Shown here one piece after another: positions 1 through 64,000 of a stretch of 64,000 bases of DNA. The notes under the pieces are model-generated. The model saw nothing but the letters and a program-made list of their open reading frames with translations. It had not been told where the DNA came from and did no database searches. Position numbers and translations under genes: made by a program. The stretch is from Bacteroidota bacterium (GTDB taxonomy: Bacteria > Bacteroidota > Bacteroidia > Bacteroidales > GCA-2748055): assembly GCA_030631845.1 (NCBI GenBank), contig DAOVKJ010000001.1, positions 480 to 64,479 on the forward strand, read 5' to 3'. How positions within the stretch are numbered: the first letter of the stretch is position 1; every line of letters begins with the position of its first letter.

Positions 1-83
1 AAATACTCTTCGTCAGATTCGACGTCCTTGATAAATCCATATCCTTTGGATTCATTAAAGAATTTTACTTTACCTTCTTTCAT
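1..83 (-). CDS. Cold-shock protein (CspA family), N-terminal fragment; the gene runs off the window start
   Basis: The reverse strand from ATG at 83..81 reads MKEGKVKFFNESKGYGFIKDVESDEEY. KGYGFI is the RNP-1 motif of the cold-shock domain. It is absent from the ORF track because it is truncated. Confidence 0.85.
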   Translation of the reverse strand, partial: MKEGKVKFFNESKGYGFIKDVESDEEY

Positions 84-165
84 TGTAATAAATTGATAAT
101 TAATAACAGTGCAAAAGTAATATAAATTAAAACCAAAAACACAACGACTATTAACATTTCTCTAT

Positions 166-825
166 TTACCTGGGAATCATATAGAAAAATACAGCGAAAA
201 AATGTGAAACTGTTCCGGCAAGCACCAGCATATGCCATACAAGATGATGATATGGGAACCGTATCACTTTGTAAAAGAAAATACCCAGGGTATAGCAGAG
301 TCCGCCAATTAATATCCAGAGACTCCCCATAAGTGGAAGTGTACGCATTACCGGTACGATGGCAATCAGGATCAGCCAGCCCATTACTGCATAAGATACC
401 ACATAAAAGGTGCTAACACCACCGTTAAAATCACCAGGCCGTGTCAGGATCATCACTGTCCCCACAATAGCCAGGCCCCATTCAATCCCAAAAATAACCC
501 ATCCCATGGGTCCATTGAGGGTAATTAGTGCAATGGGGGTATAGGTACCGGCGATCAGGATATAGATAGCGATCCGGTCAAAATTGAAGAATTTGTCTTT
601 GGCCCTTCCCATGGGAAGGATATGGGTTAAGGTGGAAGAGAGATAAAGCACGATCATGGATGCACCAAAAACAGATGTACTCACCACATGCCAGCCAGTT
701 CCGTTGATTAAAGAGAAGTGAACCATCAGTACAAGGCCGGCCACTGACAGCAGGGCTCCAAAGAAGTGTGAGACCGCATTTGCCAGCTCTTCGCCACGAG
801 TAAATTTTAGATTTTCCCCCATCAA
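166..825 (-). CDS. Hemolysin III / PAQR family membrane protein
   Basis: 219 aa and about 7 hydrophobic helices. The N-terminal motif is ELANAVSHFFGAL and the C-terminal motif is HHLVWHMLVLAGTVSHF, both typical of the Hly-III family. Confidence 0.85.
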   Translation of the reverse strand: MMGENLKFTRGEELANAVSHFFGALLSVAGLVLMVHFSLINGTGWHVVSTSVFGASMIVLYLSSTLTHILPMGRAKDKFFNFDRIAIYILIAGTYTPIALITLNGPMGWVIFGIEWGLAIVGTVMILTRPGDFNGGVSTFYVVSYAVMGWLILIAIVPVMRTLPLMGSLWILIGGLCYTLGIFFYKVIRFPYHHLVWHMLVLAGTVSHFFAVFFYMIPR

Positions 826-910
826 TATATATTTTCACCAAAAGTATATAACCCTGTGAAATGAGGCAGATTCAGCAGTCCCCGTATGACTGTTTTCATC
901 CCAAAATAAG

Positions 911-918
911 TATATTTG
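911..918 (+). promoter_or_regulatory. Candidate Bacteroidota -7 promoter box (TATATTTG) for the downstream histidine kinase
   Basis: TATATTTG matches TAnnTTTG and lies 35 nt upstream of the ATG at 953. No clean -33 TTTG was seen. Confidence 0.3.
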
Positions 919-952
919 TCTTATACCTGACCTGGAGAAGCCCTTTCAGCCC

Positions 953-2992
953 ATGAATAGAATTCTGATAATACTATGCATTGCATTCTGGCCCTTCAGC
1001 CATCTCTATGCACAGGATTCAAGGACCGACAGTCTTTTGAATATGGCTGTTGTGGTGACCGATAATGAACTGGCCACCACCTATTATGAACTCTCTCTTT
1101 CGCTGCAGGAAGAGTATCCGGACAGTGCCCTATACTTTGCCAACCGCGCAGAACTGATGCTGCAGAGAAACGATCCTGAATCGCTCCTCCCCTTTTTATA
1201 TAAGAGCAAAGGGCAGATTTACGAGAATAAACTGGTTACCGAACGCAGCCTGCTATACTACAAAAAGGCGTATGATGAGTTTATCAAGCTGGAGGATTAC
1301 ACCGAGATAGGGAGTTGTGCCCTGAAGATGGGAAATCTTTACTATGATATGGCCAATTTCAGTGAAGCCTACTTCTTCTATATGCAGAGCCTGAATGCCT
1401 ATGAAAGGGAGAATGACCAGCTGGGTATCGCAAGAATGGAGAACAACCTGGGGAATGTATCCTATGATATGGGAAGGTTGTCAGATGCTGAGATACACTA
1501 TCAGAATGCATATGGCAGATACAGCAATAACGGACTCGCCATCGAGGCTTGCGGAGCACTGGGAAACATTGGGTTGATCCTCTATGATAAACAGCAGTAC
1601 GATTCGGCCCTTAGCTACTTTCTGGAGGTGATCAGTCAGCTGGATACCGATTCCCTGGGTTCGGTAATGCATCAACAAATTTTATCAGGAGTTTATAACA
1701 ATGCAGCACTGACCTATTGTGATTTGAATGAACGACAGCTGGCTTTAAAATATTATAGAAAGGGACTTGAGCTGGCCATCAGGACAGGTGATCAGTATAC
1801 TGCTGGAACGGTATATGTGAACCTTGGATCGCTTTTTGGGGAGATGAAAAATCAGGACTCTGCGCTTTTCTATCTGCACAGGGCCCTGCGGATCGCCAAG
1901 AACAGGGGATTCCGATCCCTGGAACTTGATGTTTATGATGAGCTGGCCCAACTTCATGCCGGATTGGGTAGTTATGCTTCGGCATTTAACTGGCAACTGC
2001 GTTATGATACGCTATATAAGGCGGTTTTTAACGAGAATCAATCGGACCAGATTTCCAGGCTCAGGGCACGTTACGAGCAGGAGATCAGCGAGCAGGAGAT
2101 CCTTCAGCTTCAGTCAGAGGCGCAGGTCCAGAAAATGCTCAATAAAGTATTTGTTATTTTTATTGTGGTTATTGTGATCCTGGTGATTATTATTGCCATA
2201 AATCTCAGGTCGAAAAAGCGTACCAACCAGATGCTGGCAGAGCGTAACCTGCAGATCTCAAACGCCATACAAAAGCTCAGCGAATCCGAAAACGAACTCC
2301 AGAAACTAAATAAATCCAAAGACAGGATCTTTTCAGTGGTGGCACATGATCTGAGGAACCCGGTGGCTGCAGTAACGGGATTTTCGGAACTTCTTTATGA
2401 TAATTTTGAAGAATTCCCTGTGGATACGCAGAAAGAGTACCTCTTGCAGATTCTTCAGGGAACTCAACGGATACAAAACCTGCTTGAAAATCTCCTGATC
2501 TGGGCAAGATCACAGATGAAAGCGGTAAAGTATGAACCGGAGACCGTAAAGGTGAAAGGCCTGTTGTCTGAGTGTGTCAGGGAGATGAAGGCCAACCTGG
2601 ACCATAAGAAAGTAGATTGCCTGGTGAAGATCGACACCAGTTGTACGGTTTTTGCTGATAAGGCCATGATTCGTACGGTATTTCGAAACCTGATTATCAA
2701 TGCCATCAAGTTCAGTTTTCCGGGGGGGAAAATCAGGCTCACCTCCAAAACATCAAAAGATGGCTGCACGATTTTTGTTTCAGATGAAGGAATCGGAATT
2801 CAGCCTGAAATTCAGGAGAAGCTTTTCACTGCCAATGAAGTGGTCTCCACACCGGGTACAACGGGGGAATCCGGATCGGGGCTGGGGCTGGTGATCTGTA
2901 AGGAATTTCTGGAACGGAACAAGGGTATGATCACAGTTGAGAGTGAACCGGGCAATGGCTCTATATTCATTGTAAGCCTCCCAGCTCTGTAG
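953..2992 (+). CDS. TPR-repeat sensor histidine kinase (signal peptide, TPR array, one TM helix, HisKA, HATPase_c)
   Basis: The H-box is SVVAHDLRNPVAAV. The G-boxes are DEGIGI and GSGLGLVICKEF. A hydrophobic segment VFVIFIVVIVILVIIIAI precedes the kinase core, and the N-terminal half has TPR-like repeats. Confidence 0.9.
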   Translation: MNRILIILCIAFWPFSHLYAQDSRTDSLLNMAVVVTDNELATTYYELSLSLQEEYPDSALYFANRAELMLQRNDPESLLPFLYKSKGQIYENKLVTERSLLYYKKAYDEFIKLEDYTEIGSCALKMGNLYYDMANFSEAYFFYMQSLNAYERENDQLGIARMENNLGNVSYDMGRLSDAEIHYQNAYGRYSNNGLAIEACGALGNIGLILYDKQQYDSALSYFLEVISQLDTDSLGSVMHQQILSGVYNNAALTYCDLNERQLALKYYRKGLELAIRTGDQYTAGTVYVNLGSLFGEMKNQDSALFYLHRALRIAKNRGFRSLELDVYDELAQLHAGLGSYASAFNWQLRYDTLYKAVFNENQSDQISRLRARYEQEISEQEILQLQSEAQVQKMLNKVFVIFIVVIVILVIIIAINLRSKKRTNQMLAERNLQISNAIQKLSESENELQKLNKSKDRIFSVVAHDLRNPVAAVTGFSELLYDNFEEFPVDTQKEYLLQILQGTQRIQNLLENLLIWARSQMKAVKYEPETVKVKGLLSECVREMKANLDHKKVDCLVKIDTSCTVFADKAMIRTVFRNLIINAIKFSFPGGKIRLTSKTSKDGCTIFVSDEGIGIQPEIQEKLFTANEVVSTPGTTGESGSGLGLVICKEFLERNKGMITVESEPGNGSIFIVSLPAL

Positions 2993-3001
2993 CAGATCCC
3001 T

Positions 3002-3535
3002 CTATTTCAGCTTCTCATTGAAAATTTTCTCAAACTTCTCCAACTTGGGAGTAATTACCAGCCGGCAGTATCCCTGATTTGGATTGTTTTCAAAATACTC
3101 TTGATGGTAAGCTTCAGCGCTGTAAAAAACTTCAAAAGGTTCCACTTTGGTTACGATGGGATTGCTCCATATCCCCTCTGAATCGAGCTGCTGGATAACC
3201 TGTTGGGTAAGCTTCTTCTGCTGCTCATCGTGATACAACACAATGGATCGATACTGGGTGCCCACATCTGCCCCCTGCCGGTTCAGTGTGGTAGGATCGT
3301 GGGTTTTAAAAAAGATCTCCAAAAGCTCAAGAAAAGAGACCGATTCCGGATCAAAGGTGACCTGTACCACCTCGGCATGGCCGGTGGCACCAGAGGTAAC
3401 CATTTTATAATCGGGATTGGCAACATCTCCACCCGAATATCCCGATTCTACCTGATGTACACCATTTACACGTTCAAAGATCGCTTCCAGACACCAGAAG
3501 CAGCCACCACCAAAAGTTGCAATGTAGTTTATCAT
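3002..3535 (-). CDS. msrA: Peptide-methionine (S)-S-oxide reductase
   Basis: 177 aa with the N-terminal GGGCFWC active-site motif and HDPTTLNRQG. Confidence 0.95.
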   Translation of the reverse strand: MINYIATFGGGCFWCLEAIFERVNGVHQVESGYSGGDVANPDYKMVTSGATGHAEVVQVTFDPESVSFLELLEIFFKTHDPTTLNRQGADVGTQYRSIVLYHDEQQKKLTQQVIQQLDSEGIWSNPIVTKVEPFEVFYSAEAYHQEYFENNPNQGYCRLVITPKLEKFEKIFNEKLK

Positions 3536-3607
3536 TCTATATTAACCATATCGGTCCCATTTTGTTTGGAGGTGGAATTCATCGCATTTTCGTTGTAACT
3601 TTATCTC

Positions 3608-4627
3608 ATGCAGGAGGCTTTATATTACAAGCAACTGGAGAAACAGATGATACAGTGCCTGCTTTGCCCGCACAGATGCAAAATTGAAGCAGGTCAGTAC
3701 GGACTGTGCAAGACACGCGTAAACAGGGGTGGGAAATTGTTTACTGAGAGTTACGGGATTCTATCTTCAATCTCTACGGATCCAGTGGAGAAGAAACCGC
3801 TCTATCATTTCCAACCGGGTCGCACCATTCTATCCATAGGTAGTTTTGGCTGTAACCTGACCTGTGATTTTTGTCAGAATTGTGAAATCTCCCAGATTGA
3901 TCACAGGATTTTTTCACGTCATTCTTTCAGGGATCCGGAAGATATTGTAAACAAGGCAATTATGCACCAAAACAACATTGGCCTGGCTTATACCTATAAT
4001 GAACCCACTGTCTATTTTGAGTACATGATCAGATGTGCTACACTGATCAAAGAGCACAATCTGAGTAATGTCATGGTTACCAATGGTTATATTAATCCCT
4101 CTCCACTGGAGGACCTTTTTCCTTATATGGATGCCTTCAATGTGGATTTGAAATCGTTCAGGAATCTCTTCTATAAAAAACATACTGGAGCCAGCCTGCA
4201 CCCTGTGCTTAAAACTATCAGCAGCATTGCTAAATCGGGGCGACATCTGGAGTTGACTTTCCTGATTATACCTGACCATAATGATGATGAAAAGGAGTGG
4301 AAGGAGATGATCAAATGGATATCAGACAACTGTGGCAGAGAAACCGTTCTGCACGTTAGCAGGTACTATCCCTATTATCATATGACCAAGCCTCCTACTC
4401 CACTCTCTACAATAGAACAGTTTCTGGAGCTGGCCAGAGCACAGATCGATTATGTTTATCCTGGCAATACACCGCAACTTGACAACCACACTTACTGTCC
4501 CGCATGCGGAAACCTATTGATTGAAAGATTTCTGTATGACGCTACCGTGAAGGGTATCGGACCAGGCGGAAATTGTACAAGTTGCAACAATGCAATTGTT
4601 GGAGTCTATAAAGAAGAAGTGTTATGA
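3608..4627 (+). CDS. AmmeMemoRadiSam system radical SAM enzyme
   Basis: The radical-SAM cluster motif is CNLTCDFC (CxxxCxxC). An N-terminal Cys-rich motif reads CLLCPHRC...GLC. The gene is followed by coupled Memo-like and AMMECR1 genes. Confidence 0.85.
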   Translation: MQEALYYKQLEKQMIQCLLCPHRCKIEAGQYGLCKTRVNRGGKLFTESYGILSSISTDPVEKKPLYHFQPGRTILSIGSFGCNLTCDFCQNCEISQIDHRIFSRHSFRDPEDIVNKAIMHQNNIGLAYTYNEPTVYFEYMIRCATLIKEHNLSNVMVTNGYINPSPLEDLFPYMDAFNVDLKSFRNLFYKKHTGASLHPVLKTISSIAKSGRHLELTFLIIPDHNDDEKEWKEMIKWISDNCGRETVLHVSRYYPYYHMTKPPTPLSTIEQFLELARAQIDYVYPGNTPQLDNHTYCPACGNLLIERFLYDATVKGIGPGGNCTSCNNAIVGVYKEEVL

Positions 4628-5454
4628 GAATTCGAAGCGCAGCGGTGGAAGGGCGATTTTATCCCTCCACGAAAAGCAGGATTTTTGATCAGATTATGGA
4701 GATTGAACAATCGGGCAGGTATCCGGAACCGGACCTGTCGCCCAACCAGGTATTTGGTGCAGTACTGCCTCATGCAGGGCATCTCTATTCAGGTTACCAG
4801 ACCATCCCGTTTTTTCAACTTATAAGAAGGCACAGGATTTTCCCCGATACATTTGTTATTGTACATCCAAACCATTCGGGTCATGGCACCCCCCTGGCCA
4901 TTGATGAGTCGGCGCTCTGGTCCAATGCCATTGGAGAGGTACCAGTAGATATTGAATTGGCCGGCGCCATGGAGCTTCCATTTGATAAAAGAGCCCATGC
5001 CAGGGAACACTCTGCTGAGGTGATCATACCGTTTATTCAATACTTTCTTTCCGACCATCAGTTTTCCATTGTACCTGTATGCATGATGGACCAGACACAT
5101 AAAAATGCATCCCTTGTTGCAGAAAGGATTAACCAGGGAGTTGCCCGAACGGGAAGGAGTATCATGGTCATTGCTTCGTGCGACTTTTCACACTTCCTCC
5201 CTCCTGCTGAGGGACAGGAACAGGATCAGTTTATTCTTGACAGCATTCTGAACCGCAATGCTGCCGGAGTTGAGCGTGCCGTAATAGAGAACCGTGTATC
5301 GGTGTGTGGTTATGGTCCCATTATGTCACTGATGGAGTATGCCGGTTCCAAATCGCCGGATTATCAGATTGAGATTCTGGCACGGGGGCATTCAGGAGAG
5401 GTCTCTCCCTCCCCCGAAGTGGTGGATTACATTTCACTTATAGCTTACAAATGA
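4624..5454 (+). CDS. AmmeMemoRadiSam system protein B (Memo-like)
   Basis: LPHAGHLYSG is a Memo-type motif. The start overlaps the upstream stop by 4 nt. Confidence 0.85.
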   Translation: MRIRSAAVEGRFYPSTKSRIFDQIMEIEQSGRYPEPDLSPNQVFGAVLPHAGHLYSGYQTIPFFQLIRRHRIFPDTFVIVHPNHSGHGTPLAIDESALWSNAIGEVPVDIELAGAMELPFDKRAHAREHSAEVIIPFIQYFLSDHQFSIVPVCMMDQTHKNASLVAERINQGVARTGRSIMVIASCDFSHFLPPAEGQEQDQFILDSILNRNAAGVERAVIENRVSVCGYGPIMSLMEYAGSKSPDYQIEILARGHSGEVSPSPEVVDYISLIAYK

Positions 5455-6011
5455 TATTTTCAGGACCGGAGAAAAGAACCTTGCTTGCAATGGCAGTTAA
5501 CGCCATTGCTGAGAGGGTCGATACCATGAAGAGCCCCTCTTCCCCTTTAAAGGGTTTGACAGAAACACTGGAGATCAGATGTGGTGCATTTGTATCGCTC
5601 TATGTGGATCACCATCTCAGGGGATGTATTGGAACGTTTTCTGAAGAAGAGCCTCTATATAAAAATGTGACAAAGATGGCTGTTTCTGCAGCTATCGATG
5701 ATTCAAGATTTACCTCCATTCATCCTGATGAACTCTCCCGGCTCGAACTTGAGATCAGCATCCTGACTCCTCGCCAGAGAATCTATGATCCTTCAGAAAT
5801 TGTTATTGGGAAACATGGCATTTACATAAAGCATGGAGCCAACAGGGGTACCCTGCTGCCTCAGGTGGCTGTCAAGCAGGATTGGTCCATTAAAGAATTT
5901 CTGGGTAATTGTTCCAAGTATAAGGCCGGAATTGGTTGGGATGGATGGAAAGCAGCCGAACTTTATACCTACGAAGCCATTATATTCAAATCTGACAGGT
6001 CTTACTCATAA
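5451..6011 (+). CDS. AmmeMemoRadiSam system protein A (AMMECR1 domain)
   Basis: GAFVSLYVDHHLRGCIGT matches the AMMECR1 LRGCIG signature. The start overlaps the upstream stop by 4 nt. Confidence 0.85.
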   Translation: MIFSGPEKRTLLAMAVNAIAERVDTMKSPSSPLKGLTETLEIRCGAFVSLYVDHHLRGCIGTFSEEEPLYKNVTKMAVSAAIDDSRFTSIHPDELSRLELEISILTPRQRIYDPSEIVIGKHGIYIKHGANRGTLLPQVAVKQDWSIKEFLGNCSKYKAGIGWDGWKAAELYTYEAIIFKSDRSYS

Positions 6012-6060
6012 CTGTTAAGAATCTTTAAAAAAGAGACCATCTGAATACTTTATTTGTAAT

Positions 6061-6101
6061 TACGAAAAACTTCGTATATATTTGCTACGAAACATTTCGT
6101 A
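6061..6101 (+). promoter_or_regulatory. Two dyad operators upstream of the BlaI-family repressor gene
   Basis: The dyads are TACGAA-aaac-TTCGTA (6061..6076) and TACGAAA-ca-TTTCGTA (6086..6101). They sit 10 nt apart, directly upstream of the ATG at 6109. Confidence 0.6.
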
Positions 6102-6108
6102 TAATACA

Positions 6109-6474
6109 ATGAAACCTACAGACAGTGAAATGGAGATCCTCCAGCTGCTCTGGGAACATGGTCCCCTGACGGTAAGAGAATTAAATGATAAGCTCAATCA
6201 ACAGCGAAGGGTGGGTTATACCACTTCGTTAAAGATGATGCAGATCATGACCGAAAAAGGGTTGCTTACACGGGATACCGCTCTTCGTTCTCATATCTAT
6301 GCTTCTGCCCTACGGCCGGAAGATGTACAATCGAATATCCTGGATCATGTATTGAAAACTGTTTTCATGGGTGATCGGTCAAGACTTGTAATGCAGGCAC
6401 TGGGCAATCACAAAGTTACCACTGAGGAGTTATCAGAGCTCAAAGCACTTATTCAAAAAATGGAGGAGAAATAA
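6109..6474 (+). CDS. BlaI/MecI/CopY family winged-helix transcriptional repressor
   Basis: The protein reads MKPTDSEMEILQLLWEHGPLTVRELNDKL..., which fits the penicillinase-repressor fold. I prefer the ATG at 6109 to the track's TTG at 6082, which lies inside the operator. Confidence 0.85.
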   Translation: MKPTDSEMEILQLLWEHGPLTVRELNDKLNQQRRVGYTTSLKMMQIMTEKGLLTRDTALRSHIYASALRPEDVQSNILDHVLKTVFMGDRSRLVMQALGNHKVTTEELSELKALIQKMEEK

Positions 6475-6475
6475 A

Positions 6476-7909
6476 ATGGACCTTGTTGATGGTACCGGTA
6501 TATGGATGGTAGCAATGGGGAAAACCATTATGCACAGTTTATGGATCGGACTGCTGATCCTTGCCCTGCTTCGGGTAGCCCTGCTCCATATTCCACTGGA
6601 ATTTTCCAACCTGCGTTACAGGATCTCCGTTTCAGCCTTGCTCCTTCTGCTTTGTTCGGTTATTGTAGCGTTTATCGTGCTGTATGAACCCATAGCACCC
6701 ATTCAGGAGTCACTTGTCTCTCAGGGTTTAATCCCTCCTATTTCCTGGAACCTTCTGGTTGAGGCCAATGGTCATCCAGGAATCTATATCCACCACATAT
6801 TTATCATTTTTGGATACCTTTATATTGCTGGTGCCCTTGCCATGCTGTTCCGTTCCGCTGCTTCACTGGGGTATGTCAGGAGGATGCGAAACAGTGGAGC
6901 CCGGATTGGTCCGGAGTGGCAGGACCGGTTTTCGCGGATCAGCCTATCGATGGGTATCAGGCGTCCCGTTGACCTCCTCGAGTCTGCCAGAATAAAGGGT
7001 CCTCTGCTTGTTGGTTTTCTAAAACCGGCAGTTATTGTACCTGCGGGAATGATCACAAACCTTCCTGTCAGTCAGATCGAGACCATACTAATGCATGAGC
7101 TTTATCATCTGAAAAGGAGGGACTACCTGGTCAATATCATGCAACTTTTTATTGAAGGAGTACTCTTTTATCATCCGGCCGTATGGATCATATCGGGAAT
7201 CGTACGGAACGAGAGAGAACATTGCTGTGACGACGGGGTAATACATAAGACCGATAATCCGGTGAATTATGCTAAAGCCTTAATTCATATAGCAGAACAA
7301 CAGCAGTATACCCGACTGGTTCCGGGGGCGGTCGGCACAACGAAACATCATTTAAAATTCCGGATCAATAGAATCTTAAACAGAAATACCATGAAAACAA
7401 ATATGCGTGACAGAGTAATATCCCTCGCCCTTCTGGCGGGAAGTGTTATTATATTACTGACAGTAAGCGGTTTCAGCGCGGGGCCCTCATTTGTCAGGTC
7501 CAACAACATGAAGAGTGAGATGATTACCATACCGGTTGAACAGGCGGTGATAACAGTTGCCGATACTATTCCCCAGAAAACCCAGGAAGCAGAGAAGGAG
7601 GAGGCTCTGGAGGAGCTAGAAGCTGCCCACGCGGAAGCGTTGAAGGAGATTGAGGAGATTGACTGGGAGGAGATAAAGGAGGAGATGGAAGCTGCCCGTC
7701 TGGAAGCCCTTGAAGAGATTGAGGAGATTGACTGGGAGGAGATAAAGGAGGAGATGGAGAAAAGCTTCTCTGAGATGAAGATTGATATGGAGGAGATGAA
7801 AAGAGAGATTGAAAAATCAATGAAAGAGATTAATTGGGATGAGATCAGAAAAGATGTGTTAGAATCAATGGCTCTCCTCGATTCAATACAGATTGAATTG
7901 AATCACTAA
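6476..7909 (+). CDS. BlaR1-like M56 family membrane metalloprotease / signal transducer with an acidic repeat tail
   Basis: The zinc motif is HELYHLKRRD. There are N-terminal TM helices. The gene starts 1 nt after the blaI-family stop. The C-terminus is a Glu-rich coiled-coil-like region rather than a penicillin-binding domain. Confidence 0.85.
   Translation: MDLVDGTGIWMVAMGKTIMHSLWIGLLILALLRVALLHIPLEFSNLRYRISVSALLLLLCSVIVAFIVLYEPIAPIQESLVSQGLIPPISWNLLVEANGHPGIYIHHIFIIFGYLYIAGALAMLFRSAASLGYVRRMRNSGARIGPEWQDRFSRISLSMGIRRPVDLLESARIKGPLLVGFLKPAVIVPAGMITNLPVSQIETILMHELYHLKRRDYLVNIMQLFIEGVLFYHPAVWIISGIVRNEREHCCDDGVIHKTDNPVNYAKALIHIAEQQQYTRLVPGAVGTTKHHLKFRINRILNRNTMKTNMRDRVISLALLAGSVIILLTVSGFSAGPSFVRSNNMKSEMITIPVEQAVITVADTIPQKTQEAEKEEALEELEAAHAEALKEIEEIDWEEIKEEMEAARLEALEEIEEIDWEEIKEEMEKSFSEMKIDMEEMKREIEKSMKEINWDEIRKDVLESMALLDSIQIELNH
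7619..7756 (+). repeat. 69-bp tandem duplication (2 copies) inside the BlaR1-like gene
   Basis: Segments 7619..7687 and 7688..7756 are near-identical. Each encodes EAA(H/R)..EAL.EIEEIDWEEIKEEM. Confidence 0.9.
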
Positions 7910-8010
7910 GATTTGGATTTTAAAATATAACCTCTATATTTGCTTGCACAGAACTGTTACAGACTAACACTAGATAGTCACTAACCCTAAAACTAAATCT
8001 GTAAAAGAGG

Positions 8011-8047
8011 ATCCCGGTTCCACAAAGAACCGGGATTTTCTTTTTTA
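8011..8047 (+). terminator. Rho-independent terminator after the BlaI/BlaR1 operon
   Basis: A perfect 10-bp stem pairs ATCCCGGTTC with GAACCGGGAT around the loop CACAAA. A T-rich run TTTTCTTTTTT follows. Confidence 0.85.
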
Positions 8048-8174
8048 TTTTATCCGGTTGATTTGCAACTATTTGTATCTAAGTCTCGTTGAATGTAAAA
8101 GCTACACTTAATGTTTTTGGCATTGATTTTGAACTTAAGTAAGCAAATATGTAAAACATTAAAACCGGGAAATC

Positions 8175-9338
8175 ATGAAAGCCAAACGATACACAACCGT
8201 AATGCTGATCGCACTGATTTTTGCAACAGCAAGCATTCAGGCACAATCAGCTCGTCGTCCCGTTACCCAAGAAAAAAAGGAACGGGCCAGATCTACAAAA
8301 ACCTATAGCAGGGAGAGCACCTCCCAGAAGGCAAAAAGCATTCAGCCTGCACGAAAAGCACAGACACAACAGGTGCGTACCCAGCCTGCACGAAATACAA
8401 AGACCAAGCAGGTGCGCAACCAGCCTGCACGAAATACAAAGACCAAGCAGGTACGCAACCAGCAGGTAAAATATAACAAAACTGAGCCAAACAATAATGG
8501 GCGGCAGTATGTGCGCAACCAAAATGCAAATAACAACCGTGGAAATCAGGAGCGCAACCAAAATGGATATAAAGAACCCAGGCAGCAGGTAAAAAACAAC
8601 AAGACTAGGCCAAATAACAATGGGCGGCAGTATGTGCGCAACCAGAATGCAAATAATAACCATGGAAATCAGGTGCGCAACCAAAATGGATATAAAGAAC
8701 CCAGGCAGCAGGTAAACAAACCTGTGAGCATGACCACATCGAACAATCCTCGCAGTACTTATCGCAAGCCAAACAACAAGATTACCACAGAACCGCGTTA
8801 CAGCGCTCCTGTTAAATCCAAGAAGTATAACAACAGGAGCTATTACGGGGGGAACCATTATCACTATGCCTACCCCACCAGGAAAGTTAAGTTTCACTAT
8901 CACCATGATACTTATATAAATAGCTATCATGTGCTCTACTATCCCTCCTATGGTAATATTTACTGGAGCAGGAATATGTATCGTGACTATCACAGGTGGT
9001 ATCCTGAGTTCCACTGGAGATACAACTACGGTCACAGAATTCAGTCCATCTCTGTATTCGATGCCAAATACAACCTTGGTGAAGTGGCTATGGTGTATGG
9101 TAGGGTTTATGCCACCTGGCATAACAGGGAGACCGATGATTTTTTGCTCTTCTTCGGCGGAGACTTCCCCTACCAGCAGTTCACAGTAGTTATTCCCGGA
9201 CATGTGGCGCGCAAATTCAGCTGGAGACCCGAGAGGTATTTCCTGGGCGAGCACATCACTATTACCGGATTGATCACCACCTTTGATGGATCGCCAGAGA
9301 TTGTTGTTAAGAACAGGCGCCAGTTAGATATCTACTAA
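8175..9338 (+). CDS. Secreted basic low-complexity tandem-repeat protein with a globular C-terminal domain (hypothetical)
   Basis: A signal peptide MKAKRYTTVMLIALIFATASIQAQS is followed by an R/K/N/Q-rich repeat region, then a Y/H/W-rich segment, then about 100 aa of ordinary composition. No family was recognised. Confidence 0.7.
   Translation: MKAKRYTTVMLIALIFATASIQAQSARRPVTQEKKERARSTKTYSRESTSQKAKSIQPARKAQTQQVRTQPARNTKTKQVRNQPARNTKTKQVRNQQVKYNKTEPNNNGRQYVRNQNANNNRGNQERNQNGYKEPRQQVKNNKTRPNNNGRQYVRNQNANNNHGNQVRNQNGYKEPRQQVNKPVSMTTSNNPRSTYRKPNNKITTEPRYSAPVKSKKYNNRSYYGGNHYHYAYPTRKVKFHYHHDTYINSYHVLYYPSYGNIYWSRNMYRDYHRWYPEFHWRYNYGHRIQSISVFDAKYNLGEVAMVYGRVYATWHNRETDDFLLFFGGDFPYQQFTVVIPGHVARKFSWRPERYFLGEHITITGLITTFDGSPEIVVKNRRQLDIY
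8343..8459 (+). repeat. 39-bp tandem repeat, 3 copies (first copy diverged), coding
   Basis: The unit is CAGCCTGCACGAAATACAAAGACCAAGCAGGTGCGCAAC, which encodes QPARNTKTKQVRN. Confidence 0.9.
8460..8705 (+). repeat. 123-bp tandem repeat, 2 copies, coding
   Basis: Segments 8460..8582 and 8583..8705 align over their full length with few substitutions. Each unit is 41 aa and ends ...NNNGRQYVRNQNANNN.GNQ.RNQNGYKEPR. Confidence 0.9.
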
Positions 9339-9361
9339 TCTCTTACAACCTGTCACAAAAT

Positions 9362-9397
9362 GGAGGTTGTCCAATAAGGGCAGCCTCCTTTTTTTTT
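9362..9397. terminator. Hairpin plus T9 terminator between convergent genes, possibly bidirectional
   Basis: GGAGGTTG pairs with CAGCCTCC in an 8-bp stem with one G.U pair, followed by TTTTTTTTT. It lies between the stop at 9338 (+) and the stop at 9407 (-). Confidence 0.75.
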
Positions 9398-9406
9398 GCG
9401 AAAGTT

Positions 9407-10270
9407 TTAATCCACAATAACAGAGACACGTTGTATGGAGTAGGCAGCAAAGATCCCCTGGGCCCCGTTGTCGATATTGGATATTACATTGGCGGGTGGA
9501 CCAGAGAAGAGCGGGTAGTTCCCGGCAATCTCCAGTTGAGCCTCTGTCACAAAATTATAGTAGGCCTCTTCAATGCAGTCCATTTCAAGCGTAACAGTAT
9601 CGCCAGCATGAACAGCCTCCCGGGGATTGTCATCACTCAGGAATCCAACGGGCATACCCGGAAAATAACCCGTATCGAACAGATCGTCTGAAATAACACT
9701 GTATTTGGTCAATGAATCGGTTAGGAGATCGTTGTTCTTAATGAGTTTAAATCCAAACCAGTCTCGCTGATCCACTGGGTTATAAGCATACATAAAAACG
9801 GTGTAGCCGGAAACTACCGGCGTTGTGTAATACCTCAGTTCAATGGATTCAAGCTCAGATCCGCCTGGCATGGTGCTTGAGGCATGGTAAATCTCTTCTT
9901 CGCCATCCTGATTCACATCCAACTGGCTGATGTCCAGCACATAAATGGTTCCAGGGACCCCCCTGAATGCATACGATGTTTCATACCAGCCAGGAATTGT
10001 ATCATTTTCAATCAGCTGTATGGTCTCTTCCTCAAAAGTAAGTTCAACCAGGGCATTCCGGACCCTGGGAGAAGGTTTGTTGGAGAAGTAATCGCTTGTT
10101 ACCGAGAGTTGAACATGGTGCCTGACCGAATCTGTTGTGACTGCGCCTTCCACCACCAGCCTCTGGTAGGTGGAATCCAGCTCAATATCTACTCTTTCTG
10201 TACATGCTGTAGCCAAAAGCAGCGCTACAGTCAGGATAAACCACCGGTGATATGTAAATCTAAGCTTCAT
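9407..10270 (-). CDS. DUF4249-like lipoprotein, partner of the upstream TonB-dependent receptor
   Basis: The lipobox is LLLATAC. The start overlaps the receptor stop (TGATG). This size and position are typical of the DUF4249 partner of CarboxypepD_reg-type receptors. Confidence 0.7.
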   Translation of the reverse strand: MKLRFTYHRWFILTVALLLATACTERVDIELDSTYQRLVVEGAVTTDSVRHHVQLSVTSDYFSNKPSPRVRNALVELTFEEETIQLIENDTIPGWYETSYAFRGVPGTIYVLDISQLDVNQDGEEEIYHASSTMPGGSELESIELRYYTTPVVSGYTVFMYAYNPVDQRDWFGFKLIKNNDLLTDSLTKYSVISDDLFDTGYFPGMPVGFLSDDNPREAVHAGDTVTLEMDCIEEAYYNFVTEAQLEIAGNYPLFSGPPANVISNIDNGAQGIFAAYSIQRVSVIVD

Positions 10271-12600
10271 CAGAACCTGAAATTATAGGTGATCGCCGGG
10301 ACAATAGAGAAAAGATAGGTCATTTCGGCATAGGTTAAATCGGGTTGTGCATCGTCCTGGACAAAATTGAGGGTCCATACATTTTTCCTGCCATAAGCGT
10401 TGTAAATAGAGAAGTTCCACTCCCCTCTCCATCGTCTGCTGGCTCTCTCTTTCCCCTTTAATGTAACTGCAAGATCGAGACGGTGATAGTCGGGTAGCCT
10501 GTATTCGTTCCTTCCGGTATACAATGGGATGATGTTGCCCATCACCTCGTAACGCCCTGAAGGAAGTGTAAAGGGTATCCCCGTGCTGTATATCCAGTTG
10601 GCAGCTATCACGATCCTGGGCGTAAGATCATAATTGAGAACAATGGCCAGGTCGTGAGGTTTATCATAGGGGGCCGCGTAGGGCTTACCGTCATTGATTT
10701 CAGTGAATTCCCGCATGGTTCGCGAATAGGTGTAACTGATCCAACCTGAGAATTCTCTGGTTTCATATTTCAGATAGAGTTCGGCACCATAAGAGGTGGC
10801 CTCCCCGATCCTGAGTTCACCATCGAGCCGTGGATTCAGCATGAGTTGAGCATGATCCCTGAAATCGATGGAGTTGTTCATCTTTTTATAATAGAGTTCC
10901 ACCGAGGATTGAAGCTTATGATCCAGGAAATTTCTGAAATAGCCCACCGATACCTGATCGGAGAGCTGTGGCTCAATATTGGGTGAGGCAGGGAACCAGA
11001 TCTCAAGGGGGGTGCCAGCTGAAGAGTTACTGGCCAGCTGAAGGTATTGTCTGGTCCGTGAATAGCTCGCTTTCAGGGAGTGATGATCGCTAAGCAAGTA
11101 GTTGACGGCAAGCCGCGGTTCAAGCCCATGGTAGAGATGAAAAAAGTCTCCCCGCCCGTAGTAGGTAGAATCGACCAACTGGTAATTATCATCATAGTGA
11201 AATATAGTGGTGGGACCCACATTGTTAAACAAGGAGTATCGCACTCCGTAACGGACAGCCAGTTTCTCTCCCAGGGTTGATTCGCCCGAGAGATAGAGTC
11301 CGCTCTCCAGTGAATGGTTATGGGTGAGCTCCAAACTTTGTTTGATACCACCGGTGCTAACTGCACTAACCTCTCCAGGTTTAATCACATGGAAGGTTGA
11401 AGATGCTCCAAACCGAACTGTATGTTCAGGTGCAGGATACCAGGTAAAATCCCCCTTAAACCCGTAATCGTCAAGTGTGGAGTTCCAGTTAAAATACTGT
11501 TCCGACCCCTCTGGTGTTCCCAGGTCATAGAAGTAGTGCGAATTGACCAGCGTGAAATTACTGAAGAGGTTATTGTTGAATATATGGTTCCATCGGAGGG
11601 TAAAGGTACGGTTGCCAAAAATCATCCCTGCATACTCCTTATTGGCATAGGTATCCCTACCGGAATAGCCCGAAAGAAAGATTCTGTTATTGTCGTTGAT
11701 CCGATAATTCATTTTTCCATTGAGATCATAGAAGTAGAGCCTTGTTTTACGCAGTGCCTCCTCTTTCGAAAAGAGCAGAAAAAGGTCGGCGTAGGTTCTT
11801 CTAGCGGCAAGAAGGAATGAGATCTTGTCAGGGACGATGGGTCCCTCCAGGGTAAGGCGGCTCGCAATAGTACCAATTCCGCCACTTGCACTGAATTTCT
11901 TGCTATTTCCCTCTTTCATGCGTATATCCAGCAGTGAAGCCAGTCTTCCTCCCGAACTGGCAGGAATATCACCTTTATAGAGCTTCACATCTTTGATAGC
12001 ATCGTTGTTGAAAATGGAGAAGAAACCCATCAGATGACTGGCATTATAAACTACCGATTCGTCCAGAAGGATCAGGTTCTGATCGCGCCCTCCTCCCCTA
12101 ACGCTAAAACCTGATGAACCCTCACTGGTTACCTGTACTCCAGGGAGCAACTGGATCGCTTTGATCACATCGATCTCTCCCAGCAGTGCCGGGATTTTTC
12201 GGATGGATTGGATGGCCAACCTCGTGCTTCCTGTCTCCAGTTGGGTAATATTTGTATTGTTGCGCTGAGAGGAAATGGTTACCTCTTCCAGTTCATGCAG
12301 TAACTCATTCAGTTCCATATTGAGAACCATCTCATCTGTAAGGGAAATTTTTTTGGATTGCGTTTCATAGCCCACGTAGGAGAAAATCAGGGTATAAGAG
12401 CCAGGGTCTAGCGAAAGCGCATAAAAGCCATATTCGTTGGTACTGGTTCCAGTACCAAGCTCTTCAATAATCACATTGGCAGCAATTAGTGCTTCACCCG
12501 AGGCAGCATCACGTACATACCCACTAACGGTAGCCTTACCGAAGCTCTCCAGAGAGATCAGTGAAATAAATGCGACCAGAAGAAGACGTGTTCTCAGCAT
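10270..12600 (-). CDS. TonB-dependent receptor with an N-terminal carboxypeptidase-regulatory-like domain
   Basis: ATVSGYVRDAASGEALIAANVII...YGFYALSL is the CarboxypepD_reg domain, followed by plug-like and barrel sequence that ends in a terminal F. I prefer the ATG at 12600 (MLRTRLLLVAF..., a signal peptide) to the track start at 12657. Confidence 0.9.
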   Translation of the reverse strand: MLRTRLLLVAFISLISLESFGKATVSGYVRDAASGEALIAANVIIEELGTGTSTNEYGFYALSLDPGSYTLIFSYVGYETQSKKISLTDEMVLNMELNELLHELEEVTISSQRNNTNITQLETGSTRLAIQSIRKIPALLGEIDVIKAIQLLPGVQVTSEGSSGFSVRGGGRDQNLILLDESVVYNASHLMGFFSIFNNDAIKDVKLYKGDIPASSGGRLASLLDIRMKEGNSKKFSASGGIGTIASRLTLEGPIVPDKISFLLAARRTYADLFLLFSKEEALRKTRLYFYDLNGKMNYRINDNNRIFLSGYSGRDTYANKEYAGMIFGNRTFTLRWNHIFNNNLFSNFTLVNSHYFYDLGTPEGSEQYFNWNSTLDDYGFKGDFTWYPAPEHTVRFGASSTFHVIKPGEVSAVSTGGIKQSLELTHNHSLESGLYLSGESTLGEKLAVRYGVRYSLFNNVGPTTIFHYDDNYQLVDSTYYGRGDFFHLYHGLEPRLAVNYLLSDHHSLKASYSRTRQYLQLASNSSAGTPLEIWFPASPNIEPQLSDQVSVGYFRNFLDHKLQSSVELYYKKMNNSIDFRDHAQLMLNPRLDGELRIGEATSYGAELYLKYETREFSGWISYTYSRTMREFTEINDGKPYAAPYDKPHDLAIVLNYDLTPRIVIAANWIYSTGIPFTLPSGRYEVMGNIIPLYTGRNEYRLPDYHRLDLAVTLKGKERASRRWRGEWNFSIYNAYGRKNVWTLNFVQDDAQPDLTYAEMTYLFSIVPAITYNFRF

Positions 12601-12713
12601 GACTGGCAGAGGGGGTATATGGTATTGCGTAAAAAGTAAAAACAGATACCGGAGCAATGCATTTCATTGATCCGACATCTGTAGTAAAAATAGTAAAAAG
12701 TGCGATTGTCCTG

Positions 12714-14213
12714 TTAAACAATTTGACTCATGGCATCAATAAATGCTTCAACTGACGCAGTGACAATATCTGTGGAGGCAGAGAAGCCATAGTAGACTAC
12801 ATTTTTATGTTCTACCTGCATATGGACCTTCCCCATATCATCGCTTCCCCTTGTAATGGCCTGGATCAGGAACTCCTCAATCCTCACCTTCTTATTCAGG
12901 ATCATTTTAACAGCATTGATAGATGCATCAACGGGACCGTTTCCTTCCGAAGTGGCTGAGTGGGTCACCTCTTCCCAGATGATATTGACTGTTGCCACCG
13001 GAGAGGTGCCTTTTCCACACAGCACCTGCAGCTTGTCAAGATGAAGGTTCCGTTTGATATCCCGGCTACTGGCTCCTGCCAGCACTTTCAGATCTTCATC
13101 AACAATCTCTTTTTTAGAGTCGGCCAGTACCAGGAACTCCTCATAAATTTTATCGAGTGCATTTTTACTGAATGTATAACCCAGTTTTCCCAGCCTGTGC
13201 TTCAGTGCGGCCCTGCCGCTTCTTGCTGTCAGCAGAATGGATGACTCATTGATCCCTACCGATTTGGGATTGATAATCTCATAATTCTCGCGCCTCTTCA
13301 GCACACCATCCTGGTGAATTCCGGAGGAGTGGGCGAAAGCATTTCTTCCTACGATCGCTTTATTGGGCTGAACAGGCATACGCATCAGGGTGGATACCAG
13401 CCTGCTGGTTTTGTAGATCTTCCTGGTGTTGATATTGGATATCAGGTTGAGATGTTTCCGGCTCTTCATAATCATAACAACCTCTTCCAGGGATGTATTA
13501 CCGGCCCTCTCCCCGATCCCGTTTATGGTCACCTCCACCTGCCTCGCTCCGTTGATCACTCCACTCATGGTATTGGCGGTGGCCATACCCAGATCGTTGT
13601 GACAGTGGGTGGAGAGAATGGCCTTATCCATATTGGATACATGATCGACCAGGTATTTGATTTTCCTACCATACTCATCGGGAAGTGTATACCCGGTGGT
13701 ATCCGGAATGTTAATCACTGTGGCCCCTGCCTCAATCATCGCTTCAACCACCTGGGCAAGGTATTTGTTGTCTGAACGTCCTGCATCTTCAGCATAGAAC
13801 TCCACATCCTCCACAAATGATTTGGCATACCTGACAGCTTCCGCTCCCCGCTGAATGATCTCCTCGGGATTACTGTTCAGTTTATGATAAATGTGGTAGT
13901 ATGAGGTTCCTATTCCTGTATGGATCCTGGGACGCTTGGCAAATTTCAGTGATTCGGCTGCCACTTCAATATCTTTCTTTACCGCACGGGTGAGTGCACA
14001 GATCACCGGTTCGGTAACAGCTTTGGAGATCTCAATCACCGAATTGAAGTCTCCAGGGCTGGAAATGGGGAATCCAGCTTCTATCACATCAACCCCGAGT
14101 TCCTCAAGTGCTTTGGCTACCTCAATCTTCTCAATGGTATTCAGCTGACATCCGGGAACCTGTTCTCCGTCCCTCAATGTGGTGTCGAAAATATAAACCC
14201 GATCTTTCGCCAT
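12714..14213 (-). CDS. leuA: 2-isopropylmalate synthase
   Basis: The N-terminus reads [33 protein letters not shown] is also present, along with a C-terminal LeuA dimerisation-type region. The protein is 499 aa. Confidence 0.9.
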
Positions 14214-14311
14214 GGCTATACAGTTTAACAGTTAGAAGGTATAAACCACAAAAGAAGTAAATTTAATGTTAAAACATGCTATCCAACATGGTTTTAATTC
14301 ATAGAATCTTC

Positions 14312-14818
14312 TCAGGCGAACTCTATTTTTAGCTGATCAACCCAGTTGGCGACCCGTTGCTCGATCATTGAACCCTGGTTTTCATAGTCGATGGCCAATC
14401 CCATAAACTGATCATTCCGCAAAGCCCTTGAACTTTCAAACTCATACCCTTCTGTGGAGGTGAATCCCACCAGCGTAGCACCCTGCGATTCAAGGATCTC
14501 ACCCATGATACCAACGCCATCCAGGAAGTTTTCGGGATAACCTTTCTGATCGCCCAGTCCGAATAGCGCGAACTTTTTACCTGTCAGATCCATCTCCTCC
14601 AGGGCGGGTAAAAATTCATCCCAGAAGTTGGGCAGTTCACCATCGAACCAGGTTGCTACGCCCATAATGATCCGGTCGAATGAGAGAAAGAGCTCTTCGG
14701 CAATCTCTTCTGCATTCACCATCGCAATGGAATCGTTGTTAAATGCCTCTTGAATCTGAGCGGCAATCTTACTGGTTTTTTTGGTATTAAAACTGTATAT
14801 GATAGCGGTTTTTTTCAT
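14312..14818 (-). CDS. fldA: Long-chain flavodoxin
   Basis: 168 aa. It begins MKKTAIIYSFNTKKTSKIA (FMN phosphate loop region) and contains GLGDQKGYPENFLDG. Confidence 0.85.
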   Translation of the reverse strand: MKKTAIIYSFNTKKTSKIAAQIQEAFNNDSIAMVNAEEIAEELFLSFDRIIMGVATWFDGELPNFWDEFLPALEEMDLTGKKFALFGLGDQKGYPENFLDGVGIMGEILESQGATLVGFTSTEGYEFESSRALRNDQFMGLAIDYENQGSMIEQRVANWVDQLKIEFA

Positions 14819-14835
14819 TGTTCGGCTGTTTGGAA

Positions 14836-16878
14836 TTAATAGTTCAACAGTTCTTTGGCAGCTTTTTCAATTCTCTCTATGTTGGGAAGGACCGCTGCTT
14901 CCAGGATCCGGTTCAATCCAACCGGAGTAAATGTTGATCCCACTCTTTTTACGGGTCCGTCAAGGTATTCAAATGCCATATCGTTGATCAGGGCAGCAAC
15001 CTCTCCACCGAAACCTCCAAACACTTTATCTTCATGCACAACCAGAACTTTCCCTGTTTTCTTAACAGTGGCCAGAATAGCATCGGTATCGAGGGGACTG
15101 AGCGACCGGAGGTCCAGCACCTCTACACTGGCAGTACTATCCTTCATTAGCTTGTCTGCCAGGTCCACACACATAGGCGTGGTATTTCCATAGGTGATGA
15201 TACTCAGGTCAGTTCCCTCTCTTCTCAACCTTGCTTTACCAAAAGGCACCTCAAAGTCATCCGGAATAGGCGTTGCTACTTTGGGGGAGTTATAGAGTGC
15301 CTTGGGCTCCAGAAAGAGTGTCACACCTTTTGAGCGGATGCTGGTACGAAGCAATCCTGCCGCATCATCTGCATAGCTGGGGTAGACCACCCTGATCCCC
15401 GGTAGCGGGGTCAGGGAACTCTCAATGTTTTGGGAGTGGTAGAGCCCTCCGCCAATATATCCTCCTGATGCCAGACGGACCGTGATATTGGGTGAGTATT
15501 GTCCCTTTGAGCGCCAGTAGTCATGTGAGGTTTCAACGAACTGTTCCATGGCTGGCCAGAAATAGTCAGCAAATTCGGCCCCCTCCACAACAATACGCAG
15601 TTTATCATTAAATCTGCTCATTCCGTTGGCGGTTCCCATGATATAGTCTTCGGCGATGGGACCATTAAAGACGCGCACTTTGCCAAATTCCTGCTGCATT
15701 CCCTTGGTTACGTTGAAAATGCCCCCCTTCTCCTTGTTGGCCACATCCTGTCCCCAGATAAAGGTGTCGGGGTTGTGCCGAAACTCGGCTTTCAGGGTCT
15801 CGTTCAATCCTTCAATCAGCTTTTTAGGCTCTCCCTCATGTTGATGAATACCTTCGGGGTACCTGTCACTTAAATAGGGTTCCGGAATCACAAAATCATG
15901 GATCGACTCGGGTGTGGGCTGCGGAGCATTCATCCCCACCTTATGGGCCGCTTTTACCACCATTTTGGCCTCAGACTCAATTGCTTCGAGTTCAGCTTCC
16001 GTAAACCGCTCATACCTGATCAGCAACCGTCTGAATTTGGCCAGGGGATCATACTCATGGACATAATTCAGTTCATAATCGTCGCGGTAGAGATCGTGCC
16101 TGTCGGAATTTGAGTGTGAATGGATCCTGACGCAGTTTGCATGTACAATGACCGGGTGTTCGTATTCAGCCACATACTCCTTGGCTTCGGCCATGGTGTT
16201 CATACTGTCGAATACATCTTTACCGTTACAGTGAAAGATTTTAAGGTTTTTAAATCCTGAGAAGTTATTGGCCACTTTTCGGTTGGCTGTCTGATCTGCC
16301 TTGGGTACTGATATTCCATATCCGTTGTCCTGGAAAACAAAAATAACAGGAAGCTTCTCATTGCTTGCCCCATTGATGGCTTCATAGACATACCCTTCAG
16401 AAACGGACGATTCGCCCTGGGAGCTTATGGCCACGCCGGGTACCTTATACTTTTTCATGGCACGGGCCAGACCCACTGCATGCAAGGTATGATTACCCGT
16501 ACAGGATGATACGTTGTGAATGTTCCATTCCGGTTTGGCGAAATGGTTGGACATGTGCCTTCCCCCTCCAGCCACATCTGTTTCCCTGGAGATCCCATTC
16601 AGTATCAGTTCTTCAGCCGAGAGGCCCGCAGAATGTGTGGTAAGCATATCCCTGTAATAGGGAAACAGATGATCATGCTCACGGTCAAACACCTGTCCAA
16701 TGGCCAGTTGAATGCCATCATGGCCCGCATACGGAGCATGGTACGACCACCCGATGGCCTGTTTCAGATAATTTGGCGCCCTGTCATCGATGGCCCGTCC
16801 TACCAGCATCAGTTTAAGCCATTTTGCCAGGGTCTCCTTATCTGTTTTCTTGATGCTGTATTTCTTGTTTGCTGACAT
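14836..16878 (-). CDS. 2-oxoacid (branched-chain type) dehydrogenase E1 component, fused alpha and beta subunits
   Basis: 680 aa. The N-terminal half resembles a TPP-binding E1 alpha subunit. The C-terminal half resembles a transketolase-like E1 beta subunit. It lies directly downstream of the E2 gene. Confidence 0.85.
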   Translation of the reverse strand: MSANKKYSIKKTDKETLAKWLKLMLVGRAIDDRAPNYLKQAIGWSYHAPYAGHDGIQLAIGQVFDREHDHLFPYYRDMLTTHSAGLSAEELILNGISRETDVAGGGRHMSNHFAKPEWNIHNVSSCTGNHTLHAVGLARAMKKYKVPGVAISSQGESSVSEGYVYEAINGASNEKLPVIFVFQDNGYGISVPKADQTANRKVANNFSGFKNLKIFHCNGKDVFDSMNTMAEAKEYVAEYEHPVIVHANCVRIHSHSNSDRHDLYRDDYELNYVHEYDPLAKFRRLLIRYERFTEAELEAIESEAKMVVKAAHKVGMNAPQPTPESIHDFVIPEPYLSDRYPEGIHQHEGEPKKLIEGLNETLKAEFRHNPDTFIWGQDVANKEKGGIFNVTKGMQQEFGKVRVFNGPIAEDYIMGTANGMSRFNDKLRIVVEGAEFADYFWPAMEQFVETSHDYWRSKGQYSPNITVRLASGGYIGGGLYHSQNIESSLTPLPGIRVVYPSYADDAAGLLRTSIRSKGVTLFLEPKALYNSPKVATPIPDDFEVPFGKARLRREGTDLSIITYGNTTPMCVDLADKLMKDSTASVEVLDLRSLSPLDTDAILATVKKTGKVLVVHEDKVFGGFGGEVAALINDMAFEYLDGPVKRVGSTFTPVGLNRILEAAVLPNIERIEKAAKELLNY

Positions 16879-16884
16879 TATCTG

Positions 16885-18204
16885 TTAAAGTTTAAAATTA
16901 CCGGAATCTGGATCAAATGATTCAATGTAGTCTCCTAACCGTTTCAGAAATGCTCCTCCCAAAGCACCATCAATAATCCTGTGATCGTATGTAAGCGATA
17001 ACCACATCTTTTGCCTGATGGCAATCATATCTCCCATATCAGTCTCAATCACTGCAGGTTTCTTCTTAATGGCTCCTATTGCGAGGATGGCCACTTCGGG
17101 CTGGTTTATAATGGGGGTTCCTATGTCGTTCTGAAAGGAACCAAAATTGGTTACAGTGAAGGTTCCTCCGCTGATATCATCCGGGTTAAGTTTATTGCTG
17201 CGGGCAGCTGCCGCCAGTTCATTCATCTTTCTGGTAATTCCGGTAAGATTCAGTGCTCCGGCATCCTTGATATTGGGAACGATCAGGTTATTATCGGGGA
17301 GCGACACAGCAACACCAAGATTGATACTTTTTTTAATAATGATCTTCTCCCCATCTACGGAGGCATTGATCTGTGGAAAATCGTGTAGTGATTTAACAGT
17401 CGCTTCTAGGAACATGGGGAGGTAGGTGAGCTTGACCCCCTCCTTTTTATAGAAATCCTCCTTCACCCGGTTTCTCCATTTGACCACCCCTGTCACATCC
17501 ACCTCAATCATATTGGTAACATGGGCCGAAGTCTGCTTCGATCGGATCATATGGTCGGCAATCAGTTTCCTGAGCCTGCTCATTTCAACGACCTCATCGC
17601 CTTCACTGGTTGTGACTGTTTCATGAACAACCTGCTTTTTTGGGGCAGGTTCTGGGGCTGTTTTTGCAACATCTGCCTTTTCAGTCAGAATTATTTTCTC
17701 TCCTCCCCTTCCCTTAACATAGTTCAGGATGTCTTCTTTGCGGACCCGACCATTCAATCCACTCCCTTGGATAGAATCGAGTTCTACCTGTGAAACGCCC
17801 TCTTTCCCTGCAATGGTTTTTACCAGTGGAGAGTAGAATCGTCCCTGGATTGAAACAACGTGTTCATCGCTCCTTATTTCATCAGCAGGGTCACTCTCCG
17901 GATCGATGCTCTTCTCTTCGACCTTAGCATCGGCCTTATCATCGGTGGTTGACGAATTATCTCCATCCAGACCAATGACCGCTATCACTGTGCCTACAGC
18001 GACGACCTCATCCTGTTTGAAGAATATTTTTTTAACAACTCCCTCAACTGGTGAAGGTATTTCAGAATCAACTTTATCGGTGGCAATTTCGAGGAGGAGA
18101 TCCTCCTCCTCGATCTTATCTCCCTCTTTTACAAACCAGTTTGTAATGGTTGCTTCTTCAATACTCTCACCCATTTTTGGCATGATAATATCAAAATTTG
18201 CCAT
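16885..18204 (-). CDS. Dihydrolipoamide acyltransferase (E2) of a 2-oxoacid dehydrogenase complex
   Basis: The lipoyl domain carries LLEIATDKVDSEIPSP (lipoyl-lysine). An E3-binding segment follows, and the catalytic domain ends ...LTYDHRIIDGALGG. Confidence 0.9.
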   Translation of the reverse strand: MANFDIIMPKMGESIEEATITNWFVKEGDKIEEEDLLLEIATDKVDSEIPSPVEGVVKKIFFKQDEVVAVGTVIAVIGLDGDNSSTTDDKADAKVEEKSIDPESDPADEIRSDEHVVSIQGRFYSPLVKTIAGKEGVSQVELDSIQGSGLNGRVRKEDILNYVKGRGGEKIILTEKADVAKTAPEPAPKKQVVHETVTTSEGDEVVEMSRLRKLIADHMIRSKQTSAHVTNMIEVDVTGVVKWRNRVKEDFYKKEGVKLTYLPMFLEATVKSLHDFPQINASVDGEKIIIKKSINLGVAVSLPDNNLIVPNIKDAGALNLTGITRKMNELAAAARSNKLNPDDISGGTFTVTNFGSFQNDIGTPIINQPEVAILAIGAIKKKPAVIETDMGDMIAIRQKMWLSLTYDHRIIDGALGGAFLKRLGDYIESFDPDSGNFKL

Positions 18205-18275
18205 AATAGAATCAAATGAAATTGGTGTGCTATAAGAAATTTCGATGGTATAACAACGATACCATGAAATTGTTT

Positions 18276-19202
18276 TTAATCTTCACCTTCGAAAAGAATG
18301 TCAAGTACGACAGGTTCGTCCTTGGGGAGTCGATCAGCTGCAGGAGGCTTCTTAAAGACAGGATAACTTATCTTGATATCGGGGTAACCCATATGTACCA
18401 GCATGGTTACCACTGAAAAAATTTTTGGTCCCTGGGGAATTAATACGATGGAATATTCGTCACGCAGGGGAAGAATAGTATCAATCAGACTCTGATAAAT
18501 GGCCTGCCCGTTTCTGATTGGATAGGCAACAAGGTTCCTGATGGGTACACTATTGATCAATTTATGGTTATTAACAAAGACCTTCTCAACAAACCGCTTT
18601 TCCACCGGTGGATCTGCATAGAAGAGATAGAGCAGATCAGGATTGATGATTTTATAGATCGATTCAGAAATATTGTTCTCCTGGCCCAGTCCGAGGACCA
18701 GGGCAGTTTTTTTACCATTTGCAGGCTTTATTTCTTCGTGAAGAAACTCGGAGATCTCCTTTACCTTGTGTGAACCAGGCTGACGAACATAGCTGGCCAT
18801 GGTATAAACAATCCGCATGCATACCCTCCCATCTCTATCCTGGTTCTCGTAGAACCATCTGAAAAACTCATAGTACCAGTTGGGAGACATACTGGTACAA
18901 TCAATCAGCACATTGATCTGCTCACCGGTCAGGGTATTTAAGATTGCATCCACATCGGGAACTTCAGATTCAACCCGAAAGATCTCAAATCCCTGCTCCC
19001 CAAAATAGCTGATGTTTTCCAGGTAAGAAAACTCTTTGATACAGTTTCTCTTTTCAAGGGCAATTTTTTTACAGGAGATCCTTTCAAACATCCGGGCCAC
19101 AGTGGTACTACGCGTTTCAAAGCCAACAGTAGTGATAAATATATCAGCCTTAAAATCAGCTATTTGCGATGAATCTATATGTTGAATGGATGAAAGTTCC
19201 AT
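18276..19202 (-). CDS. Hypothetical cytoplasmic protein with two tandem Rossmann-like halves
   Basis: I use the ATG at 19202 (MELSSIQHID...) because the track start at 19337 overlaps the upstream gene by 74 nt. There is no signal peptide or TM helix. No family was recognised. Confidence 0.6.
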   Translation of the reverse strand: MELSSIQHIDSSQIADFKADIFITTVGFETRSTTVARMFERISCKKIALEKRNCIKEFSYLENISYFGEQGFEIFRVESEVPDVDAILNTLTGEQINVLIDCTSMSPNWYYEFFRWFYENQDRDGRVCMRIVYTMASYVRQPGSHKVKEISEFLHEEIKPANGKKTALVLGLGQENNISESIYKIINPDLLYLFYADPPVEKRFVEKVFVNNHKLINSVPIRNLVAYPIRNGQAIYQSLIDTILPLRDEYSIVLIPQGPKIFSVVTMLVHMGYPDIKISYPVFKKPPAADRLPKDEPVVLDILFEGED

Positions 19203-19263
19203 GGAACACTCTTCTAAGTGCCCTAAGATAAAAGGAAAATTGTAAGGGATGATGTTTGTTTGA

Positions 19264-20598
19264 CTAAAGTTTCGGATTTGTTGCAGGAATATCTGTAATT
19301 GGTCCCGGATGCTTGTCATCCATGGTGAACAGATCAAACACCGGCCACTGTTGAACAGTGCCTATGGTGCCAAACATCATACTGGAAACATACCTGTGGA
19401 TCCTGGACTGTTTATAGGTGCTTGTATTGATCATAACTACCCAGTTTATTCCATCATTTTGCCTGACCAGCAATGCTGAAGAACCGCTCAGATATCCGGT
19501 ACGCCACCAGGTGCCATACCTGTCACTTCCCCGCCAGCCGAAAAGGCCTTTCCCTGCAATACTAGGGTCGGACATATTGGCAATGGTTTCGGGGGAAAGA
19601 ATATCTGGTTGTTCATCAAAACCATCAATGGCAGTCATAAATTTCACAAGTTCCGGTGCAGAAGCCACCCAACCTCCGGCCGGACCCAGCAACTCCATAT
19701 CATTGCCGCCATAATAGATGGGTACAACTTCTCCGGACCCATCCATGGCAGAGGTGGTCATTTTACCTGCATTGCTATGGTACCTGACTTCGTTGGGATA
19801 TTTCTCGTGATAATAACTTTTTCCTATATGCATATCATGAATCCCCAGTGGCTTAAGAAGATTCATAACCACATAATCCTGGTAGGGCATCCCGCTTTTT
19901 CTCTCTATGATCTCTCCAAGGATGGCATAGCCCATATTGGAATAGCTGTAACGTGTTCCCGGATTGAAGTTCAATCTGCGCGAAAGCGTGTACTGCAGGA
20001 TATGTTCAAAAGAGGCAGGAGCCGGAACATCCATTTTCCTGGCAATATAGAGCGGATTGAACATGGGATCGCCTGCGTATCTCGACCACCCTGCTGTGTG
20101 GTTTAACAGGTGACGGACCGTTATCTCCTCAATCCTTGGATCTCTGTAGACCCTGAATAGAGAATCGTTCAGAATACCCCTCTCTCCAAACACAGTTTCG
20201 TCCAGATTGAGGTTTCCCTCTTCGTACAATTTCATTACAGCCACAGCCGTGATCAGTTTTGAGACAGATGCAATGCGGAACAGGTGACCGGGTTTAACAT
20301 CCTCCCCGGTTTCACTATTGGCCGTTCCAAATCCTTTTGCATAAACCAGCCGTTCATCTTTGGTAACAGCCAGACTCGCACCCTCAATCTTCCACCGCTT
20401 GATAAATGCATCTACCTGCATATCTATATTCTCTGTTCCCTCATAGTCAGAGTATTGGTTGTCGAGAAGCAGTGAGAAAGGTACCTCTTCATCATTCAGA
20501 AGGGATGGATATCCTTTGTCGGAGAAGGTCATCGCAATTTCTCCAAAAAAGAAGAAAACAAGCAGGGAAATAAAAATCAAAATCTTTTTCACGTACAA
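19264..20598 (-). CDS. Serine hydrolase of the beta-lactamase / PBP4-like family (secreted)
   Basis: The SxxK motif is ASVSKLITA and a YSYSN motif is present. There is an N-terminal signal-like hydrophobic segment. The start codon is TTG. Confidence 0.85.
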   Translation of the reverse strand: MYVKKILIFISLLVFFFFGEIAMTFSDKGYPSLLNDEEVPFSLLLDNQYSDYEGTENIDMQVDAFIKRWKIEGASLAVTKDERLVYAKGFGTANSETGEDVKPGHLFRIASVSKLITAVAVMKLYEEGNLNLDETVFGERGILNDSLFRVYRDPRIEEITVRHLLNHTAGWSRYAGDPMFNPLYIARKMDVPAPASFEHILQYTLSRRLNFNPGTRYSYSNMGYAILGEIIERKSGMPYQDYVVMNLLKPLGIHDMHIGKSYYHEKYPNEVRYHSNAGKMTTSAMDGSGEVVPIYYGGNDMELLGPAGGWVASAPELVKFMTAIDGFDEQPDILSPETIANMSDPSIAGKGLFGWRGSDRYGTWWRTGYLSGSSALLVRQNDGINWVVMINTSTYKQSRIHRYVSSMMFGTIGTVQQWPVFDLFTMDDKHPGPITDIPATNPKL

Positions 20599-20884
20599 TT
20601 AAAATTTGAACAATCATGTTCGTTTATAAGAACAAAGTTATAGTAAAATGAGATTGAATCTGAATTGTTCATTGCTCCAATTTTGGCCTACTCTTATAAA
20701 TCTTGGGATAGTATTGATAAATAGGATGATACAAGCGTTTTGCAAGCAATGCGAAGGGGTATATATATTACAAGTACAATGACTCTTCGCACAAAATATG
20801 GTACTTTCGTAGAGAAATTTGTGATCATTGATAAATCAATCCAAGCAGTTGGTCAAAAGAATTCAGGTGACCCCTGAGGGGGTA

Positions 20885-21310
20885 TAAAACACGAATGGGA
20901 GCCAAATTTGCATCTGGTTCCCATTCCGCTTGTTAGCTACCGTAGTCTCTAATTCGCGCCAAGCTACGGTTATTATGACTCGAAAACGAGGCCGAAGCCT
21001 TGTGATCTCTTTCGCTGCCCGACGAATCGAACAACTTGCACCGCTCTTGTCCATAGACAATGCATAATGCTCAACTGCTTACAACTTCCACCGCGTTTTC
21101 AGGTACTCTACGGTTTCTGTTTCGAATCTCCTTTCATGCCTTTGACAGCAGTCCAGGTATTCCAGTTCACAGTCCGATCCGAAGATCGGGAGAACAGCAT
21201 CAATACCTGATTAGCTGTTCCCGTGACTCATATTCACGCTTCCAGGTTGCCCTGGTAGCTAATGAACTTAATCATTTAAAGAACTGAGTGGCCTTTTATC
21301 GCTCACTTGG
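20885..21310 (-). ncRNA. Unidentified structured RNA candidate (about 430 nt)
   Basis: The core sits in an ORF-free gap (20599..21497). The minus-strand reading gives C(UUCG)G hairpins at 21174..21189 and 20989..21000. It also gives a GCAA (GNRA) hairpin at 21242..21255 and a 7-bp stem pairing 21192..21198 with 21214..21220. A long-range 9-nt complement pairs 21254..21262 with 20933..20941. A promoter lies upstream and a terminal hairpin with a U-rich tail lies downstream. The ends are approximate. Confidence 0.55.
20893..20926 (-). terminator. Terminal hairpin plus U-rich tail of the candidate RNA
   Basis: On the minus strand GAAUGGGAACCA pairs with UGGCUCCCAUUC (12 bp, one G.U pair, 10-nt loop). 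GUGUUUUAUA follows. A second small hairpin, CCCC-UCA-GGGG, lies at 20871..20881. Confidence 0.5.
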
Positions 21311-21316
21311 TAAGAC

Positions 21317-21348
21317 CAAATATATTGGCTTTATCGCATCACACCAAA
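21317..21348 (-). promoter_or_regulatory. Bacteroidota-type promoter (TTTG-N20-TATATTTG) for the candidate RNA
   Basis: On the minus strand TTTG lies at 21348..21345 and TATATTTG at 21324..21317, which matches the -33 TTTG / -7 TAnnTTTG consensus and spacing. This predicts a TSS near 21310. A 9-bp inverted repeat brackets it (21300..21308 and 21352..21360). Confidence 0.5.
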
Positions 21349-21497
21349 AAAAAGTGAGCGAAGAATTGAACATTGAATGAACAGGATTTATTAACAAATA
21401 GTTAATAGGCTGTTAATTTGAAGATCCATTTATTTATATCACAATGTATTACATCTCTCCCTCTTTTTACATACCTGTTAATATCTACGTGGATACT

Positions 21498-22223
21498 CTA
21501 AAATAATTTGCCAGGAGAAAATTGTTCATACGGTTCGATCATACGTGGATCTGATGGGTCAGCGTTGTTGGCAGAGAGACGTGGCGAAACCGTATATGCC
21601 TTTAAATCAGACTCATTAAAAGGCTGAAACAACTGCTTTCTTTTTAAAAGGGAGGGTTCTCCAGAAATCCATTCTCTCTCTCTCTCCTTTTTTAAAATAA
21701 CCGGCATTCTTTTTCTGGTGTTGTGAATTTTCTCCATCAGCGGGTTCGCTTCGGTGGTAATAATGGAGCAACTTCTCGATATTTCACCATCAAGGGGATC
21801 CCTCCAGCTATCACACAGGCCCGCAAATACAAATGGGGCTCCACTTTTTAGAGAGATATACCATGGGATCTTCACTTCGTTAACAAGTTGCCATTCGAAA
21901 AAACCTCCGGCAATAATCAGACAACGTCCCCTGCTCAAAGGTTCTTTGAAAGAGGGCTTTTCATGCAATGTTTCGGACCGGGCGTTGTAAGTACCTTTTC
22001 TGATCCGTTCTGCCTCCTTACGGTCGCGACACCAGGCAGGGATCAATCCCCACTGCATTAACTGAACCCGGGAAGAATCCTCCTGGGCGACCACCGGAAT
22101 AAAGGGATTGCTGAAAGCCCTGTAGAAATAGTCGAAATCAAAATCATACAAAGCTGAGGTATCCACCCTGAATCTCTCCTCTATGGCTCTTCTTGTAAGA
22201 TGTATTTCAATGGTGAAGCACAT
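21498..22223 (-). CDS. SOS response-associated peptidase (SRAP / YedK, DUF159), abasic-site crosslinking protein
   Basis: The N-terminus is MC..., carrying the catalytic Cys2. WGLIPAW and NTRKRMPVIL motifs are present. The protein is 241 aa. Confidence 0.9.
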   Translation of the reverse strand: MCFTIEIHLTRRAIEERFRVDTSALYDFDFDYFYRAFSNPFIPVVAQEDSSRVQLMQWGLIPAWCRDRKEAERIRKGTYNARSETLHEKPSFKEPLSRGRCLIIAGGFFEWQLVNEVKIPWYISLKSGAPFVFAGLCDSWRDPLDGEISRSCSIITTEANPLMEKIHNTRKRMPVILKKEREREWISGEPSLLKRKQLFQPFNESDLKAYTVSPRLSANNADPSDPRMIEPYEQFSPGKLF

Positions 22224-22309
22224 GAAGGAATATAGTTAAATAGTTAATGAGATTGTTAAAAGTTAAACAATTTTGAAATATGATTTGTTATTTGATCATA
22301 CTCTTTGAG

Positions 22310-22912
22310 ATGGATCAGCGAACTGAAATATTGCCCTATTTTCCTTTGAGTGTTTTTATGTTTCCCGGAGAGGACATGCCACTGCATATCTTTGAACCCC
22401 GTTATAAACAGCTTATCAATGATGCCCGCACCCAGGGCAATACTTTTGCCATTCCCTTTGTAATTGAACAGGAAATACAGAAGTTTGGGTGTGAAGTCAG
22501 GTTGAAAGAGGTGGTGGCGGAAAAAGAGGAAGGAGACATGGTGATCGTTGTTGAATCCGTTGCTGTCGTAGAGATTTCCAGTTATAACAAACAACTTGAG
22601 GGGAAGCTTTATGCCGGAGGGACCATCAGCCGGCTTCCCTGCGATGATCCTGTAATTAGCAAGGAACTCATGGAACTGATCACCAGCTACAGAGATCTAT
22701 TTGACAGCGAATTTCTCAGTAGTTTCAGGGATACTGTTGTTACCCGCAAAGATGTGATCATTGCACTGAATCTCGCTTCCGATGAAAAATATAAATTCAT
22801 ATGCATGCCAGGTGCAGAACAGAGAGAGGGTTTCCTGGCAGGACAGCTTCGTTACCTTAGTATGATCAGGAAGCAGGAGGCCCTTCTGGGTGATGATTTT
22901 GGTTTGAATTGA
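22310..22912 (+). CDS. LON N-terminal (substrate-binding) domain protein
   Basis: LPYFPLSVFMFPGEDMPLHIFEPRYKQLI is typical of the Lon N-terminal / PUA-like domain. I prefer the ATG at 22310 to the one at 22280. Confidence 0.8.
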   Translation: MDQRTEILPYFPLSVFMFPGEDMPLHIFEPRYKQLINDARTQGNTFAIPFVIEQEIQKFGCEVRLKEVVAEKEEGDMVIVVESVAVVEISSYNKQLEGKLYAGGTISRLPCDDPVISKELMELITSYRDLFDSEFLSSFRDTVVTRKDVIIALNLASDEKYKFICMPGAEQREGFLAGQLRYLSMIRKQEALLGDDFGLN

Positions 22913-23699
22913 TCAGCTTCATACGCTCCATATCATGTTTCAGACCGGCCACTGTGCGAACCAGCTGATTTTCCGGTATCATCGGTTCAGGGATTTCGTG
23001 ACTGATAAAATGAATGAACTTCCAGATCTCCCTGATCCCGCTTACATTGATCTCATACGGTTCATAAAGCGGATTCAGAGAGTAGAGAATCACCTTACCA
23101 TCCTTCTCTATCCTGTTTTCAATAATTTTAAAAACAATGCCGTCATCCATGGTCAGAACCACACATGCTTCCCCGGTCTTCAGCTCTTTCCAGTCCACTA
23201 CATACTCCCCGGTCACCCAGGCCTTCTCTGGAATGGGGAGCATGGAGTCGCCCTGAAGTTGAAAGGTTCTGTATTTTTTCTCTCCAGAGAGAAAAGGAAG
23301 CTGGAACACCTGTAGTTCACTGATGTATTCAGGATCGGCAAACCCATTGGTGTACCCTGCCTGGGCCTTTACAGGCACCAGTTCAATGTTCTCCTGGTTA
23401 TCGGCATTTACCGTGGAGGCCAGCACCCGCAGGTTTCCACCCCTGAGAAACACATCTTCCCCGTGTTCCAGCTGCCGCAACTGGGTCTCACTTAACTTCG
23501 ATAAATCAACTTTCAGCAGAGTATCTATGGCAATATTATAATAACCCGAAAAGAGAAGGAGTATATCCAGGCCGGGCTGTGCCACCCTGTTTTCATAACC
23601 ACTTAACGTGGAGCGCTTCATTTTGAGCAGCGCAGCCACCCCATCCTGTGTGAGGTTTTTACGCTTCCTCAATAGTTTAATATTTGAATCAAAATACAT
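22866..23699 (-). CDS. LexA-like self-cleaving repressor (XRE-type HTH plus S24 peptidase domain)
   Basis: The N-terminal HTH reads LTQDGVAALLKMKRSTLSGYENR. A candidate Ala-Gly cleavage site lies in KAQAGY. The S24 catalytic motif GDSM is present, followed by a downstream Lys in GIVFKII. Confidence 0.85.
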   Translation of the reverse strand: MYFDSNIKLLRKRKNLTQDGVAALLKMKRSTLSGYENRVAQPGLDILLLFSGYYNIAIDTLLKVDLSKLSETQLRQLEHGEDVFLRGGNLRVLASTVNADNQENIELVPVKAQAGYTNGFADPEYISELQVFQLPFLSGEKKYRTFQLQGDSMLPIPEKAWVTGEYVVDWKELKTGEACVVLTMDDGIVFKIIENRIEKDGKVILYSLNPLYEPYEINVSGIREIWKFIHFISHEIPEPMIPENQLVRTVAGLKHDMERMKLINSNQNHHPEGPPAS

Positions 23700-23742
23700 G
23701 TTAAAACAGTATTTAAGGTTGCATAAAACAGCTCATATGATT

Positions 23743-23760
23743 ATATTGTAATCACAATAT
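23743..23760. promoter_or_regulatory. Palindromic candidate operator in the divergent repressor/dinB promoter region
   Basis: The perfect 7-bp arms are ATATTGT-aatc-ACAATAT. Direct TGATTATAT repeats flank them. The site is 38 nt upstream of the dinB ATG and 44 nt upstream of the repressor ATG. Confidence 0.5.
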
Positions 23761-23797
23761 TGATTATATACTAATCAAAGATAAGAAAAAAAAGTGA

Positions 23798-25063
23798 ATG
23801 AGCATAACACGAAGTGTAGTGCATATGGATCTGGATACATTTTTTGTATCTGTAGAGCGGTTGATGAACAGCGGGCTTAAAGGAAAGCCCGTGATCATTG
23901 GAGGGATGTCGGACCGGGGTGTGGTGTCGAGTTGCAGTTATGAAGCCAGGCAGTTCGGGGTGCATTCGGCCATGCCCATGAAGATGGCACGCTCACTTTG
24001 CAACGAAGCCATTGTGATCAGGGGGGATATGGATGCTTACAGCCGACACTCAAGAATGGTTACCGAGATTATCGCAGAAGAGGCCCCCATGTATGAGAAA
24101 GCATCCATTGATGAACACTACCTGGATATTACCGGGATGGATCGCTTTTTTGGATGTATGCAGTGGACCCATGAACTGAGGCAACGTATTATCAAAGAGA
24201 CAGGTCTGCCCATCTCCTGCGGACTTTCGGCGAACAAAACGGTTTCAAAGATTGCCACCGGCGAGGCTAAACCCAACGGGGAGATTGAGATTCCCGGTGG
24301 TCATGAGAGGGGTTTCCTCTCCCCTCTTTCCATTCGGAAGATTCCCATGATCGGGAATCGCACCTTCCACCTGCTGCGCTCCATGGGCATTGCCACCATC
24401 GGCACTCTGGGGCAGATTCCCATGGAGATGATGGAGAGCCTGCTGGGGAAGAATGGCCTGGTGATCTGGAAGAAGGCCAATGGTATTGACCATACTCCCG
24501 TGGTCCAGTACTCTGAACGAAAATCGATCGGTAGCGAAAGAACCTTCCAGCGGGATACCATGGATATGGCGGGGCTGCACGATCTGCTCACCTCCATGGT
24601 GGAGAAGCTGGCTTTCCAGCTACGCAAAGAGGAGAAACTTACCTCCATTGTGACAGTTAAGATCCGTTATTCAAATTTTGACACCCATACCCTTCAGAAG
24701 CGGATCTCATACACCTCTTTCGATCATGTGCTGATGCCCCTTGCCAGAGAGTTGTTCGAGCGTCTTTATCAGCGGCGCATGCTGATCCGCCTGCTGGGGG
24801 TCCGCCTCTCCGGGCTGGTCCGGGGTGTTCAGCAGCTGAACCTGTTCGAAGAGACCCCGGAGATGGTGCATCTCTACCTGGCACTGGACAAACTGCGCAG
24901 GCGCTATGGTTCCGATTCGGTCAGAAGGGCCAGTGGCATACAGCTTTGCGACCTGGAGGAGCGGATTGTACAGTCGCAGCAACAGAAAAGCATCTCCTCT
25001 CCGAAAGATCGCCAGCAGATCGATAACCTTAAGAACCGACGATTCAGGTATTGGTACAGGTAA
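23798..25063 (+). CDS. dinB: Y-family DNA polymerase (Pol IV-like, catalytic residues intact)
   Basis: HMDLDTFFVSVE and SIDEHYLD preserve the Asp/Asp/Glu catalytic residues. The protein is 421 aa. The dnaE2-type gene follows 16 nt downstream. Confidence 0.9.
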   Translation: MSITRSVVHMDLDTFFVSVERLMNSGLKGKPVIIGGMSDRGVVSSCSYEARQFGVHSAMPMKMARSLCNEAIVIRGDMDAYSRHSRMVTEIIAEEAPMYEKASIDEHYLDITGMDRFFGCMQWTHELRQRIIKETGLPISCGLSANKTVSKIATGEAKPNGEIEIPGGHERGFLSPLSIRKIPMIGNRTFHLLRSMGIATIGTLGQIPMEMMESLLGKNGLVIWKKANGIDHTPVVQYSERKSIGSERTFQRDTMDMAGLHDLLTSMVEKLAFQLRKEEKLTSIVTVKIRYSNFDTHTLQKRISYTSFDHVLMPLARELFERLYQRRMLIRLLGVRLSGLVRGVQQLNLFEETPEMVHLYLALDKLRRRYGSDSVRRASGIQLCDLEERIVQSQQQKSISSPKDRQQIDNLKNRRFRYWYR

Positions 25064-25078
25064 AAGTTTGCGAAGCGA

Positions 25079-28036
25079 ATGTATTTAAACTGTCACTCAT
25101 ATTATAGCCTGCGGTACGGAACCATGGCGGTGGAGACACTGGTGGAGAGAGCAGCCGGAATGGGGATTGATGCGCTGGCCCTGACCGATATTAATAACTC
25201 CACAGGCATGGTCGATTTTGTCAGGGCGTGCCATCAGCACGGGGTTCATCCCATGGGCGGAATTGAATACCGCAATGGAGACAATTATCTCTATACGGGT
25301 CTTGCACGAAACTCCCGTGGTTTCAGGGAGCTGAACAGCTTTCTCTCCTATCACAACCAGTCGGGGCTCCCCCTGCCCGAGCGTGCCCCGCCCCTGGAGG
25401 ATGTATGGTTCATCTATGATTTTAGTAACAATCCCTGGCAGGGAAAGAGAGGTGGTGGTAAACTGCGTGACCGGGAGCTGATTGGTGTGCAGCCGGGTGA
25501 GCTAAACAGGTTGTTCACCTCCCGTTGGAACCAGGAGCGTTCAAGGCTGGTGATACGGCACCCGGTAACCTTTCTTCATAAAAGTGATCATGCACTGCAC
25601 CGGCACCTGAGGGCCATTGACCACAATATCCTGCTGAGCCAGTTGAAACCGGGGCAGATGGCCCACGAGAGTGAAGTACTGCTCTCGCCCGACCTGTTGC
25701 GCTGTGCCTACGATGAAGTTCCCCATATCAGGCGGAACACAGAAGAGATCGTGAAAGATTGCCGTATGGATTTCGACTTTACAACTATCAAGAATAAAAA
25801 GACCTTTACCGGGACGGCCCAGGATGACAGGGTCCTGCTGGAGAAACTGGCTATGGATGGTATGGAGTATCGCTACGGGCGCAGGAACCGGGAGGCCCTG
25901 AAACGGATCAGGCATGAATTGGAGATTATCGACCGGCTCGGTTTCTCCTCCTATTTCCTGATTACCTGGGATGTGATCCGCTACTCCATGTCGCGGGGCT
26001 TCTACCATGTAGGAAGGGGCAGCGGCGCCAACTCCATTGTGGCTTACTGCCTGCGGATCACAGATGTGGATCCCATCGACCTGGACCTCTATTTTGAACG
26101 TTTTATCAACCCCAAAAGAACCAGTCCACCCGATTTTGATATCGATTTTTCATGGAAGGAGCGGGATGAGGTGCTCGACTATATCTTTAAAAGGTACGGA
26201 CGCAAACATACAGCATTGATCGGGACCATCTCCACCTTCCGGGATCGTTCCATATTCAGGGAGCTGGGCAAGGTGTATGGCTTGCCCAAAGAGGAGATTG
26301 ACCTGCTTGTGAAGGATCCCGGGAGTGATTTGAATGAAAATCATATTACGCGAAATATTTATGAGGCCGGGAGCCGACTGATGGACTTTCCCAACCTGAG
26401 AAGTATTCATGCTGGCGGGGTGCTGATCTCGGAAGAGCCCCTGACCACTTATACCGCGCTGGATATGCCTCCCAAAGGACTTCCAACCACCCAGTGGGAT
26501 ATGTATGTGGCCGAAACACTGGGGTTCGAGAAACTGGACATCCTCAGTCAGCGTGGCATAGGGCACATCAAGGAGTGTGCGGAGATTGTCCGCCGGAACC
26601 GGGGGCTGGAGGTGGATGTGCACCGGGTGGATGATTTCAAAAAGGACAGGAAGGTTCTGGAGCAGCTGAAATCGGGTGAGACCAACGGCTGTTTCTATAT
26701 TGAGAGTCCGGCCATGCGCGGATTGCTCACCAAGCTTCGGTGCGACAATTACCGCACCCTGGTGGCAGCCAGCTCCATTATCCGACCGGGTGTGGCACAG
26801 TCGGGAATGATGCGTGAATATATCCACAGGTTCCACCACCCCGATACATTTAAGTACCTCCATCCCATTATGGAAGAGCAGTTGAAAGAGACCTTCGGAG
26901 TGATGGTATACCAGGAGGATGTGATCAAGATCTGTCACCACTTTGCCGGTCTGGATCTGGCAGATGCGGATGTACTGCGCAGGGCCATGAGTGGAAAGTA
27001 CCGCTCCAGGAGAGAGTTTGACCGGATTGCAGACCGTTTTTTTGACAATTGCCGTCTGCGGGGCTATCCCGACCGGCTCACCCATGAAGTATGGCGACAG
27101 ATCAACTCTTTTGCCGGTTACTCGTTTTCCAAGGCCCACTCGGCCTCTTTTGCAGTGGAGAGTTTTCAGTCGCTCTACCTGAAGAGCCACTATCCCCTGG
27201 AGTTTATGACAGCGGTTATCAATAATTTCGGGGGATATTACCGCACCTGGGTCTATTTCAATGAAGCGCAGCGCTGGGGGGGGATCATCCACCTCCCCTG
27301 TGTGAACCGGAGCGACCACAAAACTTCCATAACCGGTAAAGATATTTTTATGGGGTTTATCCATATTCAGAGCCTGGAACACCAGGTAGCGGAGATGATT
27401 ACCGGGGAGAGAGAGCAACATGGACTCTTTCGAAGCCTGGAGGATCTCCTTGAGCGTGTACCCCTGGGGCTTGAGCAGCTGATCATACTGATCCGGATCA
27501 ATGCCCTCCGCTTTACCGGGAAAAGCAAGAAGGAGCTATTATGGGATGCCCACCTGGTGCTGGGGAAGCGTAAAGAGAGGGCGCCCGTAAGGGAGCTGTT
27601 TCCTGTGCAGAAGCGGGAATTCACCCTGCCCAAACTGGAACAGACCTCCCTTGAGAATAGCTATGATGAGCTGGAGATCCTTGGTTTTGCGGTTACCATT
27701 CCAGCTTTTGAACTGCTTCAGACCGCTTTCCGGGGGGAGATCCTCTCCCGTCAGATGATGGAGCACCTGGGTAGAAAGGTGCGTATGCTGGGTAACCTTG
27801 TGACCGTCAAGCATGTGCGTACCAAGCAGAAACAGTGGATGAATTTTGGAACCTTCCTGGATGTGGAGGGTGAATTCTTTGATGTGGTCAACTTTCCCGA
27901 TTCGCTGAAACGTCACCCGTACAGGGGGAATGGAATCTACCTGCTTTATGGCGAAATTACTGAAGAGTTTGGATTTCCCGGGATGACGGTAGCGAAGATG
28001 GCCAGGCTCCCTTACAGGCCCGATCCCCGCTATTAA
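25079..28036 (+). CDS. dnaE2: Error-prone DNA polymerase III alpha-subunit paralogue (DnaE2-type)
   Basis: 985 aa. The N-terminal PHP domain reads YLNCHSYYSLRYGT...ALTDINN. Pol III alpha core motifs follow. The gene is paired with a Y-family polymerase under a LexA-like repressor. Confidence 0.85.
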   Translation: MYLNCHSYYSLRYGTMAVETLVERAAGMGIDALALTDINNSTGMVDFVRACHQHGVHPMGGIEYRNGDNYLYTGLARNSRGFRELNSFLSYHNQSGLPLPERAPPLEDVWFIYDFSNNPWQGKRGGGKLRDRELIGVQPGELNRLFTSRWNQERSRLVIRHPVTFLHKSDHALHRHLRAIDHNILLSQLKPGQMAHESEVLLSPDLLRCAYDEVPHIRRNTEEIVKDCRMDFDFTTIKNKKTFTGTAQDDRVLLEKLAMDGMEYRYGRRNREALKRIRHELEIIDRLGFSSYFLITWDVIRYSMSRGFYHVGRGSGANSIVAYCLRITDVDPIDLDLYFERFINPKRTSPPDFDIDFSWKERDEVLDYIFKRYGRKHTALIGTISTFRDRSIFRELGKVYGLPKEEIDLLVKDPGSDLNENHITRNIYEAGSRLMDFPNLRSIHAGGVLISEEPLTTYTALDMPPKGLPTTQWDMYVAETLGFEKLDILSQRGIGHIKECAEIVRRNRGLEVDVHRVDDFKKDRKVLEQLKSGETNGCFYIESPAMRGLLTKLRCDNYRTLVAASSIIRPGVAQSGMMREYIHRFHHPDTFKYLHPIMEEQLKETFGVMVYQEDVIKICHHFAGLDLADADVLRRAMSGKYRSRREFDRIADRFFDNCRLRGYPDRLTHEVWRQINSFAGYSFSKAHSASFAVESFQSLYLKSHYPLEFMTAVINNFGGYYRTWVYFNEAQRWGGIIHLPCVNRSDHKTSITGKDIFMGFIHIQSLEHQVAEMITGEREQHGLFRSLEDLLERVPLGLEQLIILIRINALRFTGKSKKELLWDAHLVLGKRKERAPVRELFPVQKREFTLPKLEQTSLENSYDELEILGFAVTIPAFELLQTAFRGEILSRQMMEHLGRKVRMLGNLVTVKHVRTKQKQWMNFGTFLDVEGEFFDVVNFPDSLKRHPYRGNGIYLLYGEITEEFGFPGMTVAKMARLPYRPDPRY

Positions 28037-28047
28037 CTGCTAACAGA

Positions 28048-30255
28048 CTATCTATCTATCCTTTTGATATTCAAAACCCCTTTTACCTTTTTCAATTTGC
28101 GGATAAGCGCTTCAAGGTGCTGGGTATCCTTTACAAACAGGGTGATGCTGCCTTCGAACATCCCGTCATTTGATTCAATGGATATGGATCGCATATTTAC
28201 CTGCAGATCTTTCGTGATCACATCTGAAATATTGCTAACGATTCCCAGGTCGTCCATCCCTGTGATGCGAAGTGTGACAGGGAAAAAAGTAACCTTTTCA
28301 CTACTGCTCCAGCGTGCCTTCACCACCCTGTAGCCATACCGTGAAAGTAACTGTTGTGCATTGGGACAGCTGGTCCGGTGGATGCTGATCCCGGAGCCGA
28401 TGGTTACAAATCCAAAAATGGCATCTCCCAGGATGGGATTGCAACAGGGTGCCAGTTTATACTCAACGTTGGCCAGCTTCTCATCGATAACCAGGAAGTC
28501 GCCCGACTCTCTGGAGGCTGCACTTACCAGTCGCTCAACCGACTCCTCTTCGATTTTTACGGGTTTGACTTCAAGCGGTTTTTCACTGCTGGTGAGCAGC
28601 TCTTTAATCTGGAGTAGTTCTACCTTCTCGGTGGCTACATCGAAATAGAGGTCAATGGCATCCCTGTATTTGAAATGCTGTATCACCTTGCGGATACTGC
28701 TGTCATCAAATTCAACCTTCCAGTTTCGGAATCTTCTTTTCAGAATCTCTTTGCCATGTTCCGCCTCTTTCAGTTTCGCCTCTTTCAGTGCATGCTTGAT
28801 TTTCCCTTTGGCTTTGGATGTAACCACCACATTGAGCCAGTCCATCTTGGGTTTCTGGCTCTTGGATCTCAGGATCTCCACCTTATCGCCGTTCTGCAAG
28901 CGGTAACGGATGGGAACATTTTTACTGTTGACCCGTGCTCCTGCGCAGGAGGCGCCTACGTCTGTATGGATATCAAATGCAAAATCGAGCACCGTGGCAT
29001 TCTCGGGGAATTTTTTCAGGTCGCCGTTGGGCGTGAATACAAATATCTCTTTACTGAACTGACTCAGTTTCAGATCCTCCATAAGATTTGAAGCATCCAT
29101 TTCCGAGTTTTCAAGCGTCTCCCTTACCCGCTCGATCCACTGGTCTATACCGGCCTGTCCCTTGATACCTTTATACTTCCAGTGTGCAGCCAGTCCCTTC
29201 TCTGCAATCTCATTCATCCGGGCGGTCCTGATCTGCACCTCCACCCACTCACCACCCGGTACAACCACAGTTGTATGAAGTGATTCATAGCCGTTGGACT
29301 TGGGGGCCGAGATCCAGTCGCGCAAACGCTCGGGGTTGGGTTGATAGTGGTCCGTAATAATGCTGTATGCCTTCCAGCAGTCGGCCTTTGCCTTTTTTTC
29401 AGGGGTATCAATGATGATCCGGATTGCAAATTTATCATAGACCTCTTCGAACTCCACCTTCTGCCTGCGCATTTTTCGCCAGATGGAAGAGATCGCTTTG
29501 GGTCTTCCCCTGATCTCTGCCCTGAACTTCTCCCTATTAAAGTCCTCCTGAAGCGGTTGAATAAACTCCCGGATAAAGCGGTTCCTTCGCTGGGTAGAAG
29601 CCTTCAGCTTTTCGGCGATGGAGTTGAATGCCTCCTGCTCCAGAATACTCATGGAGATATCCTCCATTTCGGACATCACATTGTACAATCCAAGCCTGTG
29701 GGCAAGTGGAGAGTAGATAAACCTCGATTCACAGGAGAGTGCGATCTGCTCCTTTTCGTTCAGGACCTCCATCAGTCTCATCATGTTGAGCCTCTCTGCA
29801 ATTTTAACCAGGATCACCCGAAAGTCTGTTGCCAGCGTCAGAATCAGGTTCCTCATATTTTCGGACTGACCCTGGATGATGGTGGTGTCCAGATTGCTGA
29901 TTTTTAACAGCTCCTCTATTACAGTGGCTGTTCGCTCCCCCACACCCAATGTGACATCTTCAACGGAGATGTGATTCAGTTCAACACAGTGCAGCAGCAA
30001 CGCGGCAGAGACCCCGATGGCATCCAGGCCGAGCTCCTTCACGGTCATCTTCGCCAGTCCTGATGAGAATTTTACCAGGTGAGTGCCATAGAGCTCCTGT
30101 GATTCATCGGTATGGGTCAGAAGGAATTCAAACGAGCTTCTGACCAGTGCCAGAGAACTTTTATCGTACTCATCACCACAAATACGCATCAGTTCCCGGA
30201 ATTGAGCGAGAATCTCCTTTTGCAGAGGTTTTGAATATTTATCAATGATCTCCAT
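28048..30255 (-). CDS. RelA/SpoT family (p)ppGpp synthetase/hydrolase
   Basis: 735 aa. The synthetase core contains YESLHTTVV. The TGS domain reads IFVFTPNGDLKKFPENATVLDFAF. The C-terminus is ACT-like. Confidence 0.9.
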   Translation of the reverse strand: MEIIDKYSKPLQKEILAQFRELMRICGDEYDKSSLALVRSSFEFLLTHTDESQELYGTHLVKFSSGLAKMTVKELGLDAIGVSAALLLHCVELNHISVEDVTLGVGERTATVIEELLKISNLDTTIIQGQSENMRNLILTLATDFRVILVKIAERLNMMRLMEVLNEKEQIALSCESRFIYSPLAHRLGLYNVMSEMEDISMSILEQEAFNSIAEKLKASTQRRNRFIREFIQPLQEDFNREKFRAEIRGRPKAISSIWRKMRRQKVEFEEVYDKFAIRIIIDTPEKKAKADCWKAYSIITDHYQPNPERLRDWISAPKSNGYESLHTTVVVPGGEWVEVQIRTARMNEIAEKGLAAHWKYKGIKGQAGIDQWIERVRETLENSEMDASNLMEDLKLSQFSKEIFVFTPNGDLKKFPENATVLDFAFDIHTDVGASCAGARVNSKNVPIRYRLQNGDKVEILRSKSQKPKMDWLNVVVTSKAKGKIKHALKEAKLKEAEHGKEILKRRFRNWKVEFDDSSIRKVIQHFKYRDAIDLYFDVATEKVELLQIKELLTSSEKPLEVKPVKIEEESVERLVSAASRESGDFLVIDEKLANVEYKLAPCCNPILGDAIFGFVTIGSGISIHRTSCPNAQQLLSRYGYRVVKARWSSSEKVTFFPVTLRITGMDDLGIVSNISDVITKDLQVNMRSISIESNDGMFEGSITLFVKDTQHLEALIRKLKKVKGVLNIKRIDR

Positions 30256-30282
30256 GCAGGCTGCTTTGCATGGTAAAAGTAG

Positions 30283-32559
30283 TTAATTTATACAGGGAAT
30301 TACAACTTCAAAGGTGGAGCCTTTGCCTTGTTCGCTGGTAATGGATAGCTTCCCATTGTGAAGTTTTGTAAACTCCCGGACCAGGGTCAAACCCATGCCT
30401 GCCCCCTTTTCGTTGGCTGTCCCCCTGCGGGAAACACCCCCGTTGAGCGTGACCTTATGCGCCTCCTCCTCTGTCATACCGATCCCCTGATCCGATATCC
30501 GGAAATGGGTCATTCCATCAACGCTGCTGAGTCCGATGGTGATGGTTCCACCTGGATTTGAAAACTTGATGGCATTAGAGATCAGGTTCCTGTAGATGGT
30601 CTCCATCATTATTTTATCGGCATAGCAGGTGATGGTCCCGTCGATCTTCTTTATAAATTCAAGTTCCTTGCTTTTGGCACTTTCGCTGTAAAGTGACAGG
30701 CAGTTGCTTACCAGTGTATTGAGCTTCACCTCCTCCGGATGGTAGTTGGAAGCTCCCTCATCAAGGCGTGACCAGTGCAGCAGGTTCTCCAGCAATTCCA
30801 GTGAATAGGAGGCAGAATTCTTCAGGTTGCCCAGCAATCTTTTCCGGTCAATCTCAACCTTATCATCTCCCTCAATCCTGTTCAACACCTCCACGGCTGT
30901 TAACTGGTTACCGATGGGTCCCCTCAGGTCATGGGCAATGATCGACATCATCCTGTCCTTGGTTTTATTCACATGGTCCAGCTTCAAATTCTGTTTGGTA
31001 ATGACCAGGTTCTTCTCCTCCAGTTTAAGAGAGGTGTTTTTATGACGACGCATAAAGTAGAGCACCAGGATCAAACCCAGTAGCAACACCGAGACAATAA
31101 CCAGACTGGTGTGAAAGACCAATGTTCTTTTTCGCACCAGCAACTGGTCGAGGTTGGATTGGATCCTCAGGTTCTCAATTTCCTGCTGAAGCACCTTTGA
31201 ACGGGTTCTGAACTCCATCTCCATAGCAGCTTTGGCGGTGGCCTCATCCATCAGGCTGTCGGTGTATAGGTGATGCTGCATGGCAAACTTATAGGCCGAC
31301 CTGTAATCGCCACGTTTGACCGCTATCTCTCTTTTGATCAGGTAGCCCTCGGCCATATACTCCATGGCGCGGATCTCACCGGCAATCTCAAGTGCCATAT
31401 CTGCCATCCGCTTCGCCTCACTGTATCTCTCCTGGTCAACTCCGATGGTACCCAGTCCCAGGTAACACCTGATGAGCCCGTCGGGATCATCCAGCTTCTT
31501 CTTATGCGGAATGGCCCTGTTTATAAGATCAATGGCTTTCTCATACTCCTCCATCATCGTGTGGATAACGGCCAGGTGGATATAACAATTGGAAATAATC
31601 CTTTCATCTCCCAGTTCGATTTTAATCTCCATTCCCTGCTGTACATACTCAAGCCCCTTTTCAGGCTCACCCATATCCGCATAGTTGGTGCCGATATTGA
31701 TCAGGCAATTGGATTCCTGTACCGGGTCATTGTGTGACCTGCTGACCTTCAGGGAGCGCTGATAGAGGTTGAGCGCTTCATCATGGTTTCCTATTTTATT
31801 CTGTATGACCCCTGAGTTGGAGAGGCAGAGAGATATGGTTCTCTGGGCGTTTTTCCGTTCTGCAATCTCAAGTGCCTTACCAAAGTACTCCAAGGCCCGT
31901 TCGTACCCCCCCAGTAATACAAACAGATTGCCCATATTGATAAAGGCTTGAGATATATCAAGCGCATCCTGTACACTATCGAGGTAGACTACAGATTCCT
32001 GGTATACGGAGAGGGCCTCCACATAATCGCCTCTGTTTTTGTGGATAATTCCCATGTTATTCAGGCAGCGGCTAATTCCGATAACCATGTTATTTCTTCT
32101 GTAGTAGTCCAGGGCTGTCTGGTAATGGTTCATGGCCTGGGTATACTCCGATTGGAACAGGTAGACATTTCCTTTATCCTTTATGGTTTCGAAGAAATTC
32201 ACTTGATCGTCTGCTTCATTGAAACAGGCCAGGGCACGGTCATAATGCAGTATCGCCTCTTTATAGGAGCCACACCGGGCATTTATCTTTCCATCTATCT
32301 TGTAATACCGCCCCAATCCATTAATATCGTTCAGGGTTTCTGCAATCTCCTTTCCCCTCTCCAGATAGGAAAATGAGAGAAGTGTATCTGATGCACCTAC
32401 CTCTTCTGCGAGGTCAAACAGAATCCGCATACGGATCGAATCGGCAATATCCCCCTCAATCTGAGCTTTCAGGCTGTCGTGTCTGTGTTGATCCGTTGCA
32501 GGTAACTGAACGGAGAAAAGAACCAGAATAAGTATGAAGAGGGTCCGGTGCAACAACAT
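30283..32559 (-). CDS. TPR-repeat sensor histidine kinase, paralogous in architecture to 953..2992
   Basis: A long TPR array and one TM helix (VIVSVLLLGLILVLYF) precede the kinase core. The H-box is SIIAHDLRGPIGN, and GAGMGLTLVREF is also present. I prefer the start at 32559 (MLLHRTLFILIL...). Confidence 0.9.
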   Translation of the reverse strand: MLLHRTLFILILVLFSVQLPATDQHRHDSLKAQIEGDIADSIRMRILFDLAEEVGASDTLLSFSYLERGKEIAETLNDINGLGRYYKIDGKINARCGSYKEAILHYDRALACFNEADDQVNFFETIKDKGNVYLFQSEYTQAMNHYQTALDYYRRNNMVIGISRCLNNMGIIHKNRGDYVEALSVYQESVVYLDSVQDALDISQAFINMGNLFVLLGGYERALEYFGKALEIAERKNAQRTISLCLSNSGVIQNKIGNHDEALNLYQRSLKVSRSHNDPVQESNCLINIGTNYADMGEPEKGLEYVQQGMEIKIELGDERIISNCYIHLAVIHTMMEEYEKAIDLINRAIPHKKKLDDPDGLIRCYLGLGTIGVDQERYSEAKRMADMALEIAGEIRAMEYMAEGYLIKREIAVKRGDYRSAYKFAMQHHLYTDSLMDEATAKAAMEMEFRTRSKVLQQEIENLRIQSNLDQLLVRKRTLVFHTSLVIVSVLLLGLILVLYFMRRHKNTSLKLEEKNLVITKQNLKLDHVNKTKDRMMSIIAHDLRGPIGNQLTAVEVLNRIEGDDKVEIDRKRLLGNLKNSASYSLELLENLLHWSRLDEGASNYHPEEVKLNTLVSNCLSLYSESAKSKELEFIKKIDGTITCYADKIMMETIYRNLISNAIKFSNPGGTITIGLSSVDGMTHFRISDQGIGMTEEEAHKVTLNGGVSRRGTANEKGAGMGLTLVREFTKLHNGKLSITSEQGKGSTFEVVIPCIN

Positions 32560-32647
32560 AGAGGGCTGTTTAGAGGGGATAAATGTAAGAAATTTTACTC
32601 CCTTTAAAATTTTCAGTGATATTTGTATACCCAAAAAAACCAGACCT

Positions 32648-34249
32648 ATGGCCAGAAAAATTGCAATCCCGCATACCTATGTGATCGTATTTGCCTTTAT
32701 AGCTGCAGCTGCGCTGCTTACCTGGATACTACCCGGGGGAGAATTTGAAAGAGAGAGTGTGGATGTAAACGGAACGATGCGGGAGGTCATTGTACAAGGA
32801 TCTTTCCATGATGCTGAAAAACATCCGCAAACGTGGCAGCTGTTCAGTGCCCTGTTTGACGGGTTTGCTGGCAAGGCCGATATCATTGTATTTATACTGA
32901 TCATCGGGGGGGCATTCTGGATCATGAACGACAGCAAAGCCATTGATGTGGGTATACAGTCGTTCCTGATTCGTGCCAGGAGACTGGAACGGCACAGGTT
33001 TTTCAGGTGGCTGGGTGTCGACAATATGATTATCACGCTGATTATGCTGGTGTTCAGTATGTTTGGGGCCACATTTGGAATGAGTGAAGAGACCATTGCA
33101 TTTATTATCATCTTTGTTCCCCTCTCTGTATCCATGGGATATGACTCCATTGTGGGACTGAGCATGTGTTTTGTGGGTGCCGCACTGGGGTTTGCCGGAG
33201 CGCTTCTGAATCCTTTTACCATTGGTATTGCACAGGGACTTTCAAGCCTGCCGCTCTTTTCAGGAATTGAGTACAGGCTCTTTGTCTGGGTTGTTATTAA
33301 TCTCTTTGGAATCGGTTGGGTTTTACGCTATGCAGCCCGTATCCGAAAGAATCCCAAAGCCTCTCCTGTATATGAATCTGATAGCTACTGGAGGGGAAAA
33401 GAGGGAGTCGATCTGGAACACCTGGAGTACCGTACACCTGTAATGGCCTGGATAACATTTATTATCCTACTTGGGGGAATGACCGTTTTTGCAGTACTGG
33501 AACCACTCTCAACCCTGCGTGTCGGAAACAGTGAGTACACTTTCAGCTTTCTTCCTGTCATTGCCGGGTTATTTGCCATTTCGGGAGTTGCAACCCTTCG
33601 CAAATCGGTTCATTTCTTTATTCTGAATATACTGATTTTTACAATTATCTACCTGATTGTCGGGGTCATGGGGTACGGTTGGTTTGTAAAAGAGATTGCC
33701 ACCCTCTTCCTGGTGATGGGTATCTTTTCAGGCATGGCCATGAACAGGAGCGCCAACCAGATCACAAAACTGTTTATAGAGGGGATGCGTGACATTCTCT
33801 CTGCTGCTGTGGTGGTTGGACTGGCGGGTGGTATCCTGGTGATCCTTGAGGACGGAAAGGTCATCGATTCCATGTTGTACAGTATTGCCCAATCAATGCA
33901 GGAGTTTGGTAAACTGGCATCAGTCAGTATGATGTATATGATCCAGACCCTGATCAATATTGTGATCCCCAGCGGTTCTGCAAAAGCGGCACTGACCATG
34001 CCCATCATGTCGCAGTTTTCTGACCTCATCGGTGTGTCGAGGCAGGCCACGGTGATGGCTTTTCAATTGGGCGATGGCTTTACCAATATGATCACTCCCA
34101 CCTCCCCCGTACTGATCGGTGTGCTGGGCGTAGCCAAAATACCTTATGAAAAATGGCTCAAGTGGGTATTGCCTTTTATGGCCATTTTGATCTTCCTGGG
34201 ATGGTTGCTGCTGATTCCCACGGTGACCATGAACCTGAACGGCTTTTAA
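32648..34249 (+). CDS. YfcC / C4-dicarboxylate anaerobic carrier family membrane transporter
   Basis: The protein is polytopic. Its N-terminus is MARKIAIPHTYVIVFAFIAAAALLTWILPGGEF, typical of YfcC. I use the ATG at 32648; the track start at 32534 would overlap the divergent kinase gene. Confidence 0.8.
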   Translation: MARKIAIPHTYVIVFAFIAAAALLTWILPGGEFERESVDVNGTMREVIVQGSFHDAEKHPQTWQLFSALFDGFAGKADIIVFILIIGGAFWIMNDSKAIDVGIQSFLIRARRLERHRFFRWLGVDNMIITLIMLVFSMFGATFGMSEETIAFIIIFVPLSVSMGYDSIVGLSMCFVGAALGFAGALLNPFTIGIAQGLSSLPLFSGIEYRLFVWVVINLFGIGWVLRYAARIRKNPKASPVYESDSYWRGKEGVDLEHLEYRTPVMAWITFIILLGGMTVFAVLEPLSTLRVGNSEYTFSFLPVIAGLFAISGVATLRKSVHFFILNILIFTIIYLIVGVMGYGWFVKEIATLFLVMGIFSGMAMNRSANQITKLFIEGMRDILSAAVVVGLAGGILVILEDGKVIDSMLYSIAQSMQEFGKLASVSMMYMIQTLINIVIPSGSAKAALTMPIMSQFSDLIGVSRQATVMAFQLGDGFTNMITPTSPVLIGVLGVAKIPYEKWLKWVLPFMAILIFLGWLLLIPTVTMNLNGF

Positions 34250-34267
34250 ACTCCGGAATGGTTCTGA

Positions 34268-35371
34268 TTACCTGAAACTGATCCCAATACCCACCGATTG
34301 TGTAGCATAGAGGGTGTAAGTAAAATCGTAATGGAGGGTCAGCACCCCCAGCTTTATCCTTGCCCCCACATTCACACGCAGGTTATTAAAATTTTTATAG
34401 CTCGTCTCAATGGGATTCTCCAGTATCTCATAGGTGATTTTCCATTCGGCATCGGTCTCATCAAAAATTACCGTATGGATGGGATAGTGACCCTCCATCA
34501 ACAGCTCCACGTTGGAGCTGGCATAGCCTATCCCCTCGTAGAAGGTGATCACCGGCAGGGTTTGAGAGGCAATCAGGTTGACCGTCCACCCTTCCACTTT
34601 CTGCGTAACAAACTGATCGTCCCAGTCAAAATCGGGGTAGTTATCAACCTCCACAAGCGATTGGGGTTCAACCACCACATGAACCGACGATGAGACCTTG
34701 GTATAACCGCCCTGCAGAATGATATCGAGAAATTTCAGTTTATTGATAAAGGGGAGCCATTGCGAAATGGAGTGCTTCCCTCCTACTCCCCAAAGACCGA
34801 TCTCTCCGTAATCTTTATACCCGACAGAGGGTATAAACCGGGCTGAAACATCGGTTCCAAATGGAAGTCCCACAGTCAGTTGCAGCATGGGAAGCGGAAT
34901 AAAATCGACTCCGGCACCGTCAGGTACCGTGAAGTTGGAGTACTCGATCTCCTGCATATTCCCTCCACCCATGTCGACCATTTGCGTATAAGAGATGCTT
35001 GGACGATCCTCCTGGCTGCCTGCAACGGTAGGCGCAACAGTTGTAGGGCCCGGGTCGACTGTACCATTCAAATTCAGTGTACCCAGGTCATAGGTAAGGG
35101 CCGAGGAAGGGGCTTTGGCCCAGCTTACAGTAGCCGTCACATCCAATCCGCCCAATTTATGAGGCCTGGCAGTATTGTACCATCCTGCATTCAGGTCCGA
35201 TCCCAGGATATTGGCATAAGGTTTCAGGTACTCCTGTAGAATTACCTCTGCATCTTCAACACCTCCATAGATAAAATCCAGGGAGAGTGGTTGTGAAAAA
35301 AGTGGAATCAATATCCCTCCGAATAAGATTGATAGAATGAGCCTGGCCCTTGTTGCGATTCGTTTCATCAT
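34268..35371 (-). CDS. Hypothetical outer-membrane (beta-barrel-like) protein
   Basis: The signal peptide is MMKRIATRARLILSILFGGILIPLFSQ. The composition is beta-rich with alternating residues. I use the start at 35371; the track's upstream extension overlaps the rarA promoter. Confidence 0.6.
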   Translation of the reverse strand: MMKRIATRARLILSILFGGILIPLFSQPLSLDFIYGGVEDAEVILQEYLKPYANILGSDLNAGWYNTARPHKLGGLDVTATVSWAKAPSSALTYDLGTLNLNGTVDPGPTTVAPTVAGSQEDRPSISYTQMVDMGGGNMQEIEYSNFTVPDGAGVDFIPLPMLQLTVGLPFGTDVSARFIPSVGYKDYGEIGLWGVGGKHSISQWLPFINKLKFLDIILQGGYTKVSSSVHVVVEPQSLVEVDNYPDFDWDDQFVTQKVEGWTVNLIASQTLPVITFYEGIGYASSNVELLMEGHYPIHTVIFDETDAEWKITYEILENPIETSYKNFNNLRVNVGARIKLGVLTLHYDFTYTLYATQSVGIGISFR

Positions 35372-35422
35372 ATTATGGTTTACTTTCCGTGACAAAATTA
35401 AAAAAAACCTAAATTTGTCAAC

Positions 35423-36748
35423 ATGTCTCCAGCATTTCAGTTTCCCAACCAGCCTCTGGCCGATCGAATGCGTCCGGTTACCCTGGATGACTTTATCGGG
35501 CAGGAGCATCTGGTGGGTCACAATGCGGTTATACGCAAAATGGTGCTCTCGGGTTCGCTTAGTTCATTTATTTTATGGGGACCTCCCGGTGTGGGTAAAA
35601 CCACCCTGGCCAGCATTATCTCAAAACAGCTTGACCGCCCCTTCTACGGTCTGAGCGCTGTACAGTCGGGTGTTAAAGATGTTCGGGAGACCATCGAGAA
35701 GGCAAGAAAAACCCAGTTTTTCAACAAGCCCAATCCCGTTCTCTTTATTGATGAGATTCACCGCTTCTCAAAATCACAACAGGACTCCCTGCTGGGAGCA
35801 GTTGAACAGGGCATTGTTACCTTGATCGGGGCCACCACCGAAAATCCATCATTTGAGGTGATATCGCCGCTGCTCTCCCGCTGCCAGGTCTATATCCTGA
35901 ATCCGCTGTCGAAGGAGAACCTTGAATCGTTACTAAAACGCGCACTGGAGAAGGACCCCTACCTGAAAAAACTGAAGATCAAAATCCATGAAAACAAGGC
36001 GATGCTTCAATACTCCGGAGGGGATGCCAGGAAGCTTCTAAATACCCTGGAGGTGGTGGTCAAATCGGAGAGCTCAGGTGAAGATTTTAAAATGGAGCAG
36101 GTCATTGAGATTACCGATGAGATGGTCACCGACCGGCTTCAGGAGAACATGGCCATCTATGATAAAAATGGAGAGATGCATTATGATATTATCTCCGCAT
36201 TTATCAAATCGGTCAGGGGGAGTGATCCCGATGCAGCGGTCTACTGGCTGGCCAGGATGCTTGCCGGTGGCGAAGATGTGAAATTTATAGCCCGGAGGCT
36301 GGTGATACTGGCATCAGAAGATATTGGCCTGGCCAACCCCAATGCCCTGTTGATGGCAACCAACTGTTTCCAGGCGGTGCATATGATAGGGATGCCCGAG
36401 GCCAGGATCATACTCTCTGAAACAACCATCTACCTGGCCGCCTCGCCCAAAAGCAATTCTGCCTATGCAGCCATCGACCAGGCACTGCAAACAGTGCAGA
36501 AAACAGGAAATCTGGCCGTACCGCTCCATTTAAGGAACGCACCAACATCGCTGATGAAGGAGCTTGGGTATGGTGAAAATTACCAGTACGCTCACAATTA
36601 CAAAGATCATTTTGTCCGGGAAAACTACCTTCCGGAGGAGCTGGAATCGCTGCAATTTTTCCAGCCGGGGGAGAATCTCCGTGAAGAGGAGATGCGCAAA
36701 CGGCTCGATAATTTGTGGAAAGAGATGAAGAATTATGGCAAGAAATAA
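35423..36748 (+). CDS. rarA: Replication-associated recombination protein A (AAA+ ATPase)
   Basis: The Walker A motif is GPPGVGKTT and the Walker B motif is LFIDEIHRF. The C-terminal MgsA domain contains AVYWLARML. Confidence 0.95.
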   Translation: MSPAFQFPNQPLADRMRPVTLDDFIGQEHLVGHNAVIRKMVLSGSLSSFILWGPPGVGKTTLASIISKQLDRPFYGLSAVQSGVKDVRETIEKARKTQFFNKPNPVLFIDEIHRFSKSQQDSLLGAVEQGIVTLIGATTENPSFEVISPLLSRCQVYILNPLSKENLESLLKRALEKDPYLKKLKIKIHENKAMLQYSGGDARKLLNTLEVVVKSESSGEDFKMEQVIEITDEMVTDRLQENMAIYDKNGEMHYDIISAFIKSVRGSDPDAAVYWLARMLAGGEDVKFIARRLVILASEDIGLANPNALLMATNCFQAVHMIGMPEARIILSETTIYLAASPKSNSAYAAIDQALQTVQKTGNLAVPLHLRNAPTSLMKELGYGENYQYAHNYKDHFVRENYLPEELESLQFFQPGENLREEEMRKRLDNLWKEMKNYGKK

Positions 36749-37571
36749 AGATTTTAAAGGTGTGATCCCCTCCATCCGCTTTGATGAGGGAGATGGGTTT
36801 CTTCTGATCGCCGGACCCTGTGTTGTGGAAGGCAGGGATATGGTGATGAATATCGCTGAACATATCAACGGACTCAGTGAGAAATATCAGCTCCCTTTTG
36901 TTTTCAAAGCCTCATACAGAAAGGCCAACCGCTCCCGTATTGACTCTTTTACCGGGATTGGTGATGAGAAAGCCCTGAAAATCCTGAAGGAGGTGGGAGC
37001 GCAATTCTCCCTACCCGTAATCACCGATGTTCACACTCCGGAAGAGGCCGTAAAAGCGGCTGAATTTGTAGATATTCTACAGGTACCGGCCTTCCTGTGC
37101 CGGCAGACCGATCTCCTTGTGGCATGTGCCAAGACCGGTCGTGCCGTATCTGTTAAAAAGGGACAGTTTCTTTCACCGGATTCCATGAAGTTTGCCGTGG
37201 ATAAAGTGGTCGAATCGGGCAATAACAGGGTGTTGATCACAGAGCGGGGCACCACTTTTGGATACCAGGACCTGGTGGTTGACTTCAGGGGAATACCTGA
37301 GATGCAGCAATTTGGTTACCCGGTCATCCTGGATGTAACCCACTCTTTGCAGCAACCCAACCAGGCCAGTGGTGTGACGGGGGGTAAGCCTGAATTGATC
37401 GAAAGTTTAGCAAAGGCAGGGATAGCAGTTGGTGTAGATGGCATTTTCCTGGAGACTCATCCCGATCCTTCAAAAGCGAAATCGGATGGCGCCAACATGC
37501 TTCATTTGGAACTGTTGGACGAACTGCTGCGAAAACTGACCATGCTTAGAGATGTCATAATAAATATGTAA
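36735..37571 (+). CDS. kdsA: 3-deoxy-8-phosphooctulonate (KDO-8-P) synthase
   Basis: LIAGPCVVE, FKASYRKANRS and DVTHSLQ motifs are present. The protein is 278 aa. Confidence 0.9.
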   Translation: MARNKDFKGVIPSIRFDEGDGFLLIAGPCVVEGRDMVMNIAEHINGLSEKYQLPFVFKASYRKANRSRIDSFTGIGDEKALKILKEVGAQFSLPVITDVHTPEEAVKAAEFVDILQVPAFLCRQTDLLVACAKTGRAVSVKKGQFLSPDSMKFAVDKVVESGNNRVLITERGTTFGYQDLVVDFRGIPEMQQFGYPVILDVTHSLQQPNQASGVTGGKPELIESLAKAGIAVGVDGIFLETHPDPSKAKSDGANMLHLELLDELLRKLTMLRDVIINM

Positions 37572-37599
37572 ATTTGATTATAACTAAAAAAAAAATCCC

Positions 37600-38319
37600 A
37601 TGCGCATACTTACTATTTCTTTCGCAATTCTAGCTTTTACACTCTCCTCCCTCTCAGCACAGAACCTGGATAAGATATTGAATGATCACTATAAGGCCTC
37701 TGCCCAGGAGAAAATGGAAAAGATCACCTCCATCACCATATCCGGCAAAAACACCTTAGCTGCCATGGGAATAGAGACCGGTTTTAAACTCTACCAGTCA
37801 AGGCCCAATAACATTCGGGTAGAAGCGGATTTTGCAGGATCAAAGATTATCCAGACCTATAACGGCACAACGGGATGGATGTATGCACCGGCCATGGGCA
37901 TTACCCAACCCCAGGAAATGGGTAGCAATGAACTTCAATCCATATTGAGCCAGGCAGAATTTGATAGTCCGCTCTGGGACTATAAGGCGAAGGGAAAGAG
38001 CGTTGAACTATTAGGTGTCACTGAAGACGGATCTGCACATATGATAAAAGTTGTTACTGCTGAAGGTGATGAGATGACCCTTTGCATCAGCAAAGAGACC
38101 TTCCTGATCTCGAAGATCAAGTCCATTCAGATGGCGGGTGGTTCAGAAACAGACATTGAAGTGGAGATGAAGGATTATAAAAATGTAAAAGGAATCCCGA
38201 CACCGCACTATCTTGTTACCAAAATGGCAGGCCAGATTGTGAGCACCATCACCATTGAAACCGTCGAATTCAATAAGGTATTGGATCCCTCTCTCTTTGA
38301 GAAACCTGTTGTGGAGTAA
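37600..38319 (+). CDS. Secreted LolA-like / outer-membrane lipoprotein-sorting-like protein (hypothetical)
   Basis: The signal peptide is MRILTISFAILAFTLSSLSAQ. The beta-rich sequence resembles LolA-fold proteins. The family assignment is uncertain. Confidence 0.55.
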   Translation: MRILTISFAILAFTLSSLSAQNLDKILNDHYKASAQEKMEKITSITISGKNTLAAMGIETGFKLYQSRPNNIRVEADFAGSKIIQTYNGTTGWMYAPAMGITQPQEMGSNELQSILSQAEFDSPLWDYKAKGKSVELLGVTEDGSAHMIKVVTAEGDEMTLCISKETFLISKIKSIQMAGGSETDIEVEMKDYKNVKGIPTPHYLVTKMAGQIVSTITIETVEFNKVLDPSLFEKPVVE

Positions 38320-38321
38320 AA

Positions 38322-38653
38322 AATGCAGTAGTTGTTAAGCCAGGTTCTGTATCCTCCATAAGCAGGATCCCTGTCATTTTTCTGAGCGGCCTACCCCCCG
38401 GCAGAAGCGGGTAGCTTTTATTATACCGGTATACATGGCCTTTCAGCCCGCAGGACAAACAGCTGCAACGGTCACCCGCCACACCGGTGGGCTCTTACCC
38501 CACCTTCTCACCCTTACCCCCGTGAGGAGGCGGTTATTTTCTTCTTTGCACCCATGCCTTCACAGACATCTGTTTTTCAACAGTGCGGCACCCTGAGCTG
38601 CCCGGACTTTCCTCCACAGGCCGAAGCCTGCAGCGACAGGATCAACTACTGCA
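38322..38653 (-). ncRNA. rnpB: RNase P RNA, bacterial type A
   Basis: The minus strand reads GCAGTAGTTG...GGAGGAAAGTCCGGGC...GGTAAGGGTGAGAAGGTGGGGTAAGAGCCCACC...ACAGAACCTGGCTTAACAACTACTGC. The conserved P4 strands are present. P1 pairs 38643..38652 with 38325..38334, followed by a U-rich tail. Confidence 0.95.
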
Positions 38654-38708
38654 AAATTTTAAAGAACTATGCAAAAATAGTTAATTTTGCGGACATCATT
38701 AATAAACC

Positions 38709-39938
38709 ATGGCTGAGCCATCCTCCATCCGTCTTGAGAATTTCAAGTATGACCTGCCCGAATCGGGCATTGCCAGGTATCCCCTGGCCGACAGATCAGC
38801 CTCTAAACTGCTGCTCTACAAAGGGGGAACCATCTCCCACGACCGTTTCAGCCATCTGCCAGAACACCTGCCTGGTGACCCATGGTTGGTCTTCAACAAC
38901 ACCAGGGTGATCCAGGCCCGTCTCAGATTCAGAAAGGAGAGTGGCGCCCGCATTGAGATCTTCTGTCTTGTACCGATCGATCCTGCCGATTATGAGCTGG
39001 CTTTCCAGGCCGAAACCACAGCCACATGGCTCTGTCTGGTGGGTAATGTTAAGAAATGGAAAAGAGGTCCGGTCTCCCTGAAAACCCATATCAATGGTGC
39101 AGAAGTAAAGCTGGAGGCATTTCTGAAGGAGAGAAGCGGGGATGGATTTATGGTGTCGTTTCGATGGCGTCATCCCGGGGTGACCTTTGGAGAGATTATT
39201 GAACAGTCGGGGAGTACACCGATCCCACCCTATCTGAAGCGGGATGCAGAGGAGAGCGACAGGGAGCGTTACCAGACTATCTACAGCATGAACAATGGTT
39301 CGGTAGCAGCACCCACGGCCGGACTCCATTTTACCAGTGAGATGATGCAGCAGCTGGAGCAATCGGAGGTTCGGATGGAAAATATCACCCTCCATGTGGG
39401 TGCCGGTACATTTGTCCCGATCAAGGAGGAGAACGCCAGGAGCCACTCCATGCATTCGGAACTGGTGGTGGTAACCAGGAGTTTCCTGGAGCGGTGGCTG
39501 AAAAGGAACGATGGATTGATCGCAGTGGGCACCACAAGCACCCGCAGCCTGGAATCGCTCTACTGGCTGGGTATTAAAATAAAAGAGAAGGCCCCATCCA
39601 ACCCATCATCCCTGGCCATTGTACAGTGGGAGAATGAGAAGCTTCCGCAGACTATCCCTCTGTCAGAGAGTATTGAATCGCTGCTCGGGTTCTGTAAACT
39701 GCACGACCTGGAACATTTGCACTTCTCCACCCAGCTGATGATTGTGCCGGGATACCGGTTCAGAACCATCAGCGGCCTGCTTACCAATTTCCATATGCCG
39801 GGAAGCACACTGCTACTGTTGATTGCTGCATGGATTGGCGAGGATTGGAAGAGGGTGTATGCATATGCACTGAAGGAGAACTTCAGGTTCCTCAGCTATG
39901 GGGACAGCTCTCTGCTGCTCCCCCGGCTAAAGCAGTGA
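38709..39938 (+). CDS. queA: S-adenosylmethionine:tRNA ribosyltransferase-isomerase
   Basis: FKYDLPESGIARYPL, TAGLHFT and HVGAGTFVPIK motifs are present. At 409 aa it is longer than typical QueA proteins. Confidence 0.9.
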   Translation: MAEPSSIRLENFKYDLPESGIARYPLADRSASKLLLYKGGTISHDRFSHLPEHLPGDPWLVFNNTRVIQARLRFRKESGARIEIFCLVPIDPADYELAFQAETTATWLCLVGNVKKWKRGPVSLKTHINGAEVKLEAFLKERSGDGFMVSFRWRHPGVTFGEIIEQSGSTPIPPYLKRDAEESDRERYQTIYSMNNGSVAAPTAGLHFTSEMMQQLEQSEVRMENITLHVGAGTFVPIKEENARSHSMHSELVVVTRSFLERWLKRNDGLIAVGTTSTRSLESLYWLGIKIKEKAPSNPSSLAIVQWENEKLPQTIPLSESIESLLGFCKLHDLEHLHFSTQLMIVPGYRFRTISGLLTNFHMPGSTLLLLIAAWIGEDWKRVYAYALKENFRFLSYGDSSLLLPRLKQ

Positions 39939-40964
39939 GCTGAGAATGGAGGCGAAAGATTCGATATCCTCTTCGGTGGTATCAAATGAGCACATCCACC
40001 TTACTTCCGAACGCTCCTCATCCCAAACATAGAAGAAGAACTCCTTCTGCAGTGCCGGGATTATTTGTGGAGGAAGTGTCGCAAACAGAGCATTGGACTC
40101 CACCCGGCGGGTTACTGATACCCCTGGAATATCTTTGACAGCTGCATAAAGTTTCTGTGCCATCAGGTTGGCATGTCTGGCATTCTCTTTCCAGAGGTCA
40201 TTCTCCAGGAAAGCACTGAACTGGGCAGCAATGTATCGCATTTTTGAGGCCAGTTGCATTCCCTGTTTCCGGCGGTATTTGAAATCTTCGCAAAGGGATT
40301 TGTTGAAAAAGATGATCGCTTCACCATACATCATCCCGTTTTTGGTTCCCCCGAAGGAGAGTACATCCACCCCTGCCCCGCCTGTCATCTCATAGAGTCC
40401 GCAATCCAGCGACAGAGCTGCATTGCTGATCCTGGCCCCATCCATATGGAGCAGCATGCCGTGGTCGTGTGTGTAGTTGGCAATCTCCCTGATCTCATCG
40501 ATTGTATATACTGTACCCAACTCAGTGGCCTGTGTGATGGAGACCACCTTTGGCTGCACATGATGTTCAAAGCCAATACCATGCATATGAGAAGCGATCA
40601 TATCGACCGTCAGCTTCCCATCGGGTGTGTTGCAGGTCAGTAGTTTACAGCCTGAAAACTTCTCCGGGGCGCCACATTCATCCACATTGATGTGTGCTGT
40701 TTCGGGACAGATGACTGCATGATAGGGTTGCGTCACAGTTGAGAGTCCCAGCACATTGGCGGCGGTACCGATAAACACAAAAAAGACACCTGTCTCCTCT
40801 CCAAAGATTGCCCTGATCTCAGCGGTTGCCCTCTCTGTATAGGGGTCATCCCCATAGGCAACCACATGTCCCCCGTTTACCTCTGTAAGTGCTGCCAGAA
40901 TTCTGGGATGTACACCTGCATTGTTGTCGCTTGCAAATCCACGACTATTCATGTTACTGCTCAT
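39927..40964 (-). CDS. Low-specificity threonine aldolase (PLP-dependent beta-eliminating lyase family)
   Basis: 345 aa. FASDNNAGVHP is present, as is the PLP-lysine region SFGGTKNGMMYGEA. Confidence 0.85.
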   Translation of the reverse strand: MSSNMNSRGFASDNNAGVHPRILAALTEVNGGHVVAYGDDPYTERATAEIRAIFGEETGVFFVFIGTAANVLGLSTVTQPYHAVICPETAHINVDECGAPEKFSGCKLLTCNTPDGKLTVDMIASHMHGIGFEHHVQPKVVSITQATELGTVYTIDEIREIANYTHDHGMLLHMDGARISNAALSLDCGLYEMTGGAGVDVLSFGGTKNGMMYGEAIIFFNKSLCEDFKYRRKQGMQLASKMRYIAAQFSAFLENDLWKENARHANLMAQKLYAAVKDIPGVSVTRRVESNALFATLPPQIIPALQKEFFFYVWDEERSEVRWMCSFDTTEEDIESFASILSSLL

Positions 40965-40967
40965 ATC

Positions 40968-42557
40968 TTAAAATTTTTCATCATACCTGGTCCACAACAT
41001 ATCACCCAGCTCCCATGCTTTCTCCACTACTCTGTTGCCCCACTCCATGGTATGTCCCGTCAGGTAGTTGACAAGCTCCTCCTTTTTTCCCCTTTTGTAG
41101 AGCTCCAGCGCCTGCTCCTCAATAGCTGCCTGTTCGTCAAAGAGCTCCTCCTGCCAACTGTCCCACACCCCGTTTACATCGTAACGCATGTCGCCCCATC
41201 GCTGTGCAGTGAGTGTCCCCAACCTGTTAAAGGCCCACCAGGCTGATTCCCTACTGTACCCATTGGGACGCCCCGGGGTTTTATAAGATGCAGGAAGATC
41301 ACTTCCCGAACAGTAAACCGGCACATAGATGGAGGTGGCCACATTGTCCTGGGCCAGCCAGACCACTCCCCCTATCTCATCGGGCAACCACTCCCGGCAC
41401 TGTATAATGGTGGCATACATGGTGTACCACCGTGCAATGGTTCTCTCTCCGCGCCATCCCCATCCACCATTGATTCGAAAAAGCTTGTTCATATCATATG
41501 GCAGGTGTGGATTGGCCAGTGGTGAGATAACACTCTGCCCCTGCTCGTCGGTTACCACCATATCTTTGGTCATATCAAAGGGGGTTCCCTCGTAATAGTC
41601 CGAGAAGAGCATCCTTAAATCTACCAGCGAGACCAGAGTGTCAGGTTTTACAGAAAAGGGGTGGTTCTCAGCATTGGGATCAAGTTTCAGTGAAGGAGCC
41701 AGCAGATCGAATACTCTCCACTCTCTTCTCCTGGCTGCCAGTGAGGTTCGGCTGTGAGGGGCATAAACATAACAGAACACAAAGGGCTCCCCTTCCGACC
41801 ACCAGCCCGCTTCCGCGGCCACACTGTAAATATTTTTACTGGCCATAAAGTGGTCCCCATCCTCCAGGTCAATCTCCTTGATGGTGCTGGCATTGGCATT
41901 GACTGCAACATGGTCATCAGGCACCCGCTGGGCCACCCATACCGAACCGACCTTTCCCTCTCCCGGACCCATCATTTCGAGGTGCCAAACCTCTCTCTTA
42001 CCTGCAATGGTCAGACACTCTCCATAATCGTTCCAGCCATATTGTGCTGTCAGCTCTCCTGCCAGTTCAATAGCCTCCCGTGCTGTTTTGCAACGCTCCA
42101 GCATCAGGCGGCAGAGCCGCTGGCAGTCAATCAGTCCGGCGTCGGACTGCAGCTCCTCCCTTCCACCGAAGGTGGATTCTCCAATACCCAGCTGGTACTG
42201 GTTCATGGAAGGGTAGGCTGTATTGAGAAACTGGTAGGTCTCCCTTACCTGAGGAATCTCGCCAATGGGGAGATGACAATAGGTTGGCATGGCAAATGAG
42301 TCACAGGCCACCCTTTTATACATGGTGGTTGTGGCATTGCCAGGCTGTTTTTGGGCCGGAACAACATCCATCCAGGAGCGGGTGCGGTGACTGTCGTCGG
42401 TATGTGAGGTGATCACCGACCCGTCGATGGTCGCTCCTTTTCCGAGAGTGATGGAGGTGCATCCGTCGGCATACCCTCCTTCCCAGTCTGGCTGCTGAGC
42501 CGAAAGTATTACTGAAAACAGGAGTAGAGAAGCTGAGAGAACCGGACAAAATTTCAT
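40968..42557 (-). CDS. C69 family dipeptidase (secreted)
   Basis: A signal peptide is followed by the nucleophile Cys in DGCTSITLGKGATIDGSVITSHTDD. I prefer the start at 42557 (MKFCPVLSASLLLF...). Confidence 0.85.
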   Translation of the reverse strand: MKFCPVLSASLLLFSVILSAQQPDWEGGYADGCTSITLGKGATIDGSVITSHTDDSHRTRSWMDVVPAQKQPGNATTTMYKRVACDSFAMPTYCHLPIGEIPQVRETYQFLNTAYPSMNQYQLGIGESTFGGREELQSDAGLIDCQRLCRLMLERCKTAREAIELAGELTAQYGWNDYGECLTIAGKREVWHLEMMGPGEGKVGSVWVAQRVPDDHVAVNANASTIKEIDLEDGDHFMASKNIYSVAAEAGWWSEGEPFVFCYVYAPHSRTSLAARRREWRVFDLLAPSLKLDPNAENHPFSVKPDTLVSLVDLRMLFSDYYEGTPFDMTKDMVVTDEQGQSVISPLANPHLPYDMNKLFRINGGWGWRGERTIARWYTMYATIIQCREWLPDEIGGVVWLAQDNVATSIYVPVYCSGSDLPASYKTPGRPNGYSRESAWWAFNRLGTLTAQRWGDMRYDVNGVWDSWQEELFDEQAAIEEQALELYKRGKKEELVNYLTGHTMEWGNRVVEKAWELGDMLWTRYDEKF

Positions 42558-42666
42558 GCAATATTTGTTTAAAATGAGAGTTACGAATATAGTCATATCC
42601 TCTAACAGAACGGTTTCATATGCGCCATTTTTACTTTCTTTGCAGTTACATTATTAAAGGGGCAAA

Positions 42667-43914
42667 GTGACTCATTTCAGACTAATCATACTGACCATTG
42701 TTTTGATGGGTCTATCCTCCTGCTATAAGGAGGTTGAATTGCCGATCAATATAGGAGAGGTGTTTGAACTGTCGGTCACGCCCGAAATGCAGGAGTTTAT
42801 CTATAACAGCAGGGATACATCCTATACTATTGAAGAACCTGGCATGGCGTTTCTTCTGGATGATCAGCCACTGGCTCTGGATGAAATCAGAACCCGCGGC
42901 AAAAGTGCCCTGAGGTTTCAGCGGAAGAGTTTTACGGTGATCTTAAATGAACCGATCTCCATCTCAGGAGGGAACGGATCAGAGAGAAAGCTTCTTACCC
43001 GCTTCAAGTTGATTGCCATGGCCATGGATTATACCTATATAGAGAACCGGATTGGGTTTGGCATTCTGGAGAAGCAGGAGATTATGCCACTGTTTTACAG
43101 ATATGTGGAGCTGAAAATTAATAGAGCCACCCAGGGAATCTATCTGCTGGTGGAAGATCCTGAAAAATACTATATGGAGTGTGGTTCAGAATTTATTCTT
43201 CGCCGGGGATACTACAATAGCATTGTAGATGCTGAATATGCACCCTCCTTCCATTTCATTCCAAGGGAAAGCTATGAAACAAGGTTCAGGGAGATCTACG
43301 CCAACCTTACCCTTCTCCAGGGAGAAGCACTCTATGATGCATTGAATCAAAGATTGGATCTGGAGCAGTATTTCCGGAAGATGGGTATTGATTACCTGCT
43401 GCAAAATGGCGATTATACAGATGAGATATACTTCTATGCCTTAATCCGGCAGGATCAAATCCGCTTCAGCATCATTCCCTGGGATTATGATGACCTCTTC
43501 AGAAACTATCCGCATGAAGTGGGCATCACCTGGGGTACAGGTAAACTGTTTGGCGACCGCTATTATGGTTCCCACCAGGATATTCTGGATGAGATAGGTG
43601 AGAAGATGATCTTCTCCATCGAAGATGACCTGGATTATGCCATTGCCATGGATCCGTTTCTCTATACCCGCTATGAAAGCTGCCTTGCCGGTATGGTAGA
43701 GAAGATGAATCCGGAAGATTTCGATGACCTGTTTGCGCAGGTGAAAAAGGAACTGACCCCCTTCTATACAGATGAGGAGATGGTTTCGCAATCCCAATAC
43801 GACCAGCATGAAACCACCATCGAATTATGGGAAAGGAATATGGAGGAGAAAAAGGCGTTTCTAAAGGAGAGACTTGGGAATATGAAAGAGGAACTTAGGA
43901 AGATTCAACAATGA
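42667..43914 (+). CDS. CotH kinase-family lipoprotein (paralogue 1)
   Basis: The start codon is GTG and the lipobox is LMGLSSC. The CotH-type region reads YLLQNGDYTDEIYFYA...IIPWDYDDLF. Confidence 0.7.
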   Translation: MTHFRLIILTIVLMGLSSCYKEVELPINIGEVFELSVTPEMQEFIYNSRDTSYTIEEPGMAFLLDDQPLALDEIRTRGKSALRFQRKSFTVILNEPISISGGNGSERKLLTRFKLIAMAMDYTYIENRIGFGILEKQEIMPLFYRYVELKINRATQGIYLLVEDPEKYYMECGSEFILRRGYYNSIVDAEYAPSFHFIPRESYETRFREIYANLTLLQGEALYDALNQRLDLEQYFRKMGIDYLLQNGDYTDEIYFYALIRQDQIRFSIIPWDYDDLFRNYPHEVGITWGTGKLFGDRYYGSHQDILDEIGEKMIFSIEDDLDYAIAMDPFLYTRYESCLAGMVEKMNPEDFDDLFAQVKKELTPFYTDEEMVSQSQYDQHETTIELWERNMEEKKAFLKERLGNMKEELRKIQQ

Positions 43915-45596
43915 GATATATTGGCATCGTTCTATTCACACTGTTTGCACTCCTGTTTTCGTGCAACACAATTCCTTCGGATCTGACCCTGGATGATCTG
44001 GTCGACAAGGAGGACTATACCAGTGGAATGGTAGTTGATTGTAGTTCCTACATGGGAAAAATGGTGGAGCGGGTGCTGGTGAACGGGTCAGAAACCGATG
44101 ACCGGAAGATTCTCGAACTGCACACGGCCGGATACTACAGGATTGAGATTTACCTGAAAAGATCGGATCAAAACTCCCCAGAGGTGATCCGTTTGGTGAT
44201 CCTCGATCCGGAACGGGGTAATCCTGAATGGGGATTGCCCCCATGGACCCCACTGGTCCCTGAAAACGGAGAGCTCGGGGATCAACCGGTTAAATTGGTA
44301 CATCCTCCCTCTGTTCCTGCAAATATTGCCATACCGCTGATTGTCCTGGTTGGTGAGGAGCTTACAGTTTCAGATGATAATCTGGATGCAGAAATTGGTT
44401 CCTCTCAGTTCAGAATCAAACGGGGTGTGGGTTCAGTACAGATCCCGGGAGATGACAGTGAGATCGCATTGAAGATTGATCACAGGAACTTTCTTGTGAA
44501 TATCAACAGTATCGACAATCCTCCCTTATTACTGAGCGGTGAACTTGAAGCCGATAGACATATTCCGGCCGGAAGTTATATCAATATTCCAGGAGAACTG
44601 ACCATTCCTGAAGGGATTACACTGAGCATTGGCGGTGGCACCTTTATCACCATCGATCCTGAAGTCAATATCCGCAACAACGGATTGTTGTTTTTTGCAG
44701 GTTCGGCCAACACCCCTGTAACCATTACCTGTAGTGATGATGAGGCCTATTGGGGCGGGTTCATTGGAACCTCGGCCGGTAACCGGCTGGAGGCCACTTA
44801 CACCATCTTCTGCCGAAGCGGTCACCATACCGAAGGGGATTACAACTATGGCCATGCACACCGGCAGGCACTTTTCTATAGCGAAAACGGGGAGCTGGCA
44901 CTGGATCACTGTTACATAACCGACCACGTGGGACAGATCTTCTATCCGGTTTCATCCGCCCTGGAACTGACCGATTGTCTGATACAGAGAGCCAAAACCG
45001 GGGGACAGATGAATCAATCGGAACTTCTGATGGATCGTTGTGTCTTTACCGATTTTCCCGACGATAGTGATGACTACAGGGATGAGGATAATGACGGACT
45101 CTACCTGGACGAAACCAATGCGGTGATCAGCAACTCTGTTTTTATGTTTGCCAAGGATGACGGGCTCGACAGCGGGGCCAGCGGAGGTGGAGAGGTGATT
45201 ATTACCAATAGCAGGTTCGAATCCAATTTCCATGAGGGAGCCGCCCTTTCCAGCGGCCATTCTGCCGTAAAGCTGCACCGGATTACCAACTCACTCTTTA
45301 TCAACTGTGGACAGGGACTTGAACTGGGTTACAGCAGTCCGAACCACCATGTTGAAATAGAATCATGCAGCTTTATCAGGAACGGAATCGGGATCAGGTA
45401 TGGTGATTGCTACGATTTTCCTCACCACGGTTCTATACATGTTGCAAATTCAGAGAGCCTGGAGAACAGTGTGTATGATGTTTGGAACATGAACAGGGAA
45501 CACTGGGCTGCCGACACCTTTCAGATGACCTTCGATCAAGTGGTTGTAACCACGCCCAACTCCATGTATCCAGAACTGATTATAGATGAAAAATAG
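43911..45596 (+). CDS. Right-handed parallel beta-helix repeat lipoprotein (hypothetical)
   Basis: The lipobox is LLFSC. The C-terminal half has PbH1-like repeats (NSVFMFAKDDGLD, ITNSRFESNFHEGAAL, ITNSLFINCGQGLEL, IESCSFIRNGIGI). The start overlaps the upstream stop. Confidence 0.7.
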   Translation: MRYIGIVLFTLFALLFSCNTIPSDLTLDDLVDKEDYTSGMVVDCSSYMGKMVERVLVNGSETDDRKILELHTAGYYRIEIYLKRSDQNSPEVIRLVILDPERGNPEWGLPPWTPLVPENGELGDQPVKLVHPPSVPANIAIPLIVLVGEELTVSDDNLDAEIGSSQFRIKRGVGSVQIPGDDSEIALKIDHRNFLVNINSIDNPPLLLSGELEADRHIPAGSYINIPGELTIPEGITLSIGGGTFITIDPEVNIRNNGLLFFAGSANTPVTITCSDDEAYWGGFIGTSAGNRLEATYTIFCRSGHHTEGDYNYGHAHRQALFYSENGELALDHCYITDHVGQIFYPVSSALELTDCLIQRAKTGGQMNQSELLMDRCVFTDFPDDSDDYRDEDNDGLYLDETNAVISNSVFMFAKDDGLDSGASGGGEVIITNSRFESNFHEGAALSSGHSAVKLHRITNSLFINCGQGLELGYSSPNHHVEIESCSFIRNGIGIRYGDCYDFPHHGSIHVANSESLENSVYDVWNMNREHWAADTFQMTFDQVVVTTPNSMYPELIIDEK

Positions 45597-46299
45597 TCAA
45601 CTCTTGAGATATTCAGGCTTTTTGTTCCGGCTTATGGTGCCTGTCCTTCTGCTCTTTTTAACAAACCAGCTTGCCGCACAGGAGACAAAGGTGGTCCGGG
45701 ACCTTCACTTATGGACAGGGGCTGCTGTTGAAAAAACATTTGGAAAGGATTGGACCCTCTCACTGGGAGAGGAGATCAGGTTTAAACACAATATCAGCGA
45801 AATCAATAACTATTTCACTGAGGCCGGAGTGCGTTACCGGATCAACAGGAACTTTGCCCTGGAGGGTGGATACAGGTTTACCAGAGATAGAAAAAAGGAT
45901 AACAGTTATGAAAACCTGACGCGCTACAACCTTGATCTGAGGTACAGGGGGCGACTGGATTTTATCACCATTTACTACCGACTGAGGTACCAGAAAGAGG
46001 TGGAGGGGTTTAACCTGTTTGACCAGGCAATCGACTATGAGAAGTATGTAAGGAACCGCATCAGGATCCGTTACAACGATTTTCAAAAGATCAAACCTTA
46101 TGTTTCGGCGGAGATCTTTCAGCTATTCAGCCCCTGTCAGTTTCCAGCATTCGACTACATCCGTCTGCTCGCAGGCATCAAATATGAGCCGGGTAACATG
46201 GGATCGTTCAATTTTGCCTACGGATTCAACAGGGAATTTTACAGAGTGGAGCCAGCCATGATCTACCAGTTCAAAATAAACTACACCTACCAGTTTTGA
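45586..46299 (+). CDS. DUF2490-like outer-membrane beta-barrel protein
   Basis: A signal peptide ends in AAQE. Alternating aromatic beta-strand patterns run through the protein, and the C-terminus is YTYQF. It overlaps both neighbouring genes. Confidence 0.65.
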   Translation: MKNSQLLRYSGFLFRLMVPVLLLFLTNQLAAQETKVVRDLHLWTGAAVEKTFGKDWTLSLGEEIRFKHNISEINNYFTEAGVRYRINRNFALEGGYRFTRDRKKDNSYENLTRYNLDLRYRGRLDFITIYYRLRYQKEVEGFNLFDQAIDYEKYVRNRIRIRYNDFQKIKPYVSAEIFQLFSPCQFPAFDYIRLLAGIKYEPGNMGSFNFAYGFNREFYRVEPAMIYQFKINYTYQF

Positions 46300-47834
46300 T
46301 TGGTCATGGTTATCATAAATGGATTCTCATCCTGTTGGTTCTAACCGGCGTGCTCTTAAGGAGTTGTTATAAGGAAGAGGTGATCGAAGAGCCGGAAGAG
46401 TGGAACCTGCCGGAAAGGGTGGTTGCATTTGATCAGGTATATGCCTTTACCGATATGGAGGAGCATATGTTGCTCTACACACTGCCATCCGATACCATCA
46501 TATCATTCACACCCCATGTGAGATTTGGTAATTATTACTCAATAAGCATCAATGGTATCGAACTTAGAGACGGTGAAGAGAATGACCTTGAAGAGGTGGT
46601 GGTCAACCATCCATACACTGTTGTTGCTCAGAATAGTGAGGGAAGAAACACTTTTCAACTCTACTTCACCAACCTACCGATGGTTCATATTTATACAGAA
46701 ACGGAGATTCCGGATGAGCCCAAGGTGATCTCCCGGGCTGAGATACAGTATGTGATAGACTATATCGGGGAACCTCAAACGTTACTTTTTCAAACATTTG
46801 CCGGGATCGAAATTCGTGGCAGAACTTCAGCCCAGCATGAAAAAAAGTCCTATGGTCTGGAATTATGGGAGAACAGGAACGGGAGTGATCACTCCGCACC
46901 ACTTCTGGGTATGAGGTATGGCGAGGACTGGATTCTGGATGCCATGTACATTGATCCCCTTCGTATGCGTAATAAACTCTCCTTTGAAATCTGGGAGAAG
47001 ATGTGGAGCGGAAAGAGTGAGACACCCTGGAGAACTGTCAACCCGGGTATCCGGAGTGAATATGTTGAGCTCTTTATAAATCAACGGTATATGGGGCTAT
47101 ACAGCCTCTCTGAAAGGCTGGATGAAACATTGATCAACCTCTCTGCGGGTCGGCCCGGAGCGGAGAGCGTTATATATAAGGCCATCAGCTGGGAAGGAGG
47201 TTCAACCGCTTTTCAAACCTATAACAGTGAGCCCGAAGAGTCGATGATCTGGGAGGGGTGGGAACAGGTCTACCCGGATCATCTCTTTTGTTGGGAGCCC
47301 CTGGCTGAGTTAAGAAAAATGGTGGTTCTGGATGAGAATGAACTGTTTACTGAGAAGATCGACAGCTTGATTGACCTGGAGTGTGCGGCAGATTATTACC
47401 TCTTTATTAACTTGTTGCTGGCACATGACAATATTATTAAAAATTACTACCTGGCCAGGTACCCGGATGAATCCCGTTTCCTGATACTGCCCTGGGACAT
47501 GGAGGGCTCCCTGGGAATTATGTGGAATGGCAGAGATTATAAAACGGAAGGTATCCTGGAAAATAACCTTTACAACCGGCTCAGAGAGCTGGATGTGAAG
47601 GGGTTCAATGATCTGCTGGAAAACAGGTGGAACAGCTACAGGGAATCGATCTTTCTGCTGGACTCACTGCTGGCACCTGCCCGGCGCTATACCGGTCTTC
47701 TGAAACGGAGTGGTGCCATTGAACGTGAAAATGGCCGATGGCAGGGTGTGGAGATCGATATTGACTACGAACTCCTCTACCTTTCGCAGTGGACCACACT
47801 ACGTCTTGCATATCTCGACCAGGTTTTCGACTGA
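46296..47834 (+). CDS. CotH kinase-family lipoprotein (paralogue 2)
   Basis: A TTG start overlaps the upstream stop (TTGA). The lipobox-like sequence is VLLRSC. The CotH-type region reads LLLAHDNIIKNYYLAR...ILPWDMEGSLG. Confidence 0.7.
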   Translation: MIGHGYHKWILILLVLTGVLLRSCYKEEVIEEPEEWNLPERVVAFDQVYAFTDMEEHMLLYTLPSDTIISFTPHVRFGNYYSISINGIELRDGEENDLEEVVVNHPYTVVAQNSEGRNTFQLYFTNLPMVHIYTETEIPDEPKVISRAEIQYVIDYIGEPQTLLFQTFAGIEIRGRTSAQHEKKSYGLELWENRNGSDHSAPLLGMRYGEDWILDAMYIDPLRMRNKLSFEIWEKMWSGKSETPWRTVNPGIRSEYVELFINQRYMGLYSLSERLDETLINLSAGRPGAESVIYKAISWEGGSTAFQTYNSEPEESMIWEGWEQVYPDHLFCWEPLAELRKMVVLDENELFTEKIDSLIDLECAADYYLFINLLLAHDNIIKNYYLARYPDESRFLILPWDMEGSLGIMWNGRDYKTEGILENNLYNRLRELDVKGFNDLLENRWNSYRESIFLLDSLLAPARRYTGLLKRSGAIERENGRWQGVEIDIDYELLYLSQWTTLRLAYLDQVFD

Positions 47835-47858
47835 AACTCCGTCCCGGAATGAACCGGA

Positions 47859-49436
47859 TCAGAATTCGGAAGTGAAGTGAAAGGTGATCTCCGGGAAATT
47901 ATCCCTTGCCATCTGCAGGGCGTAGGGCGATTCGGCCATATAGACCTCACGACCCTCTTTGTCGGTAGCCAGCTGCTGGTACTTCCTGAGCCGGAAATCT
48001 TTCAGTTTTTCAGTATTTTCTGTCTCTATCCAACACGCTTTGTGCATGGGGAGCTGCTCATACCTGCATTTCGCTCCATACTCATGCTGAAGCCTGTACT
48101 GGATCACATCGAACTGAAGTGCGCCCACCGTGCCGATGATTTTCCGGCCATTGGCTACACTCACAAATAGCTGTGCAACCCCCTCATCCATCAACTGCTC
48201 CAGCCCCTTGGCCAGTTGCTTGAATTTCATGGGATCGTCATTTTCCACATAGCGGAACATCTCCGGAGAAAAACTGGGCATTCCCTGGAACTGCAGCTTC
48301 TCCCCTTCCGTTACCGCATCGCCGATCTTGAAATTGCCGGTATCGTGAACACCTACAATATCGCCGGGATATGCCTCATCGATCACCGATTTCTTCTCTG
48401 CCATAAAGGATGTGGGACTTGAAAACTTCATCTTTCTCCCACTCCTTACATGTACATAGGTTCTGTTTCGTTCAAACTTACCTGAGACAATCTTAATGAA
48501 GGCAATGCGGTCGCGGTGATTGGGATCCATATTGGCATGGATCTTAAATACAAAACCTGCAAACTTCTCTTCAGCAGGCTCGATCTTCCGCTGTTCTGTC
48601 TCGATGATACCGGGTGAAGGAGCCATCTGGATAAAACAGTCCAGTATATCCCGGACACCGAAATTGTTCAGAGCACTTCCAAAGAAGAGCGGAGCCGTAC
48701 TGCCAGCCAGGTAATCTTCCCTGTTAAACTCGGGATAGACCCCTTCGATCAGTTCCAGCTCCTCCTGCAGGCGATCGGTATGTGGTGCAATATGTTTTTG
48801 AAATTCCGGGTCCTCCAGGTCATTAAACTCCACCAGTTCGCCAATGATCTGCTTGCTGTTGCTGCTGAAGGAACGAAAGGTCTGGTCGAACCGGTTGTAG
48901 ACGCCTCTGAAATCGGGTCCCATGCTGACCGGCCAGCTTAACGGGTGGACATGGATCTCCAGTTCCTGCTCAATTTCGTCGAGCAGTTCAAAAGGGTCCA
49001 GTGCCGGACGGTCCAGTTTATTGACAAATACCATGACCGGAGTTTTACGCATCCGGCAAACATTCATCAGTTTCCGGGTCTGGGCCTCCACCCCCTTGGC
49101 AGCATCGATCACAATAATCACACTATCGGCCGCTGTAAGGGTTCTGAAAGTATCTTCAGCAAAGTCCTGGTGGCCCGGTGTATCCAGGATGTTGATTTTC
49201 TTCCCGCCATATTCAAATCCCATCACAGAAGTGGCCACGGAGATCCCCCGCTGTTTCTCTATCTCCATGAAATCGGAGGTGGCAGTTTTCTTTATCTTAT
49301 TGGACTTAACAGCACCGGCCACATTAATGGCTCCCCCGAACAGTAGAAACTTCTCGGTCAGTGTGGTTTTACCTGCATCGGGGTGACTAACAATTGCAAA
49401 TGTTCTTCGCCTCTCTATCTCTTCTTTTAACTTCAT
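47859..49436 (-). CDS. prfC: Peptide chain release factor 3
   Basis: From the ATG at 49436 the protein reads MKLKEEIERRRTFAIVSHPDAGKTTLTEK and is 525 aa. The track's 123-codon upstream extension has non-protein-like composition. Confidence 0.95.
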   Translation of the reverse strand: MKLKEEIERRRTFAIVSHPDAGKTTLTEKFLLFGGAINVAGAVKSNKIKKTATSDFMEIEKQRGISVATSVMGFEYGGKKINILDTPGHQDFAEDTFRTLTAADSVIIVIDAAKGVEAQTRKLMNVCRMRKTPVMVFVNKLDRPALDPFELLDEIEQELEIHVHPLSWPVSMGPDFRGVYNRFDQTFRSFSSNSKQIIGELVEFNDLEDPEFQKHIAPHTDRLQEELELIEGVYPEFNREDYLAGSTAPLFFGSALNNFGVRDILDCFIQMAPSPGIIETEQRKIEPAEEKFAGFVFKIHANMDPNHRDRIAFIKIVSGKFERNRTYVHVRSGRKMKFSSPTSFMAEKKSVIDEAYPGDIVGVHDTGNFKIGDAVTEGEKLQFQGMPSFSPEMFRYVENDDPMKFKQLAKGLEQLMDEGVAQLFVSVANGRKIIGTVGALQFDVIQYRLQHEYGAKCRYEQLPMHKACWIETENTEKLKDFRLRKYQQLATDKEGREVYMAESPYALQMARDNFPEITFHFTSEF

Positions 49437-49498
49437 CCTTGAAAATGAGCGGCAAAGATAATAATTCCTATTTTGGGAGCCTATTAAGATCAATATAA

Positions 49499-49966
49499 AT
49501 GGAGGATATAAAAAAAGAGGGGCGCTATACCCGTATTCATAAACAATTGGAAGCACTGTTACCAAAAACAGAAGATCCGCTGGCCAGGATGGCCACCATC
49601 TGCGCAGTTTTGCATCATAAAATGGATCACTTTTTCTGGACAGGATTTTATATGTTGAAATCGGGCAAACTGGTTGTGGGCCCCTACCAGGGTCCTGTAG
49701 CCTGCCAGGAACTTGAGAATGAGAAAGGAGTTTGTTGGGCTGCTCTGAATGCAGCTGCCCCCGTTGTTGTACCGGATGTTCATGCCTTCCCTGGACATAT
49801 CGCATGCGACTCCAGATCCAAATCAGAGATTACGCTGCCGGTTTTTAATCAAAAGGGGGAGATCGTTGCAATCTTTGATGTTGATTCTGACCACCCTGAT
49901 TCATTTAGCGAAGTAGACAAGCTTTCGCTCACCGGTATGATGGAGATGATTTATAAGGAATTCTGA
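49499..49966 (+). CDS. GAF-domain protein of the free methionine-(R)-sulfoxide reductase (MsrC/YebR) type
   Basis: 155 aa. FFWTGFYML...VGPYQGPVAC is typical of this family. Confidence 0.75.
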   Translation: MEDIKKEGRYTRIHKQLEALLPKTEDPLARMATICAVLHHKMDHFFWTGFYMLKSGKLVVGPYQGPVACQELENEKGVCWAALNAAAPVVVPDVHAFPGHIACDSRSKSEITLPVFNQKGEIVAIFDVDSDHPDSFSEVDKLSLTGMMEMIYKEF

Positions 49967-49975
49967 GACTGAGGT

Positions 49976-50356
49976 CTATGCCGTCAGCTCCCTGATCTTC
50001 TCCCTGATCTTCTCCACAGAATAGGGCTTGGTCACCAGTTCATCAAACCCGGCATCTGAATAATCATCGAAAAAAAGCTCCGGGTTATGTGCTGTAAGGG
50101 CAATCACAGGAATGGCATTAAGGGGTGGTGGCAGCTCATTGCGGATATACTGGGTTGTTTCAACACCGTTCATCACCGGCATCTCAATATCCATAAACAC
50201 CATATGAATCTCCTGGCTATTCAGAATCTCAATGGCCTCCTCCCCGTTCTCAGCTAAAATAACTTCATTTCCCGTTAATTTAATGAGCTCGGAAAGAAGG
50301 TAACGATTGGTGAATATATCATCTACTACCAGAATTCTCAGCATAGTCAGGCACAT
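49976..50356 (-). CDS. Stand-alone response-regulator receiver domain protein
   Basis: ILVVDD...MDIEMPVMNG...ALTA are receiver motifs, and there is no output domain. The start may instead be the ATG at 50344. Confidence 0.85.
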   Translation of the reverse strand: MCLTMLRILVVDDIFTNRYLLSELIKLTGNEVILAENGEEAIEILNSQEIHMVFMDIEMPVMNGVETTQYIRNELPPPLNAIPVIALTAHNPELFFDDYSDAGFDELVTKPYSVEKIREKIRELTA

Positions 50357-50417
50357 TTAGAGACAGGTGATAAAAATAGAAAATATTAACTAAATTTAGT
50401 GCTTACAGCAGCAGTGG

Positions 50418-52676
50418 ATGTTAGAATTGGATAAAAAAGAGATGATCATCCGTTACAGTGCAATTGGATTTGTACTGGGAGTAGTGCTAACAATCATTGA
50501 ATACGGTCTTCTGCTCCATGCACGGGAAACACCATTCTCATTCAGGCTGATTGCACAACTTCATGGCGATTTCCCCATCCTGTACTTGCTCGATTTCCTG
50601 GCCATTCCCTCTCTGCTTTTCGGACTATTTGTTGCCAGCTGGCGTTATAAACAGCTTGATACACTCTCTGAAAGGATCAGGCAGGAGACCGATAAAAATG
50701 AGGAGATCAAACGATTTACCCATGCCCTGATAGCCGGGGATCTGAATAGTTCTGTGGAGCTGACTTTGACCGAACAGACCCTATCTGATACCCTGAATAA
50801 ATTGAAAGATTCGCTCATACGGAACCGGGAGATGGAACGGCAGCGTCGTCTGGATGAACGCCAGAGAAACTGGATCTCGGAAGGACTGGCCGAATTCGGG
50901 GATATCCTTCGGAAACACTCCCTGGAGATGGAGACCATGACAAATGCCGTGATTTCGGGGTTGGTGAAGTACCTCGAAGCCAACCAGGGAGCTGTTTTTC
51001 TTGCGCGGGAAGCTGAGGGGGAGAAATACCTGGAGATGGTGGCGTGTCATGCCTATGACCGAAAGAAATTTCCAGATAAACGGGTGGCATGGGGCGATGG
51101 TCTGATCGGGGCTGCTGCGGTTGAGAGACAGGGATATTATACAGATAAGATCAGAGATGGATACCTGACCATCACTTCGGGTCTGGGCAAAGCCAACCCC
51201 AGCTATCTTCTGATTGAACCTTTGGTCTGGAATGACCAGGTATTCGGGATCATTGAGATGGCCTCTTTCAACCGGATGGAAGATTATCAGATTCAGTTTG
51301 TACAGCGTGTGGCCGAAAATATAGCCACCACCATCAATACCATGGAGAGCAACCTGCGTACAGAGCAGCTCCTGAGAGAGACCAGGGCGCAGGCAGATCA
51401 GCTGGTGATTCAGGAAGAGCAGGTGAGGCATAACATGGAGGCCCTGAAACTGGCTCAGGAGAAGGGCGCCAAGCAGGCGGAGATCTTTATCAGTTTTACC
51501 AATACGGTGAACCACACCCTGATGCGTGCGGAGTACAATACGGATGGGAATTTGCTCTATGCCAACACCAGGTTCCTGAAAAAACTGGGATATTCGGGAA
51601 ACAGGGAGGTAGAAGGGAAACATATCTCCATGTTTATCAATGAGAAGGACCGTACCTGGTTCAATTCACTCTGGGTAAAACTTTCAAAGGGAGGACGACA
51701 CTTTGAAGGCTATATGAAGCATGAGACCAAAATGGGCCAGGACCTCTGGACCATGGCTACTTATACCGGCGTAAGGAGCGACGACGGTAGTGTGGAAAAG
51801 ATCCTCTTCCTGGCCATCGACTCCACAGAGCAGAAGAAACAGAGCCTTGACTATGAGAGCCAGATAGAGGCCATTGACCGCCTCAATGCCAAGGCGATCT
51901 TCACTCCCGATGGGAAACTTCAATTGAGCAACACACTGTTTGGAAGCTCTTTGAACTACACCGATATGGAACTGGCCCAGATGAATGTTTTTGATTTTTT
52001 CGGAACCGCTGAGCAGGAACGATTCAATGAGATCTGGGAAAATGTGATCCGGGGTGAAGCGTTCCAGGGGCAGCTGAAAATGCAATCCAAGTTTGAGGAG
52101 GAGTTATGGTTCAGAGCCACTTTTCTCTCTGTAGATGACATGTATGGTGAGGTGGAGAAAGTGATATTCCTGGCCAATGAGATTTCAAAAGAGAAAGAGA
52201 TGGAGCTTGCTTCCAGGAAGCAGCATGAAAAACTGATCCGCAAAGAGGAAGAGCTGCGCCTTGCCACTCTCGATCTAAAGAAGAAGCTGGAAGATACCAA
52301 CCTCCTGAGGAAACAGGAGATCGTAAAGTTTGAGAAAGAGGTTAAACAGTATATCCATGTGTTGGAAGAGTTGCCTTACAGTGTGATTACCATCAACAAC
52401 CTGGGGTTTGTACTCTTTTTTAACAGGCATGCAGAGAAGCGTTGGAAAATGAAGCAGAAGGAGGTCATTGGCAACAGGGTTGAAAAACTTTTCCCTTCAG
52501 AGAACTCATCGGATATCATTGCAGGTTTTATCGATCCGTCCAAATCTAAAACAACAGGGATATTCAAGGAGCAGGAGCTGCAGCTGCCTGGCCGCCCGCC
52601 CAAATCAGGCACCATCATGGTGATCAGCACCGACCTGGTGGATGAGCTGCTCTACTCACTCATTATTCTGCAGTGA
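50418..52676 (+). CDS. Membrane-anchored GAF plus multi-PAS sensor protein without a recognisable output domain
   Basis: N-terminal hydrophobic helices and a coiled coil precede a GAF-like segment (ANQGAVFLAREAEG...GLIGAAAVE...). At least three PAS-like repeats follow. I found no H-box, HATPase, GGDEF or EAL motif. Confidence 0.7.
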   Translation: MLELDKKEMIIRYSAIGFVLGVVLTIIEYGLLLHARETPFSFRLIAQLHGDFPILYLLDFLAIPSLLFGLFVASWRYKQLDTLSERIRQETDKNEEIKRFTHALIAGDLNSSVELTLTEQTLSDTLNKLKDSLIRNREMERQRRLDERQRNWISEGLAEFGDILRKHSLEMETMTNAVISGLVKYLEANQGAVFLAREAEGEKYLEMVACHAYDRKKFPDKRVAWGDGLIGAAAVERQGYYTDKIRDGYLTITSGLGKANPSYLLIEPLVWNDQVFGIIEMASFNRMEDYQIQFVQRVAENIATTINTMESNLRTEQLLRETRAQADQLVIQEEQVRHNMEALKLAQEKGAKQAEIFISFTNTVNHTLMRAEYNTDGNLLYANTRFLKKLGYSGNREVEGKHISMFINEKDRTWFNSLWVKLSKGGRHFEGYMKHETKMGQDLWTMATYTGVRSDDGSVEKILFLAIDSTEQKKQSLDYESQIEAIDRLNAKAIFTPDGKLQLSNTLFGSSLNYTDMELAQMNVFDFFGTAEQERFNEIWENVIRGEAFQGQLKMQSKFEEELWFRATFLSVDDMYGEVEKVIFLANEISKEKEMELASRKQHEKLIRKEEELRLATLDLKKKLEDTNLLRKQEIVKFEKEVKQYIHVLEELPYSVITINNLGFVLFFNRHAEKRWKMKQKEVIGNRVEKLFPSENSSDIIAGFIDPSKSKTTGIFKEQELQLPGRPPKSGTIMVISTDLVDELLYSLIILQ

Positions 52677-53226
52677 TCCACGATATAATCTCTTTACATT
52701 CAGGTTTTCTCCAGGGAGGTACATGTCCCACAAGAGTTCCCCCTTCATCGATCATAAACTTCTGGAAGTTCCAAGTAACCCGGCTCTCCTCCACCCCGTT
52801 CTCTGATGCTTCGGTAAGCCATTTGTAGAGGGAATGCTTCTGCTCCCCCTTTACTGTAATTTTGGCCATTACCGGAAAAGTAATCTCATATTTTGTGGAG
52901 CAGAATGTGGCAATCTCACTGTTGCTCCCTGGATCCTGACTACCGAAATCATTGCTGGGAAATGCCAGAATGATAAAATCATCCCCGCCATACATCCTGT
53001 ACAGCCTCTCTAACCCTTCGTACTGCGGAGTGAGTGCACATTTGGAAGCTGTATTGACCACCAGCACCTTTTTTCCCTGCAGTTGAGCGAGATCAAACTC
53101 CTCTCCATGCAGATCCTCCACGGAAAAATCGTAAAAGCTTTGTTGTGCCATCAGCTCCTGCAATGGCAGTAGCGAAAAAAAAGCAAATCCGAAGAGAGTT
53201 AAAAAGGTAGTCTGCAACCGTCTCAT
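52663..53226 (-). CDS. Glutathione peroxidase family protein (Cys-type, secreted)
   Basis: NTASKCALTPQY, FPSNDFGSQDPG and WNFQKFMID motifs are present, along with a signal peptide. Confidence 0.9.
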   Translation of the reverse strand: MRRLQTTFLTLFGFAFFSLLPLQELMAQQSFYDFSVEDLHGEEFDLAQLQGKKVLVVNTASKCALTPQYEGLERLYRMYGGDDFIILAFPSNDFGSQDPGSNSEIATFCSTKYEITFPVMAKITVKGEQKHSLYKWLTEASENGVEESRVTWNFQKFMIDEGGTLVGHVPPWRKPECKEIISWITAE

Positions 53227-53312
53227 CTGTAATCTTGATAATATAATGTTGAAACAACAGATTCCATCGCTTGTTCATACTTTTGCCTTAAATTTGAGGC
53301 ATTGGCACTCAT

Positions 53313-53585
53313 ATGTACAGTCAGTTCGAAATCATAGTATTTGGAAGAGTTCAGGGAGTTGGATTCAGAGCAGCCGCAAGAAATCAGGCCCGATCTCTGC
53401 GATTAAGAGGCTGGGTTGAGAACCTCGCAGATGGATCGGTCAGGGCAGTGGTTAACGGAGATGCTGAGAGATGTACCCGGTTTATCAACTGGTGCAGAGA
53501 GGGAACCGGTTTCAGTTGGGTAGAGCGTATTGATATTGAGGAGATGAAGCCCGAATCACTGGGGCCTTTTGTCATCAGGTATTAG
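53313..53585 (+). CDS. acyP: Acylphosphatase
   Basis: 90 aa with VFGRVQGVGFR and GWVENLADGSV motifs. Confidence 0.9.
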   Translation: MYSQFEIIVFGRVQGVGFRAAARNQARSLRLRGWVENLADGSVRAVVNGDAERCTRFINWCREGTGFSWVERIDIEEMKPESLGPFVIRY

Positions 53586-55296
53586 CCGTCCTACGCGCTT
53601 TTCGCCTGATTAGCGCCACCATACTGCTGAAGGTCAACCAGGTGGTAAGGCCCAGAATCAACCCGGAGAGCAGTACCAGCAGCAGCTCGTCGTCCCTCAA
53701 AAAACCTACCAGGTTCTCTACCATGGCCCACAAAGTCAGAAACAGGATAACTATCATCGGAAGAAGTGTGTACCAGACCGGAATTTTCCTGGATGCCAGG
53801 TAGACAGTGACCACTCCCAATGCCAGTGCAGCCATCAGCTGATTCAATGACCCGAATAGAGGCCAGAGCACCATCGCCCCCTGTCCCCCGGGTTCAAAGA
53901 AGGTCATAGCCGCAGCAGCAATAACAATCAGAAAAGTTGCCATGTATCGATTATTTACTGGCCTCCGGATCGTTCCGTCAGGTTTGGAAAAAATCTCCTG
54001 AAGGGAGATTCGTTGGATCCGGGCAGCAGAATCGAGTGTGGTGTTGGCAAACGATACAATAAATACAACCACAAATGCTGCCCCGTATTTCACCGGTACT
54101 CCCAGTGAAGAGAAGAGATTGGCAGAGCCTATAATAAATGCATCCAGCTTGGCCGACAGACCGCTGGCAGAGGACCATGAGGCATAGTGATGCTGATAAG
54201 CATCCACACCTGTTAACACGCCTCCATCCGTTTCAAGTCTCATTCCCAGTCCGGCCCCAACAGCAATAATCACCAGCACTGCAAGAAAGCTCTCCATAAT
54301 CATTGCGCCGTAACCCACCGGCAGGGTATCCATCTCATTGTCCACCTGCTTGACGGTGGTTCCTGAACTGGCCAGTGAGTGAAAGCCAGAAATGGCCCCA
54401 CACGCAATCACAATAAAGAGAAGGGGTGCCAGATCAGGCACATCCGAATCTGGTAAAAATGAATTTGCGTTAATGGCAGGAGCTGAAAATTCGGGATGCG
54501 ATATAAAAATCCCAATGATAAGAAGTGCCATGGCCACCAACAACTGATGTGAGTTGATATAGTCGCGGGGCTGTAGCAGCTTTTGCACGGGAATGGTGGA
54601 TGCAAAAAAGAGATAGATGAAGAGCACAATACACCATACCACAACCGAAACCTCACTGCTCCATGGCAACGAAACAGGAAAACGCACACCGATTAGAACA
54701 AAAGCATAAAGCATCAGAAGTGCAGCAATGGACCATATCAGTTCATTCTTTCCCTGCCTGATCTTCCAACCCAACCAGACAGCTACCGGAATTTGAGCCC
54801 ATACCGGGATCACAGCCTCAGGGTAGGTTACAAAGAGCGAACCTACAATCATAGCAAAAACAGCCAGAACAATAAAGAGCAGTAACTGCATAATGAACTG
54901 CAGGGCATACCTGGCAGAGGGACTGATAATATCTGCTGTAAGTTCTCCTACAGACTTTCCCCTGTTCCTGGCAGAGACCACCAGTGTGGAGAAGTCGTGT
55001 ACCGCCCCCATAAATATACTCCCGAAAAAGACCCATAAAAATGCGGGAAGCCAGCCCCAGATAACTCCTATGGCGGGTCCGACGATAGGTCCCAGACCGG
55101 CAATGGTGGTGAAGTGGTGACCAAAAACAATATTTGGTTTGGCAGGGACAAAATCGATCCCGTCTTTGAATTCATGTGCCGGCATCAGCCGTTGGGCCGA
55201 CAATTGAAACACCTTTCGACCAATGAACCTGCCATAAAACCTGTAAGCAAGCAGGTAACCGATCATTGCAAGCAGAACAAGAATCAGGCTGTTCAT
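53575..55296 (-). CDS. cstA: Carbon starvation protein A (CstA family transporter)
   Basis: The protein is polytopic and contains GHHFTTIAGLGPIVGPAIG. I prefer the start at 55296 (MNSLILVLLAMIGY...), which forms an ATGA overlap with the upstream stop. Confidence 0.9.
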   Translation of the reverse strand: MNSLILVLLAMIGYLLAYRFYGRFIGRKVFQLSAQRLMPAHEFKDGIDFVPAKPNIVFGHHFTTIAGLGPIVGPAIGVIWGWLPAFLWVFFGSIFMGAVHDFSTLVVSARNRGKSVGELTADIISPSARYALQFIMQLLLFIVLAVFAMIVGSLFVTYPEAVIPVWAQIPVAVWLGWKIRQGKNELIWSIAALLMLYAFVLIGVRFPVSLPWSSEVSVVVWCIVLFIYLFFASTIPVQKLLQPRDYINSHQLLVAMALLIIGIFISHPEFSAPAINANSFLPDSDVPDLAPLLFIVIACGAISGFHSLASSGTTVKQVDNEMDTLPVGYGAMIMESFLAVLVIIAVGAGLGMRLETDGGVLTGVDAYQHHYASWSSASGLSAKLDAFIIGSANLFSSLGVPVKYGAAFVVVFIVSFANTTLDSAARIQRISLQEIFSKPDGTIRRPVNNRYMATFLIVIAAAAMTFFEPGGQGAMVLWPLFGSLNQLMAALALGVVTVYLASRKIPVWYTLLPMIVILFLTLWAMVENLVGFLRDDELLLVLLSGLILGLTTWLTFSSMVALIRRKARRTANT

Positions 55297-56075
55297 TCTC
55301 CCAAAGATAAGAGTTTCACCTCTAACTTCCCCCTGATACCTATCTGGTTCTCTACGATGATGGCACATCCCAGGATTTCAGCTATGCCTGCTACAGATTC
55401 AAGCTCACGCTCCATATCGTCCGCACTCTGAACCCGGTTGGCAATGGCTGTGGCCCATGAATCGGCCAGAGGCGCCGATGAGGAAATCACTGTAACTGCA
55501 TCTGCCTGGCCCTTGCTGAACGAATGACCCATTGTTCCTGAAGAGGTGCAGATCCCCCACTCTCCAGGGGGTACCACAAAGGCCATCTTATCGGAGAGCG
55601 ACGATGCTCCTGCATGGATCACAGAGACCAGATCGATCTTATTTCGCAGGTAGAGATCCCCTCCATTCTCAACAGCCACCTCCATCTCTCCAAAAGAGGC
55701 CACTATCTCTCTTCCCACCTGTTGGGCAAACAATCCGGCTACAGCTGCCATGGGACCAGTCCCGGTTTTTTGTCCACATGAAATCATGGTCAGAACCTCT
55801 TCGGCCTCCTCTCCCTCTAAGCTGAAAGCACCTCCCGAGGGTGGTGTCAACAGATCTATGGGATCGAGTGATGGTATAAACCTGGGGTCTCTTTTTGAAT
55901 AATCGAGAAGAATATTTCTGAGCCTGACCAACTCCCCCTCAACACACCTCTCTATCCCAGGATGAAAGCAGTTGTGCGGTACACCCACCATCAGGTCCGA
56001 TTCATGGTGCATCACATGAAAGAACCGGAATTGCTCCCGGTTCATCTCTCTCCTGTATAACCTGGGCTCGTACAA
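55293..56075 (-). CDS. UPF0280 (COG2122, ApbE-like) family protein
   Basis: 260 aa. The call rests on size, position next to the COG1900/NIL-ferredoxin genes, and sequence style. It is less certain than its neighbours. Confidence 0.55.
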   Translation of the reverse strand: MYEPRLYRREMNREQFRFFHVMHHESDLMVGVPHNCFHPGIERCVEGELVRLRNILLDYSKRDPRFIPSLDPIDLLTPPSGGAFSLEGEEAEEVLTMISCGQKTGTGPMAAVAGLFAQQVGREIVASFGEMEVAVENGGDLYLRNKIDLVSVIHAGASSLSDKMAFVVPPGEWGICTSSGTMGHSFSKGQADAVTVISSSAPLADSWATAIANRVQSADDMERELESVAGIAEILGCAIIVENQIGIRGKLEVKLLSLGE

Positions 56076-56498
56076 TCAGTTTACTCCAAAATTTAGTTCA
56101 AAGAGTTGAAGGGGACAAGCTTTGATACAGAGTTCACAGGCCACGCAATTCTCCGGTGAGAAGCGCAGCTCCCTCGATTCGGTATCCATTATCAGTGCTC
56201 CCGGAAAACAGACCGAAGCACACGCTCCACAATGGATACACTCCGACTGGTTAAAGAGAATGGTTTTTATAATAGGCGAGATCTCCACACTCTTGCCTTT
56301 AAGGTATCTCATGGCTCCATCCACAGAATCTTTTTCACCTGAGATCTCAACCAGCAGGTTCCCTTCTCTTCCGGGGGTAATATCAGCATTCAGGATATTG
56401 ATCATTACATCATACTCTTTGATCAATGTATAGGTGATGGGCTCATCGACCGTGCCGACAGGAAACCTGAGTACCAATCTTTGCTTTTTTCTGGCCAT
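56076..56498 (-). CDS. NIL-domain protein fused to a 2x[4Fe-4S] ferredoxin
   Basis: The NIL-like N-terminus reads ITYTLIKEYDVMINILNADI...GNLLVEISG. Two Cys clusters follow: CIHCGACASVC and CVACELCIKACP. Confidence 0.85.
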   Translation of the reverse strand: MARKKQRLVLRFPVGTVDEPITYTLIKEYDVMINILNADITPGREGNLLVEISGEKDSVDGAMRYLKGKSVEISPIIKTILFNQSECIHCGACASVCFPGALIMDTESRELRFSPENCVACELCIKACPLQLFELNFGVN

Positions 56499-56510
56499 AA
56501 TGTTCTGTTA

Positions 56511-57653
56511 TTACCTGATATCCAGAGAATTTAACCCTTTGTTTTTTGGAAACACCTCTACGGGCTCAGTAAGAAGGAATATACCTTCACTGATCTGTTT
56601 TTTCAAAATGTCTGCAATTTTCCGCGCCTGAAAAATACTGGAGAGTGAGGCGGTTTTAATCTTTTTTTGATTTAACTCAATCTCCCCACTCATCAACTCT
56701 CTGTAGTTGGTCCTGCCCAGTTCGGGATGATCAGGATCGCCATAATCAAGGATCCTGGTGGTAATCTGTTCATTTCGAATCATCAATCGTGCAGCCATCT
56801 CCTCATCCAACACAGGGATGGGTACGCCTATTCCCACAAACATTGAAACTCCGTATTTCTCATAATAGGCGGCTTTGATAAATTCAGGACTCATCTTTGA
56901 AGCATCCCCAATTACCGCCAGAGTGGCTGCATTTGATACCGGCACACCATGTTCATTCAGTTCAGCATCGGTTTTGAATTGTGTTCCGTACCAGCTGATA
57001 TAACCGGTGGTCCCTCCCAGGAAGATGCGGGTACCCATTCCGATGGTACGCATATCGGGGTCGTTCAGCAAAGGACTCAGTTCGCCCGAGGTACTGAAAT
57101 TGGCATTTCCCAATCGGGGAAGCAGACTCCCCATATAGGTATATTTGATTCGGTTGGAAGTGTTGACAGCCACCGGGTAGTTCTGGTATGCATTACGTGG
57201 ATTAAACATTATCATCTCGTTGATATTCTCCCGGTTGATGGTTGTTTTTATATCCTTCAGCGGGTAGCAATCGGTTCCCTTGGCATGCGCCTCCAGCTCC
57301 ACATCCTCTCCTGCAATCAGCTCCTCAATAATATGGGCACCTCCATAAGCCGGATTCTCAGGATGATTCTCTGTAGCCCCAATATAGAGATCCACTGCAG
57401 CAATTCCTGTGAATACAGGAACCCCGTTCAGGGTGGCCCGCTCCATACGAATAGGCGGATTGGCGTGACCGGTATTGATAAACATACCGGACGAACACAT
57501 GGGGCCAAATGTGGCGGTTGTAACCACATCAACCTTCTCTGCCACCTCCGCAGGAGAGTGATCTTTCCCCATCGCAGCCACCTCTTCGGCGGTTAATACA
57601 ACAGCCTTTCCTCTCCTGATTTTCTCATTTATCTCCTGGAAACTCCTCTTCAT
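56511..57653 (-). CDS. Homocysteine biosynthesis protein, COG1900 / DUF39 family
   Basis: 380 aa. The N-terminus is SFQEINEKIRRGKAVVLTAEEV. The overall DUF39 pattern is present, and a NIL-ferredoxin gene lies immediately downstream. Confidence 0.8.
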   Translation of the reverse strand: MKRSFQEINEKIRRGKAVVLTAEEVAAMGKDHSPAEVAEKVDVVTTATFGPMCSSGMFINTGHANPPIRMERATLNGVPVFTGIAAVDLYIGATENHPENPAYGGAHIIEELIAGEDVELEAHAKGTDCYPLKDIKTTINRENINEMIMFNPRNAYQNYPVAVNTSNRIKYTYMGSLLPRLGNANFSTSGELSPLLNDPDMRTIGMGTRIFLGGTTGYISWYGTQFKTDAELNEHGVPVSNAATLAVIGDASKMSPEFIKAAYYEKYGVSMFVGIGVPIPVLDEEMAARLMIRNEQITTRILDYGDPDHPELGRTNYRELMSGEIELNQKKIKTASLSSIFQARKIADILKKQISEGIFLLTEPVEVFPKNKGLNSLDIR

Positions 57654-57667
57654 GAAATGATCTCTTT

Positions 57668-58552
57668 TCAGATTGATTCAAAATCGCGTGCCATTATCCA
57701 CCCTTCACGCCCATCAATAACTTTGATATTCTGCCAGCCAGAAACCTCTTCATTGACCTCAATTTTAGTCCCTTCATGTAAAATAAAAAGCTCCGTTCCA
57801 CTTTCGCTGGGCGAACTGCGAACTACCACGGATGGTGAGAGGATAATGCCTGCATCCGGATTGATAATATCCCTGTGCCTGGATATTGAAGATGAGAATG
57901 TAATTACAAATAGCACCAGGGCAACAAGAGCACTAATGAAACCTGTCTTCCTGATAACAATATTCCTGGAAAAAAGGTAGATCAGTAGACCGGTAAGGAT
58001 GATTATAAAAAAGATCAGTGCCAGGATGCTCCAGGTTTGCTCAGGAAAGAGCTGGATAAACCATCTGATCCAGGCACCTATAAACAACACTGGCACCTCC
58101 TCGAAAGCATCGAGACGATAACGTGAAACAAAATCCAGGTTATGAATAGCATCTTCGTGAGCGGGCTCCAGTTTAAGGGCTTTCTCATAATAGAGAATGG
58201 CATGACCTATACTGTTGGAGCGGTATGCCGCATTGCCCATATTATAATAGAGATCGGCAGATTCAGAACCACTTAAAATCACTGCATTGTACCCCTCCAG
58301 TGCTGGTTCATAATCACCCTGCTGGTAAAGCTTGTTGGCATTTAGAAACAGTGAGTCAATATCTACATTATCCAGATTAATCCCAGGTAAATCAGTTTCA
58401 AGCAAATCAGTTCTAACTAATTCACTCTCAAGTAAATCAGTCCCAATTATATCATTACTTCCCAATTTATCTCCGGTCAGATCGTCTCCTGATGCTGGCA
58501 GGAAGGTTGTCCAGATAAGAGATAAGATCAAAAATATGGATGCTCGCTTCAT
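57668..58552 (-). CDS. batE: BatE-like aerotolerance protein (TPR, TM helices, C-terminal SH3b-like domain)
   Basis: This is the last gene of the Bat cluster. It has TPR-like repeats (YQQGDYEPALEGY..., YYNMGNAAYR...), TM helices, and a C-terminus reading GWQNIKVIDGREGWI. Confidence 0.75.
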   Translation of the reverse strand: MKRASIFLILSLIWTTFLPASGDDLTGDKLGSNDIIGTDLLESELVRTDLLETDLPGINLDNVDIDSLFLNANKLYQQGDYEPALEGYNAVILSGSESADLYYNMGNAAYRSNSIGHAILYYEKALKLEPAHEDAIHNLDFVSRYRLDAFEEVPVLFIGAWIRWFIQLFPEQTWSILALIFFIIILTGLLIYLFSRNIVIRKTGFISALVALVLFVITFSSSISRHRDIINPDAGIILSPSVVVRSSPSESGTELFILHEGTKIEVNEEVSGWQNIKVIDGREGWIMARDFESI

Positions 58553-60393
58553 TTCAGACAGTTTTCAAGGTTCCTGATTAGTTGTGCAGCATCGCTGTAG
58601 AGTCTGTTCATATCGCTTCTTTCAGAAGTAGGCGCAAACCTGGAAAACTCGCTCTCCTCCAGGATTCTGAGCAGCTCACTTCGCTGCTCCTCCGGAACCT
58701 TCCGTTTCTCCATCTGTTCTAAAACCACCTCTCTTGAGAGTCCGGATGTTTCTATATTCATTTTATGAGAGAGGTATCCCCATATGGCTTTCCCGATCTC
58801 TTCATAGAATCTATCCGGATCACCTGATTTTTTGAAGCGGTCCGCCTTTTTCAACCTGGCACGAGCCGATCTGCCAGCTTTTCGATTACGAACCAGTGTC
58901 AGATCGGCATTTCTCCTGGCCAACACGCTGATTAAAACAGTCAGCACAAGTGTAAGCAGAAGGGCAACCGGATAGAACCACCTGTACCAGGTTCTCCCAA
59001 ATAGAGAGCTTTCAACAGTACTGAAGACCGGGGAGAGCCGGGATATATCCCTGATATCAGTTCCCAGATCCCTTACACTTTCATGCACCATACCCGGCAC
59101 ATAAACACCACCTGAAGTATCATCATTTTCACCCTTAACCACTGTGAAGTTGAACTCATCGGTTACCGCTGTTTTGTATGAACCTGCTTTCGGATCGAAC
59201 CATGCAAATTGTACCGGGGCAATTCTGAAACGTCCGGCATGCCTGGCGATAATCGGATATTCAAAAGTAACCGACCCGGAAATCCGGTTACCTGATGTGC
59301 TGGTATGAAGAGAGCGCGTTACATCATAAAGGTCATGGTCGGGTGGCAGGTTTACCTCAGGTTCACCCAATAGGGGAATATTACCTGTTCCACTTATGGT
59401 AATTTTCAGGCTAAGAGCTTCATTCACCCCTATTTCATTGGAAGAGAGCGCCGCTTTCATATGGAACTCGCCAACCGCCCCAGTAAAACCCACCGGCGCT
59501 CCCGAAGGAAGAGGCTTCACATGGATGATCACCGGAAGTGTGGCCAGGGTGACCGGTACATCCTGGAAACCGCTGAAGAATGGATCGTCAAAGAAGTTGT
59601 CAATTGGATTGTTGCTTCTCTGTCGCTCTACCCTTTGTTGAACCATCCATTCAGATTTGTATGGTGCAATCTCCAGATCGCCCGACTTTTGAGGGATTAG
59701 AATATGTCGCTGGATCATCTGGGTAACATAGGATTGTCCGTTGATCTCCTGTTGCTTTGCGTTGGTATCCGGATCGAGACTTTTCTTATAGAAACCTTCA
59801 TATGGCAGATCCCTGGCTGATGAACCAGGTCGGGTATTCACCCTGGTGTAAACTTTTAACCCGGAGACAAACTGCTCCCCCACCCAGACCTCCTTTTTTG
59901 AAGGGATCACCCTCAGGAAAACAGGATCCTCTGCAGATGAGCTCATCACAGTTCCATCGTCCGAACCTTCCTGGCTTCCTCTACCGGAACCACCCTGTGC
60001 TGCACCCGGTCCACCCGAATTGACAACAAGCTCCACCTCATTGGTTGTATACTCTTTTCTGCCCACTTTAACGGTGGTTGCAGGAATGATAAAGGTGCCC
60101 TCGGTAACAGCCCTGAAAACATAGGTATAAGAGACCAGTGTCTTCTGAGTCATCTTCCCGTTGATCCATTGTGAATGAGACGAGTAAGACGAATATGGTC
60201 CGCCGAGAAGTTGAAAATCGTCCATGGAAGGAATCCTTACATTGCCACGTTCCGATCCCTCCACCATATACTGAAACTGCTCCCCTACCCTCACCACCGA
60301 TGGTGCAGATGCAGTAAAAACCACATCCTGACCATTCAGCAACATGCTGAAAATAATGAGTCCTGTAACCGATGCAAGTAACTTTTTACCCAT
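58549..60393 (-). CDS. batD: BatD-like aerotolerance protein
   Basis: 614 aa. A signal peptide and large beta-rich ectodomains are followed by a late TM helix and a cytoplasmic tail. The gene sits between batC and batE. Confidence 0.75.
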   Translation of the reverse strand: MGKKLLASVTGLIIFSMLLNGQDVVFTASAPSVVRVGEQFQYMVEGSERGNVRIPSMDDFQLLGGPYSSYSSHSQWINGKMTQKTLVSYTYVFRAVTEGTFIIPATTVKVGRKEYTTNEVELVVNSGGPGAAQGGSGRGSQEGSDDGTVMSSSAEDPVFLRVIPSKKEVWVGEQFVSGLKVYTRVNTRPGSSARDLPYEGFYKKSLDPDTNAKQQEINGQSYVTQMIQRHILIPQKSGDLEIAPYKSEWMVQQRVERQRSNNPIDNFFDDPFFSGFQDVPVTLATLPVIIHVKPLPSGAPVGFTGAVGEFHMKAALSSNEIGVNEALSLKITISGTGNIPLLGEPEVNLPPDHDLYDVTRSLHTSTSGNRISGSVTFEYPIIARHAGRFRIAPVQFAWFDPKAGSYKTAVTDEFNFTVVKGENDDTSGGVYVPGMVHESVRDLGTDIRDISRLSPVFSTVESSLFGRTWYRWFYPVALLLTLVLTVLISVLARRNADLTLVRNRKAGRSARARLKKADRFKKSGDPDRFYEEIGKAIWGYLSHKMNIETSGLSREVVLEQMEKRKVPEEQRSELLRILEESEFSRFAPTSERSDMNRLYSDAAQLIRNLENCLK

Positions 60394-60402
60394 GGTCCGA
60401 AA

Positions 60403-61122
60403 TTACCAATCCTTTTCTGTTTTCACCTTGGCTGCTGCCGCTTTTTTCTTATCCACCTTCTCCTTGACATCTTTCTCCTGCTGTTGTATGGCTTTCAGCA
60501 TACGCTCCGCATCCGCTTTCGATATCTCCTGGGGAACAGGCTGTTGTTGCTGTTCCTGCTCCTGGTCCTGATTCTTATCCTGATCCTGCTGCTCCTGGTC
60601 CTGCTGCTGCTGATTTTTCTCCTGATTCTGCTGGCCCTTCTCCTTATCTTGCTTTTGATTCCCCTGGTTCTGCTGTTGCTCTTTTAGCTTCTGTTTCGCA
60701 TAGGCCAGGTTATACCTGGTATCCTGGTCGGACGGATTTTTCCGCAGGCTGTTCTTATAAGCTTCAATACTTGGAGCATACTGCTGAGCCTCCAGCAAGC
60801 TGTTCCCAATATTGTGCCATATTTGGGCTGTTTTTTCAGCTTCATCTGTCTGCTCGAGTAGTGACTCGTACTGTTTAACAGTCTCCTCATATTTCTTCTG
60901 ACCATAAAGAGCGGTACCGGTATTAAACTCTGCTATGTACGACTCCTGGTTAATATTCTCAGCTTTCCGAAACTGAACTTCGGCTTCTTCAAACTCGCCG
61001 TCTCCGTATGCCCTGACGCCATCCCGGATCACCTTTCGCTCATTTTGTCCATAAGCATGGATGACTACCATAAGCACCAATAGTGTCAGACCTGATCTCT
61101 TTATCATCCCTCTGTTAATCAT
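60403..61122 (-). CDS. batC: BatC-like TPR protein with a Q/E/D/K-rich low-complexity tail
   Basis: A signal/TM segment and TPR repeats are followed by QQQNQGNQKQDKEKGQQNQEKNQQQQDQEQQDQDKNQDQEQEQQQQ. Confidence 0.75.
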   Translation of the reverse strand: MINRGMIKRSGLTLLVLMVVIHAYGQNERKVIRDGVRAYGDGEFEEAEVQFRKAENINQESYIAEFNTGTALYGQKKYEETVKQYESLLEQTDEAEKTAQIWHNIGNSLLEAQQYAPSIEAYKNSLRKNPSDQDTRYNLAYAKQKLKEQQQNQGNQKQDKEKGQQNQEKNQQQQDQEQQDQDKNQDQEQEQQQQPVPQEISKADAERMLKAIQQQEKDVKEKVDKKKAAAAKVKTEKDW

Positions 61123-62158
61123 CTGTTTTAAATAGGTTCAGGCGCAGCAACAGCCGGTTCTTCCTTGAGCGAAGAAAGAATTCAACCACAAGGAACAGAA
61201 GCGCGAAACCGGCAAAGTACTGGAACCGCTCGGCAAATTCGGCAAACACACGGGTTTTGAGTTCGGCCCGTTCCAGCTTATCCAGTTCATCAATCAGACT
61301 GTTGATCCGGTCGCCCTGGATGTAAGCTCCCCTGCCCTCTGCAGCCACCTCCTTCAATAATTTTTCATTTAGTTTACTGACCACCACATTACCGTCACGA
61401 TCCCTTCTTGTAGCACTACTACCGGGAGAAAGGGGTATCGGAACCCCATTGGGATCTCCCAACCCAACAGTATACACCTTAATACCCTGCTCTGCTGCGC
61501 GGGAAGCTTCTCCAACGGCATCATCCTCATGATTCTCTCCGTCGGTAATCACAACGATGGCCTGGCTGGGAACACTCTCCCCGGCCAAACGCTCCTTCTC
61601 TTTATTGGAGAATGAACGGACTGCCAGATGAATGGCCGAACCAATAGCGGTCCCCTGTTTTGACACCATTTCGGGACCTGCACCTGAGAGAAACATCTTT
61701 ACACTGGGATAATCATCAGTAATGGGAATTTGAGTATAGGCATCCCCGGCAAATACAATCAAGCCGATCTTATCATTGGACATCCGGTCGACCATCCGGT
61801 TGATCAGCTGCTTGGAACGCTCTAGCCTGGAAGGTTTTATATCTTCGGCCAGCATACTGTTAGAAACATCCAGTGCTATAATAATCTCCCTTCCCTTATG
61901 CTCCACCTCCTGGAGTCTGGATCCTATCCTGGGTCCGGATGCAGCAATAATGAGCAGCACAGTACCCGTAAACAGAAGCATAAATTTCCAATGCAGGGCC
62001 CAACCGGAGGCTTCCGGCATCAACTCTTCAAGCAGTTCACTGTCGCCCAGCTTAACCAGCGACTGTTTGCGGTGCCTCCAATAGAGTATATATCCAACAA
62101 TCATCAGTCCCGCGGCCAGCAAGAACCATAATATCTCCTTATGTGCAAACTGGATCAT
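61115..62158 (-). CDS. batB: BatB-like von Willebrand factor A (VWA) membrane protein
   Basis: The MIDAS motif is LDVSNSM. There are N-terminal TM helices and a C-terminal TM helix. Confidence 0.85.
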   Translation of the reverse strand: MIQFAHKEILWFLLAAGLMIVGYILYWRHRKQSLVKLGDSELLEELMPEASGWALHWKFMLLFTGTVLLIIAASGPRIGSRLQEVEHKGREIIIALDVSNSMLAEDIKPSRLERSKQLINRMVDRMSNDKIGLIVFAGDAYTQIPITDDYPSVKMFLSGAGPEMVSKQGTAIGSAIHLAVRSFSNKEKERLAGESVPSQAIVVITDGENHEDDAVGEASRAAEQGIKVYTVGLGDPNGVPIPLSPGSSATRRDRDGNVVVSKLNEKLLKEVAAEGRGAYIQGDRINSLIDELDKLERAELKTRVFAEFAERFQYFAGFALLFLVVEFFLRSRKNRLLLRLNLFKTDD

Positions 62159-62160
62159 TG

Positions 62161-63159
62161 CTAGGGAATTGTTCTGAATAAGGTGTATCTGAGGAGTACT
62201 TCAACCAGCAGAATAATCATGGCTGCCAGCAGGAAAGGGAAATACTCCTCCTTTTTCTTACTAAAATGTTTTACATCCAGTCTGGTCTTCTCCAGCTGAT
62301 CAATCTCCTGGTATATTTCTCGTAGCTTGTTGTTATCTGTGGCCCTGAAATAGGTTCCCCCGGTGGTTTCCGCAATTTGCTGTAACACCTCTTCATCAAT
62401 CTCAACCGGCATGTCCCTGGTGACGGTCCTCCCAAACATATCCTGTACAGGAATGGGTGCATTCCCCTTGGAACCCACACCAATGGTATAGACCCTGATT
62501 TCAAAACCTGCAGCAATCTCCGCAGCTGTTACAGGTCCCACATCTCCCCTGTTATTAACTCCATCGGTGAGAAGAATAATAACCCTGCTTTTCGCTTTAC
62601 TCTCTCTGATGCGGTTTACTGCTGTTGCCAGTCCCATTCCTATGGCCGTTCCATCTTCAATCACTCCAAAATTAATCTCCTTCAGAAAGTTAACCACTAC
62701 AGCCCTGTCGGTGGTCATGGGGCATTGGGTAAAACTCTCACCGGCAAATACCACCAGTCCAAACCGGTCATCCTGTCTGGCATTCACAAATTCAATCCCC
62801 ACATTTTTAGAAGCCTCCAGCCTGTTGGGTCTGAAATCCATGGCACGCATACTTCCCGACACATCCATACAGAGAACAATATCTATCCCTTCGGTGGTTA
62901 CCTGTTCCCACTGGTTGGACGATTGTGGCCTTGCAAGCACTACGACAATCAATGTAACCACAGCCATTCGAAGCAGAGCCAACAGATGTCGCAGCCAGAC
63001 CTTAGATGATCTAATCCGTTCATCAAGGTTCTCAAACCCGGATAACTTCATGGGAGCAGTTCCTTTTCTTCCCCTCCAGAGATACCATGCCGTCATTAAA
63101 GGAATCAGCAACAGGGCATAAAAGAAAGCCGGATATGCAAATTCAATGTTACTCATCAC
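62161..63159 (-). CDS. batA: BatA-like von Willebrand factor A (VWA) membrane protein
   Basis: The MIDAS motif is MDVSGSM. There are N-terminal TM helices and a C-terminal TM helix. Confidence 0.85.
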   Translation of the reverse strand: MMSNIEFAYPAFFYALLLIPLMTAWYLWRGRKGTAPMKLSGFENLDERIRSSKVWLRHLLALLRMAVVTLIVVVLARPQSSNQWEQVTTEGIDIVLCMDVSGSMRAMDFRPNRLEASKNVGIEFVNARQDDRFGLVVFAGESFTQCPMTTDRAVVVNFLKEINFGVIEDGTAIGMGLATAVNRIRESKAKSRVIILLTDGVNNRGDVGPVTAAEIAAGFEIRVYTIGVGSKGNAPIPVQDMFGRTVTRDMPVEIDEEVLQQIAETTGGTYFRATDNNKLREIYQEIDQLEKTRLDVKHFSKKKEEYFPFLLAAMIILLVEVLLRYTLFRTIP

Positions 63160-64000
63160 CTGCCTCCTTCTTTTCTTCCAAACGATAGAACAGCGGATAG
63201 GTCTTCTGTACGAAAATGTAGGCGTTGTTCAGATTGGTCTGATTGTCGACCGGCAATGGATCCTCCCTGGCAAATTTAACCAGATCGGCAAGCTCAAGCA
63301 GCTCCCTCAGCATCTCATCGAGCAGGTTATCTTCCTGATTGGCCGTTCTGAATGCATGGAGAATCTCTTCTGTGGTACTCTCCATGGCCGGTATGTCGTA
63401 TTGCCGCTCGATATAGCGTCTTGTAATTTCAGTCAGACTGATATAGTATTGTTTCACCTTACCTTTTGTCCAGATTTTCTCATTTTTGAGTCTGTCCAGC
63501 TCCCTGAACGCAATCACATGAGCAGGTTCCAGGGGTTTTAGGGAGTGCCCCTCCGGATCTCTCTTTCGTTTCAGAAACCTCACCAGTAACCATACCACCA
63601 CTCCTGCAATCAGCAATCCGCCCAATCCGGCTCCTGCCCAGGGAAGCACCTCCATAAAAGTGACAGGGGTATTGATGGGGGGCTTGATGGGTTTGATCTG
63701 CTGGGTGGTATCCACCGCCGGCTCATACACATTGATAATCAGGGGCATGCTTCTAGCAGTATCGACCACACCTCCTCTGTTGTAGATCACCTCCTGCGAA
63801 GGTACGATCTGCGATCCCGATTCGAACACTGTAATGATATAGCTCTGCTCAACCACTCTCCTCTTTTCTGAAACAGTGGTATCTGAGGAGAGCTGAGACA
63901 GCACCTCCAAGGTATTGCTCAGTGTATCTTTGATATGAGGCAACATAAACTCCACCTCACGGTCAGCATCGACCCGAAGTGTAAAGTGTATCTGGTCGCC
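63149..64000 (-). CDS. Bat-operon-associated single-TM membrane protein, 5' end outside the window
   Basis: The reading frame stays open to the window edge (...GDQIHFTLRVDADREVEFMLPH...), so the track's start at 63955 is an artefact. The TM helix is GLGGLLIAGVVVWLLV. It overlaps the batA start by 11 nt. Confidence 0.6.
   Translation of the reverse strand, partial: GDQIHFTLRVDADREVEFMLPHIKDTLSNTLEVLSQLSSDTTVSEKRRVVEQSYIITVFESGSQIVPSQEVIYNRGGVVDTARSMPLIINVYEPAVDTTQQIKPIKPPINTPVTFMEVLPWAGAGLGGLLIAGVVVWLLVRFLKRKRDPEGHSLKPLEPAHVIAFRELDRLKNEKIWTKGKVKQYYISLTEITRRYIERQYDIPAMESTTEEILHAFRTANQEDNLLDEMLRELLELADLVKFAREDPLPVDNQTNLNNAYIFVQKTYPLFYRLEEKKEAGDE

Follow-up and report, generated by a model that had tools for sequence, protein, structure and literature searches.

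A probable stand-alone gene for a structured 426-nt RNA in Bacteroidota, a form of an RNA family outside Rfam 15

The locus and its RNA gene

The window, i.e. the whole 64-kb stretch of DNA that was analysed, contains a gap at 20599..21497 with an SRAP gene, a dinB/dnaE2 pair and a gene for a LexA-like repressor nearby. As the first-pass annotation had claimed, this gap has no credible ORF: short ORFs alone are present, with zero Pfam matches, and their frames are kept in just 15/43 and 16/43 homologues, no ORF being conserved. These results speak against a decayed gene or a small protein. The centre of the gap is indeed GC-richer, with a GC content of 0.44–0.51 versus 0.24–0.34 in the flanks.

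The RNA gene lies at 21311..20886 on the minus strand. It measures 426 nt, from a 5' A (the putative transcription start) to the end of a U-tract, and nhmmer finds a single copy in the 64-kb window. Minus-strand folding gives a minimum free energy z-score of -4.5, or -4.4 if the stretch is extended slightly, and plus-strand folding one of -3.2. In one relative (L002), a 132-aa gene call covers the region on the opposite strand. The central reading of the first-pass annotation, an unannotated minus-strand structured RNA of about 430 nt that has a Bacteroidota-type promoter and a terminator to itself and belongs to no known family, stands, and all features that it described were located at their coordinates. 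The stretch 21311..20886 very probably encodes, as a stand-alone gene with its own promoter and terminator, a stable and highly structured non-coding RNA of 426 nt, the ~425-nt form of a family outside Rfam 15. Its transcription, start and termination are predicted from the sequence.

Promoter and upstream module

In Bacteroidota, the -7 consensus is TAnnTTTG. A promoter of this type had been proposed upstream of the RNA and is well supported, with the spacing of the -7 box fixed in 118/128 loci. The following elements were found:

21317..21324, minus strand: -7 box TATATTTG; in those 118 loci, 4–5 nt separate the end of TAnnTTTG from the conserved 5' A downstream
21345..21348, minus strand: -33 element TTTG, spaced 20 nt from the -7 box and retained as a TTG-like element in homologues
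21367..21383, minus strand: direct repeat TGTTCA-N5-TGTTCA, immediately upstream of the -33 element, with its copies spaced by one turn of the helix
21391..21405, minus strand: operator-like palindrome TTAAC-N5-GTTAA, ~80–95 nt upstream of the RNA 5' end, conserved in all clades

With a spacer of three to five nucleotides (TTAAC-N3-5-GTTAA), the palindrome is present at the RNA promoter in 90/128 loci. Across 1.07 Mb of related loci, 90 of its 96 occurrences are located at -140..-60 of the RNA and 3 elsewhere. The direct repeat, as TGTnnA-N4-6-TGT, is found at the promoter in 118/128 loci and is visible in the homologue alignment. Elsewhere in the window, no TTAAC-N5-GTTAA occurs with zero mismatches, and the one-mismatch match overlaps the promoter site itself. 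Such a dedicated operator suggests conditional rather than constitutive expression of the RNA.

An operator common to the RNA promoter and lexA-like/dinB was considered and rejected, the repeat in the lexA-like/dinB intergenic region being ATATTGT-N4-ACAATAT. By this local test, in which the palindrome differs from a repeat that may be the repressor's operator, the RNA promoter does not appear to be of the SOS type.

Conservation and fold of the 426-nt form

Homologues were gathered with nhmmer profiles. The full-length RNA was found in 46 syntenic SRAP-seeded loci, and its ends are recognisable in more distant loci. The RNA block is ~95% identical in relatives whose adjacent SRAP protein is 68–77% identical. 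In an alignment of 43 homologues, 92.2% of the cells are paired over 127 pairs, compared to 30–44% in slid controls. Double changes occur in 71 of the 127 pairs, and none of 500 shuffles scores as high. The covariation-supported fold is multi-branched, with ~23 helices and a pseudoknot. Inside helix P2 lies a body of ~300 nt with ~17 covarying helices, UUCG and GNRA caps and one long-range pseudoknot.

Every local hairpin named in the first-pass annotation covaries in the 43 homologues (helices 6, 7, 9/10, 20 and 23). Helix 23, at the 3' end, is listed with the core below; the other hairpins and the pseudoknot are:

21242..21255, minus strand: GNRA hairpin CCAGG-GCAA-CCUGG (helix 6), double changes in 4/5 pairs
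21192..21220, minus strand: hairpin GAACAGC...GCUGUUC (helix 7), bearer of the pseudoknot loop, double changes in 6/7 pairs, 98% paired
21203..21209, minus strand: pseudoknot loop strand CAGGUAU (helix 8), 100% of the cells paired, 3 pairs with double changes
21174..21189, minus strand: UUCG hairpin CCGAUC-UUCG-GAUCGG (helices 9/10), compensatory changes visible
21100..21106, minus strand: pseudoknot partner GUACCUG (helix 8)
20989..21000, minus strand: UUCG hairpin AGGC-UUCG-GCCU (helix 20), AU<->GC changes in 16 sequences

The long-range contacts fared differently. A pseudoknot had been proposed between the loop of the 7-bp hairpin and AAUACCUG at 21161..21154. The loop does covary, but its partner is the strand at 21106..21100, and one homologue (L035) carries a double compensatory change in this pairing (CAGGCAA/UUGCCUG). 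Pairing of the loop with AAUACCUG was rejected: the two are complementary here, but across the homologues 209/500 shuffles score as high. The bases at 21161..21154 belong to covarying helix 12. Likewise, the 9-nt complement of TTAGCTACC with GGTAGCTAA, put forward as the closure of a domain, is present in the window sequence itself but is attributed to chance, as 382/500 shuffles score as high; the domain is actually closed by helix P1 (21310..21305 with 20964..20959). The 14-nt direct repeat is present where it had been described, with conservation limited to the ~425-nt subfamily.

A core shared by the whole family

At least 165 loci with a match to the 3' domain were found, at least 128 of them with both ends. 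A metagenome scan contributed to this set, with at least 120 stretches matched. The habitats sampled for part of the loci (L095–L203) include salt marsh, estuary, hypersaline sites and digesters. In the two-ended loci, the RNA measures 215–630 nt. What is shared family-wide is a core of P1, an internal loop of 11x12 nt, P2, a UNCG hairpin and a long terminator, which closes inserts of varied size. In the window, the core consists of:

21305..21310, minus strand: P1 5' strand CCAAGU, partner 20964..20959, 98% paired family-wide, with CG<->UA and AU<->GC double changes
21294..21304, minus strand: internal loop, 5' strand GAGCGAUAAAA, family consensus GAGNGAUAAAA, columns invariant or nearly so in 49 diverse members
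21290..21293, minus strand: P2 5' strand GGCC, partner 20980..20977, double changes in 3/4 pairs family-wide
20977..20980, minus strand: P2 3' strand (A)GUC, supported by covariation
20965..20976, minus strand: internal loop, 3' strand AUAAUAACCGUA, consensus AYAAUAACNGUA, with AAU-AAC-GUA invariant in the 49 members
20959..20964, minus strand: P1 3' strand GCUUGG, supported by covariation
20927..20958, minus strand: 3' hairpin A, with a CGC...GCG outer stem, a UUAG/CUAA inner stem and a C(UACG)G cap, double changes in 8/10 pairs
20886..20926, minus strand: long terminator hairpin (helix 23), stem 20926..20893 followed by GUGUUUU, 99.8% paired, double changes in 6/8 pairs across subfamilies

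The family-wide alignment of the core is 92.4% paired versus 26–48% in controls, with double changes in 19/28 pairs. P1 joins the 5' end of the RNA to a segment ~350 nt downstream and reads CCUGA/UCAGG in one variant (L059). Among the unpaired parts of the family, the internal loop (5' strand consensus GAGNGAUAAAA) is conserved best. Within P2, C21290/A20980 is a mismatch in the window sequence. The loop of hairpin A is UUCG in L022 and L024 and UAUG in L045. Since the CUACGG loop is swapped for UUCG or UAUG, C(UACG)G is read as a UNCG tetraloop cap; a pairing of this loop with an upstream CCGUAG was rejected on account of these swaps and of uncompensated C->A changes in CCGUAG. The terminal hairpin, which the first-pass annotation had also described, presumably acts as an intrinsic terminator.

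The family is widespread in uncultured Bacteroidales/Bacteroidota and lies outside Rfam 15, with the same core and promoter module around inserts that vary in size. A cultured carrier was sought through the dnaG neighbour, which returned MAG names alone.

Nine contigs of 1.2–2.3 kb extend from the 5' core motif to the terminator without an ORF of at least 90 aa on the RNA strand; the 5' P1 strand is missing from them. CUUCGG occurs 10 times in these contigs against 0.1 expected, and tetraloop motifs (CUUCGG, CCUCGG and GCAA) are the only k-mers enriched in the large members. For three of them, 141 pairs show double changes versus 15–25 in slid controls, a comparison that is circular in that the consensus structure was predicted with RNAalifold from the same three sequences. 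These contigs are probably giant members of the family. Their ends may be transcript ends or assembly breaks at the conserved core; they are not taken as proof of transcript ends, as assembly graphs also break at sequence common to co-occurring strains.

Comparison with known RNA families

Rfam 15, with 4227 families, was searched with covariance models at the gathering threshold and then at permissive E-values. At the gathering threshold, cmscan identifies RNase P alone in the window (38321..38652, 182.8 bits). At E<=10, nothing but a chance snoRNA match (E=9.1) appears in 20500..21600, and at E<=1 nothing relevant appears in 13 divergent family members. ARAGORN detects no tmRNA and no tRNA in the window. 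With Rfam 15 and ARAGORN both negative for the RNA, the statement that it matches no known family is upheld. A keyword literature search, which could miss one, found no published description.

The hallmarks of tmRNA are tRNA-like acceptor/T-arm ends and a tag-peptide reading frame, and the tmRNA models of Rfam do not match the RNA. Class A RNase P RNA is recognised by its P4 pseudoknot and the conserved GAGGAAAGUCCGGGC / ACAGAACCCGGCUUA blocks; in 20500..21600, Rfam gives no RNase P match at E<=10. A 6S RNA is a rod of ~180 nt with a closing stem, a large central bubble and a terminal stem. The 6S models of Rfam do not match, and the multi-branched fold described here is unlike such a rod.

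As in ornate non-coding RNAs of the OLE, GOLLD, ROOL and raiA kind, the RNA is long and ORF-free and appears, from its sequence signals, to form a discrete transcription unit. It also has the many covarying helices, invariant unpaired nucleotides, pseudoknot and GNRA/UNCG caps that characterise this class.

Gene neighbourhood and alternative explanations

The position downstream of the SRAP gene, described in the first-pass annotation, applies to this locus but is lineage-specific. Four arrangements were seen, namely SRAP->RNA, RNA->SRAP (L108, L146 and L200), RNA->Blac->SRAP (L048, L132, L142 and L172), in which Blac is a beta-lactamase-fold gene, and SRAP separated from the RNA by four genes. 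Other lineages have PHP-UvrD, dnaG (e.g. L210 and L211) or an MsrB/thioredoxin/peroxiredoxin cluster next to the RNA. Neighbour genes were named by eye or Pfam. Among the loci compared, not one neighbour is common to all lineages.

The nearby genes hint at a role in stress or DNA-damage physiology. More specifically, the RNA could be an SOS or DNA-damage RNA working with the SRAP (YedK/HMCES-type) abasic-site peptidase or with the dinB/dnaE2 mutagenesis cassette, which we regard as unlikely. In loci found through the RNA pattern alone, SRAP lies within 3.5 kb of the RNA in 24 of 29 forms of ~425 nt, in 8/19 long forms and in 0/9 short forms. The proximity of the two survives rearrangement, as the four orders show, and the other neighbours mentioned above also fit. 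However, the carriers are all related Bacteroidota, in which much of the linkage can be accounted for by synteny inherited from a common ancestor, the genes were named by eye or Pfam only, and the palindrome of the RNA promoter is absent from the lexA-like/dinB intergenic region. The link to DNA damage proposed earlier from the adjacent SRAP, dinB/dnaE2 and LexA-like genes of this locus is lineage-limited and stays a hint.

A cis-acting leader, i.e. a giant riboswitch or attenuator whose terminator would gate read-through into the beta-lactamase-fold serine hydrolase, or into SRAP elsewhere, is quite unlikely. The hydrolase gene is co-directional and 270–400 nt downstream of the RNA in 68/75 members of the ~425-nt subfamily, and in the RNA->SRAP loci L108 and L146 the ORF starts 47–68 nt after the RNA. 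As in T-box or cobalamin-type leaders, a P1-closed, sensor-like fold is followed by a predicted intrinsic terminator, and a co-directional gene lies downstream in the window. Yet many lineages have a convergent or unrelated gene downstream of the RNA (dnaG in 6 short forms, a carboxyltransferase, a sialidase-like gene and others), convergent orientation being found in at least 17 loci. Moreover, the hydrolase gene has its own conserved -7 box 270–400 nt past the terminator (window 20640..20633). An independent covarying hairpin is placed between P1 and the terminator, and the covariation alignments reveal neither a conserved anti-terminator pairing nor an alternative pairing of core and terminator. 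In contrast to a riboswitch expression platform, the terminator stem itself ranks with the most conserved parts of the RNA. Because the downstream gene is often convergent and the neighbours differ between lineages, a stand-alone RNA is favoured over a leader. In the ~425-nt subfamily, there may still be a local cis effect on the beta-lactamase-fold gene by read-through.

In a sponge of the CsrB/RsmZ type, a global RNA-binding protein would be sequestered by a motif repeated many times along the variable-length body. Like rsmZ/csrB genes, which have a strong terminator and, upstream, a palindromic site of the activator type, the gene described here stands alone, has both elements and varies in length between species, by about ten-fold around a constant frame. 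The enrichment of tetraloops only in the large members, without a repeated single-stranded motif of the GGA type, makes this improbable, as does a compact body of covarying helices with a pseudoknot rather than a string of equivalent hairpins. Furthermore, to our knowledge CsrA is not known in Bacteroidota.

A ribozyme, or an RNA-only particle that assembles itself in the manner of ROOL, GOLLD or OLE, is similarly improbable. In complexity, tetraloop density and pseudoknotting the RNA is comparable to these large ornate RNAs. Like GOLLD and ROOL, it is very large and tetraloop-rich, belongs to a type of RNA found first by comparative genomics or metagenomics and has no assigned function. GOLLD and ROOL form RNA-only homo-oligomers of fixed stoichiometry and are often prophage-associated (PMC12286853). 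In contrast, the RNA described here is chromosomal and single-copy in the window and essentially absent from phage, plasmid and viral collections: blastn gave no match in phage and plasmid records, and a viral set of 2.9 million contigs gave 2 pattern matches, both at contig ends. The size of the family is too variable for one cage geometry, no Rfam model of ROOL, GOLLD or OLE matches, and no catalytic motif was recognised.

With OLE of the Bacillota, the RNA shares a large, intricately folded and covariation-supported structure, its own transcription unit and a biochemical function that is unassigned in both. OLE is kept near a membrane-protein gene and, in one subfamily, the RNA near the beta-lactamase-fold hydrolase gene, whose translation shows an apparent N-terminal hydrophobic stretch that may point to membrane anchoring. 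The differences are the phylum, the lack of sequence or structure similarity in Rfam, the size (~600 nt and fairly constant for OLE versus 215 nt to probably 2.3 kb here) and the conserved partner genes, no equivalents of oapA/B/C having been found for this family. A dedicated promoter palindrome is, as far as we know, not a feature of OLE. Stress-related roles have been proposed for OLE (PMC12054373, PMC12265935).

Finally, a divergent housekeeping RNA (tmRNA, 6S, SRP or RNase P), a decayed protein gene or a mobile-element remnant is very improbable: the body-closing helix, invariant unpaired core nucleotides, lineage-variable peripheral helices and long-range pseudoknot are typical of RNase P, tmRNA and SRP RNA, and the opposite-strand gene call in L002 would suit a decayed gene, but the defining motifs are absent, the size range is far wider, the promoter bears an operator, the RNase P RNA lies elsewhere in the window, the ORFs are unconserved and without Pfam match, and the RNA is single-copy and syntenic.

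Proposed working and significance

Taken as a whole, the explanation in which the gene encodes a stand-alone structured RNA that works in trans is the best one and, in our opinion, a reasonably probable one. Its mechanistic part, a trans-acting, protein-binding scaffold RNA under a dedicated regulator, is a best guess that we put forward with reserve. According to this proposal, the RNA would act in trans and not on the neighbouring gene. A conserved partner, most probably a protein, would dock at the invariant internal loop and the 3' hairpins, with the ornate, lineage-variable insert serving as a scaffold or expansion module. A transcription factor binding the dedicated palindrome would switch RNA production, making it condition-dependent rather than constitutive.

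Large structured bacterial RNAs without an assigned function are rare, and OLE, GOLLD, ROOL and raiA each opened new RNA biology. In current MAG annotations, the locus is either unannotated or, in L002, annotated in error, and on the wrong strand, as a hypothetical protein, while the RNA family is abundant in environmental Bacteroidota. This may well be, though we would not yet count on it, the first sighting of a Bacteroidota-wide 'expandable' class of ornate RNAs, in which an operator-driven core closes inserts of ~100 nt to >2 kb and serves a regulated function, perhaps in connection with genes for DNA damage or oxidative stress. If the members of 1.2–2.3 kb are single RNAs, the known range of sizes for structured, non-ribosomal bacterial RNAs would be extended several-fold, and those of 2.1–2.3 kb (~120 helices) would be the largest such RNAs known in bacteria. 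The family is also tractable: its invariant core is very small and sharply defined, natural size variants from 215 nt upwards offer natural minimal constructs next to the pseudoknotted 426-nt form, and the promoter operator provides a handle on when the RNA is made.

RNA gene and sequence comparison

The gap between the SRAP gene and the downstream hydrolase gene carries an RNA gene of 426 nt on the minus strand (21311..20886), present as one copy in the window according to an nhmmer profile. The locus contains the following features.

Features of the RNA locus
21498..22223: SRAP gene (YedK/HMCES-type protein), bounding the RNA-bearing gap
19264..20598: beta-lactamase-fold gene (Pfam; the hydrolase), bounding the gap on the other side
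21348..21345, minus strand: -33 element TTTG
21324..21317, minus strand: -7 box TATATTTG
20926..20893, minus strand: terminal hairpin of 15 pairs, followed by GUGUUUU

The gap, promoter and hairpins listed in the first-pass annotation were all recovered in place on the minus strand, including the UUCG, GNRA and 7-bp hairpins, and the centre of the gap is indeed richer in GC than its flanks. The gap had also been described as having no credible ORF, in agreement with the presence of short ORFs only, without a Pfam match and with frames kept in 15/43 and 16/43 homologues. Compared to dinucleotide shuffles, the RNA has a fold z-score of -4.5; a slightly longer stretch scores -4.4 and the opposite strand of that stretch -3.2.

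At the gathering threshold, Rfam 15 identified only RNase P RNA in the whole window (class A, bacterial; 38321..38652, minus strand, full length, 182.8 bits). The first-pass annotation could assign the RNA to no family, and a permissive scan of 20500..21600 gave nothing meaningful. Permissive Rfam scans of 13 divergent relatives, including a 215-nt form, gave no relevant match, ARAGORN found no tmRNA, and no match was found in phage and plasmid records. Keyword searches of the literature returned known large RNAs and general surveys only, with no description of this RNA.

Syntenic contigs were reached via homologues of the neighbouring SRAP protein. In these, identity is ~95% over the intergenic block that starts at ACCAAGUGAGCG and reaches the U tract, with 68-77% for SRAP and diverged flanks. 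An SRAP-seeded scan of GTDB species genomes yielded 80 loci. Based on nhmmer profiles, the full-length RNA is found in 46 loci in all, while five more distant loci have both RNA ends recognised and a different middle. A still more divergent copy (locus L059) has a fully compensated P1, the helix closing the RNA body (CCUGA/UCAGG). In GCA_021107475.1 (locus L002), a 132-aa gene without a Pfam family is called opposite the RNA (1994-2392, locus minus strand); this gene is almost certainly an artefact of gene calling, brought about by the unannotated RNA.

Secondary structure

An alignment of 43 members of ~425 nt (A4) was used to count pairs in the RNAalifold consensus with one pseudoknot added. 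In total, 92.2% of cells are paired, compared to 30-44% when partners were slid by 1-3 columns, and double-sided changes occur in 71/127 pairs; none of 500 shuffles reaches the observed values. Every local hairpin named previously covaries, whereas the two long-range interactions have to be replaced. For the 9-nt 'closure' TTAGCTACC/GGTAGCTAA and the pseudoknot partner at 21161..21154, covariation is not above shuffles, and the latter bases sit in another helix with double changes in 6/6 pairs. As judged from covariation, P1 (21310..21305 with 20964..20959) closes the body in the corrected anatomy, a conserved internal loop and helix P2 come next, the pseudoknot has another partner, and one cap is of the UNCG type. 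The pseudoknot pairs loop CAGGUAU (21209..21203) with GUACCUG (21106..21100), is 100% paired and reads CAGGCAA/UUGCCUG in locus L035. 'CUACGG' is a C(UACG)G tetraloop capping a hairpin, replaced by UUCG or UAUG in some relatives.

A wider family with probable giant members

A degenerate pattern of the 3' core (AATAAN{2,3}GTARCYTGRC-N12-CTAYGG) was found in at least 120 metagenome stretches. Together with the earlier loci, the 3' domain is present in at least 165 loci and both ends in at least 128, with lengths of 215-630 nt. All members share a 5' end, A(C/U)CAAGUGAGNGAUAAAAGG, and a 3' motif, G(Y)CAYAAUAACNGUARCUUGGC, with a UNCG-capped hairpin and a long terminator; within P2, both sequence and length vary. 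Aligning 49 diverse members over the core (A5) gave 92.4% pairing in P1, P2, the hairpin and the terminator, compared with 26-48% for slid controls, and double changes in 19/28 core pairs. The least variable unpaired part is formed by the internal-loop strands, GAGNGAUAAAA / AYAAUAACNGUA, which may make up a bulged-G/loop-E-like motif next to P1.

Among the matches listed, nine whole metagenome contigs begin within the 5' core motif ('GATAAAAGG...') and stop in the terminator hairpin or just beyond it (L159, 2124 nt; L095, 2237; L183, 2300; L158, 2071; L202, 2088; L131, 1602; L099, 1248; L203, 1215; L144, 1265). They lack the first ~10 nt, including the 5' strand of P1, and contain no ORF of at least 90 aa on the RNA strand. 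The four largest of those profiled have 30-47% A per 200-nt window. The giants are packed with tetraloop hairpins, CUUCGG occurring 10 times against 0.1 expected. For L095, L183 and L159 (60-70% identical; alignment A6), RNAalifold gives 121 helices with 571 pairs, 90.2% paired. Double changes affect 141 pairs, the slid controls giving 15-25 and the shuffles 58+/-6; the structure was derived from the same three sequences as tested. The nine contigs of 1.2-2.3 kb probably represent giant forms of this RNA family. Their ends matching the RNA ends can mean assembled transcripts or, equally, assembly breaks at a core shared by co-occurring strains.

Five metagenome stretches matching the pattern (L112, L119, L133, L161 and L204) gave no nhmmer match, and a sixth, L091, scored weakly at 15 bits. 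None of the six was accepted as a member; they are either chance matches or very divergent members. Among viral contigs, the pattern was found in only two, from IMG/VR, both times at a contig end: L088 (9652-9866) carries a partial RNA of the ~425-nt type with a 2700-aa ORF upstream, and L089 (11-45) has no profile match. Their viral assignment looks doubtful.

Promoter and gene context

Of the 128 loci listed, 118 have a TAnnTTTG whose end is 4-5 nt upstream of the conserved 5' A, and 118 likewise carry an upstream TGTnnA-N4-6-TGT direct repeat. In 1.07 Mb of sequence from family loci, 96 copies of the palindrome TTAAC-N3-5-GTTAA were counted, 90 of them at -140..-60 of the RNA start and three elsewhere; in the window, its exact form is confined to the RNA promoter. 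It looks like a dedicated operator, and therefore the RNA is probably under specific control.

Many relatives (L021, L031, L037, L038, L041 and others) have a similar palindrome with an N7-9 spacer some 60-100 nt ahead of the -7 box of the hydrolase gene. It is not clear in the window and hints at co-regulation of RNA and hydrolase by one factor. Two blocks in the stretch from the RNA terminator to the hydrolase promoter (20861-20849 and 20791-20750, minus strand) show conservation in every clade, distant ones included. One is TTCTTTTGACCAA. The other is an inverted repeat, TGCGAA-N30-TTCGCA, whose AT-rich spacer varies and whose inner sequence has no consistent pairing. They might represent a DNA site or an additional RNA element.

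Loci of the ~425-nt subfamily read dinB, lexA-like, LON-domain gene, SRAP, RNA, hydrolase, hypothetical, E2. In most syntenic loci the hydrolase is immediately followed by the gene of a conserved 353-aa protein without Pfam or NCBIfam match (18276-19337, minus strand), which may belong to the same operon. Other lineages have RNA->hydrolase->SRAP, RNA->SRAP, SRAP-four redox genes-RNA or RNA->PHP-UvrD, or an RNA convergent with dnaG, a carboxyltransferase or other genes. Members of ~320-335 nt that have the same promoter module and are convergent with dnaG were seen in L210 (7866-8197, minus) and L211 (6937-7258, minus). One lies in a 4.09-Mb MAG contig (GCA_034521425.1) and the other in a second MAG of the L003 sample, which shows that RNA contexts differ between co-occurring genomes.

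The suggested co-occurrence with SRAP holds in part: among the pattern-seeded matches listed, SRAP is nearby in 24/29 ~425-nt and 8/19 long forms, but in 0/9 short forms. The linkage is thus real but lineage-limited, and may reflect function or inherited synteny. No operator shared with the lexA-like/dinB intergenic region was found, the inverted repeat there being absent from the RNA promoter. A role of the RNA as a partner of SRAP or the SOS response is rather improbable. The intergenic repeat (ATATTGT-N4-ACAATAT, 23743-23760), which differs from the RNA palindrome, lies between the divergent lexA-like (HTH+S24) and dinB genes and is a candidate operator of the lexA-like repressor.

A cis attenuator of the downstream gene is unlikely: that gene is convergent in at least 17 loci and the hydrolase keeps a separate conserved promoter, which argue for a stand-alone, trans-acting RNA and not a leader. 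Also very doubtful are a sponge RNA, with repeated protein-binding motifs looked for and not found, and an RNA that acts as a ribozyme or self-assembles. Based on the context, SRAP, promoter and motif results, we tentatively favour a regulated, trans-acting scaffold RNA, in which the invariant loop and 3' hairpins would dock a conserved partner.

The observation holds and is of greater interest than was apparent at first pass. As far as sequence can tell, this is a new, large RNA family, matching nothing in Rfam 15 or the literature searched, with an expandable body and an apparently dedicated promoter operator.
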